From positions 17,794,001-17,858,000 of the forward strand of contig OX597827.1 of assembly GCA_951406725.2 (NCBI GenBank): DNA of 64,000 nucleotides, written 5' to 3'. Source of the DNA: Octopus vulgaris (lineage: Eukaryota). Position numbers and translations under genes: made by a program. How positions within the stretch are numbered: the stretch's first letter is position 1; every line of letters begins with the position of its first letter. Below the pieces are notes generated by a model. The model searched no databases, was not told the origin of the DNA, and saw only the letters and a program-made list of their open reading frames with translations. Shown here one piece after another: positions 1 to 64,000 of the stretch.

Positions 1-144
1 GAGAAAAAGAAAAGATGTTTTATAAACACATTCTACCAGTATACGAAGTTTAAAAGTGTTTAGTTAATGAGAAATTGTGTTGACATCTGCCGTTCAAAAG
101 GAAAATATCCAAACTCAGTAATCAAAAGGTCCTTTAAAGGCTCA

Positions 145-258
145 TAAGGGATGAAAGGCAAAGTCGACCTCGGCGGTGTTTGAACTCAGAATGTAAAAAC
201 GGACGAAATGCTGGTAAGGATTTTATCGGTGTGCTGACGATTCTGCCAGCTCGCTGCT
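145..258 (-). mobile_element. SINE family B fragment (tRNA-derived head plus central GCCGAGGTCGACTTTGCCTTTCATCC domain)
   Basis: Reverse complement matches the first ~110 nt of the full copy at 18542-18772. Confidence 0.8.
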
Positions 259-1050
259 TAAATCCACTTAAAATTACCTCCAGAAACAGAAGAGAAACAA
301 ATAACGGATAATCAAACCAACTGGAAATATGAAAAAAACAAAAAAATAAAATAAAACTCGAGAGTCATTGCCGAGATTAATTAAACGAAATTAACAGCCG
401 TTTTATGGTATATTTTACAGACATAAAACAACTCACCTTAGAATTTTTGTAGACACTGGAAGATTGCACACGTATGGTATAAATAATAGTTTATGAGCCA
501 TTAAGGGACCTTTTGATTACCGAGTTTAATTACAACTTACTTAATTACCACTTTATAGCATCTTTTAAAAACAATAAAAGTCTATTACTTTAGAATTTTT
601 ATAGATATTCAATGATTCTGGTTTGTAGTTTCTATATTATGGACCCGTCCGTAATGTAATCGTTGTTTGTGTCCTTATTCTTTACTTTACCTCTTCCCTT
701 TTCTCTTTTATCTAATTTCGGTCATTTAGACTGCGGTCATCCTGGGGCACCACCTTGAATAACTTTAGTCGAACGAATAGACCCTCACCCCACCAGGGCT
801 TATTTTCTTTAATTATAAGCCTGATATTTATTCCATTGATTCTCACTTTCCGAACCTCTAAGTAACGAGGACGGATATACACCAACACCGGTTGCCAAGC
901 GGTGATAGGGACAAATACACACACACACACGCACATATATACATGCACATATATATAAATATATATATATATTTTTTTTTTTTTAGGGAATATAAATTCC
1001 GGCATCACAGGGGTTCAAATTATTCTCAATGAGGAAATATATATTTTTTC

Positions 1051-1788
1051 TATTTAGACATAGTAGTCCCCTTCATCTCACCATATAAAAGAATTTTAAT
1101 TTAATTTAATGCTTACTACTCATTTCTCAGCTACACGTGTTTCTTGAGGTTCTTTTTTACGATATTTTTTACGACATTTCTTTTACGTTACCCTTAAGTT
1201 ATTTATACTTTGTAAATTTTTAATTTTTATCATTCGTATCATTTGTAAATTTTCTTTTTGCATTTTGTCCATCGTACTATAGTTTTTATTTGAAAATATT
1301 TATTTTTCATTGCTTTCAGTTTTATTCGAATATATTTATTTGTCATTGCCTTCATTATTATATCATCACAAGTATATATTTTATATTTATCCCTATTAAT
1401 TTTATATGAAAGTTTACAGGCATAAGTTACGTGAGAATTTAGTTTTTGTAAATTTTATTTTTTATTCGTATTTTTTATTTTTATTTGTTATTTTTTATTT
1501 GAATTAAATTAGGGCTTGCACAGTAAGGTCCGGCGATCCTATTTACACATACACATACTTATATGTTAAAATTAAAATATAGTATTTGGTATCAAACTAT
1601 GATAAAGTTATTTAGGGGCCTAATGATTAGGGTTACATTTTAATAAAGGTTCCTGTAAAACACTGCGTGCTTAAGGAACTGTAAAAGAACCTCAAGAAAC
1701 ACGTGTAGCTGAGAAATGAGTAGTAAGTATTAAATTAAATTAAAATTCTTTTATATGGTGTGATAATGGGGACTACTATCTCCAAATA
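1051..1788 (+). mobile_element. Non-coding Penelope-type fold-back element (inverted partial terminal repeat, AT-rich body, HHR-bearing terminal repeat)
   Basis: 1051-1160 is the reverse complement of 1681-1788. HHR motif at 1617-1710. The element ends in (TA)n. Confidence 0.65.
1617..1710 (+). ncRNA. Type I hammerhead ribozyme relic with extended stem II (G5A core mutation)
   Basis: GGC-CTAATGA-TTAGGGTT...GTTCCT...AGGAAC...AACCTCAA-GAAA-CACGTG-TA-GCT. Palindromic stem III and GUA cleavage triplet; core reads CTAATGA instead of CTGATGA. Confidence 0.6.
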
Positions 1789-1800
1789 ATATATATATAT

Positions 1801-1850
<50 letters not shown>

Positions 1851-2103
1851 CAGTTTCCGTCTACGAAATCCACTCACAAGGCTTTGGTCGGCTTGCAGTT
1901 ATATTGTTGTAGTAGAAGAACCATGTGGTTGGGAATCAGACTTCTTACTACACAGCCACTTCACCAAAATAGATCTATGGGAGCATAAAATAACAGGACC
2001 ATAATCACTTATCGGTTCGAGTTGATGAAGTACCTATAGGCATAGACATAATGGGCAAACAATCACTTTTTTAATCTAGAGCCCAGTCGGTGTTACTCTA
2101 AAT

Positions 2104-2753
2104 CACTGGTCCTTAACCAGGATCCATATGGCCCTCCGGGGTTCCATTTCAGATTTTACTGATAAAATTTATGTACAGTAAACTGGTCATACTTTAATGC
2201 ACAAAATATTTTAGCATTTTTTGTATACGTAATCTTTATATATAAAAGTGAAGTTGTGTGTCTGTCTCCTACGATTTAGATTCCTAACTACTCCCACATT
2301 TTGCGGTGCAGTGTAACCAAAAGCGGGTATCTTATAGTCGTGATTCATGTCGAGCCATTCTGGGTATTAGCGCGGGTCTACGATGAGTCTACGATTTTAA
2401 AAACCATTTACCATCATTTTTCCCATTTTCAATGCATTTTTTTGATATTATATAAGGGAAGTAACTCTCTAAAAATGTATTATTAAATCTCAGAACGTAA
2501 AAAGCTACAGTAACACCCCGCTTTGTGGTTAGCCATATTGAGATGGCTATTATACTTTACATCTCTAAAAATGCTTATATAGTTATTTCCCTTACAAACC
2601 CGTGCAACGCCGGGCGATACTGCTAGTTCCTAATAAAATTCAGTTATGAAAAATACGACAGGACGTTTTAAACATCGAATGGGTCTGAGGGTCTGCATGA
2701 CTGAAATGGGAATCAAAGAGGTCCATAGGTTAAAAAATATTTGAGAATGACTG
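2104..2753. mobile_element. Degenerate hAT-type MITE carrying a nested Helitron
   Basis: Ends CACTGGTCCTTAA...TTGAGAATGACTG resemble CAGTGGTTCTCAA TIRs. Flanking 8-mers CTCTAAAT / CTCTGAAG look like a decayed 8-bp TSD. Confidence 0.5.
2233..2626 (+). mobile_element. Non-autonomous Helitron
   Basis: Starts TC(TTTATATATAAAAG); ends with hairpin CCCGTGCAACGCCGGG then CTAG; inserted between A and T with no TSD. 3' end shared with 20253-20624. Confidence 0.85.
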
Positions 2754-2883
2754 CTCTGAAGAGAATAACTAATCCCTAAATTCCACAGGGATGCAGGAAT
2801 GGTTCATGTACCACGATGTAACAAAGGGCTTCACAAATAAAGAAAGAAAAGACCGCTGCTGTTGAGTACTTGCATACTTTATT

Positions 2884-3463
2884 TTCTACTCTAGGCGCAA
2901 GGCGCGACGTTTTGGGGCTGGGGCCAGTCGATTAGATCGACCTCAGTGCGCAACTGGTACTTAATTTATCGACCCCGAAAGGATGAAAGGCAAAGTCGAC
3001 CTCGGCGGAATTTGAACTCACAACGTAACGGCAGATGACATACCTATTTCTATTTCTTTACTACCCACAAGGGGCTAAACACAGAGAGGACAAACAGGGA
3101 CAGACAAACGGATTAAGTCGATTATATCGCTCCCAGTGCGTAACTGGTACTTAATTTATCGATCCCGAAAGGATGAAGGGCAAAGTCGACATCGGCGGAA
3201 TTTGAACTCAGAACGTAAGGGCAGACGAAATACCTATTTCTTTACTACCCACAAGGGACTAAACACAGAGGGGACAAACAAGGACGGACAAACGGATTAA
3301 GTTGATAACATCAACCCCAATGCGTAACTGGTACTTATTTAATCGATCCCGAAAGGATGAAAAGCAAAGTCGACCTCGGCGGAATTTGAACACAGAACGC
3401 AACGGCAGACGAAATACCGCTAAGTATTTCGCCCGGCGTGCTAACGTTTCTGCCAGCTCGCCG
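2884..3463 (-). mobile_element. SINE family B head-to-tail multimer (one head, three bodies)
   Basis: Three repeats of the GAAAGGATGAAAGGCAAAGTCGACCTCGGCGGAATTTGAACTC module; single tRNA-like head at ~3420-3463. Confidence 0.85.
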
Positions 3464-4322
3464 ACTTTACTTGTATATCTTCTGACAACACGATAGTTAT
3501 TAATGGAAGGATTCCATAGAGACATCTTCCAAGTACAAGACTAACAGGTCTGATAAAGAAAGTATAAGTCACGCACATGTAACCATTTCTTCCAATACCA
3601 GTTAAATACAAAAGATTTACGGACAATTGTTTCGAAATAAACACGTTGTATTTATGTTTATATCTATAATCATTGTCGTATTGAACTCTATCCAAACAGC
3701 AACCTTGAAACGCAGGGTTTGTTAAGAAAAGAAAGTCGCTAGCTGACATGTGCTTTGCAAATACATATTTTTTTATATATTACTGTATACAGAATAGTAA
3801 AAATATGTAAGACATCTCCAAGTTCAACATCTAATTCTTCATTGTCATGGTTATCCAAATTCTAGTGATGCAATTTCGTTTCTATTTAAAAAAAAAATAA
3901 AAACGATTCTTTTACGGTTGGAAAAAATTCATGTAATTGAAGAAGAGGGAAGGGGGCATTCAATGTACAAACATACATTCACATACATATACACCACACT
4001 CATAGATATATAGAAACATATATAGATATATACACATAAATAAGAGCGCATGCACACACAGGCACATATGGCACAAATACCTGTATTTTTATTATATATA
4101 TGTATACACAAACACACATATACATGTATATATATATATGTTTTGTGTTTGTGTGTGTGTATGTGTGTATGTATGTGTGTATGTGTGTGTGTATGTGTGT
4201 GGGGGGTGTATTCGCTATATTCTTCAGCAGTAGCCTCATTGGTTATTCTAAGAGTAAACCAATACCTCAATCATGAGTTTAGTGTTTACTGCTAGGAATG
4301 CTCACATGCTTACACAATGCAC

Positions 4323-4367
<45 letters not shown>

Positions 4368-5423
4368 TTCGTCTATAGATATTTGTGTGTAAATATCTAT
4401 ACACGAATCTATACATATCAATATGTTAGTGAAAGCAATATCTATACATATAGTTATATACATATATATACATATATGTGTGTGAATGTGCGTCTGAATG
4501 TATATATGCATGTATACACACATACACTCGCACGCGCACGGATACACACACACATATATATATATATGTATGTATGTATGGATAGATATATATGTACATC
4601 AAGTGCATTTAATAATATCGCCATTCACTCAATAAGAACATTGAAGAATTCCAAAACATAGCAGTCGTAAGAACCATCACAAAACACAACGGATGAGAAT
4701 TGGTTAGCACGTACAATGAACGCAAAGAAAAGCGAAAGTGAAAGTAGAGAAAATAAAAGAACCAAAGTAAGAAAGAGAAGATAAAGAAACGAAGAATAGA
4801 AGAACGAAAGAATTGGAAGAAAAATTCAAGAAAGGAATAAAATAAAGAAGAAATTATGGAAAAGTAATGAAAATAATAATGAATGCTATGGCAATGGCGT
4901 AGAATCTTAAGAATGATTATTTCGAATTTGTTGCCGTATTGTTGAGAGTTCTAATGGCATTGTGTAGCGAGGTATAGTGGTTTGATATAGTGTTAGTTAA
5001 AGAGGGGAGAAAACAACGAAATGAGGTGGTGTATATTCTTAACGCATATACACATGTGTGTGTGTGTGTTTGGATATATGTGTGTGTATACACACACAGA
5101 CACACAAGTATATATATATATGTGTGTATATATATGTATGTATATATGTGTGCATATATATATCTATTATATATATATATATGTATTATGTATGTATGTA
5201 TGTATGTATTATGTATGTATGCATGTATATATGTGGATATATGTGTGTATGTATATATATATATATATATATATATGATGTGAGTGTAAACATCGATACA
5301 TATACAAAATATTATGATTATATACGTAGTGTATGTATCTGACTGCGTGTACGTATACACACAAATACACACACACACACATACATACATATATATATAT
5401 ATATACATACATACATACATACA

Positions 5424-5459
<36 letters not shown>

Positions 5460-5470
5460 TATATATATGT

Positions 5471-5510
<40 letters not shown>

Positions 5511-6051
5511 GTATGTGTGTGTGTGTGTGTAAGTATGTATATTCATAATAGTGTGTTGCAGAAAGCTAAACAAGCATGGTAGAGATATTTACCGAGTAGT
5601 GCCTAGATAAATGACAACTTAAATACAACCCCTTCATCCAGGCAGGCGTTTCCGGTGTTGAAAGTAGACTATCAGAGCGATCCTCGTTGAGCAGTTGTGG
5701 AATTCAGAACGCTAATGTACACAAGTATGTTTACAAGGACTACAAAATATAAATAAAGATTACAAAATAAGCAAAAGAGTTATGCAATCGCCTTATCTTG
5801 ACAGCTGTTTCGGGTGAAGGATGACTTATGTCAAACCTTCATTATAAATAAGGTCGTAGGTGTATGAAATAACGCCAGCTCATGGGTCCGTGAGGTAAAT
5901 TCATGTCACCTATACTTACATTCATGATGCATATTATATACATATATAAACATTATACTCATACACACACATACGCATACGTACATACAGTTAAAGAACG
6001 TAATCATTTAAGAACTTTGATATTACAATTTTTAAGCAGAAGAATAATATA

Positions 6052-6460
6052 CTCTTTACTCTCTCTTTTACTCTTTTACTTGATTCAGTCATTTGACTGC
6101 GGCCATGCTGGAGCACCGCCTTTAGTCGAGCAAAACGACCCTGGGACTTATACTTTGTAAGCCCAGTACTTATTCTATCGGTCTCTTTTGCCAAACCGCT
6201 AAGTGACGGGGACGTAAACACACCAGCATCGGTTTTCAAGCAATGCTAGAGGGACAAACACAGACACACAGACATATACACACATATACATATATATATA
6301 CATATATACGACAGGCTTCTTTCAGTTTCCATCTACCAAATCCACTCACAAGGCTTTGGTCGGCCCGAGGCTATAGCAGAAGACACTTGCCCAAGGTGCC
6401 ACGCAGTGGGACTGAACCCGGAACCATGTGGTTGGTAAACAAGCTACTTACCACACAGCC
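6052..6460 (-). mobile_element. SINE family A (tRNA head, CORE-like CCTTGGGCAAGTG domain, internal microsatellite, CR1-like 3' tail)
   Basis: Near-identical to the other family A copies in the window. Confidence 0.9.
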
Positions 6461-6837
6461 AAATGATGCAAAATTTTTCGTAAGTCTGACATATTTATCT
6501 CCAGCGTGATGGTCATTACAAGAAGGAAACATCACATTTTCTTTTACGGACAGAATAAATAATATCCCCTTTCACTGAATGTAGTAAATATTAAGAAGAA
6601 AAGAAAATAGAAGCCATACAAATTGGAAGTAAACGCGGATTAGTTTCTACCTTAGTATATATGTTTATGCAATATAACATATGATTCTCAGCTAGGATGG
6701 TGTATCGAAGCAGTGATCGTCTTTCTATGCCATCAATATATAATTATATTACGCTAATGGACCGACATATACATATGTACATTTGTATATATGCGTGTGT
6801 TTGTTTGTGTGTGTGTGTACGTATGTGTGTATATATA

Positions 6838-6885
<48 letters not shown>

Positions 6886-8012
6886 CACACACACATATAT
6901 GTATACCTTACATACTACATACCTGTGTATATATATATATGTATATATAAACATGCGTACATATATGAGTATGTGTATATGTGTACGAACGTGCATATGT
7001 GTGTATGTATATATGCTTATATATATTTACCCCCACACATACATATATATATACCGTACATACTACATACGTATATATATATATATATATATATTTATAC
7101 ATGCGTACATATATGAGTATGTGTATATATCTACGAACGTACGTATGTGTGTATGTATATATGCTTGTATTTATTTCATGCATGTAGGTAGGTAGGTAGG
7201 TAGGTAGGTAGGTAGGTAGGTAGGTAGGTAGGTAGGTAGATAGGTAGGTAGGTAGGTAGGTTTCCCGGAAACTGTTATAATCAGAATGTCCTTGACCTAC
7301 TGTACAAAACGAAAGCAAATGGCTATTCACAATACTTTCATGATGAATACTGTACAATATGATTCTCTCTCCTTTTTACATTTATGGAATAGCAAATTTC
7401 GGATGTTTACCGATATCAAATCATTATATCTTCATTTTTTTAACGGAAAATTCATTTGAAAACCACGGACAATGAATATACAATAGAATTTTTATTAAAC
7501 ATTCCGATCATTATCTCTTCGAATATGTGATACACGTGAATATGATGAAATGAAAGAACCGCAATCACATTTAAATCGTGGCAGAATGTTGGTGATGGTG
7601 TGTAGACGTTGGCGACGATGTGTAGGAGTTGGTGTGACGGTGATGACGGTGGTGATGGTGATGGTGGTATGTGGACGACGTCGGCGATGCCGTCGACATG
7701 GTTATCGCAAAGAAATACTATCAATAAAGAAAGAATGAGTTCTTTGGGGATGGTAAATTGGTATTGGAAGAAATGATTGAGATATTGTACATGAATGCAC
7801 ATGAATTTGCTTCATCCCAAAAAAAAACAACAAAAACCTGGAGCGGAAGTGCGGATTAGCATCAGAATTTAGAGGCAAATGGCAAAATTATTTATGTGAT
7901 ATAATGGTGGAGTATTTCATTGCTAATCTAAGCAGGGCTGTCTGTTATGTTGCTTTGGTTCTGTACTGTAGGAGGTCAAGGAACTTCTTACGAATGCATT
8001 GTATTAGGCAAG

Positions 8013-8077
<65 letters not shown>

Positions 8078-8137
8078 CACTACTACTACTACTACTACTA
8101 GTTCCACTACTACTACTACTACCACCACTACTACTAC
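8013..8137. repeat. (CTA)n microsatellite
   Basis: Direct observation. Confidence 0.95.
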
Positions 8138-8564
8138 TTTACACACACAACTATGCATAAAATGAACACTAATATATATGTACATACACACACGTATATA
8201 TATGTATATATATATATTATACCCGCAAACATATAACATACAGATACACACACATACACACACACGCACACACTCATGTATGTATATATGTATATATGTA
8301 TGTATGTGTGTATGTACGTACGTACGTATGCATGTATGTATGTATGTATGTATGTACGTACGTACGTACGTACGTACGTATGTATGTACGTACGTACGTA
8401 TGTATGTATGTATGTATGCATGTATGTATGAGTAATATCTGGGTGTGTTTATGTATGTATCTACGATGAGAGTGAAAAGTATAGGAAAGAAAACGGATGG
8501 TACTCGTATATGCTCTCTATGACAAACTAACAGATACAGTTATTACTATTATTAGATGAAAAAG

Positions 8565-9410
8565 GCGACAAGCTACAGCATCGTGAACAGGCCGGGTAAA
8601 ATGCTTAGCAGTATTTCACCCGTCTTTACGTTCTGAATTCAAATTCCGCCGAGGTCGACTCTACTTTTCACATTTTCGGCATCTATCAAATAAGTACCAG
8701 TAAATCACTGGGATCGATATAATCGATTTAATCCCTTCACCCGAAATTTCTGGCCTTTTACCAAAATTTGAAATCATTATTATTGTTATACTAGATGAAA
8801 AAGGCGGTGAGTTGGAAGAATCGTTAAGCACGTCGAACAAAATGCTTAGCAGTATTTCGTCCGTCTTCACGTTTTGAGTTCAAATTCCGCCGAGGTCGAC
8901 TTTGCCTTTCATCCTTTTGGGGTTGACAAAATAAGTACCAGTAGACCACTCGAGTCGATATAATCGAATAGTCATCTCCACACAAATTTCAGGCCTTGTG
9001 CCTTTAGTAGAAAAGGATTATTATATGAGATGAAAAAGGCGGCAAGCTTGGCAGAATCGTTAGCGCGCTGCACAAAATGCTTAGCGGCATTTCGTCCGTC
9101 TTTACGTTCTGAGTTCAAATTCCCCGAAGGTCGACTTTACCTTTCATCTTTGTGGGATCAACAAAATAAGTACTAGTAGATCACTGGGGCCGATGTAATC
9201 GACTTAATCTCTCCCCCGAAATTTCTGGCCTTTGCCAAACTTTGAAACCATTATTCTAGCAGATTAAGTTCGAATGCTGTTGAGGTTAACATTGCCTTTC
9301 ATTCCTTCGGGGCCGATGAAGTAAATGTCAGTTTTGCTTTGGCGTTGATGTAATCAACAAGCCCCTCCACACAAATTTCAGGCCTTGTGCCTAGAGTACA
9401 AAAGATTATT
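8565..9410 (+). mobile_element. Tandem array of about four SINE family B copies
   Basis: Repeated AGATGAAAAAGGCGG head ... TTCAAATTCCGCCGAGGTCGAC ... AAATTTC(A/T)GGCCTT units of roughly 240 bp. Confidence 0.85.
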
Positions 9411-9413
9411 ATA

Positions 9414-10335
9414 TTGGGTCGTCCCACAAATAAGGCGGGTTTTTTTAATTGCATGAAATAAAAGTCGGAGGGGCGGGATAAACTACCTGCATCAACTTTC
9501 TATAAAAGCAGGTAGTAATTTTACTTTATCCTTATTCTTAGTGCAAGTTTTGAAGAGTGCAGTTCGATTTTAATATTTATATTTTCAAAGCTATAATGGA
9601 AGTTTCAAAGGAGCATATTCGGTATATTTTGCTTTATGAGTTCAATAAAGGCAACAACACAACGGACAGTGCGAGGAATATTAATGCTGTGTATGGCAAT
9701 CGGACACTAAGCATAAGCCAGTGTCAATGATTGTTCTAGAAATTCCGAACCGGAAAGTACAGCCTAGAAAACGAGCCTCGTCCTGGAAGATCTGTAGAGC
9801 TCGACGAGGACGTCTTGCAAACCCTGATGGAACAAAATCACATCGTAACTGTTGAGTAGCAAGCAGCGAAGCTTGGATTTGGTCATTCAACCATTCATCT
9901 ATACCTGCGTGCCATCGGGAAACGACTATCTTTGGTTTCAAGAAGAAATGTCTTCTTCCATCGGGAAAATGCTCGGTTACATAGAGCGAGGATGACATTC
10001 TAGAGGCTGGAGCAGTTGGAATGTGAAACGATGCCTCACTTATCATATTCACCGGACATTGCCCCATCTGATTATCATTTATTCCGTAGTCTTCAAAATC
10101 ATTTGGACGGAAAAAATATGAATTCTGTAGACGAGGTCAGAACAGTGATGGAAGAGTATTTTTCGTCACGGACAAGGGAATTTTGGAAGAGGGGCCTTGC
10201 AAGTCTACCAGATAGACGGAAGAGCATTATAGAACATGAAGGAGGGTATATTTTAGGTTAAAAAAGAACTTTATCTTAATTTTGAAAAATAATGGAAGTG
10301 TCAAAAAAACCCGCATTATTTATGGGATGACCCAA
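9414..10335 (+). mobile_element. Internally deleted mariner transposon
   Basis: TIRs TTGGGTCGTCCCACAAATAAGGCGGG / CCCGCATTATTTATGGGATGACCCAA; left TA flank present. Confidence 0.9.
9596..10261 (+). pseudogene. Mariner transposase pseudogene
   Basis: MEVSKEHIRYILLYEFNKG...PRPGR HTH region with stop codons, then a deletion, then the YSPDIAPSDYHLFRSLQNHL catalytic-domain motif. Confidence 0.9.
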
Positions 10336-11418
10336 TGCTAGATTGAGTTCAAATGCTGCCGAAGTCGATTTTGCATTTCATCATTTCGGGGTCGATAAAA
10401 TAAGTACCTACTGACCACTGGGTCGATCTAATTGACTTCCCCTCTCCTAAAAAATTACGGGTTATGTGCCAAAATTCGAAAGAATTACTGTCATTATGTT
10501 CTTCATCACAATCTTTATCTACAGCTTCTGATTCACAGTTGTCGCCGTCGCCATCAGCGTCGATATAATCGTTCACCACTACCACCGTCATCATCATCAT
10601 CAGCATCATCATCGGCGTTGTTGTCGTCGTCGTCGTCGTCGTCATCAACATCGTTATCATTATTATCGTTATCATCATCACCATCATCATCATCATCGTT
10701 GTGGTCATCGTCTCATTATCATCACCACCATCGTCGTCGTCGTCGTCGTCACCATCATCGCCAATATGTCCATGACCATCACCTTCTATCTTCTTTTTTG
10801 TTACTATCCTCCCCTCGTCTACCTCTCCAGTCGTGCCCCTCATCTATCTTCTTCACTTGAACGGAATTCATTACATTTAATCAATTGATTGATGTCCGTT
10901 TGTCTTTGTCATTAATTGTGGCCATTGTTCCACTTAATGGTCAAACACAAAGTACACCATTACTGTCACCATCACTACCACCACCACCACAAACACCAAC
11001 ACCACCACAACTACTACCAACACCTTGCATTCACCCTTACCATAAGCATCATCACAACTAGTTCTTCCACAATCACCAACACCAAGGTATCCCCACTTCC
11101 ACCATTCCCAGCTTCCCTACCACCACCATCACCACCAACATCACCATCATCACCATCACCAATATCGCCTTCACAATCGTCTTTACCACCACCAAAAAAA
11201 AACCAGCACCATCCCACCATCAATACAACTTCATCATCTTTACTACACTTTCTAATAGCAATACCACCATCATCAGTAACACCACCTTCACCACTACCAC
11301 TATCATCACCACCATCACCACCATCTCCATAAATACCATCATCCCTAACCCTCTCCTTCACCACCACCGCTGCCACCGCCATTGCAACCGTAACTATGCT
11401 AAAGGGTTATTATCTTAA

Positions 11419-11672
11419 CCCTTCAGCATTTAAGCCGGCCATATTCAACCCAAATATTCTACTGGTTCCATGCTTAGAGTGTAGTGTAAGTGTAATTACG
11501 TATGAGAGGCCGATCAGATCCGGCCTCTCATACCTAACCAGCAATGTCATTCTAGAAATATGCAATCACAGCGTCAAAATCTCGAAGCTACGAGATAAAA
11601 ACACGATTAATTCAAACCAATGTTAATAAATAAGCTTTACATTTCACCGAATAACCTGGAGGCTATGTGGGG
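11419..11672. mobile_element. piggyBac-like MITE (degenerate)
   Basis: TTAA|CCCTTCAGCA left end and ...GGGG|TTAC right end. An extra right-end copy TGCTAAAGGGTTA lies at ~11397-11409. Internal palindrome TATGAGAGGCCG...CGGCCTCTCATA. Confidence 0.5.
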
Positions 11673-11737
11673 TTACAAAAAAAAATAAAAGAAAGTAATA
11701 CTGAATATAATTATCGTCCTGTAGGCACTGAAGAAGA

Positions 11738-12065
11738 AGGAGCACTCCGTCGGTTGCGACGACGAGGGTCCCAGCTGATACGATCAACGGAACAGCTTGC
11801 TCTTGAAATTGATGTGCAAGTGGCTGAGTATTCGACAGACACGTGTACCCTTGACATAGTTCTCAAGGAGATTGAGCGTAACACAGTGAGTGACAAGGCT
11901 AGCCCTTTTGAAATACAGGTACTACTCATTTTTGCCAGCTGAGTGGACTGGAGCAATGTGGAGAATAAAGTGTCTTGCTCAAGGACACAACGCGTCGCCG
12001 GGAATCGAACTCACAGCTTTACAATCATGAGCCGAATGCCCTAACCACTAAGCCACGCGCCCTCC
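11738..12065 (-). mobile_element. SINE family D head with tail X
   Basis: Head GGAGGCGCGTGGCTTAGTGGTTAGGG with B-box GAGTTCGATTCC. Tail shared with 19425-19805, 22835-23150 and 42733-43030. Confidence 0.85.
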
Positions 12066-12255
12066 CTGTAGGCACTATACTTTATATAAAGATGGAGTAG
12101 TTAAAGATGTAGTGGTTCGATTATAGGTCTACTCAATCAGAGCTGATATATGATTAGTCAACAACAATAACAAGAGCAACTACTATACTCCAACATTTCA
12201 CTCTAATTACATTATACTCTCAACATGATATACCACTACCAACAACAATAACAGT

Positions 12256-12620
12256 GGAGGCGCAGTGGCCCAATGGTTAGGGCAGCGAACTCGCGGTCGG
12301 AGGATCGAGGTTTCGATTCCCAGACCGGGCGTTGTGTGTGTTTATTGAGCGAAAACACCTAAAGCTCCACGAGGCTCCAGCAGGGTGTGGTGGCAACCCC
12401 TGTTGTACTCTACTCTTTCACTCCAACTTTCTCTCACTCTTTCTTCCTGTTTCTTGTCCCCGACTTCCTACGCATCCGCTGAGCCTGGATGCGCATTCAT
12501 CCATCCGTCGATGCTCTCGGTGTCGGGGGTTAACCTGCTTTCTCTTCTGCGGGTCTTACGAATAGCAAAGGACCTCGTTTCGGACTTCTCCCATTTTGCG
12601 AGTTCTGGGACGAAGACCGT
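12256..12620 (+). mobile_element. SINE family C head with a distinct tail
   Basis: GGAGGCGCAGTGGCCCAATGGTTAGGGCAGCG...GGTTTCGATTCCCAGACCGGGCG; same head as 19425-19805 and 46305-46612. Confidence 0.8.
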
Positions 12621-12829
12621 TCGCTCAACAGCAACAGGAACAACAACATCACCGTCGTCAAAAATTCATCTGCACCACTGCTACCATCTCTTCATATTCT
12701 TTACTTTGTCTGCCACAAACCACCTCAACCACCTCTACGGGCAAGTCAACGAGAGAATATCTGCGCAAGAAATAGCAGTCGTGTCTCCAAAATTTATCTT
12801 AACATTCGAAAATAAAAGCTTATGAGTAT

Positions 12830-13345
12830 ACTTATTTCTACTCTAGGCACAGGGCGCGAAATTTTTTTTTGGGGGGTGGGGGGCAGTCGATTAGATCGAC
12901 CCCAGTACGCAATTGGTATTTAATTTATCGATGCCGAATGGATGAAAGGCAAAATTGACCTCGGCGGAATTTGAACTCAGAACGTAAAGATAGACGAAGC
13001 AGATGAATATGCTCTTTTTTATCTACTCTCGGCACAAGGTCCGAAATTTTTGGGGAGGTGAGACCAGTTGATTAGATTGACCCCAGTACGCAACTGGTAC
13101 TTAATTTATTGACCCCGAAAGGATGAAAGTCAAAGTCGACCTCGGCGGAATTTGAACTCAGAACATAAAGACAGACGAATCTTACGAATATACTTTTTTT
13201 TTACACTAGGCACAAGGCCTGAAATTTCAGGGAAGGGGGCCAGTCGATTAGATTGACCCCAGTACGCAACAAGTATTTAATTTATCGGCACTGAAAAGAT
13301 AAAAGGCAAAGTCGACCTCGGCGGAATTCGAACTCAGAACGTAAA
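12830..13345 (-). mobile_element. Tandem trimer of headless SINE family B bodies
   Basis: Three ~180-bp units, each CTAGGCACAAGG...GACCCCAGTACGCAA...GAACTCAGAAC. Confidence 0.85.
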
Positions 13346-13589
13346 GCCATACGATGCTTATGAATATACGGAATAATTGAATACTCTAATTCTCCACTAG
13401 TTGTAAGAGGATAGAAAGAAAACAGCTCAGTCACGGATGGAACACGAAAGAGGCGGCAAAATGTTTGGAAGTGAATTCTCAGCAAAATATTTATATATGA
13501 ACATGCAACAGAAAATGGCAACAACTCTCGTGGAAACAAATCTCAAGCAAAGAATAACAGATTCTGCAGCAGTCTTTATCGAGTTTCTT

Positions 13590-13797
13590 CTTTTTTTTTA
13601 CTTCTTTCAGTCAGTTGACTGCGGTCATGCAGGAGCAACACCCCAACGGGTTTTAGTCGAACAAATCGAACCCAGGACTTTTTAAAGGCTAGTACTTGGT
13701 CTATCGGTTGCTGAACCGCTAAGTTACGGGGGCCGTATAGCCTTCAACACCGGTTGTCAAGCGGAGATGCCAGGGGGACAATCACAGGCACAGACAC

Positions 13798-13842
<45 letters not shown>

Positions 13843-14075
13843 GTAGTAGTAGTAGTAGTAACAGAAAAGAGGAATTTCGATTATCCCCACGTGGTGAGTT
13901 GTAATGTATATAAGAAATTAAAAATGGAAAATGCGCACACTTACATGGCTTTAATATAATTTTTGATATATCTTCTTGCTGAGGGCGAGGTGCGTTTGCC
14001 CGTCTCCTCAGCAAGAAGATATATTAAAAATTATATTAAAACTATGTAAGTGTGCGTATTTTCCTTTTTTAATTT

Positions 14076-14136
<61 letters not shown>

Positions 14137-14305
14137 TGTATGTATACGACGGGCTTCTTTCAGTTTCCGTCTACCCAATCCACTAACAAGGCTTTGGTAG
14201 GCCCGAGGCTACAGTAGAACACACTTCCCCAAGGTGCCACGCAGTGGAACTGAACCCGGGGCCATGTAATTGGGAAGCAAGCTACTTACCACTCAGCCAC
14301 GCCTG
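13590..14305 (-). mobile_element. SINE family A copy interrupted at its microsatellite by a hairpin insertion
   Basis: 3' half at 13590-13800 and 5' half at 14145-14305. Confidence 0.8.
13907..14084. repeat. Fold-back hairpin (~78-bp arms, ~21-nt loop) within (TA)n
   Basis: AAGAAATTAAAAA...CTTCTTGCTGAGG (to 13984) is the reverse complement of CCTCAGCAAGAAG...TTTTTAATTTCTT (from 14006). Confidence 0.9.
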
Positions 14306-14798
14306 TTTTTTTTTTTTTTTTTTTTTTAGTCGTTTAATCAGAGGTCGAAGAGAAACATGATCTGTTTTACAAAGTCTCCGATTCAAGTAGTTGGAAAGAT
14401 CGGGAGTAGCAAGCTACCTAATAGTAGCAGAGTGGACTCCACTAAAGAGAGCAAAGAACAACCAAGGTTCAGGTGATAGAATTAAATCAGGCAAAAGATT
14501 CACCAGAGAAGGATTAAGTCGACCAAATAGCATATGAGATTTTATGCACTTTACTCGCAAGACGCATTGCGACAACAGCAAATATAACAATGCCCAACAC
14601 GGGAACATAACGCGAAAAATATCTAAACATCTTCATGTGTAACTTGAATGGCCAAACAAAATCGCGTGTATCGAACTTAATTCAACGTTATACATTGGGG
14701 GGTTGGGACGATTGTGTGTTATAGAACACAGTGCAATAATCCTAAGGTAGGGATATTTCAAATCCGCAAACTTCTATAAGCCATGACAGACTAATACC

Positions 14799-15195
14799 TA
14801 TTTCTTTACTACCCACAAGGGGCTAAACACAGAGAGGGCAAACAAGGACAGACAAACGGATTAAGTCGATTATATCGACCCCAGTGCGTAACTGGTACTT
14901 ATTCAATCGACCCCGAAAGGATGAAAGGCGAAGTTGACTTCGGCGGAATTTGAACTCAGATCGTAGCGACAGATGAAATACCTATTTCTTTATTACCCAC
15001 AAGGGGCTAAACACAGAGGGGACAAACAAGGACAGAAAAACGGATTAAGTCGATTATATCGACCCCAGTGCGTAACTGGTACTTATGAAAGGCAAAGTCG
15101 ACCTCGGCGGAATTTGAACTCAGAACGTAGCGGCAGACGAAATACCGCTGAGCATTTCGCCCGGCGTGCTGACGTTTCTGCCAGCTCGCCGCCTA
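14799..15195 (-). mobile_element. SINE family B dimer with 16-bp TSD
   Basis: ATGACAGACTAATACC at both 14783-14798 and 15196-15211. Confidence 0.9.
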
Positions 15196-15294
15196 ATGAC
15201 AGACTAATACCGTTAGACACCTCGTATCACCTATAAAATCATACATTCCGTACATAAACAACTCAGGTTTTGATGCTGCTTTTAACTCTGATGG

Positions 15295-15540
15295 TGGAGG
15301 CGCGTGGCTTAGTGGTTAGGGTGTCAGCATCGTGATCGTAAGATCTTGGACCGGGCGACGCGTTGTGTTCTTGAGCAAAACACTTCATTTCACGTTACTC
15401 CAGTTCACTCAGCTGGCAAAAATGAGTAACGGTGCGATGGACTGGCGTCCCGTCTAGCTGTGGGTAACATATACGCCATAGAAACCGGGAAACCGGGGCC
15501 ATGAGCCTGGCTAGGCTTTAAAAGGGCGCATTTATTTTAT
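15295..15540 (+). mobile_element. SINE family D head with V-domain-like tail Y
   Basis: Same element as 41781-42040; contains TGCGATGGACTGGCGTCCCGTC. Confidence 0.8.
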
Positions 15541-16304
15541 TTATTTTTAACACTGACAACGAGGATGATGGCTCTGATCGTCTGTTGCTGCTAGTGTTAC
15601 TGCAGATGATGATGATGATGATGATGATGATGAGGAGGAGGAGGAGGAGGAGGAAGAGGAGAAAGAGGGGGAGGAGGAGGAGGGGAGAAAGATAGTGGTG
15701 GTGGTGGTGGTGGTGGTGGTGGTGGTGATGTACGTGGTGGTGCTGGTCGTCGGCATCGTAGACGTGGTGATGATGACGGTGGTGGTGGTGGTGGTGGTGG
15801 TGGTGATGGTGGTGATGATGATGATGGTGGTTGTGGTGGTCGTGGTGGTAGTCGTCGTCGTGGTCGTGGTGGTGATACCGTTGATATCTGGTTTTAGTTG
15901 ACACAATAGCAAATTTTGCAGTGGGGAAATCGGAGGTGGGTGGAGAGCGCAGAGTGGAGCGAGGACCATTACAATAGATGGTATCGATCTTCTGGAGTTT
16001 GATTGGTGTATTCTGTGTTGACCTTGGCGGACTTTGAACTTTCAAAAGTGAAACATTGAAATTTACAGACCGTGACGAAGTTAGTCATGTGGTGACTTTC
16101 ATCTCTACATAACGTATATGTATGTGTGTGCGCATGAGCGTGCGTGCATGTGTGTGTGTCTGTGTGTGTATGTGTTGTATGTGTATGTGTGTGGTTGTCT
16201 TTGTTCGAATGTGTGACGCGCACTCACAAACATTCATACATACAAATACACATACATACATTCATATATATGCTATACATGTCTGTGTGTGGATGTGTGT
16301 GGAT

Positions 16305-16392
<88 letters not shown>

Positions 16393-16427
16393 GATGGATG
16401 GATGGATGGATGGATGGATGGATAGAC

Positions 16428-17707
<1,280 letters not shown>

Positions 17708-18034
17708 TAGCTGTATGTAAATATATGTGCATACATTCATAAATATTATATGATCTTAACTTCTTAACATCTTTAGTTGTTTGGTTTCTTTTAGACAGCA
17801 CGGCCAAGGCCATCATGGAGCACTATTTTGTATATAGATATATATAGACACACAAACATGCACACACAAACACACACAAACACACACAAACACATATGTG
17901 TGTGTATTTGTGTGTGCAGTTGTGTTTACAAATATATATACATATCCACATGGGTATTATACGTGCATATATATATGTGCATATGTATATGTGTGTGTGT
18001 GTGTTCATATACATACTCATGTGGATATGTGTGT

Positions 18035-18065
<31 letters not shown>

Positions 18066-18080
18066 CATATATAAATAGAT

Positions 18081-18123
<43 letters not shown>

Positions 18124-18541
18124 CAGAGAGCGAGAGAGAGAGAGAGACAGACACATATATATCTATAAACATGTTATCATACATACATAAATGGGAATCG
18201 TCTGTATGTGTGTTCGACTTCTATTCAGAGATTACAAAATGTCCGCATACACTCAAACACGCACACACACACTACCCAGAACTATAGCCAAAATTATTCG
18301 CCATCTCACAGTGGAGTTATGCATAAAATTTATCTTAAAACATTAATCAACAATGCGTATAAATGCAATGTTTTAACTGTAAAATGTAGACATTTTGTCG
18401 AACAAATATTTCTCTTCCATATAATGGCAGTAAAGAAGAAGAATACAGAAACTTAGGAATTTGAACATAGTTTCTAAACCTGCTTGAACTAACCATCGTA
18501 TCTAACTCATATCACTTTGTATTGTTTAATATATATCTAAT

Positions 18542-18772
18542 AGGCGGCGAGCTGGCAGAAACGTTAGCACGCCAGGCGAAATGCGTAGCCGTATTTCGTC
18601 TGCCGTTACGTTCTGAGTTCAAATTCCGCCGAGGTCGACTTTGCCTTTCATCCTTTCGGGGTCGATAAATTAAGTACCAGTTACGCACTGGGGTCAATAT
18701 AATCGACTTAATCCGTTTGTCTGTCTTTGTTTGTCCCCTCTGTGTTTAGCCCCTTGTGGGTAATAAAGAAAT
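18542..18772 (+). mobile_element. Full-length SINE family B monomer
   Basis: Head AGGCGGCGAGCTGGCAGAAACG, B-box GAGTTCAAATTCC, central domain, tail GCCCCTTGTGGGTAATAAAGAAAT. Confidence 0.9.
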
Positions 18773-18807
18773 ATATATAATATATCTATCACCTGAGATG
18801 TATATAC

Positions 18808-18960
18808 GTGTAAGTAGCTTGCTTACGAACGACATGGTTCCGGGTTCAGTCCCAGTGCGTGGCACCATGGGCAAGTGTCTTCTACTATAGCCTCGGGTCG
18901 ACCGAAAGCCTTGTGAGTGGATTTGGTAGACGGAAACTGAAAGAAGCCCGTCGTATATAT
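18808..18960 (+). mobile_element. SINE family A 5' half
   Basis: Matches family A head and CORE-like region. Confidence 0.8.
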
Positions 18961-19424
18961 ACTTAGTTGGATGCAAATCTGGCGGTGATGGCGGTGACTG
19001 CTTACGGAAACATCATTGTTTAGAACGAAATGAAAAGACGACTCTGCCAAGTTAGTGAAGATTATCTTTAAGAACCAGAAGGCTTGGTTGCACTTTGGAA
19101 AATGAGAAAGCCTGAGGACATGTAATACACACCGGTAACCTTTGCATACTCAAGTAGTCTCGGAATTGTTGCAGGTGAACGGTATTCAAATTTTGAGAGG
19201 AGGAGTGATTCCTGCGGCGGTGCAGACGTTGTCTTTCGCCCGGAAAGTTAACAAAGTGTTTATTTATGCGTGTTTGTGTGCTTGTGTTTATAAAACCGTG
19301 CGCGAGTGTATCAATGTATGTGTGTGTATGTGACTGTATGTGTGTGTCTGTCTGTGTGTTGTAATGAACTTTAAATAAATCTAAATTAGTAGCTGCTACT
19401 AATTTACACACACACAGGGAAAAG

Positions 19425-19805
19425 GAAGCACTCCGTCGGTTACGACGACAAGGGTTCCCGTTGATCCGAATCAACGGAACAGCCTGCTCGTGAAATTAAC
19501 GTGTAAGTGGCTGAGCACTCCACAGACACGTGCACCCTTAACGTAGTTCTCGGGGATATTCGGCGTGACACAGAGAGTGACAAGGCTGGCCCTTTGAAAT
19601 ACAGGTACAACAGAAACAGGAAGTAAGAGTGAGAGAAAGTTGTGGTGAAAGAGTACAGCAGGGATCACCACCATCCCCTTCCGGAGCCTCGTGGAGCTTT
19701 AGGTGTTTTCGCTCAATAAACACTCACAACGCCCGGTCTGGAAATCGAAACCGCGATCCTATGACCGCGAGTCCGCTGCCCTAACCACTGGGCCATTGCG
19801 CCTCC
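19425..19805 (-). mobile_element. SINE family C head with tail X
   Basis: Head as at 12256; tail as at 11738. Confidence 0.85.
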
Positions 19806-19910
19806 ACACACACACACACACACACACATGCACGTATATGTTTGTGTGTAAACTGAATACCCTCACTCTTTAATTATATATTCAGAAGTTATATTTTACT
19901 GTTCACATAG

Positions 19911-20200
19911 TGGAGGCACATGACCTAGTGGTTAGAGTGCGGACTCGCGGTCGAGGTATCTCGGGTTCGAATCTCAGACCGGACGATGTGTGTGTTTATG
20001 AGCGAAACACCTAAGCCCCACGCGGCTCCGGCGGAAGGTAATGGCGAACTTCTGCTGACTCTTTTGCCACAACTTTCTCTCACTCTTTCCTCCTGCATCT
20101 TGCAGCTCACCTGCGACGGACCGGCGTCTCGTCCAGGTGGGGAACCTATACACCGGGAAACCGACCCTTATGAGCCAGACATGGCTCGAGAAGGAATAAA
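19911..20200 (+). mobile_element. SINE family C-like head with V-like tail
   Basis: tRNA-like head; TGCGACGGACCGGCGTCTCGTCCAGG segment resembles tail Y. Confidence 0.75.
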
Positions 20201-20252
20201 CAGCAAAAAAACTGTTCACATATACACATATACGTATGTAGTAGTATGTGTA

Positions 20253-20624
20253 TCTCTCTCTATATAAACGGCAGTTTGTCTGTGTGTGTTTCTGTGTGTC
20301 TGTTTGGTTGTACCCTCACCCTGACCACGGCTTTCAACCGATTCTGATGAAACTTGACACACACATAGCCCAATGTCATAATTCAAAACTAACGCAGCGA
20401 AAATTTTGAAAAGTTCCCCCAGTTCTGAAAAAAATCGATAAATTCGACATGGGGTCGAGAATCAGAAACACAAACCACAGACAGTCTAGGGGACGCAACT
20501 CGACCTTTTTTAACTAAAAAAAAATTTACCATCATTTTTTTTCCATTTTTTGGCTATAACTCTCTAAAAATGCTTTATAGTTATTTCCCTTACAAACCTG
20601 AGCAACGCCGGGCGATACTGCTAG
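20253..20624 (+). mobile_element. Non-autonomous Helitron (second family)
   Basis: A|TC start; 3' hairpin CCTGAGCAACGCCGGG then CTAG|T. 3' ~100 bp shared with 2233-2626. Confidence 0.85.
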
Positions 20625-20936
20625 TAGGTTTATATTTATGTCTGTACATACAAACACCCACCCACACACACACATATATTGACATAATAGAAACCAAGTG
20701 TCACACGTCATTCTCCTTTTTCTTTCTTCTCACTCTCCCCCATCCTCCCTCTCCGTTACTATATTCCTGATCTTTCACCGACACATTGCTCCTTGTCGTA
20801 AATAATAAATGAATTTGTGCTGCTACTCTTTTTCAACCTGCTGCATATGTTTTTGTTTTTGTTTGTTTTTTGTTTTTTTTATTATTATTTTCCAGGCATG
20901 GATTGACCCCTTGTTATATAGATTATCCACATATAG

Positions 20937-21342
20937 TCGCAGGAGTGGCTGTGTGGTAAGTAGCTTGCTAACCAACCACATGGTTCCGGGTTCAGTCCCA
21001 CTGCGTGGCACCTTGGGCAAGTGTCTTCTACTATAGCCTCGGGCCGACCAAAGCCTTGTGAGTGGATTTGGTAGACGGAAACTGAAAGAAGCCCGTAGTA
21101 TATATGTATGTATATATGTGTGTGCGTGTATGTTTGTGTGTCTGTGTTTGTCCCCCTAGCATTGCTTGACAACCGATGCTGGTGTGTTTATGTCCCCGTA
21201 ACTTAGCGGTTCGGCAAAAAGAGACCGATAGAATAAGTACTGGGCTTACAAAGAATAAGTCCCGGGGTCGAGTTGCTCGATTAAAGGCGGTGCTCCAGCA
21301 TGGCTGCAGTCAAGTGACTGAAACAAGTAAAAGAGTAAAGAG
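20937..21342 (+). mobile_element. SINE family A, full length
   Basis: GCAGGAGTGGCTGTGTGGTAAG head through GACTGAAACAAGTAAAAGAG tail. Confidence 0.9.
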
Positions 21343-21589
21343 TATATATAAAATATCAATATTTATCATAGGTCCGTCATTTCTGTGGCTTGTTTCATGA
21401 TCACATTGTTCCAGGTTTATTATCGTTGCTTGACGCCTTCCCATTAAATAACATCTGTTCCAAATAGAGGGGAATATTCATACAGAGAATATCTTCTCGT
21501 GGAGGGACGCAGATTTCTTTTAGTGGGTCACAGTTATCTCTTCTTAATAACCGCACTGGGTATTAAATATTATTTTTCTCTTTTTTTTT

Positions 21590-21980
21590 CTCTTTTAATT
21601 GTTTCAGTCATTTGACTGCGGCCATGCTGGAGTACCACCTTTAGTCGAGCAAATCGACCCCGGGACTTATTCTTTGTAAGCCCAGTACTTATTCTATCGG
21701 TCTCTTTTTGCCGAACCGCTAAGTGACGGGGACGTATACACACCAGCATCGGTTGTCAAGCGATGCTGCAGGGAGAAAAACACACACACACACACACAAA
21801 CACACATATATATACATATATACGACAGGCCTCTTTCAGTTTCCGTCTACCAAATCCACTCACAAGGCATTGGTCGGTCCGAGGCTATAGCAGAAGACAC
21901 TTGCCCAAGATGCCACGCAGTGGGACTGAACCCGGAACCATGTGGTTGGTAAGCAAGCTACTTACCACACAGCCACTCCT
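21590..21980 (-). mobile_element. SINE family A, full length (inverted relative to 20937-21342)
   Basis: Reverse-complement match. Confidence 0.9.
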
Positions 21981-22499
21981 ATATCAGCTATTTAGCATAA
22001 AATGTCTGACGATAAATATTTTATAAGTTTAAAGGCCTCTTGTTTCCTAGATTTCAATTTTGTGTCCCACTCTCCTATATATCAATGAACTGCTTGCAGC
22101 AACATCCAACAATCTTACGCATATGGCAAGGACCTTCATTTCTCCCTAACTTTCCCTAGCTATGCATCACTCAGAGAACTCTTAATCTCGAACTATATGA
22201 AAGCTACTTATAAGATATCCATCATAGCACATAAACATTTTTTCTACAATAATCACAGAGCCTTGATTTCTTTCTTTTGTCGTGACGTGAGCGGCAATTC
22301 GATTACGTTGGACCCCAGTACTTGGCCGGCACTTTATTTTATTGACTCCGGAAAGATGGAAGGCAAAGTCGAATTCGCTAGTATTTAAATTCAGTTCGAA
22401 ATGAACCGGAAGAAACATCGCTAAGCATTTTTGCCGCTGTTCTAATATCTCTGCCAGCTCACCGCCTTTACACATGAAGCATTAATATCAAATGAGGCA

Positions 22500-22815
22500 A
22501 GCTTTCCCATACCGAAGCACCAATGCATACCTGGTCAATTAATCATGCTATGCTGAAGCGAGAGTATATGAAGCAGTAGCTCTCTCTGCCCAACCACACT
22601 GAGAGCGTGAATACTACAACAGGAATGGCAGAATAAATTCAAACAATGCTCCTTTAAATGCAATTCATCCGTCAAACATGATGAAAAGTACACATATTTG
22701 TCAAAATATATCTGGTACATAAAAGAGTAAAACACTATATTCCAAATTAAATGGAAGGGCTTAGAACAAACTAGGTCTTATAATAATTGTACGAGAGAGG
22801 CAATTTGTACCTAGA
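22500..22815 (+). pseudogene. Degenerate Penelope-like GIY-YIG endonuclease fragment
   Basis: Frameshifted translation VYEAV..YY.GMAE.KFKQ..SSVKH..TYLSKYIWYIKE..FQIKWK..YNN..C resembles the PLE endonuclease C-terminus. Confidence 0.55.
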
Positions 22816-22834
22816 CACAAAGCGTCTAGGTACA

Positions 22835-23150
22835 AGCGGTGGTTAGATTATTCGCCTCGCGATCATAAGGTTGTGAGTTCGATTCCCGGCGGTGCGATGT
22901 GTCCTTGAGCAAGATACTTTATTTCATGTTGCTCCGCTCCGCTCCACTCAACCGGCAAAAATGAGCTGCACATGTAACTTAAAGGGCCAGTTTTATCACA
23001 TTTTGTGTCATACTTCGTCTCCTTGAGAACGACGTTAAGGGTACGCGTGTCCTTGAAGTACTCAACCACTTGCACGTTAATTTCACGAGGAAGCTGTTTT
23101 GTTTATCAGATCAACTGGAACCCTCTTTCTTCGCAAACAGCGGAGTGTCA
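22835..23150 (+). mobile_element. SINE family D with tail X (diverged)
   Basis: Matches the reverse complement of 11738-12065. Confidence 0.75.
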
Positions 23151-23475
23151 GAGAGAGAGAGAGAGAGTGACAGAGAGAGAGAGAAAGCGCCCCATACTAT
23201 AAAATAAAATGTATTCCATGAGATACCAAATATGGTCCAAGTACTTTCCTGAATGCTGTTAAATCCTGGAAATTTACATCGCCACCGGATTAGGCACTTA
23301 AACTTTAAACAGAAGTTGCTCTGTATTAGTTGGCACCTCAAAATACTTTTATACTCGAGAAATTTACGATCACCAAGAGATTAAACATCGGACACCTCGC
23401 CTTTATTAATTTATTGCAATAAGAGAATTAAATCCCAAAATCCGAACACATAACAAATGGATAGAAAATTAATTA

Positions 23476-23529
<54 letters not shown>

Positions 23530-23734
23530 GGCCTGTCTGTGCGCGTGTCCTTTTAAGTAAGATATATTATAGATATTTGGATCTCGCTTGGTGTGCACAT
23601 ATCAAATCTCATCTACACATTCAGTGAAGATGAAATATATTGTGAACGGCGTTAGCTGAGACAAATGCAGATGTACATATGGACACACGGACACTCAGAC
23701 GCACACATACACATGTATACATACACATATACAT

Positions 23735-24034
<300 letters not shown>

Positions 24035-24399
24035 CATACGATGCATACACAAACACATACAAAAATACTTTCATGCGGTACCTTATATTTACATGCGTGT
24101 GATAAATGGCCGAGATATGTAGCTGTCAAAATGCGAGTGTACCAAGACTTAAGTAGTTAACAGATAATGGTAGAGTTTATTAATTACATATCTAGTGTGC
24201 TGTCAGGTTAAGGAACGAGTCTTTTATTAGCGTGCAGTATTGTGTATAACTACAAGTCTCTCGGTTATAGCTTCGATGTAACCTTCATTTTGATATAATG
24301 CAGACAAAATTCCATCACACCCATTAGTTATACATCTACGGAAACACATTTATGTATACATGTGTACATAGGTATTTATATCTATATGTATGTGCGTGA

Positions 24400-24461
<62 letters not shown>

Positions 24462-24924
24462 ATGTATGTGCATTTCAGTTATCTGTATCAATTTATGTAA
24501 AGTGTAAAATGCACGGTTTGGCTTTCTAGGCATGCTTTTCTTTATTCAACTCGACATCAAACAGTTCGTTCATTATTTCAGCTGAAATATTTAGCGATTG
24601 CTTGCGGCTGGGGCAAATAGAAAGAGTGAGAAAAAGAAAGAAATATATAAGGAAAGGAAGAAAGAAATACATAAAGAAATAAAGGAGGCAGAGAGATAGA
24701 AAGATTGACAGACAGACACAGACAGAAAAATAAAGAGACAGACTGTGAAGAGAGGAGATGATGGAAGATGAAAGCGAAGCCACTATTATCTTGAAAGATA
24801 ATTGAAGAATATAAAAAGGAGATGAACCATACAACGAGTGTGCTGAGAGATGGGAAGAAAAAAAACAAAGAAAAAAAGGGGAAAAAACAGAGACAATGAT
24901 ATAGCAGCCAGGTTTGAGAACGAG

Positions 24925-25213
24925 AGAGAAAGAAAGAAGGAAGGAAAGAAAGAAGGAAGGCAAGAAAGACAGAAAGAAAGAAAGAAAGAAGGAAGGAAGG
25001 AAGATAGAAGGAAAGAAAGAAGGAAGGAAGGAAAGAAAGAAAGACAGAAAGAAAGACAGAGGAAGGAAGGAAGGAAGGAAGGAAGGAAGGAAGGAAGGAA
25101 GAAAGAAAGCAGGAAAGAAAGAAAGAAGGAAGGAAAGAAAGAAAGAAGGAAGGAAAGAAAGGAAGAAAAACAGAGAGGAAGAAAGAAGAAAGAAGGAAAG
25201 AAAGAAGGAAGGA

Positions 25214-25257
<44 letters not shown>

Positions 25258-25420
25258 AGGAAAGAAAGGAAGGAAGAAACAAAGAAAGAAACAAACAAAG
25301 AAACAAAGAAACAAAGAAACAAAGAAACAAAGAAACAAAGAAAGAAAGAAAGAAAGAAAGAAAGAGAGAAAGAAGGAAAGAAAGAAAGAAAGAAGGAAAG
25401 AAAGAAAGTAAGAAAGAAAC
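24925..25420. repeat. Polypurine (GAAA/GGAA)n low-complexity tract
   Basis: Direct observation. Confidence 0.95.
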
Positions 25421-25911
25421 TAAATCTGGAGAAATTTATCACAACAGCTGAAGACTTCTGAGAGAACAGAAGGATATGTTACTCAATAGCACGAAACCTT
25501 TTGGATGGGATCTGCATTGGATATTTTATATCTCGAAAGCCACATGCCATGAATGGATCATGCATGTTCAGCAGAATTACTATCGAATTATTTGCTATGA
25601 ATGTGGCATTCTAATATCAAAAATCACCATTGTGATATTTAGCTACGGGGCGATTTAATTATCACGCATATTGCTTTGTCTCCGTCATTATCGTCCATTT
25701 AATTAAAGCGACGAGCTGGCAGAATCGTTAGCGCGCTAGACGATAATACTTAGCCGTATTTCGCCCTTTGCTATGTTCTGAGTTCAAATTCCGCAGAGGT
25801 CGACTTTTTCTTTGTACCAGTTGAACTCTGAGATCGATGTAATCGACTATTCCCCCCGCCCCACGCACCAAAACAATTACTACTTTTGAGGCAAAATTTG
25901 AAATCATTATT

Positions 25912-26440
25912 ATTGTTTTTTCCCTCTTTCTTCAAATTTTCTTCCGTTTCTCGCCGGGTGTTTTCCATACACCTAGGGCAGAGAAGCTCATTGTATGCAT
26001 TCCCAGATTACACGCGCAAATTCACAGATAAAATATGTATTTAAAATTAATAAATAAATAAATAAATTGTTGTTTTCACAGCGATAATGCTCTTCTCAGT
26101 ACATGAGCCGTTCCAGTTAACACGATTTTTTGAACTTCCTGTAGGGATGGTAAGCCTGGAATCATTTTCAAATAGGTTTCAGTACCTTTTTTTATCATTC
26201 TTAGAGATCCTACAATCACTGGTACTGTAGTCGCCTTGAGATGCCACATTTTTTCAATTTCTATTAGCAAGTCTTTATATATACTAATCTTCTCAAATTC
26301 TTTCGCCGCTATATTGTGATCGCAAGGAATACTCATGTCAATTAATAAACACATCTTTTTTGTTTGATCTTTTAGAATAATATCTGGTTTATTAGCTTTT
26401 ATAGTTTTGTCGGCTTGTACGGGGAAGTCCCATAGAATTA
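25912..26440 (-). mobile_element. 5'-truncated R4/Dong-type non-LTR retrotransposon with restriction-like endonuclease
   Basis: ILWDFPVQADKTIKANKPDIIL...LIDMSIP...EKISIYKDL...MW PD-(D/E)xK-type domain, followed by a 3' UTR; flanked by (AAT)n. Confidence 0.85.
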
Positions 26441-26487
<47 letters not shown>

Positions 26488-26948
26488 GAGTGAGAGAGCA
26501 GTTCATGCCATCAAAGTGACACTGGGGTAAACTATACGAAGCCCAATATACCCATCATGACTACCCGTCTGATAAAGGTACACCAGACACATGCATCACA
26601 ACCATATGTGCGCGACATGGTGATCTCATATCAAGATAAACAGCACATGACCTTGCAGGTGGGGCCCAGTTAGAATTTTCTTCAGGTTCAGTAGCCCATC
26701 CCGCTCAAACGGTCCCTGAATAAGGGTTGTTTAAGGATGTTGAAAGAACCACCCATGTTTCCAGAGGTGAATTATTCAAACCCCAAAGAATCCCTCTCAA
26801 CACATGGCTATGATGCTCCCCCACTACTTCTGCTCGTGATCAGAGATGCACATATCGTCAGCCACTAAAGGACATGCTCAACTGGTTAAGGTCAAACAAC
26901 TGACAAGCAAATTTGTGGTATTGAGCAGAATATTTGCTGTAGCCCATC

Positions 26949-26952
<4 letters not shown>
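26488..26952 (-). mobile_element. ~460-bp non-coding interspersed element with (AAT)n flanks
   Basis: Partial copies at 37100-37290 (opposite strand) and 37612-37716. No tRNA box or ORF seen. Confidence 0.75.
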
Positions 26953-27027
<75 letters not shown>

Positions 27028-27037
27028 TTTGATTAAT

Positions 27038-28015
27038 GTGGTGAGTTGGCAGAATCGTTAACACGTTGGACAAAATGTTTAGCGGTATTTCGCCCGTTTC
27101 TATGTTCTGAGTTCAAATTCTTCCGAGGTTGACTTTGCCTTTCTTCCTTTCGGGATCGATAAATTAAGTACCAGTTGCTTCCTGGGGTTGATCTAATCGA
27201 CTGGCTTCCTCCCACAAGATTTCGGGCCTTGAGCCTAGAGTAGAAAAAAATACATTTAAGGTGGCGACCAAGCAAAAACGTTAGCACGCCGGGCGAAATG
27301 CTTAGCGGTATTTCGTCTGTCTTTACGTTCCAAGTTCAAATTCCGCCGAGATCGACTTTGCCTTTCATCCTTTTGGGGTCGATTAAATAAGTACCAGTTA
27401 CGCACTGGGGTCGATATAATCGACTTAATTTGTTTGTCCCCTCTGTGTTTAGCCCCTTGTGGGTAGTAAAGAAATAGGTATTTCGTCAGTCTTTTTTATG
27501 TTCTGAGTTCAAATTTCGCCGAGGTCGACTTTTCCTTTCATCCTTTCGGGGTCGATCTAATCGACTGGCCCCTCCCCCAAAATTTCAGGCCTTGTGCCTA
27601 GAGCAGAAAAGAATCGTTAGCACGCTGGACCAAGTGCTTAGCGGTATTTCGCCCGTTGCTGTTCTGAGTTCAAATTCAGTCGAAGTCAACTTTGCCTTTC
27701 TTCCTTTCGGGATCGATAAACTAAATACTAGTAAAACACTGGGCCAATGTAATCGATTAGTCCCCACCTCGCAAATTTGAAGCCTTGTACATTAGTAGAA
27801 AGGACTATAATTCATTTGATTAACACCTCGGACAAAATGCATGGTGATATTTCGTCCGTCTTTGCGTGTCTGAGTTCAAAATCCGTCGAGGACGACTTTG
27901 CCTTTCATTCTTTCGGGGTCAATAAAATAGGTACCAGTCAAGTAGTGGGGTCGACGTTATCGACTTACCCTTTCAATCGGAAACTGCTGGCTTTGTACCA
28001 AAATTTGAAACCATC
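27038..28015 (+). mobile_element. Tandem array of about five to six SINE family B units
   Basis: Repeated TTCTGAGTTCAAAT..CCGAGGTCGACTTTGCCTTTC modules. Confidence 0.85.
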
Positions 28016-28529
28016 ATATAAATGAACAGAACTTCAAGTGCTAGTTTCGTTATTACAATACGTGTATCTCTCTCCCTGTCCCCCCCACACACACTCACAA
28101 CACACACAACACATGCACACAGAGACATGGATAGAGAGAGAGAGGAAGAGAGAGACATATATTTTGCATATATATATATATTTACACACATGTCTTTGTG
28201 TATTAGGTATGTATCTATCGTAATATTATAAAATATATAAATTTATAATATATTAAATTATATTATAATATTATAAAATATATTGAAAATTTTGCAATAT
28301 TTCAATTTGCTTGGAACCAGGAAATAGATATTTATAAAAAGAGTCTCTAAACAGTACATATGAAGACTTGAACACCAAAATATGAATCTTAATGAGGGTG
28401 TATATATGTGTGGATGTATGTATAAGTATGTATGTTGTTTTCTATGTATACTTTCACACACGCACCAACACACACACAAACATGCACACACACACATACG
28501 AGTAAGCAAACAAACAAAAGAAGGGCACT

Positions 28530-28662
28530 CAAAACATTTATTGATCCAAATTCAGTGGTACTCGGAGTCTCAAGCGTGATGCTAATTCAAATTCGCAATG
28601 GTTGAAGACTAGCTACACGCTTGAAACTCGGAGTACCAACGAATTTGAATCAAACTGCTTTG
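28530..28662. repeat. Imperfect ~130-bp hairpin in otherwise unique sequence
   Basis: TTGATCCAAATTCAGTGGTACTCGGAGTCTCAAGCGTG pairs with CACGCTTGAAACTCGGAGTACCAACGAATTTGAATCAA. Confidence 0.8.
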
Positions 28663-28892
28663 ACATATATATATGTGTGTGTGTGTGTGTGTATGATTGT
28701 GTTTGTGTGTGTGTGTATGCGTGTGTGTGTGTGTATATATATATATGCGTTTGTTCTTCCATTAGCTCTTTGCCACTAACAACACCACGCTCTGGAATAG
28801 TGTCTGATAAGTAATCGATTGTCAAATATTAACTAGTCTGCTCTGATATATTGACCGTAATTTAAATTTTGTTTATGTGTGTGATAAATTCT

Positions 28893-29082
28893 TATTCTTT
28901 TACTTGTTTCAGTCATTTGACTGTGGCCTTTAGTCGAGCAAATCGACACTAGGACTTATTTTTTGTAAGCCTAGTACTTATTCTATCGTTCTTTTTTGCC
29001 GAACCGCTAAGTGACGGGGATGTAAACACACCACTATCGGCTGTCTAGCGATGTTAGGAGACAAACAGACACAGAAACATAC

Positions 29083-29148
<66 letters not shown>

Positions 29149-29262
29149 GTATATATACGACGGGCTTCTTTTAGTTTCCGCCTACCAAATCCACTCAGAA
29201 GGCCTTAGTCGGGCCGGAGTTTTAGTAGATGATTCCTGTCCAAGGTATCGCGCAGTGGGACT
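28893..29262 (-). mobile_element. SINE family A
   Basis: Family match. Confidence 0.85.
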
Positions 29263-29554
29263 AAAGCTTTTTCGATCCTAAACTTGGAATGGGAGAAATA
29301 ACTTAGTATTTGAACTCGAAGCAAAGACAGTGGGTGGAGGAACCATTACTACAATGTTATATATCCGGCGTGTTAACGGCTGTGCAAATGGTCGACTTAC
29401 ATGCAGGAATATATGGGCTGGGGGGGGTTACCTGTTTTTCTTTAACTAATAATTGACAGAGAAGTTACATTGTGATTGAACGCCCGACAGCTTCACGCGT
29501 TACAAATTATCGACTGGTTCCAAATCAATGAATCATAGATCTATATGCCGGTGC

Positions 29555-29860
29555 CACGATCGTGAGGTTGTGAACTCGAATCCCGGACCAGGCTACGTGT
29601 TGTGTTCTTCAGCAAGATACTTTATTTCACGTTGCTCCAGTTGACTCAGCTGTAGAAATTAGTTGCGACGTCACAGGTGCCAAGCTGTATCGGCCCCTTT
29701 TCCTTTCCCTTGGATAACACTGGTGGCGTGGAGAGGGGAGGCCAGTATGCATGGGCGACTGCTGGTCTTCCTTAAACAACCTTGCCCAGACTTGTGACTA
29801 GAAGGGTAACTTACTAGGTGCAATACCATGGTCAGTGTCATGACCGAAGGGGGTCCCGAA
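29555..29860 (+). mobile_element. SINE family D-like head with a third tail type
   Basis: GTGTTGTGTTCTTCAGCAAGATACTTTATTTCACGTTGCTCCAG core followed by a different 3' region. Confidence 0.65.
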
Positions 29861-30011
29861 TGGTAATACTCTTGATTGTTCTGGAACAAATTATAAAAAC
29901 AATTACAATGTCACGTGGATAATGCGTAATTTACAAATGCTTAGCTCGTTATGTCATTCAAGAAATAAATAAAAAGATTGAATAGACGAATAAGGAAAAT
30001 TCAAAAACGTA

Positions 30012-30484
<473 letters not shown>

Positions 30485-30931
30485 TATATATGATTTGAAG
30501 CCAGTTTGATAAGTGTCAACGTACGAAACTCTCAGCCCTTGGAGTCACTCTGTATTTCTGCCGATTATTAATATAAGTATATTCACTCGTTTTTTTTTTT
30601 TTTGCTCTGAGATCTTGTTTACAACAAACCTATATGTATATGCATACATACATACATGGATACATACATACATACATACATACATACATACATACATACA
30701 TACATACACACACAAAGATACATACATACATACATACATACATACATACATACATACATAGATACTTACATACATACAGGCATGCATACATACATACATT
30801 TATAAATACGTACACACACATATATATATACATATATATGCATATATATAATGTATTTATATATACATATAATATGCTTATATATATAATTTACTTTTCT
30901 ATATATATATTTATATATATATAATGTATTT

Positions 30932-30962
<31 letters not shown>

Positions 30963-31230
30963 GTACATATATATATAATGTACATATATATTCATGTAAT
31001 GTGCTCTTATATATATATGCAAACAAATGGTGTTGGTTTTGGTTTTGGTTGTGTAGGTGGTAATCTTGTGGTATTTTCTGTGATTATCTCTCAGATTATC
31101 AAATATTGCATCATCTAGATCACTGTTTGCACCACAAATATTTACATATTCTTATGTATGCATATTACAATATGTATGTATGCATGTATGTATGTATGTA
31201 TGTATGTATGTAGGTATGTATGTATGTATG

Positions 31231-31261
<31 letters not shown>

Positions 31262-31500
31262 GTATGTATGTATGTATCATGTATGTGCATATGTGTGTAC
31301 GCATGTATGGTTATATATCTATATAGATAGATAGACAGATAGTGAGACAGATAGATAGATAGATAGATAGAGATAGGTAAGTACGTAGGTAGGTAGGTAA
31401 GTAGGTAGGTATGTAGGTAGGTAGGTATGTATGTATGTGTAGGTAGGTAGGTAGGTAGGTAGGTAGGTAGATATTTTAATAAATACATATATACATACAT

Positions 31501-31575
<75 letters not shown>

Positions 31576-31931
31576 CATACAGGTATGCACATATACACAT
31601 GCATAAGCATATATTTACGCCTTTGTGGGTGGATATATATCTAAGTTTATAAACGTTTTGTGTGCGAGTGTGTGTGTGTGCATGCGTGTGTTGTGTACGT
31701 GTGTGTTTGTGTGTGTGTATGTATGTATGTGTGTGCGCGGTCTTCCATGTGTAATATATATATATATATATATACACATATATATACACACATACATATA
31801 TGTATGTATGTATGTTTGTATGTATGTATGTATGTATGTATGTATGTATGTATGTACGTATGTATGTATGTATATATATATATATATATATATTTATGTA
31901 TATATATATACATACATATATATATACATAC

Positions 31932-31968
<37 letters not shown>

Positions 31969-32619
31969 CACACATATATATATATAAGTGTTTGTTCTAA
32001 TATATATACTTTTGTTTCAAACCTGCCTCCGTCGCATCGGAAAAAGAATTTGGTAAAGAAAAGACGAAAACCAAAAACGAAAATCATGACAGTTCTACGC
32101 TAAGCTTACTAAAACATGTTCTTCACCTTTTCTTTGTTTTTTTCGATAAACAAAACCCCTCCAAGTATATTTTAGCCAAAACATGACAGAAACGGTTTCT
32201 TACCATGTAACCACCACCACCACCACCACCGCCCTCAACTCGCTGAAGCTAGTATGCCTTTTAATCCCCATCAATCCATTTCCGTTATTCGAATCGTTCT
32301 TCGAATATATCTTTGCGATTATCTTAAATCAATAACGGTGACCAGGGGGCGGTTGTGTAGGCGGAAGCTGCTGAGTGCCGGAATACATTAAATGAATGTC
32401 TTAATGGTGTATTCCATGGCTGTCTTATGTCCTTGAGTTTCAAATCTCGACCCGGTCTAAATATGTCTTTCATCTTTCAGTAACCATTATTTAAGTGAAT
32501 TCGGGTACCTATAGTTATTGTTGTTATTTTTTAGACTGAGATTATCTCTTATTATTCTGTTCTATGATCTCGTGCGTTCTACCCGTGACCATTACGTCTC
32601 GTATATATATGTAGGATAT

Positions 32620-33001
32620 TTACTCTTTTACTCTTTTACTTGTTTCAGTCATTTGTCTGTGGCCATGCTGGAGCACCGCCTTTAGTCGAGCAGATCGACC
32701 CCAGGGCTTATTCTTTGTAAGCCTAGTACTTATTCTATCGGTCTCTTTTGCCGAACCACTAAGTGACGGGGACGTAAACACACCAGCATCGGTTGTCAAA
32801 CGATGTTGGGGGACAAACACAGACACACAAACATATATACACACACACATACATATGTATATACATACATACGACGGGCTTCTTTCAGTTTCCGCCTACC
32901 AAATCCACTCACAAGGCTTTGGTCGGCCCGAGGCTATAGTAGAAGACACAATTGCCCAAGGTGCCACGCAGTGGGACTGAACCCGGAACCATGTGGTTCG
33001 T
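32620..33001 (-). mobile_element. SINE family A
   Basis: Family match. Confidence 0.9.
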
Positions 33002-33339
33002 AGGTGCCATGGATGAGATTGAAACACACTTTGACTGCAATTGGTAACAGCTCGAGGAACCGCACGTACTCCTTTGAGGCTAGCAAAGTACTGTAGAAGG
33101 ATACGAAACGCAAAAGGGAAAGGAATCTAATTCATTGGGTATTTGTCTGCGAGACATAAAATGGTATCGGTTTATGGGTTTAAGAATATGGTTGTATATG
33201 AATTTTTATTAGTTTGACATTTGGAAGTATAGTATAGTTTGTTTTGCTTATATCCACATATCTGTCAAGAATAGGCCCCCAGCTTTGGTAAAGTTACTTG
33301 CAGAACGATGGCATTCTACTTTTGAAAGACATTTTTACC

Positions 33340-33742
33340 AGGTGATTTCAAAAGGTTCTTGGACTAGTTAGTAAGAAAGAACTTTTTTTACCTAAGTTTT
33401 AATATCATCTTCGAAATAGCCGGTCCCAGAGTTCCTGCCACTTTTGGAATCCAGCCTGGAAGTCGTTTTCCGTAAGCTACTGAAGAACCTTCTGTGATTC
33501 GCTCTGGGTCTTGACAACGATGTCAAAAGGGCAACCTTTGAGCTGCATGCTTATCTTGTGGAAGAGATGGAAGTCTGCAAGTGCTAAATCTGGTGAATTT
33601 TTGGCGGGGAAACTCACAAGTGGGGAGCGTTTGGTAACAGGGTGCATTATTGCCGTGAAGAATCCAGTTCCCTATGCTCCACAGACCCGGTCGCTTTCAC
33701 CCAAAGGTCGTCCCTCAAACGCTTCAAAATATCGCAGTAATA
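33340..33742 (-). pseudogene. Mariner transposase 3' relic
   Basis: Reverse-complement translation YCDILKRLR..RPGLW..NWILHGNNAP..SPDLALADFHLF..LKG matches mariner LHHDNAP and YSPDLAP motifs. Confidence 0.75.
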
Positions 33743-33810
33743 TGTAATTTTCTAGATGGTATGATTTAATTTTTCATTATTGAATTGATAAAAGGTGGGG
33801 TTTTTTTCTA

Positions 33811-33847
<37 letters not shown>

Positions 33848-33861
33848 TAAAATTACACATC

Positions 33862-34273
33862 TCTTTACTCTTTTACTCTTTTACTTGTTTCAGTCATTTG
33901 ACTGCGGCCATGCTGGAGCACCGCCTTTAGTCGAGCAAATCGACCCCGGGACTTATTTTTTGTAAGCCCAGTACTTATTCTATCGATCTTTTTTGTCGAA
34001 CCGCTAAGTAACGGGGACGTAAACACACCAGCATCGGTTGTCAAGCAATGCTAGGGAGACAAACACAGGCACACAAACACACACACACATATATATATAT
34101 ACATATATACGACAGGCTTCTTTCAGCTTCCGTCTACCAAATCCATTCACAAGGCATTGGTCGGCCCGGGGCTATAGCAGAAGACACTTACCCAAGATGC
34201 CACGCAGTGGGACTGAACCCGGAACTATGTGGTTGGTTAGCAAGCTACTTACCACACAGCCACTCCTGCGCCT
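33862..34273 (-). mobile_element. SINE family A
   Basis: Family match. Confidence 0.9.
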
Positions 34274-34654
34274 ATCTGTTAAGTTTCCCTGTATATAGCG
34301 CCTTGTTTTGCTGATTGTAGATGCCTGTGGCTTGAAGGAAATATAACGGTTAACAACCGATGACGTCATAATATAATAACACTTTTTGCCAAATGACTTG
34401 TTATGTGGCTTTCCACATAGTTTATTACATGGTTCGCCACATGGTGTCTCACATGAATTATGACGCTATATCCTCATCATATAGAAGGTCATCTTTAAAT
34501 ACCCTGAGAATGAATTCGAGCATGCGCTGACGCAATGAGATGAGTAATGGTAGGGGTTTTTTTTGTTGTTTTTTTTCTTTTCTTCTGTAAGATATATTAC
34601 AGCTTGAATCATTCACAAATCTTCACGCTTCTCTTTTCCGGAATTTTGTTTTTT

Positions 34655-34798
34655 TTTACTTTTGTCGGTCATTAGAATGCGGCCATGTCAGAGCAACACC
34701 TTGAAAAACTTTTAGTCGAAGGAATAGACCCCAGTACTTATTTTTATGCTTGGTACTTATACTGTTGGTCTATTTTGCCGAACCGGGAAGTTGTGGGG

Positions 34799-34829
<31 letters not shown>

Positions 34830-35200
34830 CTGTTCCCCCCCCCCCCAACATCGCTTGACAACCGATGCTGGTGTGTTTACGTCTCCGTAACTTAGCGGTT
34901 CGGCAAAAGGGACCGATCTAATAAGTACTAGGCTCTACAAGAATAAGTCTTGGGGTCGGTTTGCTCGACTAAAGGCGGTGCTCAAGCATAGCCGCAGTCA
35001 AATGACTGAAACAAGTAAAAGAGTAAAAGAGTATACATACAAACACACATAGGACGGGCTTCTTCCAGTTTCTGTCCACCAAATCCATGCACAAAGCTGT
35101 GGCTGGCCTGAGGCTGTTGTAGAAGACACTTGCCACGTAATGAGATTCAACCTGAAACCATGTGATTGGAAAACAAGCTCCTTACCCTACACACAACCAC
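34655..35200. mobile_element. Old minus-strand SINE A with a younger plus-strand SINE A 3' half nested in it (~34800-35032)
   Basis: Both halves of the outer copy flank the inner copy. Confidence 0.75.
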
Positions 35201-35256
35201 GGTATTTGAACAGGTACCCTATGAGTCTCATCTAACTGGTTGCAATGTCTATATAT

Positions 35257-35482
35257 ATTTCTTTACTATCCACAAGGGGCTAAACACAGAGGGGACAAAC
35301 AAGGACAGACAAAGGGATTAAGTCGATTACATCGACCCCAGTGCGAAACTGGTACTTTATTTATCGACCCCGAAAGGATGAAAGGCAAAGTCGACCTCGG
35401 CGGAATTTGAACTCAGAACGTAACAGCAGACGAAATACCGCTAAGTATTCACCCGGCGTGATAACGGTTCTGCCAGCTCGCC
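35257..35482 (-). mobile_element. SINE family B monomer with TSD
   Basis: AATGTCTATATA flanks both sides. Confidence 0.9.
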
Positions 35483-35889
35483 AATGTCTATATAGTTGTA
35501 CGATGACTGAAGCAGGATACATGCAGAGAATGAGACTGTTGGTGCTGTCTAAGGAGTGTGACAGGAAGAAAAACCGGAAGAAAATTGCAATGAATTACAG
35601 AAATGGTTAAAATAGATCACCTTAAATGATTACCATTAGACTAATTACAATAATTGCTTTAATAGACGTATAAATTTGTGGCAACCTGATAATTATCAAT
35701 TAAGTATGAGATTGCTTTTTCATTACGCTGTGTAATTAACTGCTGCCGATTTGATTACTTTATTTGCGTGGTATTTCAAGCAATATTTATCTGTAAAGTT
35801 ACAAGGTTAATTTTCGGTTTAGTGGTTGACAAATTGAATAATGCCTCTTTTTTTTCTTAAATACACTGGTTGACAAATTAGCTAAACTA

Positions 35890-35935
35890 TAATGATGATA
35901 ATAATAATAATAATGATGATCATGATCATGATGAT

Positions 35936-35994
<59 letters not shown>

Positions 35995-36340
35995 TAATAA
36001 TAATAATGATAATATGATGATGATAATGATAATAATGATAATAATGATAATAATGATAATAATAATAATGATAATAATAATAATGATAATAATAATAAAG
36101 ATAATGATGATAATAATGATAATAATGATAATAATGATGATAATGATAATAATGATAATAATGATAATAATGATAATAATGATAATAATGATGATAATGA
36201 TAATAATGATAATAATGATGATAATGATGATAATGATCATGATGATGATGATGATGATTATGATGATGATGATGATGATTATGATTATGATGATGATGAT
36301 GATGATTATGATGATTATGATGATGATGATTGATAATAAT
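35890..36340. repeat. Compound (AAT)/(GAT)n microsatellite
   Basis: Direct observation. Confidence 0.95.
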
Positions 36341-36344
36341 AATT

Positions 36345-36600
36345 AATTCTTTTATTAGCCACAAGGGCTGACAAAAATTAATTAAAAACATGAGGGAACA
36401 AAACAGGACGAAAGTTACAAAGGGTTTTGTCCGTTTGTAAAACCGTGTAAAAATTCCAGAGATAACAACGAAAATATAACAATTGAAATTCCCAATAGGG
36501 GGAGGCGCTTCGAAAGGTTCCTGGTGGAAAAACCCATAAAAGCCACGGGAGCCTGGTTAAAAGGGGGGTGTAGAGAGCCCTTTTCTCCTTTTGTAATACC
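36345..36600 (-). mobile_element. LINE 3' UTR related to the Tx1-like element at 16531
   Basis: Shares TTTATTAGCCAC..AGGGCTG and GTGGAAA..CCACGG..GGT blocks with 16531-16850. Confidence 0.55.
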
Positions 36601-36692
36601 TTTTTCTTACAGGTGTATCCTCAGAATTGGTCCTTTCATACTGGCCATTTTTACGACATTTATCCACCAATAATAATAATGTTACGTTGTTT

Positions 36693-37100
36693 CAGGCGCA
36701 GGAGTGGCTGTGTGGTAAGTAGCTTGCTAACCAACCACATGGTTCCGGGTTCAGTCCCACTGCGTGGCATCTTCGGCAAGTGTCTTCTGCTATAGCCCCG
36801 GGCCGACCAATGCCTTGTGAGTGGATTTGGTAGACGGAAACTGAAAGAAGCCTGTCGCATATATGTATATATATATAAGTGTGTGTGTCTGTATTTGTCC
36901 CCCTAGCTTTGCTTGACAACCGATGCTGGTGTGTTTACGTCCCTGTCACTTAGCGGTTCGGCAAAAGAGACCGATAGAATAAGTACTGGGCTTACAAAGA
37001 ATAAGTCCCGGGGTCGATTTGCTCGACTAAAGGCGGTGCTCCAGCATGGCCGCAGTCAAATGACTGAAACAAGTAAAAGAGTAAAAAGAGTAAAAGAGTA
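36693..37100 (+). mobile_element. SINE family A
   Basis: Family match. Confidence 0.9.
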
Positions 37101-37495
37101 TAAAAGATGGGCTACAGCAAATATTCTGCTCAGTACCACAGATTTGCTTGTCAGTTGTTTGACCTTTACCATTTGAGCATGTCCCTTAGTGGCTGATGAT
37201 ATGTGCAACTCTGATCACGAGCAGAAGTAGTGGGGGAGCATCATAGCCATGTGTTGAGAGGAATTCTTTGGGGTGTGAATAATTCACCTCTAGAATCGTC
37301 AGCTCGCCGGGCAAAATGCTTAGCGGTATTTCATCCGTCCTTACATTCTGAGTTCAAATTGCGCAGAGGGCGACTGTGCATTTCCTCCTTTTGGAGTCGA
37401 TAAAACAAGTACCAGTTACAATAAAATAAGTACCAGTCGATAAGTACTAGACCCCCACCCCAAAACATTTCACACCTTTGCCTTTAGGAGAAAGG

Positions 37496-37554
<59 letters not shown>

Positions 37555-37754
37555 TATTATTATTGTTATTATTATTATTATTATTGTTATTATTATTATT
37601 ATTATTATTATTGAGTGAGAGAGCAGTGCATGCCATCAAAGTGATGCTGGGGTAAAATATATGAAGTCCAGTATACCCATCATGACTACCCGTCCGATAA
37701 GGGTGCACCAGACACATGGAGAAGAAGAAGGAGAAGACGGGGAAGGAGAAGGGG

Positions 37755-37945
37755 AAGAAGAAGAAGAAGAAGAAGAAGAAGAAGAAGGAAGAGAAGAAGA
37801 AGAAGAAGAAGAAGAAGAAGAAGAAGAAGAAGAAGAAGAAGAAGAAGAAGAAGAAGAAGAAGAAGAAGAAGAAGAAGAAGAAGAAGAAGAAGAAGAAGAA
37901 GAAGAAGAAGAAGAAGAAGAAGAAGAAGAAGAAGAAGAAGAAGAA
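37755..37945. repeat. (GAA)n microsatellite
   Basis: Direct observation. Confidence 0.95.
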
Positions 37946-38661
37946 TTTCTAATTTCGGCTCAAGGCCATCAATTTCAGGGATGGCAGTTATAAGTTCATT
38001 CCTTAGATCCCACTGCTGCTCTACTGAACTACTACTTACTTTTTATCGAAACCGAAATTCTGAAAAGAAGGAGTCAATGCTCCACCAATGATCACAGGTA
38101 TAAGAACACAATGCTACACACGCCTTAGAAACATGGAGCTACATCAAGTGGAACCACGGAAACTCGCACGAAACTACTGAAAAACAATAACGCATATCAA
38201 CTTGAATAATAACTTTAATATACAAAATATACGCTTTAAGAATTCCTTAATAAAATATATGCTCTGAGATAATTTTCATGTATGTATATATCCAGTTTGG
38301 TGGCTAATGTAGTTCAGTTAACTTATCACATAAATTCTGCTGTTGACGTTCATGTTGTTTTCGATGCCGGTGTCGTTGAAGTAACGTTGTCGTTGTTATT
38401 GTTCTTGTTGTTGCTATTGGTTGTGGTGGTCGTGGTGGTCGTGGTGGTGGCAGTGGTCGTCGTCTTCGTTGTTGTTATTCGCATGTGGAACACAGATCGG
38501 AACTTCATGAACGAGGGAAAAGCATGGCGAACGTTGCGAATAATGGTAAGTGTGGTTCCGTTATGATTAATTCCTGCAAATTAGTTACGTTTTGTTACTT
38601 AATTATTTAAATAATAATTACAAATAATAATAATAATGATGATGATGAAGAAGAAGAAGAA

Positions 38662-38696
<35 letters not shown>

Positions 38697-38712
38697 CGAC
38701 GACGAAGAAGAA

Positions 38713-38751
<39 letters not shown>

Positions 38752-38820
38752 GATGAAGATGAAGAAGAAGAAGAAGAAGAAGAAGAAGAAGAAGAAGAAT
38801 TGAAATCTGAGCAACTTTAC

Positions 38821-39009
38821 CTGACTCCGAGAGTGCTTTTCCTCCATACGAAACGTATGAGAGAGTACTCCTGTTTTGTAAGTAGTGGGAGCTCCGTGGT
38901 AGAGTGACGTTGCAGTTATACTGTATGTGACGATTCGTTCAGAACGTAGAGAAAAAGTGTGCCGCTCGGATTCACGGAATGAGAGAGTAGACTCGGATGG
39001 CCTCAGGCG
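38821..39009 (-). CDS. BTBD16: Internal coding exon (189 nt, phase 0-0) of a BTBD16-like gene
   Basis: Acceptor ...CTAACCAACGTCCAG| and donor CAG|GTAAAG. Peptide RLRPSESTLSFRESERHTFSLRSERIVTYSITATSLYHGAPTTYKTGVLSHTFRMEEKHSRSQ resembles, from recall, the BTBD16 C-terminal segment (RIK...EHNHVSLRAARLVKYEI...QKFGL...KS). Confidence 0.75.
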
Positions 39010-39471
39010 CTGGACGTTGGTTAGAGTAGTGAAATTTGGAAGGGAAACAAAAAAAAAGACAGAGAAAAAAGGGTAAGTTGTAACATTCAACATGAAAACA
39101 TTCGTTCATTGTAACAAAAATAGTACACATTATCCATAGGCCTACGAGGTTTCGAACCACAAACCCTTCTTTTCTGCAGGTCTTTGTATTGTAGCCACTG
39201 CTTTGCTTTGGACACTTATTTCCATTGATGGAGTCATTGAAGACTTAGAGCTTGTCTTGGGCAGTTTTCTCTGATGAGGCCGTTTCTCATGGGCTAGAAC
39301 AAGTCAACATGGTCGTAAGTTGAGGTCCCTGAACTGATGAAATTTAAGATACGAAGCGTAACCCCAGCGGTTATTCTCTCTCAGTTTTATGTGACATGGT
39401 TTCTCTTAGGGTTTCCTCCCTTAGCTACTGAGCCTTATGGGAGCCTATACCACAGGAAAACAGTTTTTATT

Positions 39472-39858
39472 ATTACTTGTTTCAGTCATTTGACTGCGGC
39501 CATGCTGGAGCACCGCCTTTAGTCGAGCAAATCGACCCCGGGACTTATTCTTTGTAAGCCCAGTACTTATTCTATCGGTCTCTTTTTGCCGAGCCGCTAA
39601 GTCACGGGGACATAAACACACCAGCATCGGTTGTCAAGCAATGCTAGGGGGACAAACACAGACACACAAACACACACACATACATATATATATATATGCA
39701 TATATACGACAGGCTTCTTTCAGTTTCCGTCTACCAAATCCACTCACAAGGCATTGGTCGGCCCGGGGCTATAGCAGAAGACACTTGCCCAAGATGCCAC
39801 GCAGTGAGACTGAACCCTGAACCATGTGGTTGGTTAGCAAGCTACTTAACACACAGCC
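39472..39858 (-). mobile_element. SINE family A
   Basis: Family match. Confidence 0.9.
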
Positions 39859-40704
39859 AATAATGTAATTAACATTTAATAGTTCGATGAATTTGGTACC
39901 TGCATACATGCATACAGATGTGTGTGAATGCGTGTATGTGTGTGTGTCAGTGTCGTGTATGTGCGTGTCTTTGTGCGTGAATATGAGTGTGCGTGTATGT
40001 GTGTGTGTGTGTATGTGTGTGTGTGTGATGTGAGAGAGATAGAGAGAGAGAAAAAAAAAAGGAGAAAGAAAGGGACCAAAGCCGATCGTATCGATGCAAT
40101 ATAATTGAAAAGAAGTTTCTCTTTCCCTATCTGACCCTTAATTTTTTTCTTCCTCTTTTTCCTCATCTCTCCCATCCTTCTTCCTACAATTGACATCTTG
40201 AAGGGCCATTTAGCCCTCTACCTCCTACTCTCTTCTTCCCCTTCCTCCCTTATTCGTAAACATGTCAATATGTATATAATTCGAAAAGGTGTATATTTAC
40301 AAATTTGTTGATTGGTATATAATGAGAAAGGAAAGAAAAGAGACAAAATGTTTTGTGGAATTGTAATTAATCAATGTAATTAATCAATTGTAATTAATCA
40401 ATGGGTTGTCTACATCAATACAATATAATTGAAAAGAATCCCCTCTTTTTCTCTCGCTATCTCTGTCTCCCTCTATCATTTTCCCCTCTTTGCTTTTCTT
40501 TTTCTTTCTCTTTCTAGACTCTCCTGCTCCCTATCTTCCTCTTCCCTCTTCTAAACAAAATATAAAACATCCGCTCTTCGATTCATATCAAAAACGATGA
40601 AACGTTCTGATTTATTATTTGGGTTCGATTTTTCTTGAAGAATTCAGTTGAACGAGCGAAGGCGCTCATAAAGAATTATCTAAATTTCTGAGTGCCTCCT
40701 TTTT

Positions 40705-40938
40705 CTTATTTCTTTATTGCCCACAAGGGGCTAAACATAGAGGGGGACAAACACGACCAGACAAAGGGATTGAGTCGATTACATCGACCCCAGTGCGTAA
40801 CTTGTACTTAATTAATCGACCTCGAAAGGATGAAAGGCAAAGTCGACCTCGGCGGAATTTGAACTCTGAATGTAACGGCAGACGAAATACTGCCAAGCAT
40901 TTCGCCCGGCGTGCTAACGTTTCTGCCAGCTCACCGCC
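40705..40938 (-). mobile_element. SINE family B monomer
   Basis: Family match. Confidence 0.9.
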
Positions 40939-40955
40939 TCCTTGTTTTTAATATA

Positions 40956-41358
40956 TTGGGTTGTCCGGAAAGTTCGTGCCGATTTTTAAAGGAAAGAAAA
41001 AGGTCAATAAATACTGGCCATTACGTTTTTAATCAACCAAATATGAACCATTTTATTGCACAATGCGTCTCCATCATTCCTTTAACTTGAAACTACCATC
41101 TTCCCGGAATTGAGGTGGTTTCATGACAAAGAATTCATTAAGGTATCTTTTTACGTCATCCAAGGAATTGAAATTTTTACCATTAAGACTATTCTGCAGA
41201 GACCTGAATAAGTGGAAATCCAAAGGAGCAATATCTGGTGAATATGGAGGGTGGGGTAACTCATCCCAGCCGAGCTGCAGCAATTTTTGTCTGGTTCCCA
41301 AAGCGTACGTCGAAAAATAAGCTACTATAAATCGGCACGAACTTTCCGGACAACCCAA
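40956..41358 (-). mobile_element. Short internally deleted mariner element
   Basis: Perfect 30-bp TIRs TTGGGTTGTCCGGAAAGTTCGTGCCGATTT with TA flanks on both sides; internal LGWDELPHPPYSPDIAPLDFHLFRSLQN. Confidence 0.92.
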
Positions 41359-41512
41359 TACAATATCAAACAATCTATACAACTTGAAACACACTATACA
41401 TATACATATCTCTAGAGCGGGTAAAATTCCCGAGATCCAGCGGTCCTTGTCCTAATATTTACGTTATTCATGTTGATTCATGTTGTGCTGTAGAGAAGAA
41501 AGATATTGTGAC

Positions 41513-41543
<31 letters not shown>

Positions 41544-41604
41544 TGTGTATGTGTGTGTGCGTGTGTGTGTGCGTGCGTGTGTGTGTACGTATATATTGTG
41601 ATAT

Positions 41605-42205
41605 TCTTTTATTCTTTTACTTGTTTCAGTCATTTAGACTGCGGCCATGCTGAAGCACCGCCTTTAGATCATCCCCAGAACTTATTCTTCGTAAGCCTAG
41701 TACTTTTTCTATCGGTTTCTTTTTGCCAAACCACTAGGTTACAGGAACGTAATATATATATACATACATATATATACAAGGTGGAGGCGCGTGGCTTAGT
41801 AGTTAGGGTGTCAGCATCATGATCGTAAGATTGTGGTTTCGATTCCTGGACCGGGCGACGCGTTGTGTTCTTGAGCAAAACACTTCATTTCACGTTACTC
41901 CAGTCCACCCACCTGGCAAAAACGAGTAACACTGCGATGGACTAGCGTCCCGTCCACCTGGGGAACACATACACCACTGAAACCGGGAAACCGGGCCCAT
42001 GATCCTGGCTAGGCTTTGAAAGGACGCATTTATTTTATTTATATATATATACAACGGGTTTCTTTTAGTGTTCTGCCAAATCCACTCACAAGGACTTTGG
42101 TCGGCCGGAGGCTATAAAAGAAGAGACTTACCCAAGATGCCACGCAGTGGGACTGAGCCCGGAACAATGTAGTTGGGATGCAAGTTTCTTACCATACATA
42201 CAGCC
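41605..42205 (-). mobile_element. SINE family A with a nested family D/tail Y SINE (41781-42040)
   Basis: The nested copy sits in the host's internal microsatellite. Confidence 0.8.
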
Positions 42206-42362
42206 AGGAGTGGCTGTGTGGTAAATAGCTTGCTTACCAGCCACATGGTTCTGGGTTCAGACCCACTGCGTAGCACCTTGGGCAAGTCTCTTCTACTATA
42301 GCCTCCTGCCGACTAAAGCCTTGTCTGTGGATTTGGTAGATGGAAACTGAAAGAAACCCCTC

Positions 42363-42447
<85 letters not shown>

Positions 42448-42658
42448 TGTGTGTCTGTGTGTGTGTGTGTCTGTGTTTATGTTTGTCACCAAAAATCGCT
42501 TGACAACCAATGCTGGTGTGTTTACGTTCCCGATAAAAGACCGATAGACTAAGTACTAGGCTTACAAAAAATGTCCTGGGGTAGATTTGCTCGACTAAAT
42601 GCGGCGCTTCAGCATGGCCACAGTCAAATGACTGAAGCAAGTAAAAGAATAAAAGAAT
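42206..42658 (+). mobile_element. SINE family A, head-to-head with the preceding copy
   Basis: Junction CAGCCA-GGAG-TGGCTG. Confidence 0.85.
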
Positions 42659-42732
42659 ATACATAGCAGAATATCTATTTTCTGCACAATACAGCATGAA
42701 TAATGTAAAGACTTTCTACACCATTAACCAGG

Positions 42733-43030
42733 ACTTCGTCGGTTACAACGATGAGAGTTCCGGTTGATCTGTTCAACGGTTCAGTCTGCACGTGAAATTA
42801 ACGTGCAAGTGGCTGAGCACTCCACAGACACGCGTACCTACAATGTAGTTCTCGGGGAAATTCGGTGTAACACAGAATGTGACAAGGCCGACTTTTTGAA
42901 ATATAGGTGCTTTGAAATATGGAGCAACTGAAATAAAGTGTCTTGCTCAAGGACAAAACGCGCCACCTAGAATCGAACTCACAGCCATACGATCGTGAGC
43001 CGAATACCCTAACCACTAAGCTACGCGGCT
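42733..43030 (-). mobile_element. SINE family D with tail X
   Basis: Family match. Confidence 0.75.
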
Positions 43031-43454
43031 ACGCGGTTTCACTACACTATAAATGTGAGGGAAAAGAGAAAGTGAGTCTCCTGACGGACCGTCTCGCGGT
43101 TTGTTGATCGCTTCTAAGTAGCATGGAAAGACTGCGTTTACATTGTTATTTTGACCACAACTAGATTTTGGAATGGTTAGATTTTTCTCAGTATAACTAT
43201 TTATGTGTGAATGTGCATAGAGAGCGGAAGAAAACTGGTGGCCTATCAAATACGCAATCATTTTTTTCGAGCGAAAACAGTGAAAAGCTTCTAAGTTAAT
43301 TAACTAACCCAGTGGATTTAAACGCTTTATATAAAATTCCATTATACATTCAAAACGTTTTACAGATATATATATATGTAAGGGTGTATGTGTGTATATG
43401 CATATATGTATTGTATGTATGTATGTATGTACGTATGTATACATATGTATATAT

Positions 43455-43497
<43 letters not shown>

Positions 43498-43556
43498 CAT
43501 ATATACATACATATATATTTGTGTGTGTGTGATGTATTTGTTTGTGTGTATGTGTG

Positions 43557-43959
43557 TGTGTGTATAGTAAATCCCAAAAAACAAAGAAACACAAACGAAC
43601 AAAACGTGAGGACGTGGTACATGTAGAGCATTAGCAGACACTCATACACGTTATATGTAAGTATATATATATACATACATATATATATATACACATACAT
43701 ATATATATGTATATATATATACATGCATGCATACATACATATTTACATATACATACATACATACATACATACATGCATACATACATACATGCATACATGC
43801 ATACATACATACATGCATAAATATATACATACATACATACATACATGCATGCATACATACATATAACGTGTATGAGCGTCTGCTAATACTTTACATGTAC
43901 CACGTCCTCACGTTTTATTCTTTTGTATTTCTTTGTTTTTGGGATTTACTATACACACA
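43557..43959. repeat. Inverted duplication of ~100 bp unique sequence around a microsatellite spacer
   Basis: 43557-43659 is the reverse complement of 43858-43959. Confidence 0.9.
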
Positions 43960-44015
43960 TATGCACACACATATATATATGTATATATATATGTATATAT
44001 ATATATGTATATACA

Positions 44016-44051
<36 letters not shown>

Positions 44052-44059
44052 ACATATAA

Positions 44060-44106
<47 letters not shown>

Positions 44107-44771
44107 AGTTTCTCTATAAGTATGCGTACATGTGCTATGTATGTAAGTATCTCTCTACCTACCTATATATACATATATATATATATTAGAAGGTTTCTTC
44201 TAATATATATTTCTTCTGATATATATATATAATTATACATACATGCTTACATGTGTGTGTGTTTTTGTGCATCTATGTTTGTACATCTGTGTGTGTAGGT
44301 TAGGTATACATATATACATACACAGGTATGTGTGTGTGTTTGCATGTGTGTGTGTGTGTGTGTATGTGTGTGTGTGTGTGTTTGTGTGTGTGTAAGGAGA
44401 CGGAGAGAAAGGGAGAGTGTGTGTTTTATTAAGGATAACTTTTTTAAAGATTTTATTGTTCTCATTAAATTTGAAATACTTTGGAGAGAAATCTACTTCG
44501 TGTGTCTTCTATTTCTGCTAAATTTGATATTTTTTTCGCAAAAATAATAAATATTTAATTCTTCCCTTGCTCAGTTTTTAAGGAATTAATAGATAAAATT
44601 TTATATTAAAGAAACTTTTTTGTGTCCACAACAGTTATATTTCTTGGGTATATAAATCAATAGTATTGCAAGCATGCTTTCGTATGCTATGTAGATATAT
44701 ATATGCAAATGTGGGTACGTGTTTGTGAGGCTACGTATATACATTTGCGTGTGTATGCGTTTGTGTGTGTG

Positions 44772-44804
<33 letters not shown>

Positions 44805-44936
44805 TTGTGTATGTGTGTGTGTGCGTGTGTGTGTGTGTGTGTGTGTTTGTGTATGTGTCTGTGTGAGGTGCAAAATTTATTAGAAGTGGTTCACTTGCAG
44901 GCAATATTTTTGAATATCTTCAAGGTAAATTACTCA

Positions 44937-45360
44937 TAGGCGTAGGAGTGACTGTGTGGTAAGTTACTTGCTTACGAACCACATGGTTCCGGGTTCAGTC
45001 CCACTGCGCGGCACCTTGGGCAAGTGCCTTCTACTATAGCCTCGGGCCGACCAAAGCCTTGTGAGTGGATTTGGTAGACGGAAACTGAAAGAAGCCCGTC
45101 GTATATATGTATATATATATATATATATGTATGTGTTTGTATATGTTTGCGTGTCTGTGTTTGTCCCCCCACCCAACATCGCTTGACAACTGATGCTGAT
45201 ATGTTGGCGTCCCCGTAACTTAGCGGTTCGGTAAAAGGGGCCCGATAGAATAAGTACTAGGCTTACAATGAATAAATCCGGGGGTCGATTTGCTCGACTA
45301 AAGGTGGTGCTCCAGCATGGCCGCAGTCAAATGACTGAAACAAGTAAAAGAGTAAAGAGT
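44937..45360 (+). mobile_element. SINE family A
   Basis: Family match. Confidence 0.9.
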
Positions 45361-45374
45361 AAGTGATATGACTG

Positions 45375-45790
45375 AGTCGTTATCACGCCGGGCAAAATGC
45401 TAAGCGATATTTTGTCCGCCCTTACGTTCTGAGTTCGAATTCTGCCGAGGTCCACTTTGCCTTTCAGCCTTTTAGGTTCGGTAAAATAACTACCAGTTGA
45501 ACACTAGAGGCGATTTGATCGGCTTATCACTTTCTCCGAAATTGCTGGCCCTGTACCAATGTTTGAATACAAATAGCTTAAATATCTTAAAGCGGTGAGC
45601 TGAAAGAATTGTTAACACAACGGGCAAGTTACTTAGCGGTATTTCGTCAATTTCCACTTTCTGAGTTCAAGTGCTTCCGAGGTCGACTCTGCCGTTCATT
45701 CTTTCGGGGTCTGTAAAATAAGTAACAGTTGAACACCGGTACTTCGTTCGGAACCGTTGGCCTTGTGTCAAAATTTGAAACCAATATTTT
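45375..45790 (+). mobile_element. Two diverged SINE family B copies in tandem
   Basis: Family match. Confidence 0.75.
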
Positions 45791-45993
45791 AAATATTTAT
45801 TCGTTACGTCAAGAGATTGTTTACTACGAGCTCTCCATAAAATCTTCAGTTTTCGGCAATGAAACACAAATTGTTTAGAGGAACATTTAAAGCCGAAGAT
45901 ACGACAGCAACACAGAGACAAAAAGAAAAAGCACAGCAGCAAGAATAACATCATACACAACCATAATATCAAAGAAAAAAGAGTATCCTGTAC

Positions 45994-46089
45994 CTCAATA
46001 TACAGATGGTAGGTATTTTCGATTTTGTCGATTTTCAGATTGAAGTAGAAACCATACAGAAAAACCACCTCTGGATCATAAACATCCCT
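45994..46089 (-). CDS. BTBD16: Internal coding exon (96 nt, phase 0-0) of a BTBD16-like gene
   Basis: Acceptor TGCTTGTTTATTTCAG| and donor GAG|GTACAG. Peptide RDVYDPEVVFLYGFYFNLKIDKIENTYHLYIE resembles recalled BTBD16 ..TIALYGFFFKIK...YSFYMQ and joins in frame to the 38821-39009 exon. Confidence 0.72.
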
Positions 46090-46304
46090 CTGAAATAAAC
46101 AAGCATATATTCTTTCAAAATGTGACCTCGTGTGTACCGTTGGCGATTTTTTTTTCATCTGTCTTCCCTTCTCTGGATCTTTCCTTCTCCTATGTTTCAT
46201 ACTAGTTTAGCTCATTCAACAGTGTTTCCCCAGCATGGCCGCAGCCTTCGGGCTGAAACATTTTAAAGATTTTAAGGATTTATATATATATATATATATA
46301 TATC

Positions 46305-46612
46305 ACTGTGACCGACCAGGCTATCAGATGTTGCTACACATCGTTGGTCACTACACATGCGCTTCACATTGTTTTAGCCTTTAAATGGCGCCACCCCGCT
46401 GGCTAAGCGAGCAGGCTAACAGAAGAAAGAGTGAGAGAAAGTTGTGGCGAAAGAGTACAGCAGGGATCGCCACCGCCCACCCCACTGCCGGAACCTCGTG
46501 GAACATTAGGTGTTTTTACTCAATAAAAACTCACAACGCCCGGTCTGGGAATCGAAACCGCGATCCTACGACCGCGATTCCGCTGCCCTAACTACTGACC
46601 CATTGCGCCTCC
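46305..46612 (-). mobile_element. SINE family C head with another tail type
   Basis: Head matches the 12256 and 19425-19805 copies. Confidence 0.8.
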
Positions 46613-47301
46613 ATATCTATATATATATATATGTATATATATGTATATATATTGTGTGGTGCAGGAGGCAGCAATTTGCTGAACTCATTCGTTGGCCATT
46701 GTTCCCGCAGGGCACAACCACGCACATACAAGTCCAAAAAGTTCAGGCTGAAAGTCGACAACATCGACCTAACCAATCAAGGCCCCTCAGCAGTGTAACC
46801 TTTCGCTATAAAGTAATCGCAACACGCACACACACACCTACATACACACACATAAATACTTACATACATACATACAGTCATACATACATACAGTCATACA
46901 TAAATACATACATACATACAGTCATACATACAGCCATACATACATACATACATACATACATACATACATACATACAGTCATACATTATATATTATACATA
47001 CATACATATATACATACATACATACATACAGTCATACATACATACATACAGTCATACATACATACATACAGTCATACATACATACAAACATACAGTCATC
47101 CATACATACATACTTACATACATACATACAGTCATACATACATACATACATACATACATACATACATACATACATACAGTCATACATACATACATACATA
47201 CATATATACACACATACATATGTTTGCTTATGGAAGCGTGGGGAAGAATGTATGTGAGCATGCTAATGTATATATACGATTATACATACATACATACATA
47301 C

Positions 47302-47344
<43 letters not shown>

Positions 47345-47407
47345 GTGTACATTGATACATATCATGCATATAGATCCACACTAAAAAATTTCGTGTGTGT
47401 GTATATA

Positions 47408-47458
<51 letters not shown>

Positions 47459-47647
47459 ATGTGTGTGTGTGTGTATGTGTGTGTGTGTTTGTGTGTGTGG
47501 TGTGTGAGTACGTGCAAGTTTATACATTATCATATTGTTAATTTCAATCACACATTAAGCGATGTTATTCACAAATGAAATGTAATTTCATAAATATAAT
47601 CTAAATGAGGTTCACATATAGCCTCAAGCTTTTCAATTCTCTCCTTT

Positions 47648-47726
<79 letters not shown>

Positions 47727-48065
47727 CTTATTCAAATATTTCGAAATCAATTCTATTAAGATTCGACTCAATATTATAATATTCGCATAGATATTTTGTA
47801 TTATTTTATGCTACGGGCTTTACTATCGAGCCTTGCGGCGAAACTTCGTATCCATCGCCGGAAACCAAGACGCCGCTCTCCATTTTTGATACAAAAAGAA
47901 AGAAGCCTGTTTTTGTATTTACTGTTTCTTATTATTAGTAGTAGTAGTATTTGAGATGTTTACTTGCACCATCGTAATTATACGTGTGTGTATTACTAGA
48001 TATACAATGCATTCATAAATATTTATATTATATAAATACATATATAATTATAGATAGATAGATTG

Positions 48066-48175
<110 letters not shown>

Positions 48176-48307
48176 GGATATTAGATGTATACATATAAGC
48201 GTATATAGATAGAGATATAGATTTACATACAAACACACACACATACATGCATGCATGCATACATACATACATACATACATATATACATACATACATACAT
48301 ACATACA

Positions 48308-48341
<34 letters not shown>

Positions 48342-48362
48342 CATACATACATATATATATAT

Positions 48363-48427
<65 letters not shown>

Positions 48428-48454
48428 GTTTATATATATGTATATTAATTTCGC

Positions 48455-48696
48455 TTTTGTTGGTTTCAGCCAGAGGCTGAGTTCATCCTGGGGCACCACC
48501 TTTTGTGTAAATGGTTTTTAATTCAGACTAACTTCCCGGTTTTCTCTCCGGAATTGTTTCTGCTGACGTAGGCGAATTAAACAGAGCTACTCTTCTTTAT
48601 GTTTCCTGTTGCAATGTTAGTTCATCTGCTACCTCAGATAGTAACAATTTGTCTAAACGTTCTTTGAAAACATATACATCTACTCTTCTCAGATCT
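48455..48696 (-). mobile_element. CR1-like LINE 3' end
   Basis: DLRRVDVYVFKERLDKLL..VADE C-terminal motif, then 3' tail GGTGGTGCCCCAGGATG..GGCTGAAAC similar to the SINE A tail. Confidence 0.6.
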
Positions 48697-49143
48697 TGGT
48701 CTTAAGCATGGTTCTTGGTCTCAAGCATTTGTCTTATGAAGAAAGGCTGAAGACGCTCGAACTTTATTCTCTCGAAAAACGCCGCCGTGGTGATCTCATT
48801 CTCGCTCACAACATCATAAGCGGAAAGTGTAAACCTCTCGAAAGAGCTGTTCTTCACTCCTGCTTCAAAGCGTGGGCTGCGGGGTCACTCCGAAAAGCTC
48901 CATACGACGATTTCATCTCAATCGAAGGAGAGGGGCTTTCTCCGTCCGTGTTGCGGATACGTGGAATAAGCTGCCAGACGAGATAGTGAAGATGCCGACG
49001 GCAGCTCGATTCAAAGTCTCACTTGACCAGAAATGGCCTGAACTCTTTGTATGACCACCCTCCCTGTACATAACTCCCTGACCTCCTACATGGCCTTGCT
49101 TTTGCTTTTTGAGCCTATAAAAATTGAACTGAATTGAATTGAA
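48697..49143 (+). mobile_element. CR1-clade LINE 3' fragment
   Basis: LSYEERLKTLELYSLEKRRRGDLI...RGH..F(S)VRV..WNKLP...FKVSLD, followed by a short (GAATT)n tail. Confidence 0.85.
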
Positions 49144-49290
49144 TCTTTGAGGCGGGTTCGGCAGAGTGTTGAAGTTGTACTTCTTCGACACCTAAACTCT
49201 TATAATACTGGATCCTTACTCTACTTGGAGAGGACGGGAAATTTGGTACTCTTCATTGACGTCCAGTTCGCTGAATAGTAATATACACCG

Positions 49291-49418
49291 ATTCTGACTC
49301 CGGGATGATGCTACCCCGCTGGTTCTGTGTAGTCCGATTTCACTCTGTGGGCAAATTCTGACTCCGGGATGATGCTACCCCGCTGGTCCTGTGTAGTCCG
49401 ACTATACTTCGTGGGCAA
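49291..49418. repeat. Tandem duplication of a 64-bp GC-richer unit
   Basis: ATTCTGACTCCGGGATGATGCTACCCCGCTGG...GTGGGCAA occurs twice. Confidence 0.9.
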
Positions 49419-49507
49419 ATAGTATAATGCTTGAAACTTCTCAACATTGAATTGCATGTTATTTTCATCAGCTCACTTCTATATAGCATTCAGAATTTTC
49501 TGCAATT

Positions 49508-49844
49508 TTAGAGTCCAAGAGTCATCAGAGTCCAAGACAGCTTGTGATACTTCATTACCATCTGCAGGGTTGACTGTATGAAGGAGGATATGTTTAAGGG
49601 AGCAACCACAAACAGTAATAGTCTTGGCACAGTTCTCTGAGGGATGCTGCTGAGAATTGACATCTCCTCAAAGAAAGCTCCATTGGCTGCGATTGTCTGA
49701 TTTCTGCATTCTGAAAAGTTAGGCAGCCACTCCTCTATTTTTCCAGCGATACTTAGGTTGCACAATTTGTGACACATCATCCCATGATGAAATATGTCCA
49801 AGACCTTATCAAAGTCACGATATATTACACCTATATTTGAATGG

Positions 49845-49845
<1 letters not shown>
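49508..49845 (-). pseudogene. CR1-like reverse transcriptase fragment
   Basis: VIYRDFDKVLD..HGMMCHKL..WL.NF..R.Q..ANG..SSIPQRTV..LLF resembles DFAKAFD...GVPQGTVLGPLLF. Confidence 0.8.
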
Positions 49846-49894
<49 letters not shown>

Positions 49895-50001
49895 CCACAG
49901 CTCATGAGCTGAAACTAGAATCAATCAATCAATAAATACATAAATACATACATATAAATAAATGTATATATTGTTTAAAACTCGCCAAGAAAATTTTGAA
50001 A

Positions 50002-50064
50002 CCACCTGATGAATGTCTGCTACTCAAAAATTTGATGACAGAAGACAGGAAACGATTGTAGTGG
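50002..50064 (+). ncRNA. Type I hammerhead ribozyme with extended stem II, followed by an AT-rich PLE-like tail
   Basis: CCAC-CTGATGA-ATGTCT...AGACAG-GAAA-CGATTG-TA-GTGG. The tail at 50095-50190 recurs inverted at ~54760-54855. Confidence 0.75.
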
Positions 50065-50421
50065 ATATTAATTATATTTTTTAATAATTGTTACATGTCT
50101 AAATAATATAAATTAATTTATGTATTGGCTTAAGTCTTTCATTGTTTGATTTGCATAATAGTGGTTTTGTCTCTAATTTAATATAATATAATATTTTTAC
50201 TATAAAATTGGATTCAATCTTAAATCTGATTTTTCCCTGTAAGTTTGGATTTATTCCCTAATATTTATTATTAATTTATATATATATATATATATATATG
50301 GAAAATAGTAAAAAGTGAAAAAACTACAGAAGGCTTGTTTTAAAAAGTTAAAATATATATATTTGAGTCATTATGTCAGAAGAATGTTATAAATTTTTTT
50401 CATACAGTGACATAGTTTTTG

Positions 50422-50461
50422 AAGAAATGACCGGTTTCGCGTTCAGCTTTTCAAATTTCTT
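50422..50461 (-). ncRNA. Minimal type I hammerhead, U3:A8 core variant
   Basis: AAGAAAT-TTGAAAA-GCTGAACGC-GAAA-CCGG-TC-ATTTCTT. Confidence 0.75.
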
Positions 50462-51188
50462 ACATCGTTATGTTTTCGTTGAGAAGTGTAAAAAAGTGTT
50501 CCAGATAAGGGGAGGTAATAAGTGATTTCTTCCGGTGTAAGGGAGATAATCGCTTAATATTTCTTACCTTTTTGTGGGGTGAGTTTCTCTGTATAAGAAT
50601 GTTGGAATGGTTAAGTTTGGGTTTGTATTTTTCAATGAAGGATGTTTCCTTGTTTAGTCTAATTTGTGTTGGTGTTCCGATAGCACATTGGTAAAATGGA
50701 AAGATTAAAAATTGTGGTAGTAGTTGCTTTGCGCATTTCTCAATGTGCTCACTAAAGGGTATCATTCTGTATTCTGGGAATGCAATCTGTTGTCGATGCA
50801 GTGTGTATCTACGTCTGAGTGATAGTCCCGTGGATCCCACGTAGTTTTGGCGGCAGCCCGAGCATCTTATGACATAAATTATGTTTTCAGAGGCACAAGT
50901 AAAATTAGATTTGATCTTGAATTTCTGTCCCTCTTTGAAGAGGAATTCTGATCCTTCTAGCAGGTTTGGACATATTGCACAGTTCAGTCTACCACATTTT
51001 TTTACTTTTGCATCCGTAATTTCAGAAAACAATTTTGCCTTTGTGAGAATCTTTTTAAGTGATTTAGGCTGTTTGTAGCTTTTAATGATTTGGTGTATGT
51101 TTAGAATTTCCTTTAATTTGGGGTCCTTATGAAGTATTGGTAAATTCTGGGTGATGATGGTGAAGGCTTCTTTGTTTTTGGGGTTGTA
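50460..51188 (-). pseudogene. Penelope-like linker, zinc finger and GIY-YIG endonuclease ORF fragment
   Basis: YNPKN..LHKDP..SYKQPKSL..KCGRLNCAIC..FTCASENIIYVIRCSGCRQNYVGST..LRRR..H..EH..E..KPKLN; open frame up to the inverted-repeat junction. Confidence 0.9.
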
Positions 51189-51276
51189 TTATCTCCCTTA
51201 CACCGGAAGAAATCACTTATTACCTCCCCTTATGTGGAACTCTTCTTTACACTTCTCAACGAAAACATAACGATGT

Positions 51277-51316
51277 AAGAAATTTGAAAAGCTGAACGCG
51301 AAACCAGTCATTTCTT
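51277..51316 (+). ncRNA. Minimal type I hammerhead, U3:A8 variant, second copy (stem III palindrome broken)
   Basis: AAGAAAT-TTGAAAA-GCTGAACGC-GAAA-CCAG-TC-ATTTCTT. Confidence 0.7.
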
Positions 51317-51477
51317 CAAAAACTATGTCATTGTAGGAAAAAAATTTATAACATTCTTCTGACATAATAACTCAAATATATATTTTTTAACCTTTTAAAA
51401 CAAGCCTTCTGTAGTTTTTTCACTTTTTACTATTTTCTATATATTCAACCACGTGCTTTCACACACCAACTTTCTCA

Positions 51478-51572
<95 letters not shown>

Positions 51573-51728
51573 TGACAGGGCAAGACCGCTAGGTAGTCGG
51601 CCGCATGCTAGAAGTAGATCATCAACGATCAAACTACAAAGAATGTTCTCTAGAGGAAAATTCAGCAAAACACCAGAAACAAATTAGGCGGGCAAGACAG
51701 ATGAAAATTTATATAAATAACAGAATTA

Positions 51729-51805
51729 ATCGCATACCTCGGTTTCAACTATTAACAAAAGAATTACTTACATAATTCAAATGTCCGTAGTCTCGTCAGT
51801 GCGAT
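51729..51805 (-). ncRNA. Type I hammerhead with intact core and extended stem II
   Basis: ATCGCA-CTGACGA-GACTA...GAATTA-TGTAAG-TAATTC...TAGTT-GAAA-CCGAGG-TA-TGCGAT. Confidence 0.8.
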
Positions 51806-52270
51806 CGTTCAGAACAAATGTATTCTGAAAAACTAACCTCAGCTTTCTGTGCCAAAACAGACACGTGTTTAGTTTTACCGATTACATTGGGGATAAATTT
51901 CAAATGTCTTAGTTCTGGTGCGCTAAAAATTCCTGAAGCGAAGAACTGCAGTAAATAATTTACTGCGGTTAATGCTGGCTACTAGAGAACGTATTTATTT
52001 CAATATTTAAATAACGAGGGAGATAAATTAATAATATTAATTATATATATCTTTCTCTCTTTTACTTGTTTTCAGTCGTTTGACTGCGGCCATGCGGGAG
52101 CACCGCCTTTTAGTCGAGTAAATCGACCCCAGGACTTATTCTTTGTAAGCTTAGTACTTATGCTATCATTCTCTTTTGCTGAACCGCTAAGTTACATATA
52201 TATATATACATATATATATACATATACACATACACACATATATATATATATATACATACATGCATATACA

Positions 52271-52321
<51 letters not shown>

Positions 52322-52430
52322 TCACATTCATATTTATGTATATATATAGACAGGCAGACAGACAGATAGATAGACAGACAGATAGGTAGATAGATAGATA
52401 GATTGATATAGATAAGATAGATAGATAGAT

Positions 52431-52517
<87 letters not shown>

Positions 52518-52892
52518 CTTTTATGAGAAATAGGTTGACCCTCACCTACAGGTTGTGACTTCTGCTGATTGGACGTATGGTGTTCTGTAAAGTAATACGA
52601 TATCTGGCGGTCGCAACACAAAGTTTGACAGAATAATCTACGTACTAAAGATATATTGGTACCTTCGGTCAGATATGACCTGGAGCTAAACAGCATCAAA
52701 ACAACGGTAGTCATAAGGTGGGTACGACCCAACCAAAACGACCGGACGCCCTCGATTGACCTGTAAGAAATAACAGCGAAAAGCCCCTCAGGTCACACCC
52801 TACAGTTAGTTTTATTCTTAAAAAATGAAAGGCATTGTAAAATGTAGCGCATGACAACCTTAGAAAGATGTGATTGCCACGGTTGGAAACAT

Positions 52893-53128
52893 TTACTCTT
52901 TTACTCTTTTACTCTTTTACTTGTTTCAGTCATTTGACTGCGGCCATACTAGAGCGCCGCCTTTAGTGGAATCAAATCGATCCCAGGACTTATTCTTTGT
53001 AAGCCTAGTACTTATTCTATCGGCCTCTTATGCCGAACCGCTAAGTTACGGGAACCTAAACACACCAGCATCGGTTGTCAAGCGATGTTGGGGGGGGAAA
53101 ACACAGATACACAACATACATACATACA

Positions 53129-53164
<36 letters not shown>

Positions 53165-53336
53165 CATATATACGACGAGCGTCTTTCAGTTTCGTCTACC
53201 AAATCCACTCACAAGGCTTTGGTCGGCCCGAGGCTATAGTAGAAGACACTTGCCCAAGATGCCATGCAGTGGGACTGAACCTGGAACCATGTGGTTGGTA
53301 AGCAAGCTACTTACCACACAGCCACTCCTGCGCCTA
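52893..53336 (-). mobile_element. SINE family A
   Basis: Family match. Confidence 0.9.
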
Positions 53337-53586
53337 TGATCATTGTTCGATCATATCAACATTTTGTGGTTGTCTCTCGTAGTCCTACAAATACGGTTTC
53401 TTACTGAACAACCAGCACACGTGATTTGTTTAAAGCGAACAAATGTATGTGTTGCACAATGGCTCACTCCGTCCATCCAACGTTTCCCGAACAGGTGCAC
53501 AGTGTACCACACGTCAAATGTTGAAGAAACCGCAGAGCAACGTGAGATGAAACGCGGTGTTTTGCAGAAGAACACGACACACCACT

Positions 53587-53931
53587 AGGTCAAGGAGTTG
53601 AAAGCACGATCTTGAGGTCGCATGGCGTAATATCTAGAGACTAGGCCATGCACCCTCACAAAAGAAAAAAAGTAATAGACTGAATAATAGAAAGAGTGCA
53701 ATGTGTCTACACTGACACAATGCATTTCATACAATAGATAGATAGACAGACTTTTATGAGAAATAGGATGACCCTCACCACCAGGTCAAGGAGTCGAAAC
53801 CACGATCTCGAGGGCGCATGGCGTAGTGTCTAGAGACTAGGCCATGCGCCCTCACAAAAGAAAAAAAAGTAATAGACTGAATAACAGAAACGTGCAATGT
53901 GTCTACACTGACACAATGCATTTCATGCAAT
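53587..53931. repeat. Direct duplication of ~145 bp with a copy of 52510-52546 between the units
   Basis: AGGTCAAGGAG...ATGCATTTCAT occurs twice; the spacer GATAGAC..TTTTATGAGAAATAGG.TGACCCTCACC repeats 52510-52546. Confidence 0.85.
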
Positions 53932-54729
53932 AAAGTTGAGTATGTCAAAGCACACAGTGCTCAATATAATCTCCCATTATGTAGAGGCGTGGATACATAC
54001 AGAACAGGGGATTGGCGAATCACAATTAGCAGTTCGGTAGATTTCCTTTCTGGCCATAGATCTATTTGATCAGAGTTAATCTTCACTTGAAAAATCTACA
54101 TGAATCACGTTCATCTTTCAGTAAGTAAACAACATGTTTGCACATTATATTAACTGCAGATTCTACTGACTGCGCCAGACACGAAATCTCCATTTCCAGC
54201 TCCATCCTTTCTTTTGTCTGCGAAATCAACTATCATTAACCAACATCAGTTCCTTCACTGAAACAGAGATAGCGAAGAGAGAGAGAGAGAGAGAGACGGA
54301 GAGAAAGAGAGACTACTACCTGTCTCATTGTGGTTTAACTGCAACTACTCCCCTTTTATCAATACTTTACTATCAACATCACCACCACTCTACCACCACA
54401 ACTGCAATATTGTTGCCTATTATTACAGTTGCTCTTTATGTATGTGGTACTTTTGGCTTGATATCATGTACGTTGAAAGGAGGTGAGGTCGAGTAAGTGC
54501 ATATTTCTCTCACTGTTATACCATATGTATGTATATATATATACCATTATTAATATTTGAGGGAATATTATTCTACAATATATATACAATTTATATACGT
54601 TATTATTATAATTTTTTTTGCAATTTACTTAATCATCGACATTTTATTATTAATATTTCTATTATATGTAATTTTCTAGATGGTGTAATTTAATTGTTCA
54701 TTTTGAATTGATAAAAGGTGTTTTTTTTC

Positions 54730-54760
<31 letters not shown>

Positions 54761-54972
54761 TATATTAAATTAGAGATAAAACCACTATTAGGCAAATCAA
54801 ACAATGAAAAACATAAGCCAATACATAAAATTAATTAATTTATATTATTTTAAATATATATCAAAAGTATTAAAAGTTTAATAAAAGATAATGAGTAAAA
54901 CACTACGACAACTAATTATCATATATTATACTTGTATATATATATACACACATATATATACACACACACACA

Positions 54973-55043
<71 letters not shown>

Positions 55044-55628
55044 TGTATTTAGGTGCCAACGAGGGGGAACAAGTTATTATGACAGAGAAGAAAAATATTT
55101 TGCTAGAAAATCAATAAGAGAGCCTCTAGGTGGTTTCTTGACCTGCTAAAAATAGGAGACACATCTCCCTCAAAACACATCCGTCATAGAAAAAGAATAC
55201 AATAGGGGGACATGTTAGATAATGCCATCATAGATACAATATGTGTGAATACCAGTTATGAGAGTCGTATCTGAATTGTCTTTGATCATAAATGAATCCT
55301 CAGTCTGAGCTGACCTTGGGTTAAATAATAACAACAACAACAGCAGCAACAGTACAATGGAAGATTAATAGAAAGAAGACGAAAACTAGAGCAATAGTAG
55401 CCAAGACTGTTGATAGTAATGACTGTGAATTCCCTCAGGCTTTCTCACTATTAGGGTAGGGGCCAGAACAAGAGGAGAGGGGATATAAATACAGTCAACC
55501 TTTTGCTCAGTTGCACACCTGGGTTTCACTTATTTTTTGTGTGTTTTACTACATAAAGGTCATCAACTGCCTCCCCTGAGTAATTACTGATGGCATGTAC
55601 CTGATATATATATCTATCTATCTATCTA

Positions 55629-55676
<48 letters not shown>

Positions 55677-55691
55677 CATATATATATATAC

Positions 55692-55752
<61 letters not shown>

Positions 55753-56422
55753 TATTATTATTATTATTCAGGTCACTGCCTGGAATCGAACTTGGAATTT
55801 TGGGGTTAGTAGCCTGTGCTCTTAACCACTACGTCGTATGTTTGTCAAATGTAAATAATGTACATAATTCCTCATCTCTTAAATATAGAACTATATTTAT
55901 GTTTTCTTCAGAATAAATAGGGTCAGTGGTCCCCAATTTCCTGCCAGGATTGACTTCCTTACTCTACACTTCTCCTCAAGCATTCACTGGCAGTTATGGT
56001 TTATGCTTGGAGTTATGCTTTTATGCTTCTCCTCATCTTGCTGCCCTCTGCGATTGCCAAGCCTAAACTGCCCCTCCCCTCAATTATATCACAAATTTAG
56101 ATGCAGTGGTGCTTTCTTCTGGAGATATACTTTCATGAAAGCTAAAGAGCGCAGCTCATCACTCACTCACTTGGTATTTCTAAGTCCTCGTGCTTTTTCC
56201 TGGTGATTGTGGAACTTATGCTCAGCTCAGCTTTTCCTTTTGATAAATATAGTATTTGTCCTGCTGGACATCTTGCAACCCACCCACCACCACCACCATC
56301 AAGTCTAGTGGAGCGGGTAGGGGCCGGTTTAGTCACTGATGACCTGACTATGGCAACAGGTCATACTGGATTACACTGTGAGTAACCTGGTGTGTGTGTA
56401 TGAGAGAGAGAGGACCTGACAC

Positions 56423-56460
<38 letters not shown>

Positions 56461-56627
56461 AAATTAGAAGATGGAGAAACATACTTAAATCAATCAAACA
56501 TCAACCATCAGATAATACCCAATCAATACTTTATTACACCATTACATAACAGCAAAGACATTATACAAAATATATTGTAAATATAATTAGACAAGGAAAT
56601 AGAAATATAAAATACAATTACATCATA

Positions 56628-56737
56628 TCTAACAGCTTTTTCGGCCGTAGGGACAAGTATGCCTCATTTAACCTATAAGCCATATAAGGCAGGTATAAAT
56701 GAGACATTAACAAGATGTCCCACGGCCTCTTCAGAGA
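56628..56737 (-). ncRNA. Hammerhead copy in the left arm, degenerate at stem III and cleavage site
   Basis: TCT-CTGAAGA-GGCCGTGGGACA...TGTCCCTACGGCC-GAAA-AAGCTG-TT-AGA. Confidence 0.7.
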
Positions 56738-57061
56738 ATTTAATTTAATATAAGTGTGAAAAGATTTTTACATATAAATATAAAAATATAAAATATAAAA
56801 ATGTGTGCATAGACACTCATAATACTACACATATATATATATATATACTCATTAATACAATAATACAAAATAAACAAAATATATCAATGTACATTAACAA
56901 ACACAGTTATTTTACATATTGGACTCCTAGTTCCATAACTAACATCAAGGAAAATATATGCACACTCACATTTAAATTTAAATCAGACATATATACATAA
57001 AAAAAAACACACAGTTCAGTTCATAAAATTATAACCCTACAAAAAGTCAATAAAAATTAAT

Positions 57062-57139
<78 letters not shown>

Positions 57140-60084
57140 CATGACTGTACCATGTACATCAAGCGGACATCTACATATCAATAAGTCTAATTCCTCTGTC
57201 CGCTTGATATTGATTATTCTAGATTGATTCGATTGCCTTATAGTTTTAAATTTGAATCACAAAGGAAATTTTACGGTTAGTTAGTCAAGAAACGCACATA
57301 CGCACACGCACATCCACAGATCCATCGCACATACATACAAAATTATATGTATACACACACACATACACTCATACACATACATAGCCACAAACACAGCCAA
57401 AAACATAAATAAATAAATAATATAAGAGGTATAATCGTAATTATGCAGCCATCAAGCCCCTCCAAAACGACAACAATGCCGTTGTATTAACTAAGAAGAT
57501 CCACTCACATATTTCCATAAAATATTTATTGTAAAGATACATATAATTATATCAAGACATAGAATGTAATTTTTCATAAGGTACATAATTCATATGACAC
57601 CGTATTTTCCGTAGCCATAGTATTTCATAACTAAACGTTTACTGACTTAACCGCTATATGTTATAATCAAACATACGTTAAATTATAAAGTATAGATTAA
57701 ACATTTCCATTTGACTATCAAAAGACAGAAATATACATATACTAAGTTGACATCGGTTTATAGCAATTAAATTATAAGAGATTAATTGTAAGAAGTCAAA
57801 ATACGCAAATATTCTAGGATATGTAAACAAACAAAACAAAACAAAATAATTCCTTATAGCATAAATAGATATCTCTACGTAATAAATCCAATGTTATTAT
57901 AATACTAATATTTATCTATCAAAACCCTTACCTACGAACTAATAGAATTACACTCACATATACATGCCCATAAATATACTCATGTGTAACAACAGACATA
58001 CACATACACACCATATATTTTCACATGTGACGTGCGTGTAAACTTTCATAGTACTTATATATAAATATACTTTTAAGCATCAGTGGACACATAAATACAA
58101 ATGTAATAATTAACAGGATTTGGCATTATATAATTTTGTAGCTACACATGTATATAAATATATATGTCCTGTATTAATTGTTTTTTGTTTATGTTTTTTT
58201 GTCTTGGTTTATAAGGGAAATACACTGCGGCAAGAAAGAATATATTCATTTTGGTATATGCACAGTAATATGATATTCTTGGAGTTTTCTAAAATTACAG
58301 AGTGTGTATGAATATCATAGTTAGATACCTGGTTTTAGATACTGTAATACTATTATGTAATATATGTGAGTCTATATTGGATTTTGTTTGTTTTGGTTGA
58401 GTATATGGGTTTTTGCAGGTTTTTTATTTGGCAGGCTTATATATTGTATATTTAGTGTATCTTTGTACTCACCTAAATTTGTATCTTATGCTATTTATTA
58501 ACAAACCTATTCATTTACTCACATTTGGCTTTATACATATTAGCAGTCTTATATATTTAGTCTATATTTGTACTCATCTTGATTTGTACATTGTGTTATT
58601 CATCTATTTATTTTTTTACTCATTATCTATAGGTAAAAGTTTACATAATAGTAGCCTGTATACTAAGTTTATATATGTACTTTCTTCAATATATATCTTC
58701 ACTTTATTTTATGTTATTTATTTACCTATATACTCTTTTATGCATATGTGGATATATGCATATTAGCATTACTATATATTAGGTGTACCTGTGTATTTAT
58801 CTGAATTTGTTTTCTATGGTATCTATCTATTTATTTAGTCATTCACTTATTTATTTAAATGTAGATATATACATACATATCAATTATTTATTTTAATAAT
58901 ATATGGATACATGTATACTAGTTTGTACTTATACTCTCTTTGTAATTTTAATTATTTCTTCTTATTTATTTTATCACATTTTAATCTTAAGTAATTACAA
59001 TTATTAACTTATAATTAATTTAATTTTTGTTATTTACTTATATACCATTTTATTGGTAAGTCCTCCACTGATATTATTTAATGCCAAATCCTGTTAATTA
59101 TTACATTTGTATCTATGTGTCCACTGATGCTTAAAAGTATATTTATATATAAGTACTATGAATGTTTACACGCACGTCACATGTGTAAATATACGGTGTG
59201 TATGTGTATGTCTGTTGTTACACATGAGTATTCTTATGGGCATGTATATGTGAGTGTAATTCTATTAGTTCGTAGGTTAGGTTTTTTGATGGATAAATAT
59301 TAGTATTATAATGGCATTGGATTTATTACGTAGAAATGATATCTATTTATGCTATAAAGAATCTTTTGTCTTGTTTTGTTTGTTTACATATCCTAGAATA
59401 TTTGCGTATTTTGACTTCTTGCAATTAATCTCTTATAATTTAATTACTATAAACCGATGTCAAGTTAGTATATGTATGTTTCTATGTCTTTTGATAGTCA
59501 AACAAAAATGTATAATCTATACTTTATAACTTAGCGTATATTTGATTATAACAAATTGCGGTGAAGTCAGTAAACGTTATGTTATGTAATACTATGGCTA
59601 CGGAAAATACGGTGTCATATGAATTGTGTACCTTATGAAAAATTACATTCTATGTCTTGATATAATTATATGTATCTTTACAATAAATATTTTATGGAAA
59701 TATGTGAGTGGATCTTCTTAGTTAATACAGCGGCATTGTTGTCGTTTTGGAGGGGCTTGATGGCTGCATAATTACGATTATACCTCTTATATTATTTATT
59801 TATTTATGTTTTTGGCTGTGTTTGTGGCTATGTATGTATGTATATGTATGAGTGTATGTGTGTGTGTATACATATAATTATGTATGTATGTGCGATGGAT
59901 CTGTGGATGTGCGTGTGCGTATGTGCGTTTCTTGACTAACTAACCGTAAAATTTCATTTGTGGTTCAAATTTAAAACTATAAGCCAATCGAAACAATCTA
60001 GAATAATCAATATCAATCGGACAGAGGAATTAGACTTATTGATATGTAGATGTCCGATTGATGTACTTGGTACAGTCATGGTTG

Positions 60085-60149
<65 letters not shown>

Positions 60150-60470
60150 AGTAATTTTTATTAACTAGGGTTATAATTTTATAAACTGAACTGTGTGTTT
60201 TTTTATTTTTTTATGTATATATGTCTGATTTAAATTTAAATGTGAGTGTGCATATATTTTCCTTGATGTTAGTTATGGAACTAGGAGTCCAATATGTAGA
60301 ATAACTGTGTTTGTTAATGTATATTGATATATTTTGTTTATTTTGTATTATTGTATTAATGAGTATATATATATATATGTGTAGTATTATGAGTGTCTAT
60401 GCACACATTTTTATATTTTATATTTTTATATTTATATGTAAAAAATTTTCACACTTATATTGAATTAAAT

Positions 60471-60581
60471 TCTCTGAAGAGGCCGTGGGACATCCTTGTT
60501 AATGTCTCATTTATACCTGCCTTATATGGCTTATAGGTTAAATGAGGCATACTTGTCCTCACGGCCGAAACAGCTGTCAGA
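60471..60581 (+). ncRNA. Type I hammerhead with intact core and ~86-nt stem II
   Basis: TCT-CTGAAGA-GGCCGTGGGACA..TGTCTCATTTA..TAAATGAGGCA..TGTCCTCACGGCC-GAAA-CAGCTG-TC-AGA; predicted cleavage after 60578. Confidence 0.85.
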
Positions 60582-60911
60582 TATGATATAATTATATATT
60601 ATATTTTATACTTTATATTTCTATTTCCTTGTCTAATTATATTTACAATATATTTTGTATAATGCCTTTGCTGTTATGTAATGGTGTAATAAAGTATTGA
60701 TTGGGTATTATCTGATGGTTGATGTTTGATTGATTTAAGTATGTTTCTCCATTTTCTAATTTTGTATATATATATATATATACATACATATATATATTAT
60801 CATTAATATATATATATATTATATATATTATATATATTATCATTAATTAAAATCTTAGAGTAGCAAGAATATTCATCGAAAAATTCTTAGTGTTTGAACG
60901 TACACTGTATT

Positions 60912-60953
<42 letters not shown>

Positions 60954-61053
60954 ACACATAAAGGGTGAAATATAATTAATTTAATAAAATTAATAAATTT
61001 CACCTAGTAGTTATTTGGATATGGAAATGACCATATTCGGTAAGGATTATGTA

Positions 61054-61334
61054 TAATTATAATAAAGGGTTAATTGCAACAAGTTGCTCAAAACCACATA
61101 CCGAAAATATTAGAAATAGCAACCAAATAGGTCACCATTACTACTACTAGAAAAATAAGTCTCCACAAACAAATAGAATTTGCAATCTTTACCATATACG
61201 GGTTACAAATTCTATTTGTTTGTGGAGTCTTATTTTTCTAGTAGTAGTAATGGTGACCTATTTGGCTGCTATTTCTAATATTTTCGGTATGTGGTTTTGA
61301 GCAACTTGTTGCAATTAACCCTTTATTATAATTA
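61054..61334. repeat. Near-perfect fold-back hairpin (~134-bp arms, ~13-nt loop) between (TA)n tracts
   Basis: 61054-61187 is the reverse complement of 61201-61334. Confidence 0.92.
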
Positions 61335-61336
61335 AA

Positions 61337-61418
<82 letters not shown>

Positions 61419-61419
61419 C

Positions 61420-61489
<70 letters not shown>

Positions 61490-61491
<2 letters not shown>

Positions 61492-61745
61492 CGGGCTTCC
61501 ACACGGTTTCATGCCAACAAACTATGTTTGTCTTTGAAACTTTGTTATTCGCTCCAAACTGCTTGTCAACGAGTGTTGTTTCGTTTGCCTTCCTCGTAAT
61601 TAAGAGATTCGTTAAATGAGTGCGACAGAATAAGTACCAGATTTGTAAATAAATGAATAGGTTCAATTTGTTCAACTAAATCCTTCCTAAGTCAGTGCTC
61701 CAGCATGGCCGCAGTCCATTAACTGAAACAAGTAGTAGAAGAGAA
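61490..61745 (+). mobile_element. Diverged SINE A-related fragment
   Basis: GTGCTCCAGCATGGCCGCAGTC..ACTGAAACAAGT tail. Confidence 0.6.
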
Positions 61746-61777
61746 AATATACTTCACGTCCTTTCATTATCCTTATC

Positions 61778-61819
61778 AGATCTGATGTAGCAGCCTTACT
61801 TGGCTGCTACGTCAGATCT
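61778..61819. repeat. 18-bp-stem hairpin
   Basis: AGATCTGATGTAGCAGCC-TTACTT-GGCTGCTACGTCAGATCT. Confidence 0.85.
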
Positions 61820-62215
61820 CGTCACAAATTTACCTGCTTGTTATACAGACATTCGATAAATGAACCGTGCAGGATTCGATTTTCGTCAGTTTATGAGGTT
61901 AATTTTAGTACGAAGCAATCATTGAGAAATCTTAATTATTCATCCATAAATAAATAAATAAATAGAGTGATTATATAAATTTTATTGTATGTATATTCGG
62001 TTATATATTTAGATTTATATAAAAGAAAATTGGCCGAGGTTTGCTTCTCATTAGTTTGGGAGGCTAACTTTACAACAACACATAAAATTAATGCAAGCAA
62101 TCATCAAGGAATGTTAAATATTCATTAATAAATAATTAAATAAATAAATAAACACTTGGAGTGATTGTAAGGTAACTATGTTATATATTTATGTGTGTGA
62201 GTATGTGTGTGTATG

Positions 62216-62251
<36 letters not shown>

Positions 62252-62610
62252 TATATACATATACACATATCAACGCATATACATTTATGTATACGCATGC
62301 ATAAATATATATGTATTTATATATGTAATATATATATATAACACATATATATTATATATATATTTATATATATATATATTTATATATATATATTATATAT
62401 ATATTTATATATATTATATATATATATATTATATATATGTGTGTGTGTGTGTGTGCGTGCGTGTGTGTGTACGTGTGTGTGTGCCTGTATGCGTGTATAT
62501 TTAGACGTTAAAAAAATCCAGCTTTTCAATCAATATAAATAATTGACAAAAGCTTCATAGATTTAGTATTAAATCCTGACAGCAAATGCGGCTAATATAC
62601 ATATATATAC

Positions 62611-62717
<107 letters not shown>

Positions 62718-63608
62718 TATATAGATATAGATATAGATATAGATATATATATATATATACATGTATATATGTATGTATTTATTCGTGTATATATATGTAT
62801 ATATACGTGTGTTTGTGACTGCGTTTGTGTCTGTGTTTACATACATACATACACACACACACACACGCATATATATATGAGAGAAAGAAAGCGAGGTAAA
62901 GTGACAATCAGCAAGAGGAAAAGAGAGTGAGGGAGCAAGAGAGAAGATCGCATATTAGAGCAGCAGCAGTGCCTTCCCATGTGATTTCAGATGAAGCGTA
63001 TGATGAGATTAAGATTGTTATGTCAGCAACATCCATCAAAGATGCCATCTTGCAGTGTTCAAAAGTTTACAGCATTTGTTGTTATCGTTGTCTTTGGGGC
63101 TTTTTTTTTTTTCGTTTGAGAGAAGGCAGAAGAGGGAGAGGGGTTATGCAACAGAGGAAATTGGTTACAAACAAGGATTTTGAAATGGAACCAAAGAAAA
63201 CGAAAACAAAAAGAAAACCTAATACAGTAAAAAGAACAAATACTACGTTCAAGAAAAATATTTGTGGCTGCGGTAATCGTTATGGAAGGCAATAATGTAG
63301 AGAATGATTTGTTGGTGTATTTCTTTCTATTTTTGTGCGTTATTTCAATGTTATCTGATTCAAAAGCTAGTATTTATTTCTAGTAGCAGTAACAGGAGGT
63401 GGGGGACACAATGATGGCCGCTACAACGACGGTGAAAACGAAAATAATTGCTCTTGCGACATTGCCAAATTGAACGAATTAGTTAACATCGTGTGTATAC
63501 ATGTGTAATACACGTGTGTGCGTCTATTCTTCATATATATATAATATACAATATGCTTTATATATATATACATAATATATACTATATATGCTATATAATA
63601 TATGTATA

Positions 63609-63648
<40 letters not shown>

Positions 63649-64000
63649 TATTATAAGATATATATAAATATGCATACAACATAGATATAAGGATACATGT
63701 ATGTCATTTACATATATATGAATATACATATGTATCTATATACATATATATGCATGTGTCTGTACGTATGTGTATATATGTGTGCATATGTGCATATATT
63801 TGTATTTTTATATACAAAAATATGCATAAAATATTTACTAATACATATATACATATACATATATATAGTATATATGCATAAATATACACAATATATATAT
63901 ATGTATATAAATGTATTTGTATGTGAGTGTGTTTATATGTATGTATGTATATGTATCTATATGTGTGTGTTGTGTGTGTGTGTGAAAGTATAAATTTATA

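Follow-up and report, generated by a model that had tools for sequence, protein, structure and literature searches.

Two probable head-to-head, 5′-truncated copies of the long 3′ region of a Hydra-clade Penelope-like element in Octopus vulgaris

A 4.3-kb inverted repeat (56457–60764) in the window, a 64,000-nucleotide stretch of the Octopus vulgaris genome (contig OX597827.1, positions 17,794,001 to 17,858,000), consists most probably of two head-to-head 5′-truncated copies of the 3′ region of a Hydra-clade Penelope-like element (PLE), each likely reverse-transcribed from its own RNA into nicked (TA)n; we put the probability of this reading at roughly 0.85. The original prediction, made from the letters alone, had offered two interpretations of the repeat, a non-autonomous, ribozyme-processed, retrozyme-like element or the extremely long 3′ region of an undescribed PLE. 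Its observation is confirmed, and its interpretation is partly right.

From left to right, a (TA)n target (56425–56458, no strand) is followed by the left arm, an inverted 5′-truncated copy of the element's 3′ non-coding region belonging to the L039 sub-lineage (56459–58134, minus strand), whose 3′ end at 56459 is at end site 1, without a tail. This arm contains a hammerhead predicted to be inactive (56628–56737, minus strand), with mutations in stem III and the cleavage triplet, and a (TTA)n microsatellite internal to the element (57049–57138, minus strand). The two copies are joined 5′ to 5′ at 58126–58134, a 9-nt microhomology in which 8 of 9 letters fit both copies and which lacks a TA tract. 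The main copy, also 5′-truncated and belonging to the L031 sub-lineage (58126–60764, plus strand), begins approximately 100–110 nt past the stop codon of the absent open reading frame (ORF) and again ends at site 1 without a tail. It carries the internal (TTA)n microsatellite at 60088–60163 (plus strand) and a type I hammerhead at 60471–60581 (plus strand), and abuts a (TA)n-rich target (60765–60837, no strand).

The arms, 56459–58134 and 59073–60764, are reverse complements at 96.5% identity (1617 matches, 58 mismatches and 54 gap columns, in an alignment that takes in 18 nt of TA) and lie 938 nt apart, with (TA)n on both sides of the whole, in agreement with the predicted pair of ~1.7-kb arms around a ~0.94-kb spacer. 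The flanks on the left and right sides of this 4.3-kb palindrome are unlike each other. The predicted spacer (58135–59072, plus strand) has the expected length of 938 nt but is not a separate piece: it constitutes the main copy's unique 5′ portion, and other genomic copies have it in one contiguous piece with the right arm. The absence of a credible ORF is borne out as well, given that the single 121-aa frame (58401) has no Pfam match and is not preserved among copies; a search for an ORF hidden in the 3′ region gave longest ATG frames of 33–133 aa, none of them common to the 11 copies compared. In contigs of four DNA-like sequencing runs both copies are deeply covered and the junction is bridged by none, although such contigs say little for a repeat. 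A small second two-armed inverted element lies in (TA)n at 60914–61489; it has 2166 first-look candidates and looks like another PLE-type insertion.

The inverted repeat is only the 3′ non-coding part of a coding PLE. The last 595 nt of the arm gave 1925 first-look candidates in the octopus's own genome, of which the best 40 were scored and are 91–97% identical, and is thus a dispersed, high-copy repeat; the spacer gave 505 candidates, the best 40 of which are 86–96% identical. Of 86 distinct 3′ matches, 56 terminate at the base corresponding to 60764, beyond which comes either TA or a common extension; the remainder are mostly cut by locus edges. The 5′ ends are variable: the ORF is reached by 3 of the 20 copies fetched via the 3′ end, and 17 stop short. 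All 24 loci that contain the main-copy start extend upstream of it in register, by 0.1–2.8 kb, and this extension leads into an ORF that reaches its stop codon 110 nt upstream of 58135. Genome-wide searching with the arm and spacer, as the original prediction had suggested, thus finds an ORF of the RT/GIY-YIG type upstream and favours the second of its two interpretations; the constant 3′ end at (TA)n and the varying inversion points that it anticipated are both observed, and the 5′ ends vary too.

What follows some 3′ ends as an extension is where the next tandem unit begins; copies accordingly terminate at one of two sites, separated by 179 nt. Loci retrieved with the tail as query end in TA in 29 of 30 cases, one odd fragment continuing. 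Both tandem and inverted truncated copies occur in the family, as they do in the Hydra clade, and head-to-head fusions were found in 28 loci, with overlapping ends in 19. Several loci have structures of their own. L036 6747–9000 is a two-armed copy in which reverse complementarity extends to the flanks past the (TA)n tracts on either side, indicating a local inverted duplication or an assembly artefact. In L138 1376–1773, a single case, 25 nt from the beginning of the ORF are joined to the final 93 nt of the 3′ region, behind which come the tail and ~95 nt of leader. At L041, L045, L173 and downstream in L169, elements are inserted in or beside family copies, including into the internal (TTA)n.

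Among the fetched copies of the window's own sub-family no unbroken ORF was found. A query with the 5′ end of the ORF (141 candidates, 40 scored) retrieved a sister sub-family that is younger, has complete partial tandems and is the source of the intact ORF. Its L169 unit of 5578 bp comprises a 179-nt tail, a 137-nt leader, an unbroken 947-aa ORF whose ATG is located 316 nt past the beginning of the tail, and a 3′ region of 2418 nt that has its hammerhead ~180 nt from the end. Lengths of the 3′ region are 2577–3012 nt for 19 copies from the window's sub-family and 2344–2583 nt for 31 sister copies, 2.3–3.0 kb overall in these 50, counts that omit one mis-anchored row and one intermediate copy (2462 nt). 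Between the sub-families the ORF is 85–90% identical and the alignable 3′ region 66–75%, with an unalignable middle block; the best-kept parts of the 3′ region are the hammerhead and the last 200 nt, and only 14 of 60 indels in it are multiples of 3, so reading frame is ignored. Small hairpins fold behind both end sites (z −3.0 and −1.2). They are not alike, and the idea that twin look-alike hairpins mark the two sites was rejected.

The L169 ORF codes for a reverse transcriptase (RT; YRDD) followed by a C-terminal GIY-YIG endonuclease (EN; YIG motif) in a single frame. It contains RIRWR, with R in place of the K of RWK, and SDKT, a CxCX5C linker, no CCHH, no cysteines inside the GIY-YIG domain, CxxC ahead of E and a terminal CxH; in several copies of the window's sub-family the second Cys has been lost. 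The same features, RW(K/R), DKT, CxCX5C, no CCHH and CxxC/CxH around E and N, are found in the Hydra clade, including Hydra-1_Obim and Penelope-13_HM, in the part of PMC8557442 available to us; so are the C-terminal GIY-YIG, the (TA)n target, a type I hammerhead near the 3′ end and partial tandems. L169 also has the hammerhead near the 3′ end, (TA)n insertion, a fixed 3′ end and an optional tail. At 5578 bp its unit exceeds the <3 kb of the clade, whose PLEs are described as 'generally short' in that text, a descriptive rather than a defining trait. On the basis of the motifs and a by-eye comparison with the PMC8557442 alignment, rather than a tree with named references, we assign the element to the Hydra clade. 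Database searches add to this in part. The EN part scores 0.95–0.96 to GIY-YIG-type clusters in a protein atlas, and 315 proteins in a 50% library match the ORF at E ≤ 1e-30; among 20 relatives, Pfam gives weak RVT_1 in 2 and weak GIY-YIG in 1, below the cut-off. The ORF itself is without a match in Pfam and PDB sequence searches, and a single-sequence AlphaFold model has a pLDDT of 29. Two asparagine-rich inserts, at residues ~510–620 and ~700–805, are missing from shorter relatives.

The PLE remnant at 50296–51443 (minus strand), which carries a 242-aa frame and 257-nt inverted arms and which the original prediction had cited as a neighbouring PLE with an inverted upstream pLTR, is not the parent of the repeat. 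It is of the Neptune/Naiad type: the traits of that group, a CX2-5CxxC linker (here CX4CxxC) and CCHH cysteines inside the GIY-YIG EN, are present in the neighbour and absent in L169, and the best BLASTP piece between the two is 17 aa long (E 0.027).

What appears to be new is a 3′ region about ten times the usual length for the clade, together with the 86-nt helix II and the 179-nt tail. In the available text of PMC8557442, complete Hydra families measure 2084–2729 bp, as opposed to the 5578-bp unit here, helix II stems in the Hydra rows have 3–7 bp and tails 30–40 bp; the Hydra families given there are without the 2.3–3.0-kb 3′ region or the 947-aa ORF with asparagine-rich inserts. By eye, Hydra-1_Obim differs from the present element in its protein start and hammerhead. 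Penelope-13_HM has an inverted 5′-truncated copy of 966 nt (PMC8557442), and PLEs in general are 4–6 kb long (PMC6431247). The rotifer Adineta vaga offers partial parallels, as described in the accessible part of PMC3846280. Pen1_Av likewise has a long non-coding stretch, of 0.9–1.5 kb, between ORF and 3′ repeat, the N-rich elements Pen2a/3/4 have asparagine-rich ORF inserts, and the Penelope elements of this species show microhomology at 5′ junctions. However, Pen1 belongs to a different clade, its 3′ region is half as long as the one here, and its spacers are unrelated between copies, whereas the present 3′ region is homologous across sub-families apart from one replaced middle block. Within the literature searched, a scope that takes in few subscription journals and neither Repbase nor Dfam, we came across no account of the family, nor of arms with mixed sources.

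The right-arm hammerhead (plus strand) has CUGAAGA at 60474–60480, GAAAC at 60567–60571 and GUC; the predicted cut follows 60578, at a distance of 186 nt from the end. It is formed by a 3-bp helix I, an 86-nt helix II (60481–60566), GAAA and a 2-bp helix III with a palindromic AGCU loop. Its left-arm counterpart (minus strand, 56734–56631) lies 172 nt from the end and carries a C-to-A change in stem III and a C-to-U change at the cleavage site; a hammerhead ~170–185 nt from each outer end had been predicted, and the positions hold while only the right one is intact. A hammerhead descriptor gave one match in the main copy, as against 0 in 1000 shuffles, and the fold has z-scores of −5.8 and −6.7. 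Rfam returned no ribozyme among 13 matches at E ≤ 10 in 60300–60800. Of 110 matched copies, 104 retain an intact core.

The helix II structure was evaluated on 39 of 68 distinct variants, hand-picked to span the sub-lineages. In these, 97.0% of cells pair, compared with 27–42% in slid controls, and in 5 pairs both partners have changed (26 cells). None of 500 shuffles reached the observed values for paired share, cell count or covariation score; the pair count was reached by 5 and the pair-type count by 73. Because the window's copy supplied the structure and the rows share ancestry, these compensatory changes support, rather than prove, what may be selection on the 86-nt helix II. A short helix III with a palindromic loop is a form of hammerhead predicted to act as a dimer (PMC4209133, in the part accessible to us), and for the present ribozyme cleavage is predicted only in dimeric form or with a protein to assist it. 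No clustering at the cut site is seen among approximately 55 true 5′ ends (2 lie within 2 nt, none is exact), at most a weak hint of cleavage-defined ends and no sign of the template processing implied by a ribozyme-processed retroelement. The copies indicate uncut RNA as the usual template, in agreement with the Poseidon element PAc of Anolis, which also uses uncut RNA as its template and the insertion of which does not need its hammerhead (PMC11167929). As far as that source was accessible, PAc also shares with the present family two fixed 3′ end sites that define a tail and an AT-rich target. It differs in being of another clade, in having been assayed in vitro and in that its hammerhead overlaps the ORF start, the one here lying ~500 nt upstream of the next ATG.

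The two arms descend from different sub-lineages. When both were compared with 24 other copies, the left arm was nearest to L039 (98.4%) and the right arm to L031 (98.1%), the arms being 96.4% identical to each other. At 34 of 60 differences between them the arms carry alleles common to at least 3 of the 24 other copies, and 31 of 32 informative sites split the arms by lineage; private changes number 13 and 12, with only 1 common to both. The spacer likewise follows L031 (0.7% versus 4.2%). The arms were therefore likely copied from two separate RNAs, not folded back from one. Both this mixture and the presence of two site-1 ends are unusual for the family. Of the 28 head-to-head pairs, 23 are comparable, and in 17 of these the partner arm (0–1% apart) is unbeaten by any other copy; three more differ by at most 0.3%, and one is too short. 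At L181 the inverted arm follows another lineage at all 3 sites within 262 nt. Nineteen of 22 clean two-armed insertions combine one site-1 with one site-2 end, 10 of the 19 having been fetched with the tail as query. Two loci bear on the surroundings of such insertions: L034 holds a two-armed insertion followed by a second element from another lineage, and L309 3355–4736, 3.8 Mb away on the same contig, is a 92–94% paralogue of the left flank (54972–56458) that stops at the same (TA)n and then differs, with another small two-armed element.

Both copies would be the work of the element's own RT and GIY-YIG endonuclease, probably acting on a read-through tandem transcript. cDNA synthesis would start internally, at site 1 or site 2, as with PAc in vitro (PMC11167929), and would have halted short of the ORF, at 2.6 and 1.7 kb. 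How the two copies came together could have three origins, among which two successive insertions are the most likely, with odds slightly better than even. Here the second insertion would have entered (TA)n beside an older two-armed insertion, its 5′ end being joined to the older arm by microhomology with loss of the intervening DNA. This sequence of events would account for both the mixed lineages and the two site-1 ends, and the L034 layout is the precursor that it predicts.

A single integration event is a serious competitor, though the less probable of the two: two RT–RNA complexes, with RNAs from two source loci, would prime both strands of one cut (TA)n and extend in each other's direction, and microhomology would join the products. 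The direct fusion without TA at the junction and the similar private divergence of the arms (13 versus 12) would fit such an event, L181 may be a further case, and PAc extends both strands in vitro and is a predicted dimer (PMC11167929, in the part available). Yet both ends here are of site 1, a rare class for two-armed insertions, most comparable pairs have no copy nearer than the partner arm, and L034 demonstrates that adjoining independent insertions happen. That later recombination or conversion brought the arms together, the third origin, is improbable.

Further down the scale, and very improbable, is the dedicated non-autonomous, multi-kilobase retrozyme-like element, processed by its ribozyme and moved by PLE enzymes, of the original prediction. 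The window piece is indeed non-coding with a conserved hammerhead, and most copies fetched via the 3′ end stop before the ORF, but the family has no fixed 5′ end, every copy with the main-copy start continuing toward the ORF, and no ORF-less tandem unit: all 37 tandem junctions in 10-kb loci, mostly picked by ORF sequence, enter the ORF. The TA endings of the tail-query loci and the lack of 5′ ends piled up at the cut also weigh against it. Metazoan non-LTR retrozymes, in the part of bioRxiv 10.64898/2026.07.22.740005 available, are similarly non-coding and PLE-linked and have a type I hammerhead; they are short ORF-less tandem units, whereas the window holds the truncated end of a coding element. 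Least probable of all are a single cDNA folding back on itself, an inverted duplication arising locally and an error of assembly, since any copy of one template gives one-lineage arms, and the lineage split, with a single shared private change and differing flanks, rules out all three unless a whole arm was later converted. In their favour, self-priming has been proposed for head-to-head PLE repeats (PMC3846280), and the junction is unbridged, which says little in a repeat.

The EN parts of two relatives (best 150 candidates scored each) led to two further Hydra-type families in this genome. One (L261, L201–L230) is short-tailed, with a 717-aa frame, ends ~283 or 356 nt past the stop, a hammerhead core CCGA(A/U)GA and very many near-identical copies. 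The other (L265–L284) is a second long-tailed family, with an intact 718-aa frame in L277 (G000:C18:62336000-62345900) and a 3′ region of ~3.1–3.5 kb (20 loci) that is largely TA/TG microsatellite, with a short hammerhead near the end; its likeness to the long 3′ region described above is limited to an 80-nt microsatellite-like block. A quick tree of 31 proteins places both long-tailed families in one group (SH-aLRT 99), with the short-tailed one apart. Given its midpoint root, quick search and unnamed relatives, and 3′ lengths known only for this genome's families, the tree makes a single origin of long tails a lead only. The combined proposal that the arms came from two RNAs in one event and that a Hydra sub-clade shares multi-kilobase 3′ regions with an elongated hammerhead is accordingly tentative and, on balance, doubtful. 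If its first part were true, the repeat would be direct genomic evidence for two RT–RNA complexes priming both strands, as opposed to self-priming; if its second were, long lineage-marked arms would make two-source insertions countable genome-wide.

The origin of head-to-head PLE repeats is unsettled, with self-priming proposed on one side (PMC3846280) and both-strand extension seen in vitro on the other (PMC11167929), as far as these sources were available. With arms of 1–2.6 kb and many distinguishable sub-lineages, the octopus family makes mixed-source arms and end-site use countable. This genome's ORF-less, AT-rich hammerhead repeats, which number in the thousands, represent tails of a coding element, and are hence not to be filed as retrozymes or MITE-like elements.

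Follow-up and report, generated by a model that had tools for sequence, protein, structure and literature searches.

A type I hammerhead motif with an 86-nt stem II in the pseudo-LTR of a probable Hydra-type Penelope-like retrotransposon of Octopus vulgaris

The window analysed here, a 64-kb stretch of the Octopus vulgaris genome (assembly GCA_951406725.2, contig OX597827.1, positions 17,794,001 to 17,858,000), carries on its plus strand a hammerhead motif within a truncated copy of a Penelope-like element (PLE). The features of the motif and of the surrounding copies are, in window coordinates, as follows.

60471..60581, plus strand: type I hammerhead with intact core and long stem II (sequence, RNAfold)
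60471..60473, plus strand: 5′ strand of stem I, UCU; the inner 2 bp alone are conserved between subfamilies
60474..60480, plus strand: 5′ box of the catalytic core, CUGAAGA (sequence)
60481..60566, plus strand: stem II, exactly 86 nt (RNAfold, pair counts)
60481-60487/60560-60566, plus strand: basal helix of stem II, GGCCGUG/CACGGCC (RNAfold)
60488-60492/60554-60558, plus strand: second helix of stem II, GGACA/UGUCC (RNAfold)
60493-60501, plus strand: 9-nt bulge of stem II (RNAfold)
60502-60513/60539-60550, plus strand: middle helix of stem II, 12 bp, AUGUCUCAUUUA/UAAAUGAGGCAU (RNAfold)
60515-60518/60535-60538, plus strand: helix ACCU/AGGU of stem II (RNAfold)
60519-60530, plus strand: apical 3-bp hairpin of stem II (RNAfold)
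60567-60570, plus strand: GAAA core box (sequence)
60567..60577, plus strand: GAA and the perfect palindrome ACAGCUGU (stem III; predicted 8-bp intermolecular helix in the dimer; duplex energy)
60578..60581, plus strand: C17 (60578) and 3′ strand of stem I, AGA (60579-60581) (sequence)
58127..60800, plus strand: 5′-truncated Hydra-type element copy with 3′ UTR and pseudo-LTR only, beginning about 100 nt past the ORF stop and ending in (TA)n
56459..58134, minus strand: inverted, shorter 5′-truncated partner copy, 93% identical, ending in (TA)n
56628..56737, minus strand: second hammerhead, in the inverted partner, with palindrome and cut-site base damaged

An initial annotation had described the motif from its letters as a hammerhead with a complete core, a 3-bp stem I, a stem III of the form C-AGCU-G and a multi-helix stem II of about 86 nt, and this description was borne out. 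The boxes CUGANGA, GAAA and NUH follow one another in order on the plus strand, together with stems I to III and an open stem I. The C-AGCU-G element forms the centre of a perfect 8-nt palindrome (60570-60577), and RNAfold reproduces the named helices of stem II together with an additional apical hairpin of 3 bp. Cleavage would presumably take place between 60578 and 60579, going by hammerhead numbering. The refolding that had been proposed as a check supports the long stem II, with a folding energy of -47.9 kcal/mol and a z of -5.47 (none of 200 shuffles was equally stable). The minus strand folds as well (z -4.42), which is expected for a hairpin. The second proposed check, scoring against the Rfam hammerhead models, failed: searching the whole window yielded no match at gathering score, and the best match to the motif, Hammerhead_3, reached an E of 0.75 and 15.7 bits against a gathering score of 48.5, with a 72-nt insert. 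This miss is a limit of the size of the model and not of the motif core. The motif also differs from the canonical metazoan type I form, which has a helix I of 6 bp, a helix II of 4 bp and a contact between loops 1 and 2, in that helix I comprises 2-3 bp and helix II 86 nt.

The motif belongs to a repeat with copies that share a fixed 3′ end but begin at different points, and it is located about 220 nt upstream of this 3′ end. In the window, a direct and an inverted copy are joined, both outer ends of the pair run into (TA)n, and a search of the 64 kb for an ORF remnant yielded none. The predicted sense-antisense duplex of the two hammerhead stretches amounts to -196 kcal/mol, compared with -46 and -39 kcal/mol for their own folds. 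The window copy is probably inert, since it lacks an ORF and, in a read-through RNA, would pair with its inverted partner. Directly downstream of the truncated copy, at 60914-61470, lies another, self-inverted element (79% over 565 nt) that is separate from it. Further hammerhead-like sequences in the window comprise a type I-like motif with core start at 51799 (minus strand; 6-bp stem I AUCGCA/UGCGAU, 46-nt stem II region, stem III ACC-GA-GGU), a motif with core start at 50006 (plus strand; 4-bp stem I, 36-nt stem II region, near-palindromic stem III) and a decayed long-arm hammerhead at 5770-5930 (minus strand), which ends in the same palindrome ACAGCUGU, has a damaged 5′ box and has 33 other matches at 71-92% identity.

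Exact matches in the 2.8-Gb assembly numbered 1,779 for the 3′ half of the motif and 1,383 for its 5′ half, with none for the controls, and the motif is therefore not a chance occurrence. In a listing of sequencing runs, parts of the stretch occur in 20 entries from 8 studies under four organism codes, with no RNA run among them, which gives no evidence on expression or on differences between species. In longer copies an RT ORF precedes an endonuclease region. Four of 12 regions picked for long frames (L069, L074, L075, and L077) contain units in which hammerheads flank the PLE ORF in the manner of a pseudo-LTR, with 5,573-5,604 nt between the cores; L069 has its cut site 519 nt upstream of the ATG and 2,236 nt downstream of the stop codon. 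More than one unit is present in tandem in L077. The protein P0001 contains RWR, DKT, YRDD, and CxCX5C (CNCRNKNKC), where RWR is a conservative change from the RWK motif of Hydra elements; the motifs align with homologues. Its frame shifts near the end, ahead of CxxC and CxH, and both motifs (CSLC, CIH) are intact in other natural copies such as L070 and L074, with L070 holding a frame of 955 codons that runs through them. A Pfam search of the element ORFs including P0001 returned no family, while the C-terminal endonuclease region aligns with P0107, a protein that matches Pfam GIY-YIG. Asn-rich insertions lengthen the ORF of P0001 at residues ~505-630 and 710-800.

The features given for the Hydra clade in PMC8557442 are RW(K/R), DKT, YRDD, CxCX5C, CxxC, CxH and a size generally under 3 kb. 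All of these motifs are found here, and insertion into (TA)n is seen at the window ends and at the end of L069; the unit of 5.6 kb has about twice the published size. The endonuclease region follows the RT, whereas in Naiad/Chlamys it is N-terminal to it. A protein search yielded 650 homologues at E <= 1e-20 among 4,696 candidates. In an RT tree of 34 rows, which is unrooted, has no outgroup and leaves out the published consensus proteins, the family and five other proteins (two named Argonauta) sit on a long branch, and this 7-row group is separated from 27 typical rows with support of 100/100. Shorter Asn-rich insertions occur in P0002, P0003, P0006, P0007, and P0008, which belong to this long-branch group; its named members come from Argonauta. 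Judged by its sequence, the element appears to be Hydra-type, placed inside or as sister to the Hydra clade. An identity as Nematis or Naiad was dropped on the Hydra features and on the supplement proteins of PMC8557442, and a non-LTR retrozyme was ruled out because the copies are dispersed and truncated forms of a 5.6-kb coding unit and not a 150-450-bp non-coding tandem repeat. Subfamilies differ in the motif. In the youngest and commonest, comprising L069 and related copies, the basal helix contains a C-U mismatch and stem I has 2 bp; another, represented by L042, L053/L054, and L073, has a CCGAAGA core in place of CUGAAGA at several loci, which implies that it spread with that change.

The initial annotation had further regarded the stem II as unusually large and as the possible mark of a distinct subclass, and of these two statements the first holds and the second is not supported. 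For comparison, 77 metagenome loci were retrieved with a Hydra alignment (from the best 80 of 458 matches), all belonging to the typical RT group and not to the long-branch group. A hammerhead was present in 64 of them, in each case with a stem II region of 10-25 nt, and a single additional weak match had 45 nt. The arm of the motif is therefore 3-8 times longer than in the relatives compared, and its 86 nt also lie outside the small size of dimer-type PLE hammerheads, in which helix II reaches ~8-11 bp. One of the metagenome loci (L260) has the same palindrome ACAGCUGU with a stem II of only 10 nt. An ordinary Hydra family in the octopus genome (L297-L326) likewise has a 10-nt stem II region, with 57 identical matches in 30 loci; many open frames of 727 codons were seen in it.

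Matches to core and palindrome in the genome were, by contrast, spread over all spacer lengths, with 2,422 at 5-34 nt, 2,333 at 35-59 nt, 2,368 at 60-90 nt, and 1,744 at 91-120 nt against 2, 0, 0, and 2 for the controls, where the 60-90-nt pattern had a tighter tail and nested matches may count twice. The fetched loci contained 171 distinct motifs with spacers of 55-125 nt, which fall into 45 clusters. Although neither stem I pairing nor the identity of position 17 had been imposed in this search, stem I of at least 2 bp was found in 28.0 of the 45 clusters compared with 15.8 after shuffling of partners, a value that none of 2,000 shuffles reached, and position 17 was other than G in 168 of the 171 motifs. 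Long arms are thus real, common and graded, with lengths running continuously from 21 to 120 nt across many unrelated sequences, and do not form a single discrete subclass. Arm relatives at 40 loci are tied to the element by shared pseudo-LTR sequence in 20 cases, and the Hydra matches near the 40 lie mostly on the opposite strand. For other long-arm families a link to an ORF was sought in 110 loci, of which four had Hydra-profile matches and only L110 and L168 had them placed as expected for a 3′ UTR. The 5.6-kb hammerhead pair of L179 was rejected as an element unit, being a duplicated segment without a Hydra ORF. Single loci deviate further: at L117:7900-8040 (plus strand) a 113-nt stem II contains a second CUGAUGA within a small hairpin, and at L078:8594-8668 (plus strand) a single copy has lost the distal stem II, with 50 nt left and an intact core.

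The annotation had also assigned the motif to the palindromic, dimer-type PLE hammerheads, and this kind is supported by the link to the element, the RT homologues and the predicted energies of monomer and duplex. In the fold model, the hammerhead conformation of the monomer has a probability of ~2e-6 and the stem III pairs one of <0.01. The palindrome is predicted to form an 8-bp duplex of -11.1 kcal/mol, and cofolding of two motifs gives -100.9 kcal/mol compared with 2 x -45.6 kcal/mol, a gain of 9.7. A short palindromic helix III that is predicted to be unstable in the monomer corresponds to the dimer type, and because a monomer hardly ever adopts the fold whereas pairing of two palindromes contributes about -11 kcal/mol, cleavage is likely, according to these models, to occur in the dimer only. 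Dimer activity has been reported for palindromic PLE hammerheads (PMC4209133, PMC6765202) and, according to PMC7229834, for such motifs in axolotl.

The copies themselves indicate which RNA was reverse transcribed. Insertions end ~208 or ~389 nt past the cut site (two sites; L068-L079, L327-L366), so that cleavage at the 3′ hammerhead would separate the RT start from the template unless the two were re-ligated. Forty ORF-linked copies were compared: 21 reach beyond the next cut site on its upstream side, 19 of these with the whole hammerhead kept, whereas the other 19 end at scattered points downstream of it; one of the 40 ends within 10 nt of the cut site, and there is no pile-up at this position. 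The 21 copies that run through the cut site imply a template longer than one unit with intact hammerheads, or a circle. Most long cDNAs were thus copied through an intact hammerhead. For the PLE PAc of Anolis, PMC11167929 describes uncut RNA as the main template and cutting by the hammerhead only in the presence of protein, and the map of cDNA ends obtained here matches these data.

Whether the fold of the arm is under selection was approached by several tests, with differing outcomes. Across lineages, the arm of 82-110 nt keeps a 5′-side bulge followed by a helix of 9-12 bp at 74% mean column identity, while the register of the distal helix shifts between subfamilies and the apical part varies in length and sequence. 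A set of 29 family variants, selected out of 46, has 95.6% of its cells paired. Four pairs change on both sides, all of them proximal, and this number of pairs is ordinary (217 of 500 shuffles); the 23 cells with changes on both sides were reached by none of 500 shuffles. In the basal helix, C14-G96 fails to pair in 13 of the 29 variants. When relatives with arms of 94-110 nt were included (37 rows), 11 of 27 pairs changed on both sides (105 of 500 shuffles) and 64 cells did so (none of 500), with slid controls far lower. The median fold z, from 35 sequences sampled per group, was -5.9 for the family, -3.3 for the relatives, -1.0 for other long families and -1.1 to +0.5 for flanks; long families outside the lineage thus fold no better than flanks (five of 35 at z <= -2).

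RNAalifold failed to return the extension from the plain alignment A4, and under an R-scape-like, tree-aware null no pair was significant, the best E over the structure pairs being 0.15 and the summed score being reached by 11 of 200 nulls. The branch test gave a different picture for the middle helix, in which pairing on internal branches was kept 13.5 and broken 5.9 times with 7.4 keeps expected (p 0.004), whereas on terminal branches it was kept 7.5 and broken 12.6 times with 7.5 expected, i.e., neutrally. Within the family, the extension was kept 6.9 times and broken 1.0 times (p 0.02), and the basal helix showed no excess of pair-keeping (p 0.42). These values have to be read with the fact that the structure was taken from the same sequences and the tree from the same columns, and that the column sets were chosen post hoc (five tried, p 0.004 to 0.42). 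Taken together, there is moderate evidence that arm pairing may have been favoured by selection on internal branches. The covariation among copies that had been put forward as a test accordingly reaches significance for no single pair under the tree-aware null, and what stands of the idea that the extension is kept paired is the internal-branch excess in the middle helix within the retrotransposing lineage.

The explanation we favour, with modest confidence, is that the motif is a type I hammerhead of a Hydra-type PLE pseudo-LTR which likely cuts only through paired ACAGCUGU, probably with the help of protein, and that the 86 nt of its stem II most likely represent an expansion that is tolerated, constrained in its folding and without a job of its own. 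A read-through transcript would carry two or more hammerheads. A lone hammerhead would stay uncut, so that the RT start sites 208 and 389 nt downstream remain on the template; alternatively, a cut-and-ligated circle with one hammerhead would be stable and could serve instead. Pairs of hammerheads would be cut occasionally and release unit-length RNA, with the element's own protein probably assisting. As stem II would point away from the core, its lengthening could be tolerated provided that it folds back on itself and keeps the basal helix next to A9/G12 closed, and changes that unpair the arm would misfold the core and be purged in master copies. In view of the stem I of 2-3 bp and the CCGAAGA core in one subfamily, activity may be very low or nil.

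A passive arm does not explain well why the length of 82-110 nt and the layout of bulge and helix are constant over diverged lineages. This persistence within the lineage keeps viable the alternative that the long stem II is a platform for the RT-endonuclease of the element or for a host dsRNA-binding protein, which would join two hammerheads or time cleavage and define a protein-gated subclass. We consider this alternative doubtful, although several further observations would suit it: the excess of pair-keeping falls on the middle helix, which is remote from the core, compensatory types occur at columns 34-94 (AU 25, GC 9, GU 3, unpaired 0), 32-96, and 18-104, the RT is one of a long-branch group that has Asn-rich inserts, and a PLE hammerhead is reported to require its protein in vitro (PMC11167929). 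Tolerated expansion is preferred over such a platform because arm length and sequence vary freely across families; the arms of other families are unrelated in sequence and of every length, no loop or bulge sequence is invariant, and the protein-binding region proposed in the same source lies near the RT start site, which here corresponds to a position 200-400 nt downstream. In its widest form, the idea would be that a divergent 5.6-kb Hydra-type branch uses an 80-110-nt arm, gripped by its own RT-endonuclease, to gate dimeric self-cleavage, and that present descriptors miss such ribozymes by the thousand, across dozens of families; we regard this as rather unlikely.

That the motif no longer cuts, with core, palindrome and arm being kept as an RNA or cDNA structure for transposition or simply carried along in young copies, would agree with the 2-bp stem I of the youngest subfamily, the CCGAAGA core at several loci, the lack of a pile-up of 5′ ends at the cut site and the unimpaired insertion of catalytic mutants described in PMC11167929. 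It is nevertheless improbable, given that stem I covaries across the 45 clusters and position 17 is almost always other than G, both of which are constraints of the cleavage chemistry. A direct contribution of the arm to dimerisation by kissing loops or arm-arm pairing, an aid to dimerisation having been suggested in the annotation, or a tertiary contact replacing that of loops 1 and 2, seems very improbable. Two arms can form an extended duplex (-88.0 compared with 2 x -41.7 kcal/mol), as can any hairpin, but apical self-pairing amounts to only -3.5 kcal/mol, the apical part is constant between subfamilies in neither length nor sequence, and neither the bulge nor the apical loop finds a partner in the 50 nt upstream (-0.5, -3.2). 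The arm had also been proposed to be a dsRNA module, and its examination as an editing module gave no support: A>G equals T>C on internal branches (28 and 32 in alignment A4, 6 and 10 in alignment A3), and an A-to-I editing imprint was rejected. Terminal branches show a small A>G excess (16-18, with T>C at 9-10). RT stalling at the arm was rejected as well, as three of 30 copies end there, i.e., 0.12 per 100 nt compared with 0.06-0.15 elsewhere, with ends taken from BLAST and therefore rough.

For further work, young copies with open ORFs are available in this family, and one palindrome occurs with stems II of 21 to 120 nt, a natural length series that would permit side-by-side testing of the need for a dimer, of the help of protein and of the function of the arm. 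It also reveals a blind spot, since ~6,400 exact-core matches with a stem II of at least 35 nt in one genome were missed by Rfam here, and these exceed the spacer lengths of the core-only search as described in PMC8557442. If the arm is passive, the consequence is a correction of the census and not new biology. The occurrence of dimer-type hammerheads in PLE pseudo-LTRs is already known. Added to this are the link between a long-arm hammerhead and an autonomous Hydra-type element that has open frames, the contrast with loci from other organisms, the test by branch type and the mapping of 5′ ends. A literature search found no account of long-stem-II (60-120-nt) hammerheads in animal PLEs, though such motifs may be in print, e.g., in the supplements of PMC4209133. 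The role of hammerheads in PLEs is described as still open (PMC8557442), and one hammerhead was reported to be protein-assisted and dispensable in vitro (PMC11167929).

With the Hydra PLE hammerheads described in PMC8557442, the motif shares the type I form, the pseudo-LTR position and a self-complementary stem III of the form AC...GU, and the elements share the ORF motifs, the (TA)n targets and the inverted 5′-truncated partner. Stem II differs, with 86 nt here and stems of 3-7 bp with loops of 3-10 nt in File S2 of that work, as do stem I (2-3 bp compared with 3-7 or more) and the element itself, which here measures 5.6 kb with an ORF of ~940 aa, a 3′ UTR of 2.2 kb and a long-branch RT, whereas Hydra elements are under 3 kb. 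The PLE hammerheads of PMC4209133 resemble the motif in the palindromic helix III, a helix I of very few base pairs (2 in D. virilis), the expected dimer activity, the mostly dispersed truncated copies and the opposite-strand pairs; a helix II called larger than usual there has 6-8 bp, compared with ~31 bp in four helices here. PAc (Poseidon) of Anolis (PMC11167929) likewise has two internal RT start sites that lead to two 3′ ends, and its uncut-RNA template fits the 5′-end map. It belongs to a different clade, its hammerhead overlaps the ORF start where that of the present element lies 519 nt upstream, and its tail is 30-40 bp whereas the 3′ ends here are 181 nt apart. Long helices II are tolerated in nature, as indicated by the minus strand of CChMVd (PMC3705267), and loops II of 29-35 nt are listed for spike-moss PLE-X hammerheads in File S2 of PMC8557442, the viroid and plant contexts both being unlike the present one. 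The metazoan non-LTR retrozymes, as presented in PMC7229834 and bioRxiv 10.64898/2026.07.22.740005, have in common with the motif the type I form, a palindromic helix III and dimer-enhanced cleavage, which is predicted here; they are non-coding tandem repeats of 150-450 bp with canonical helix sizes, whereas the octopus hammerhead belongs to a coding element of 5.6 kb.
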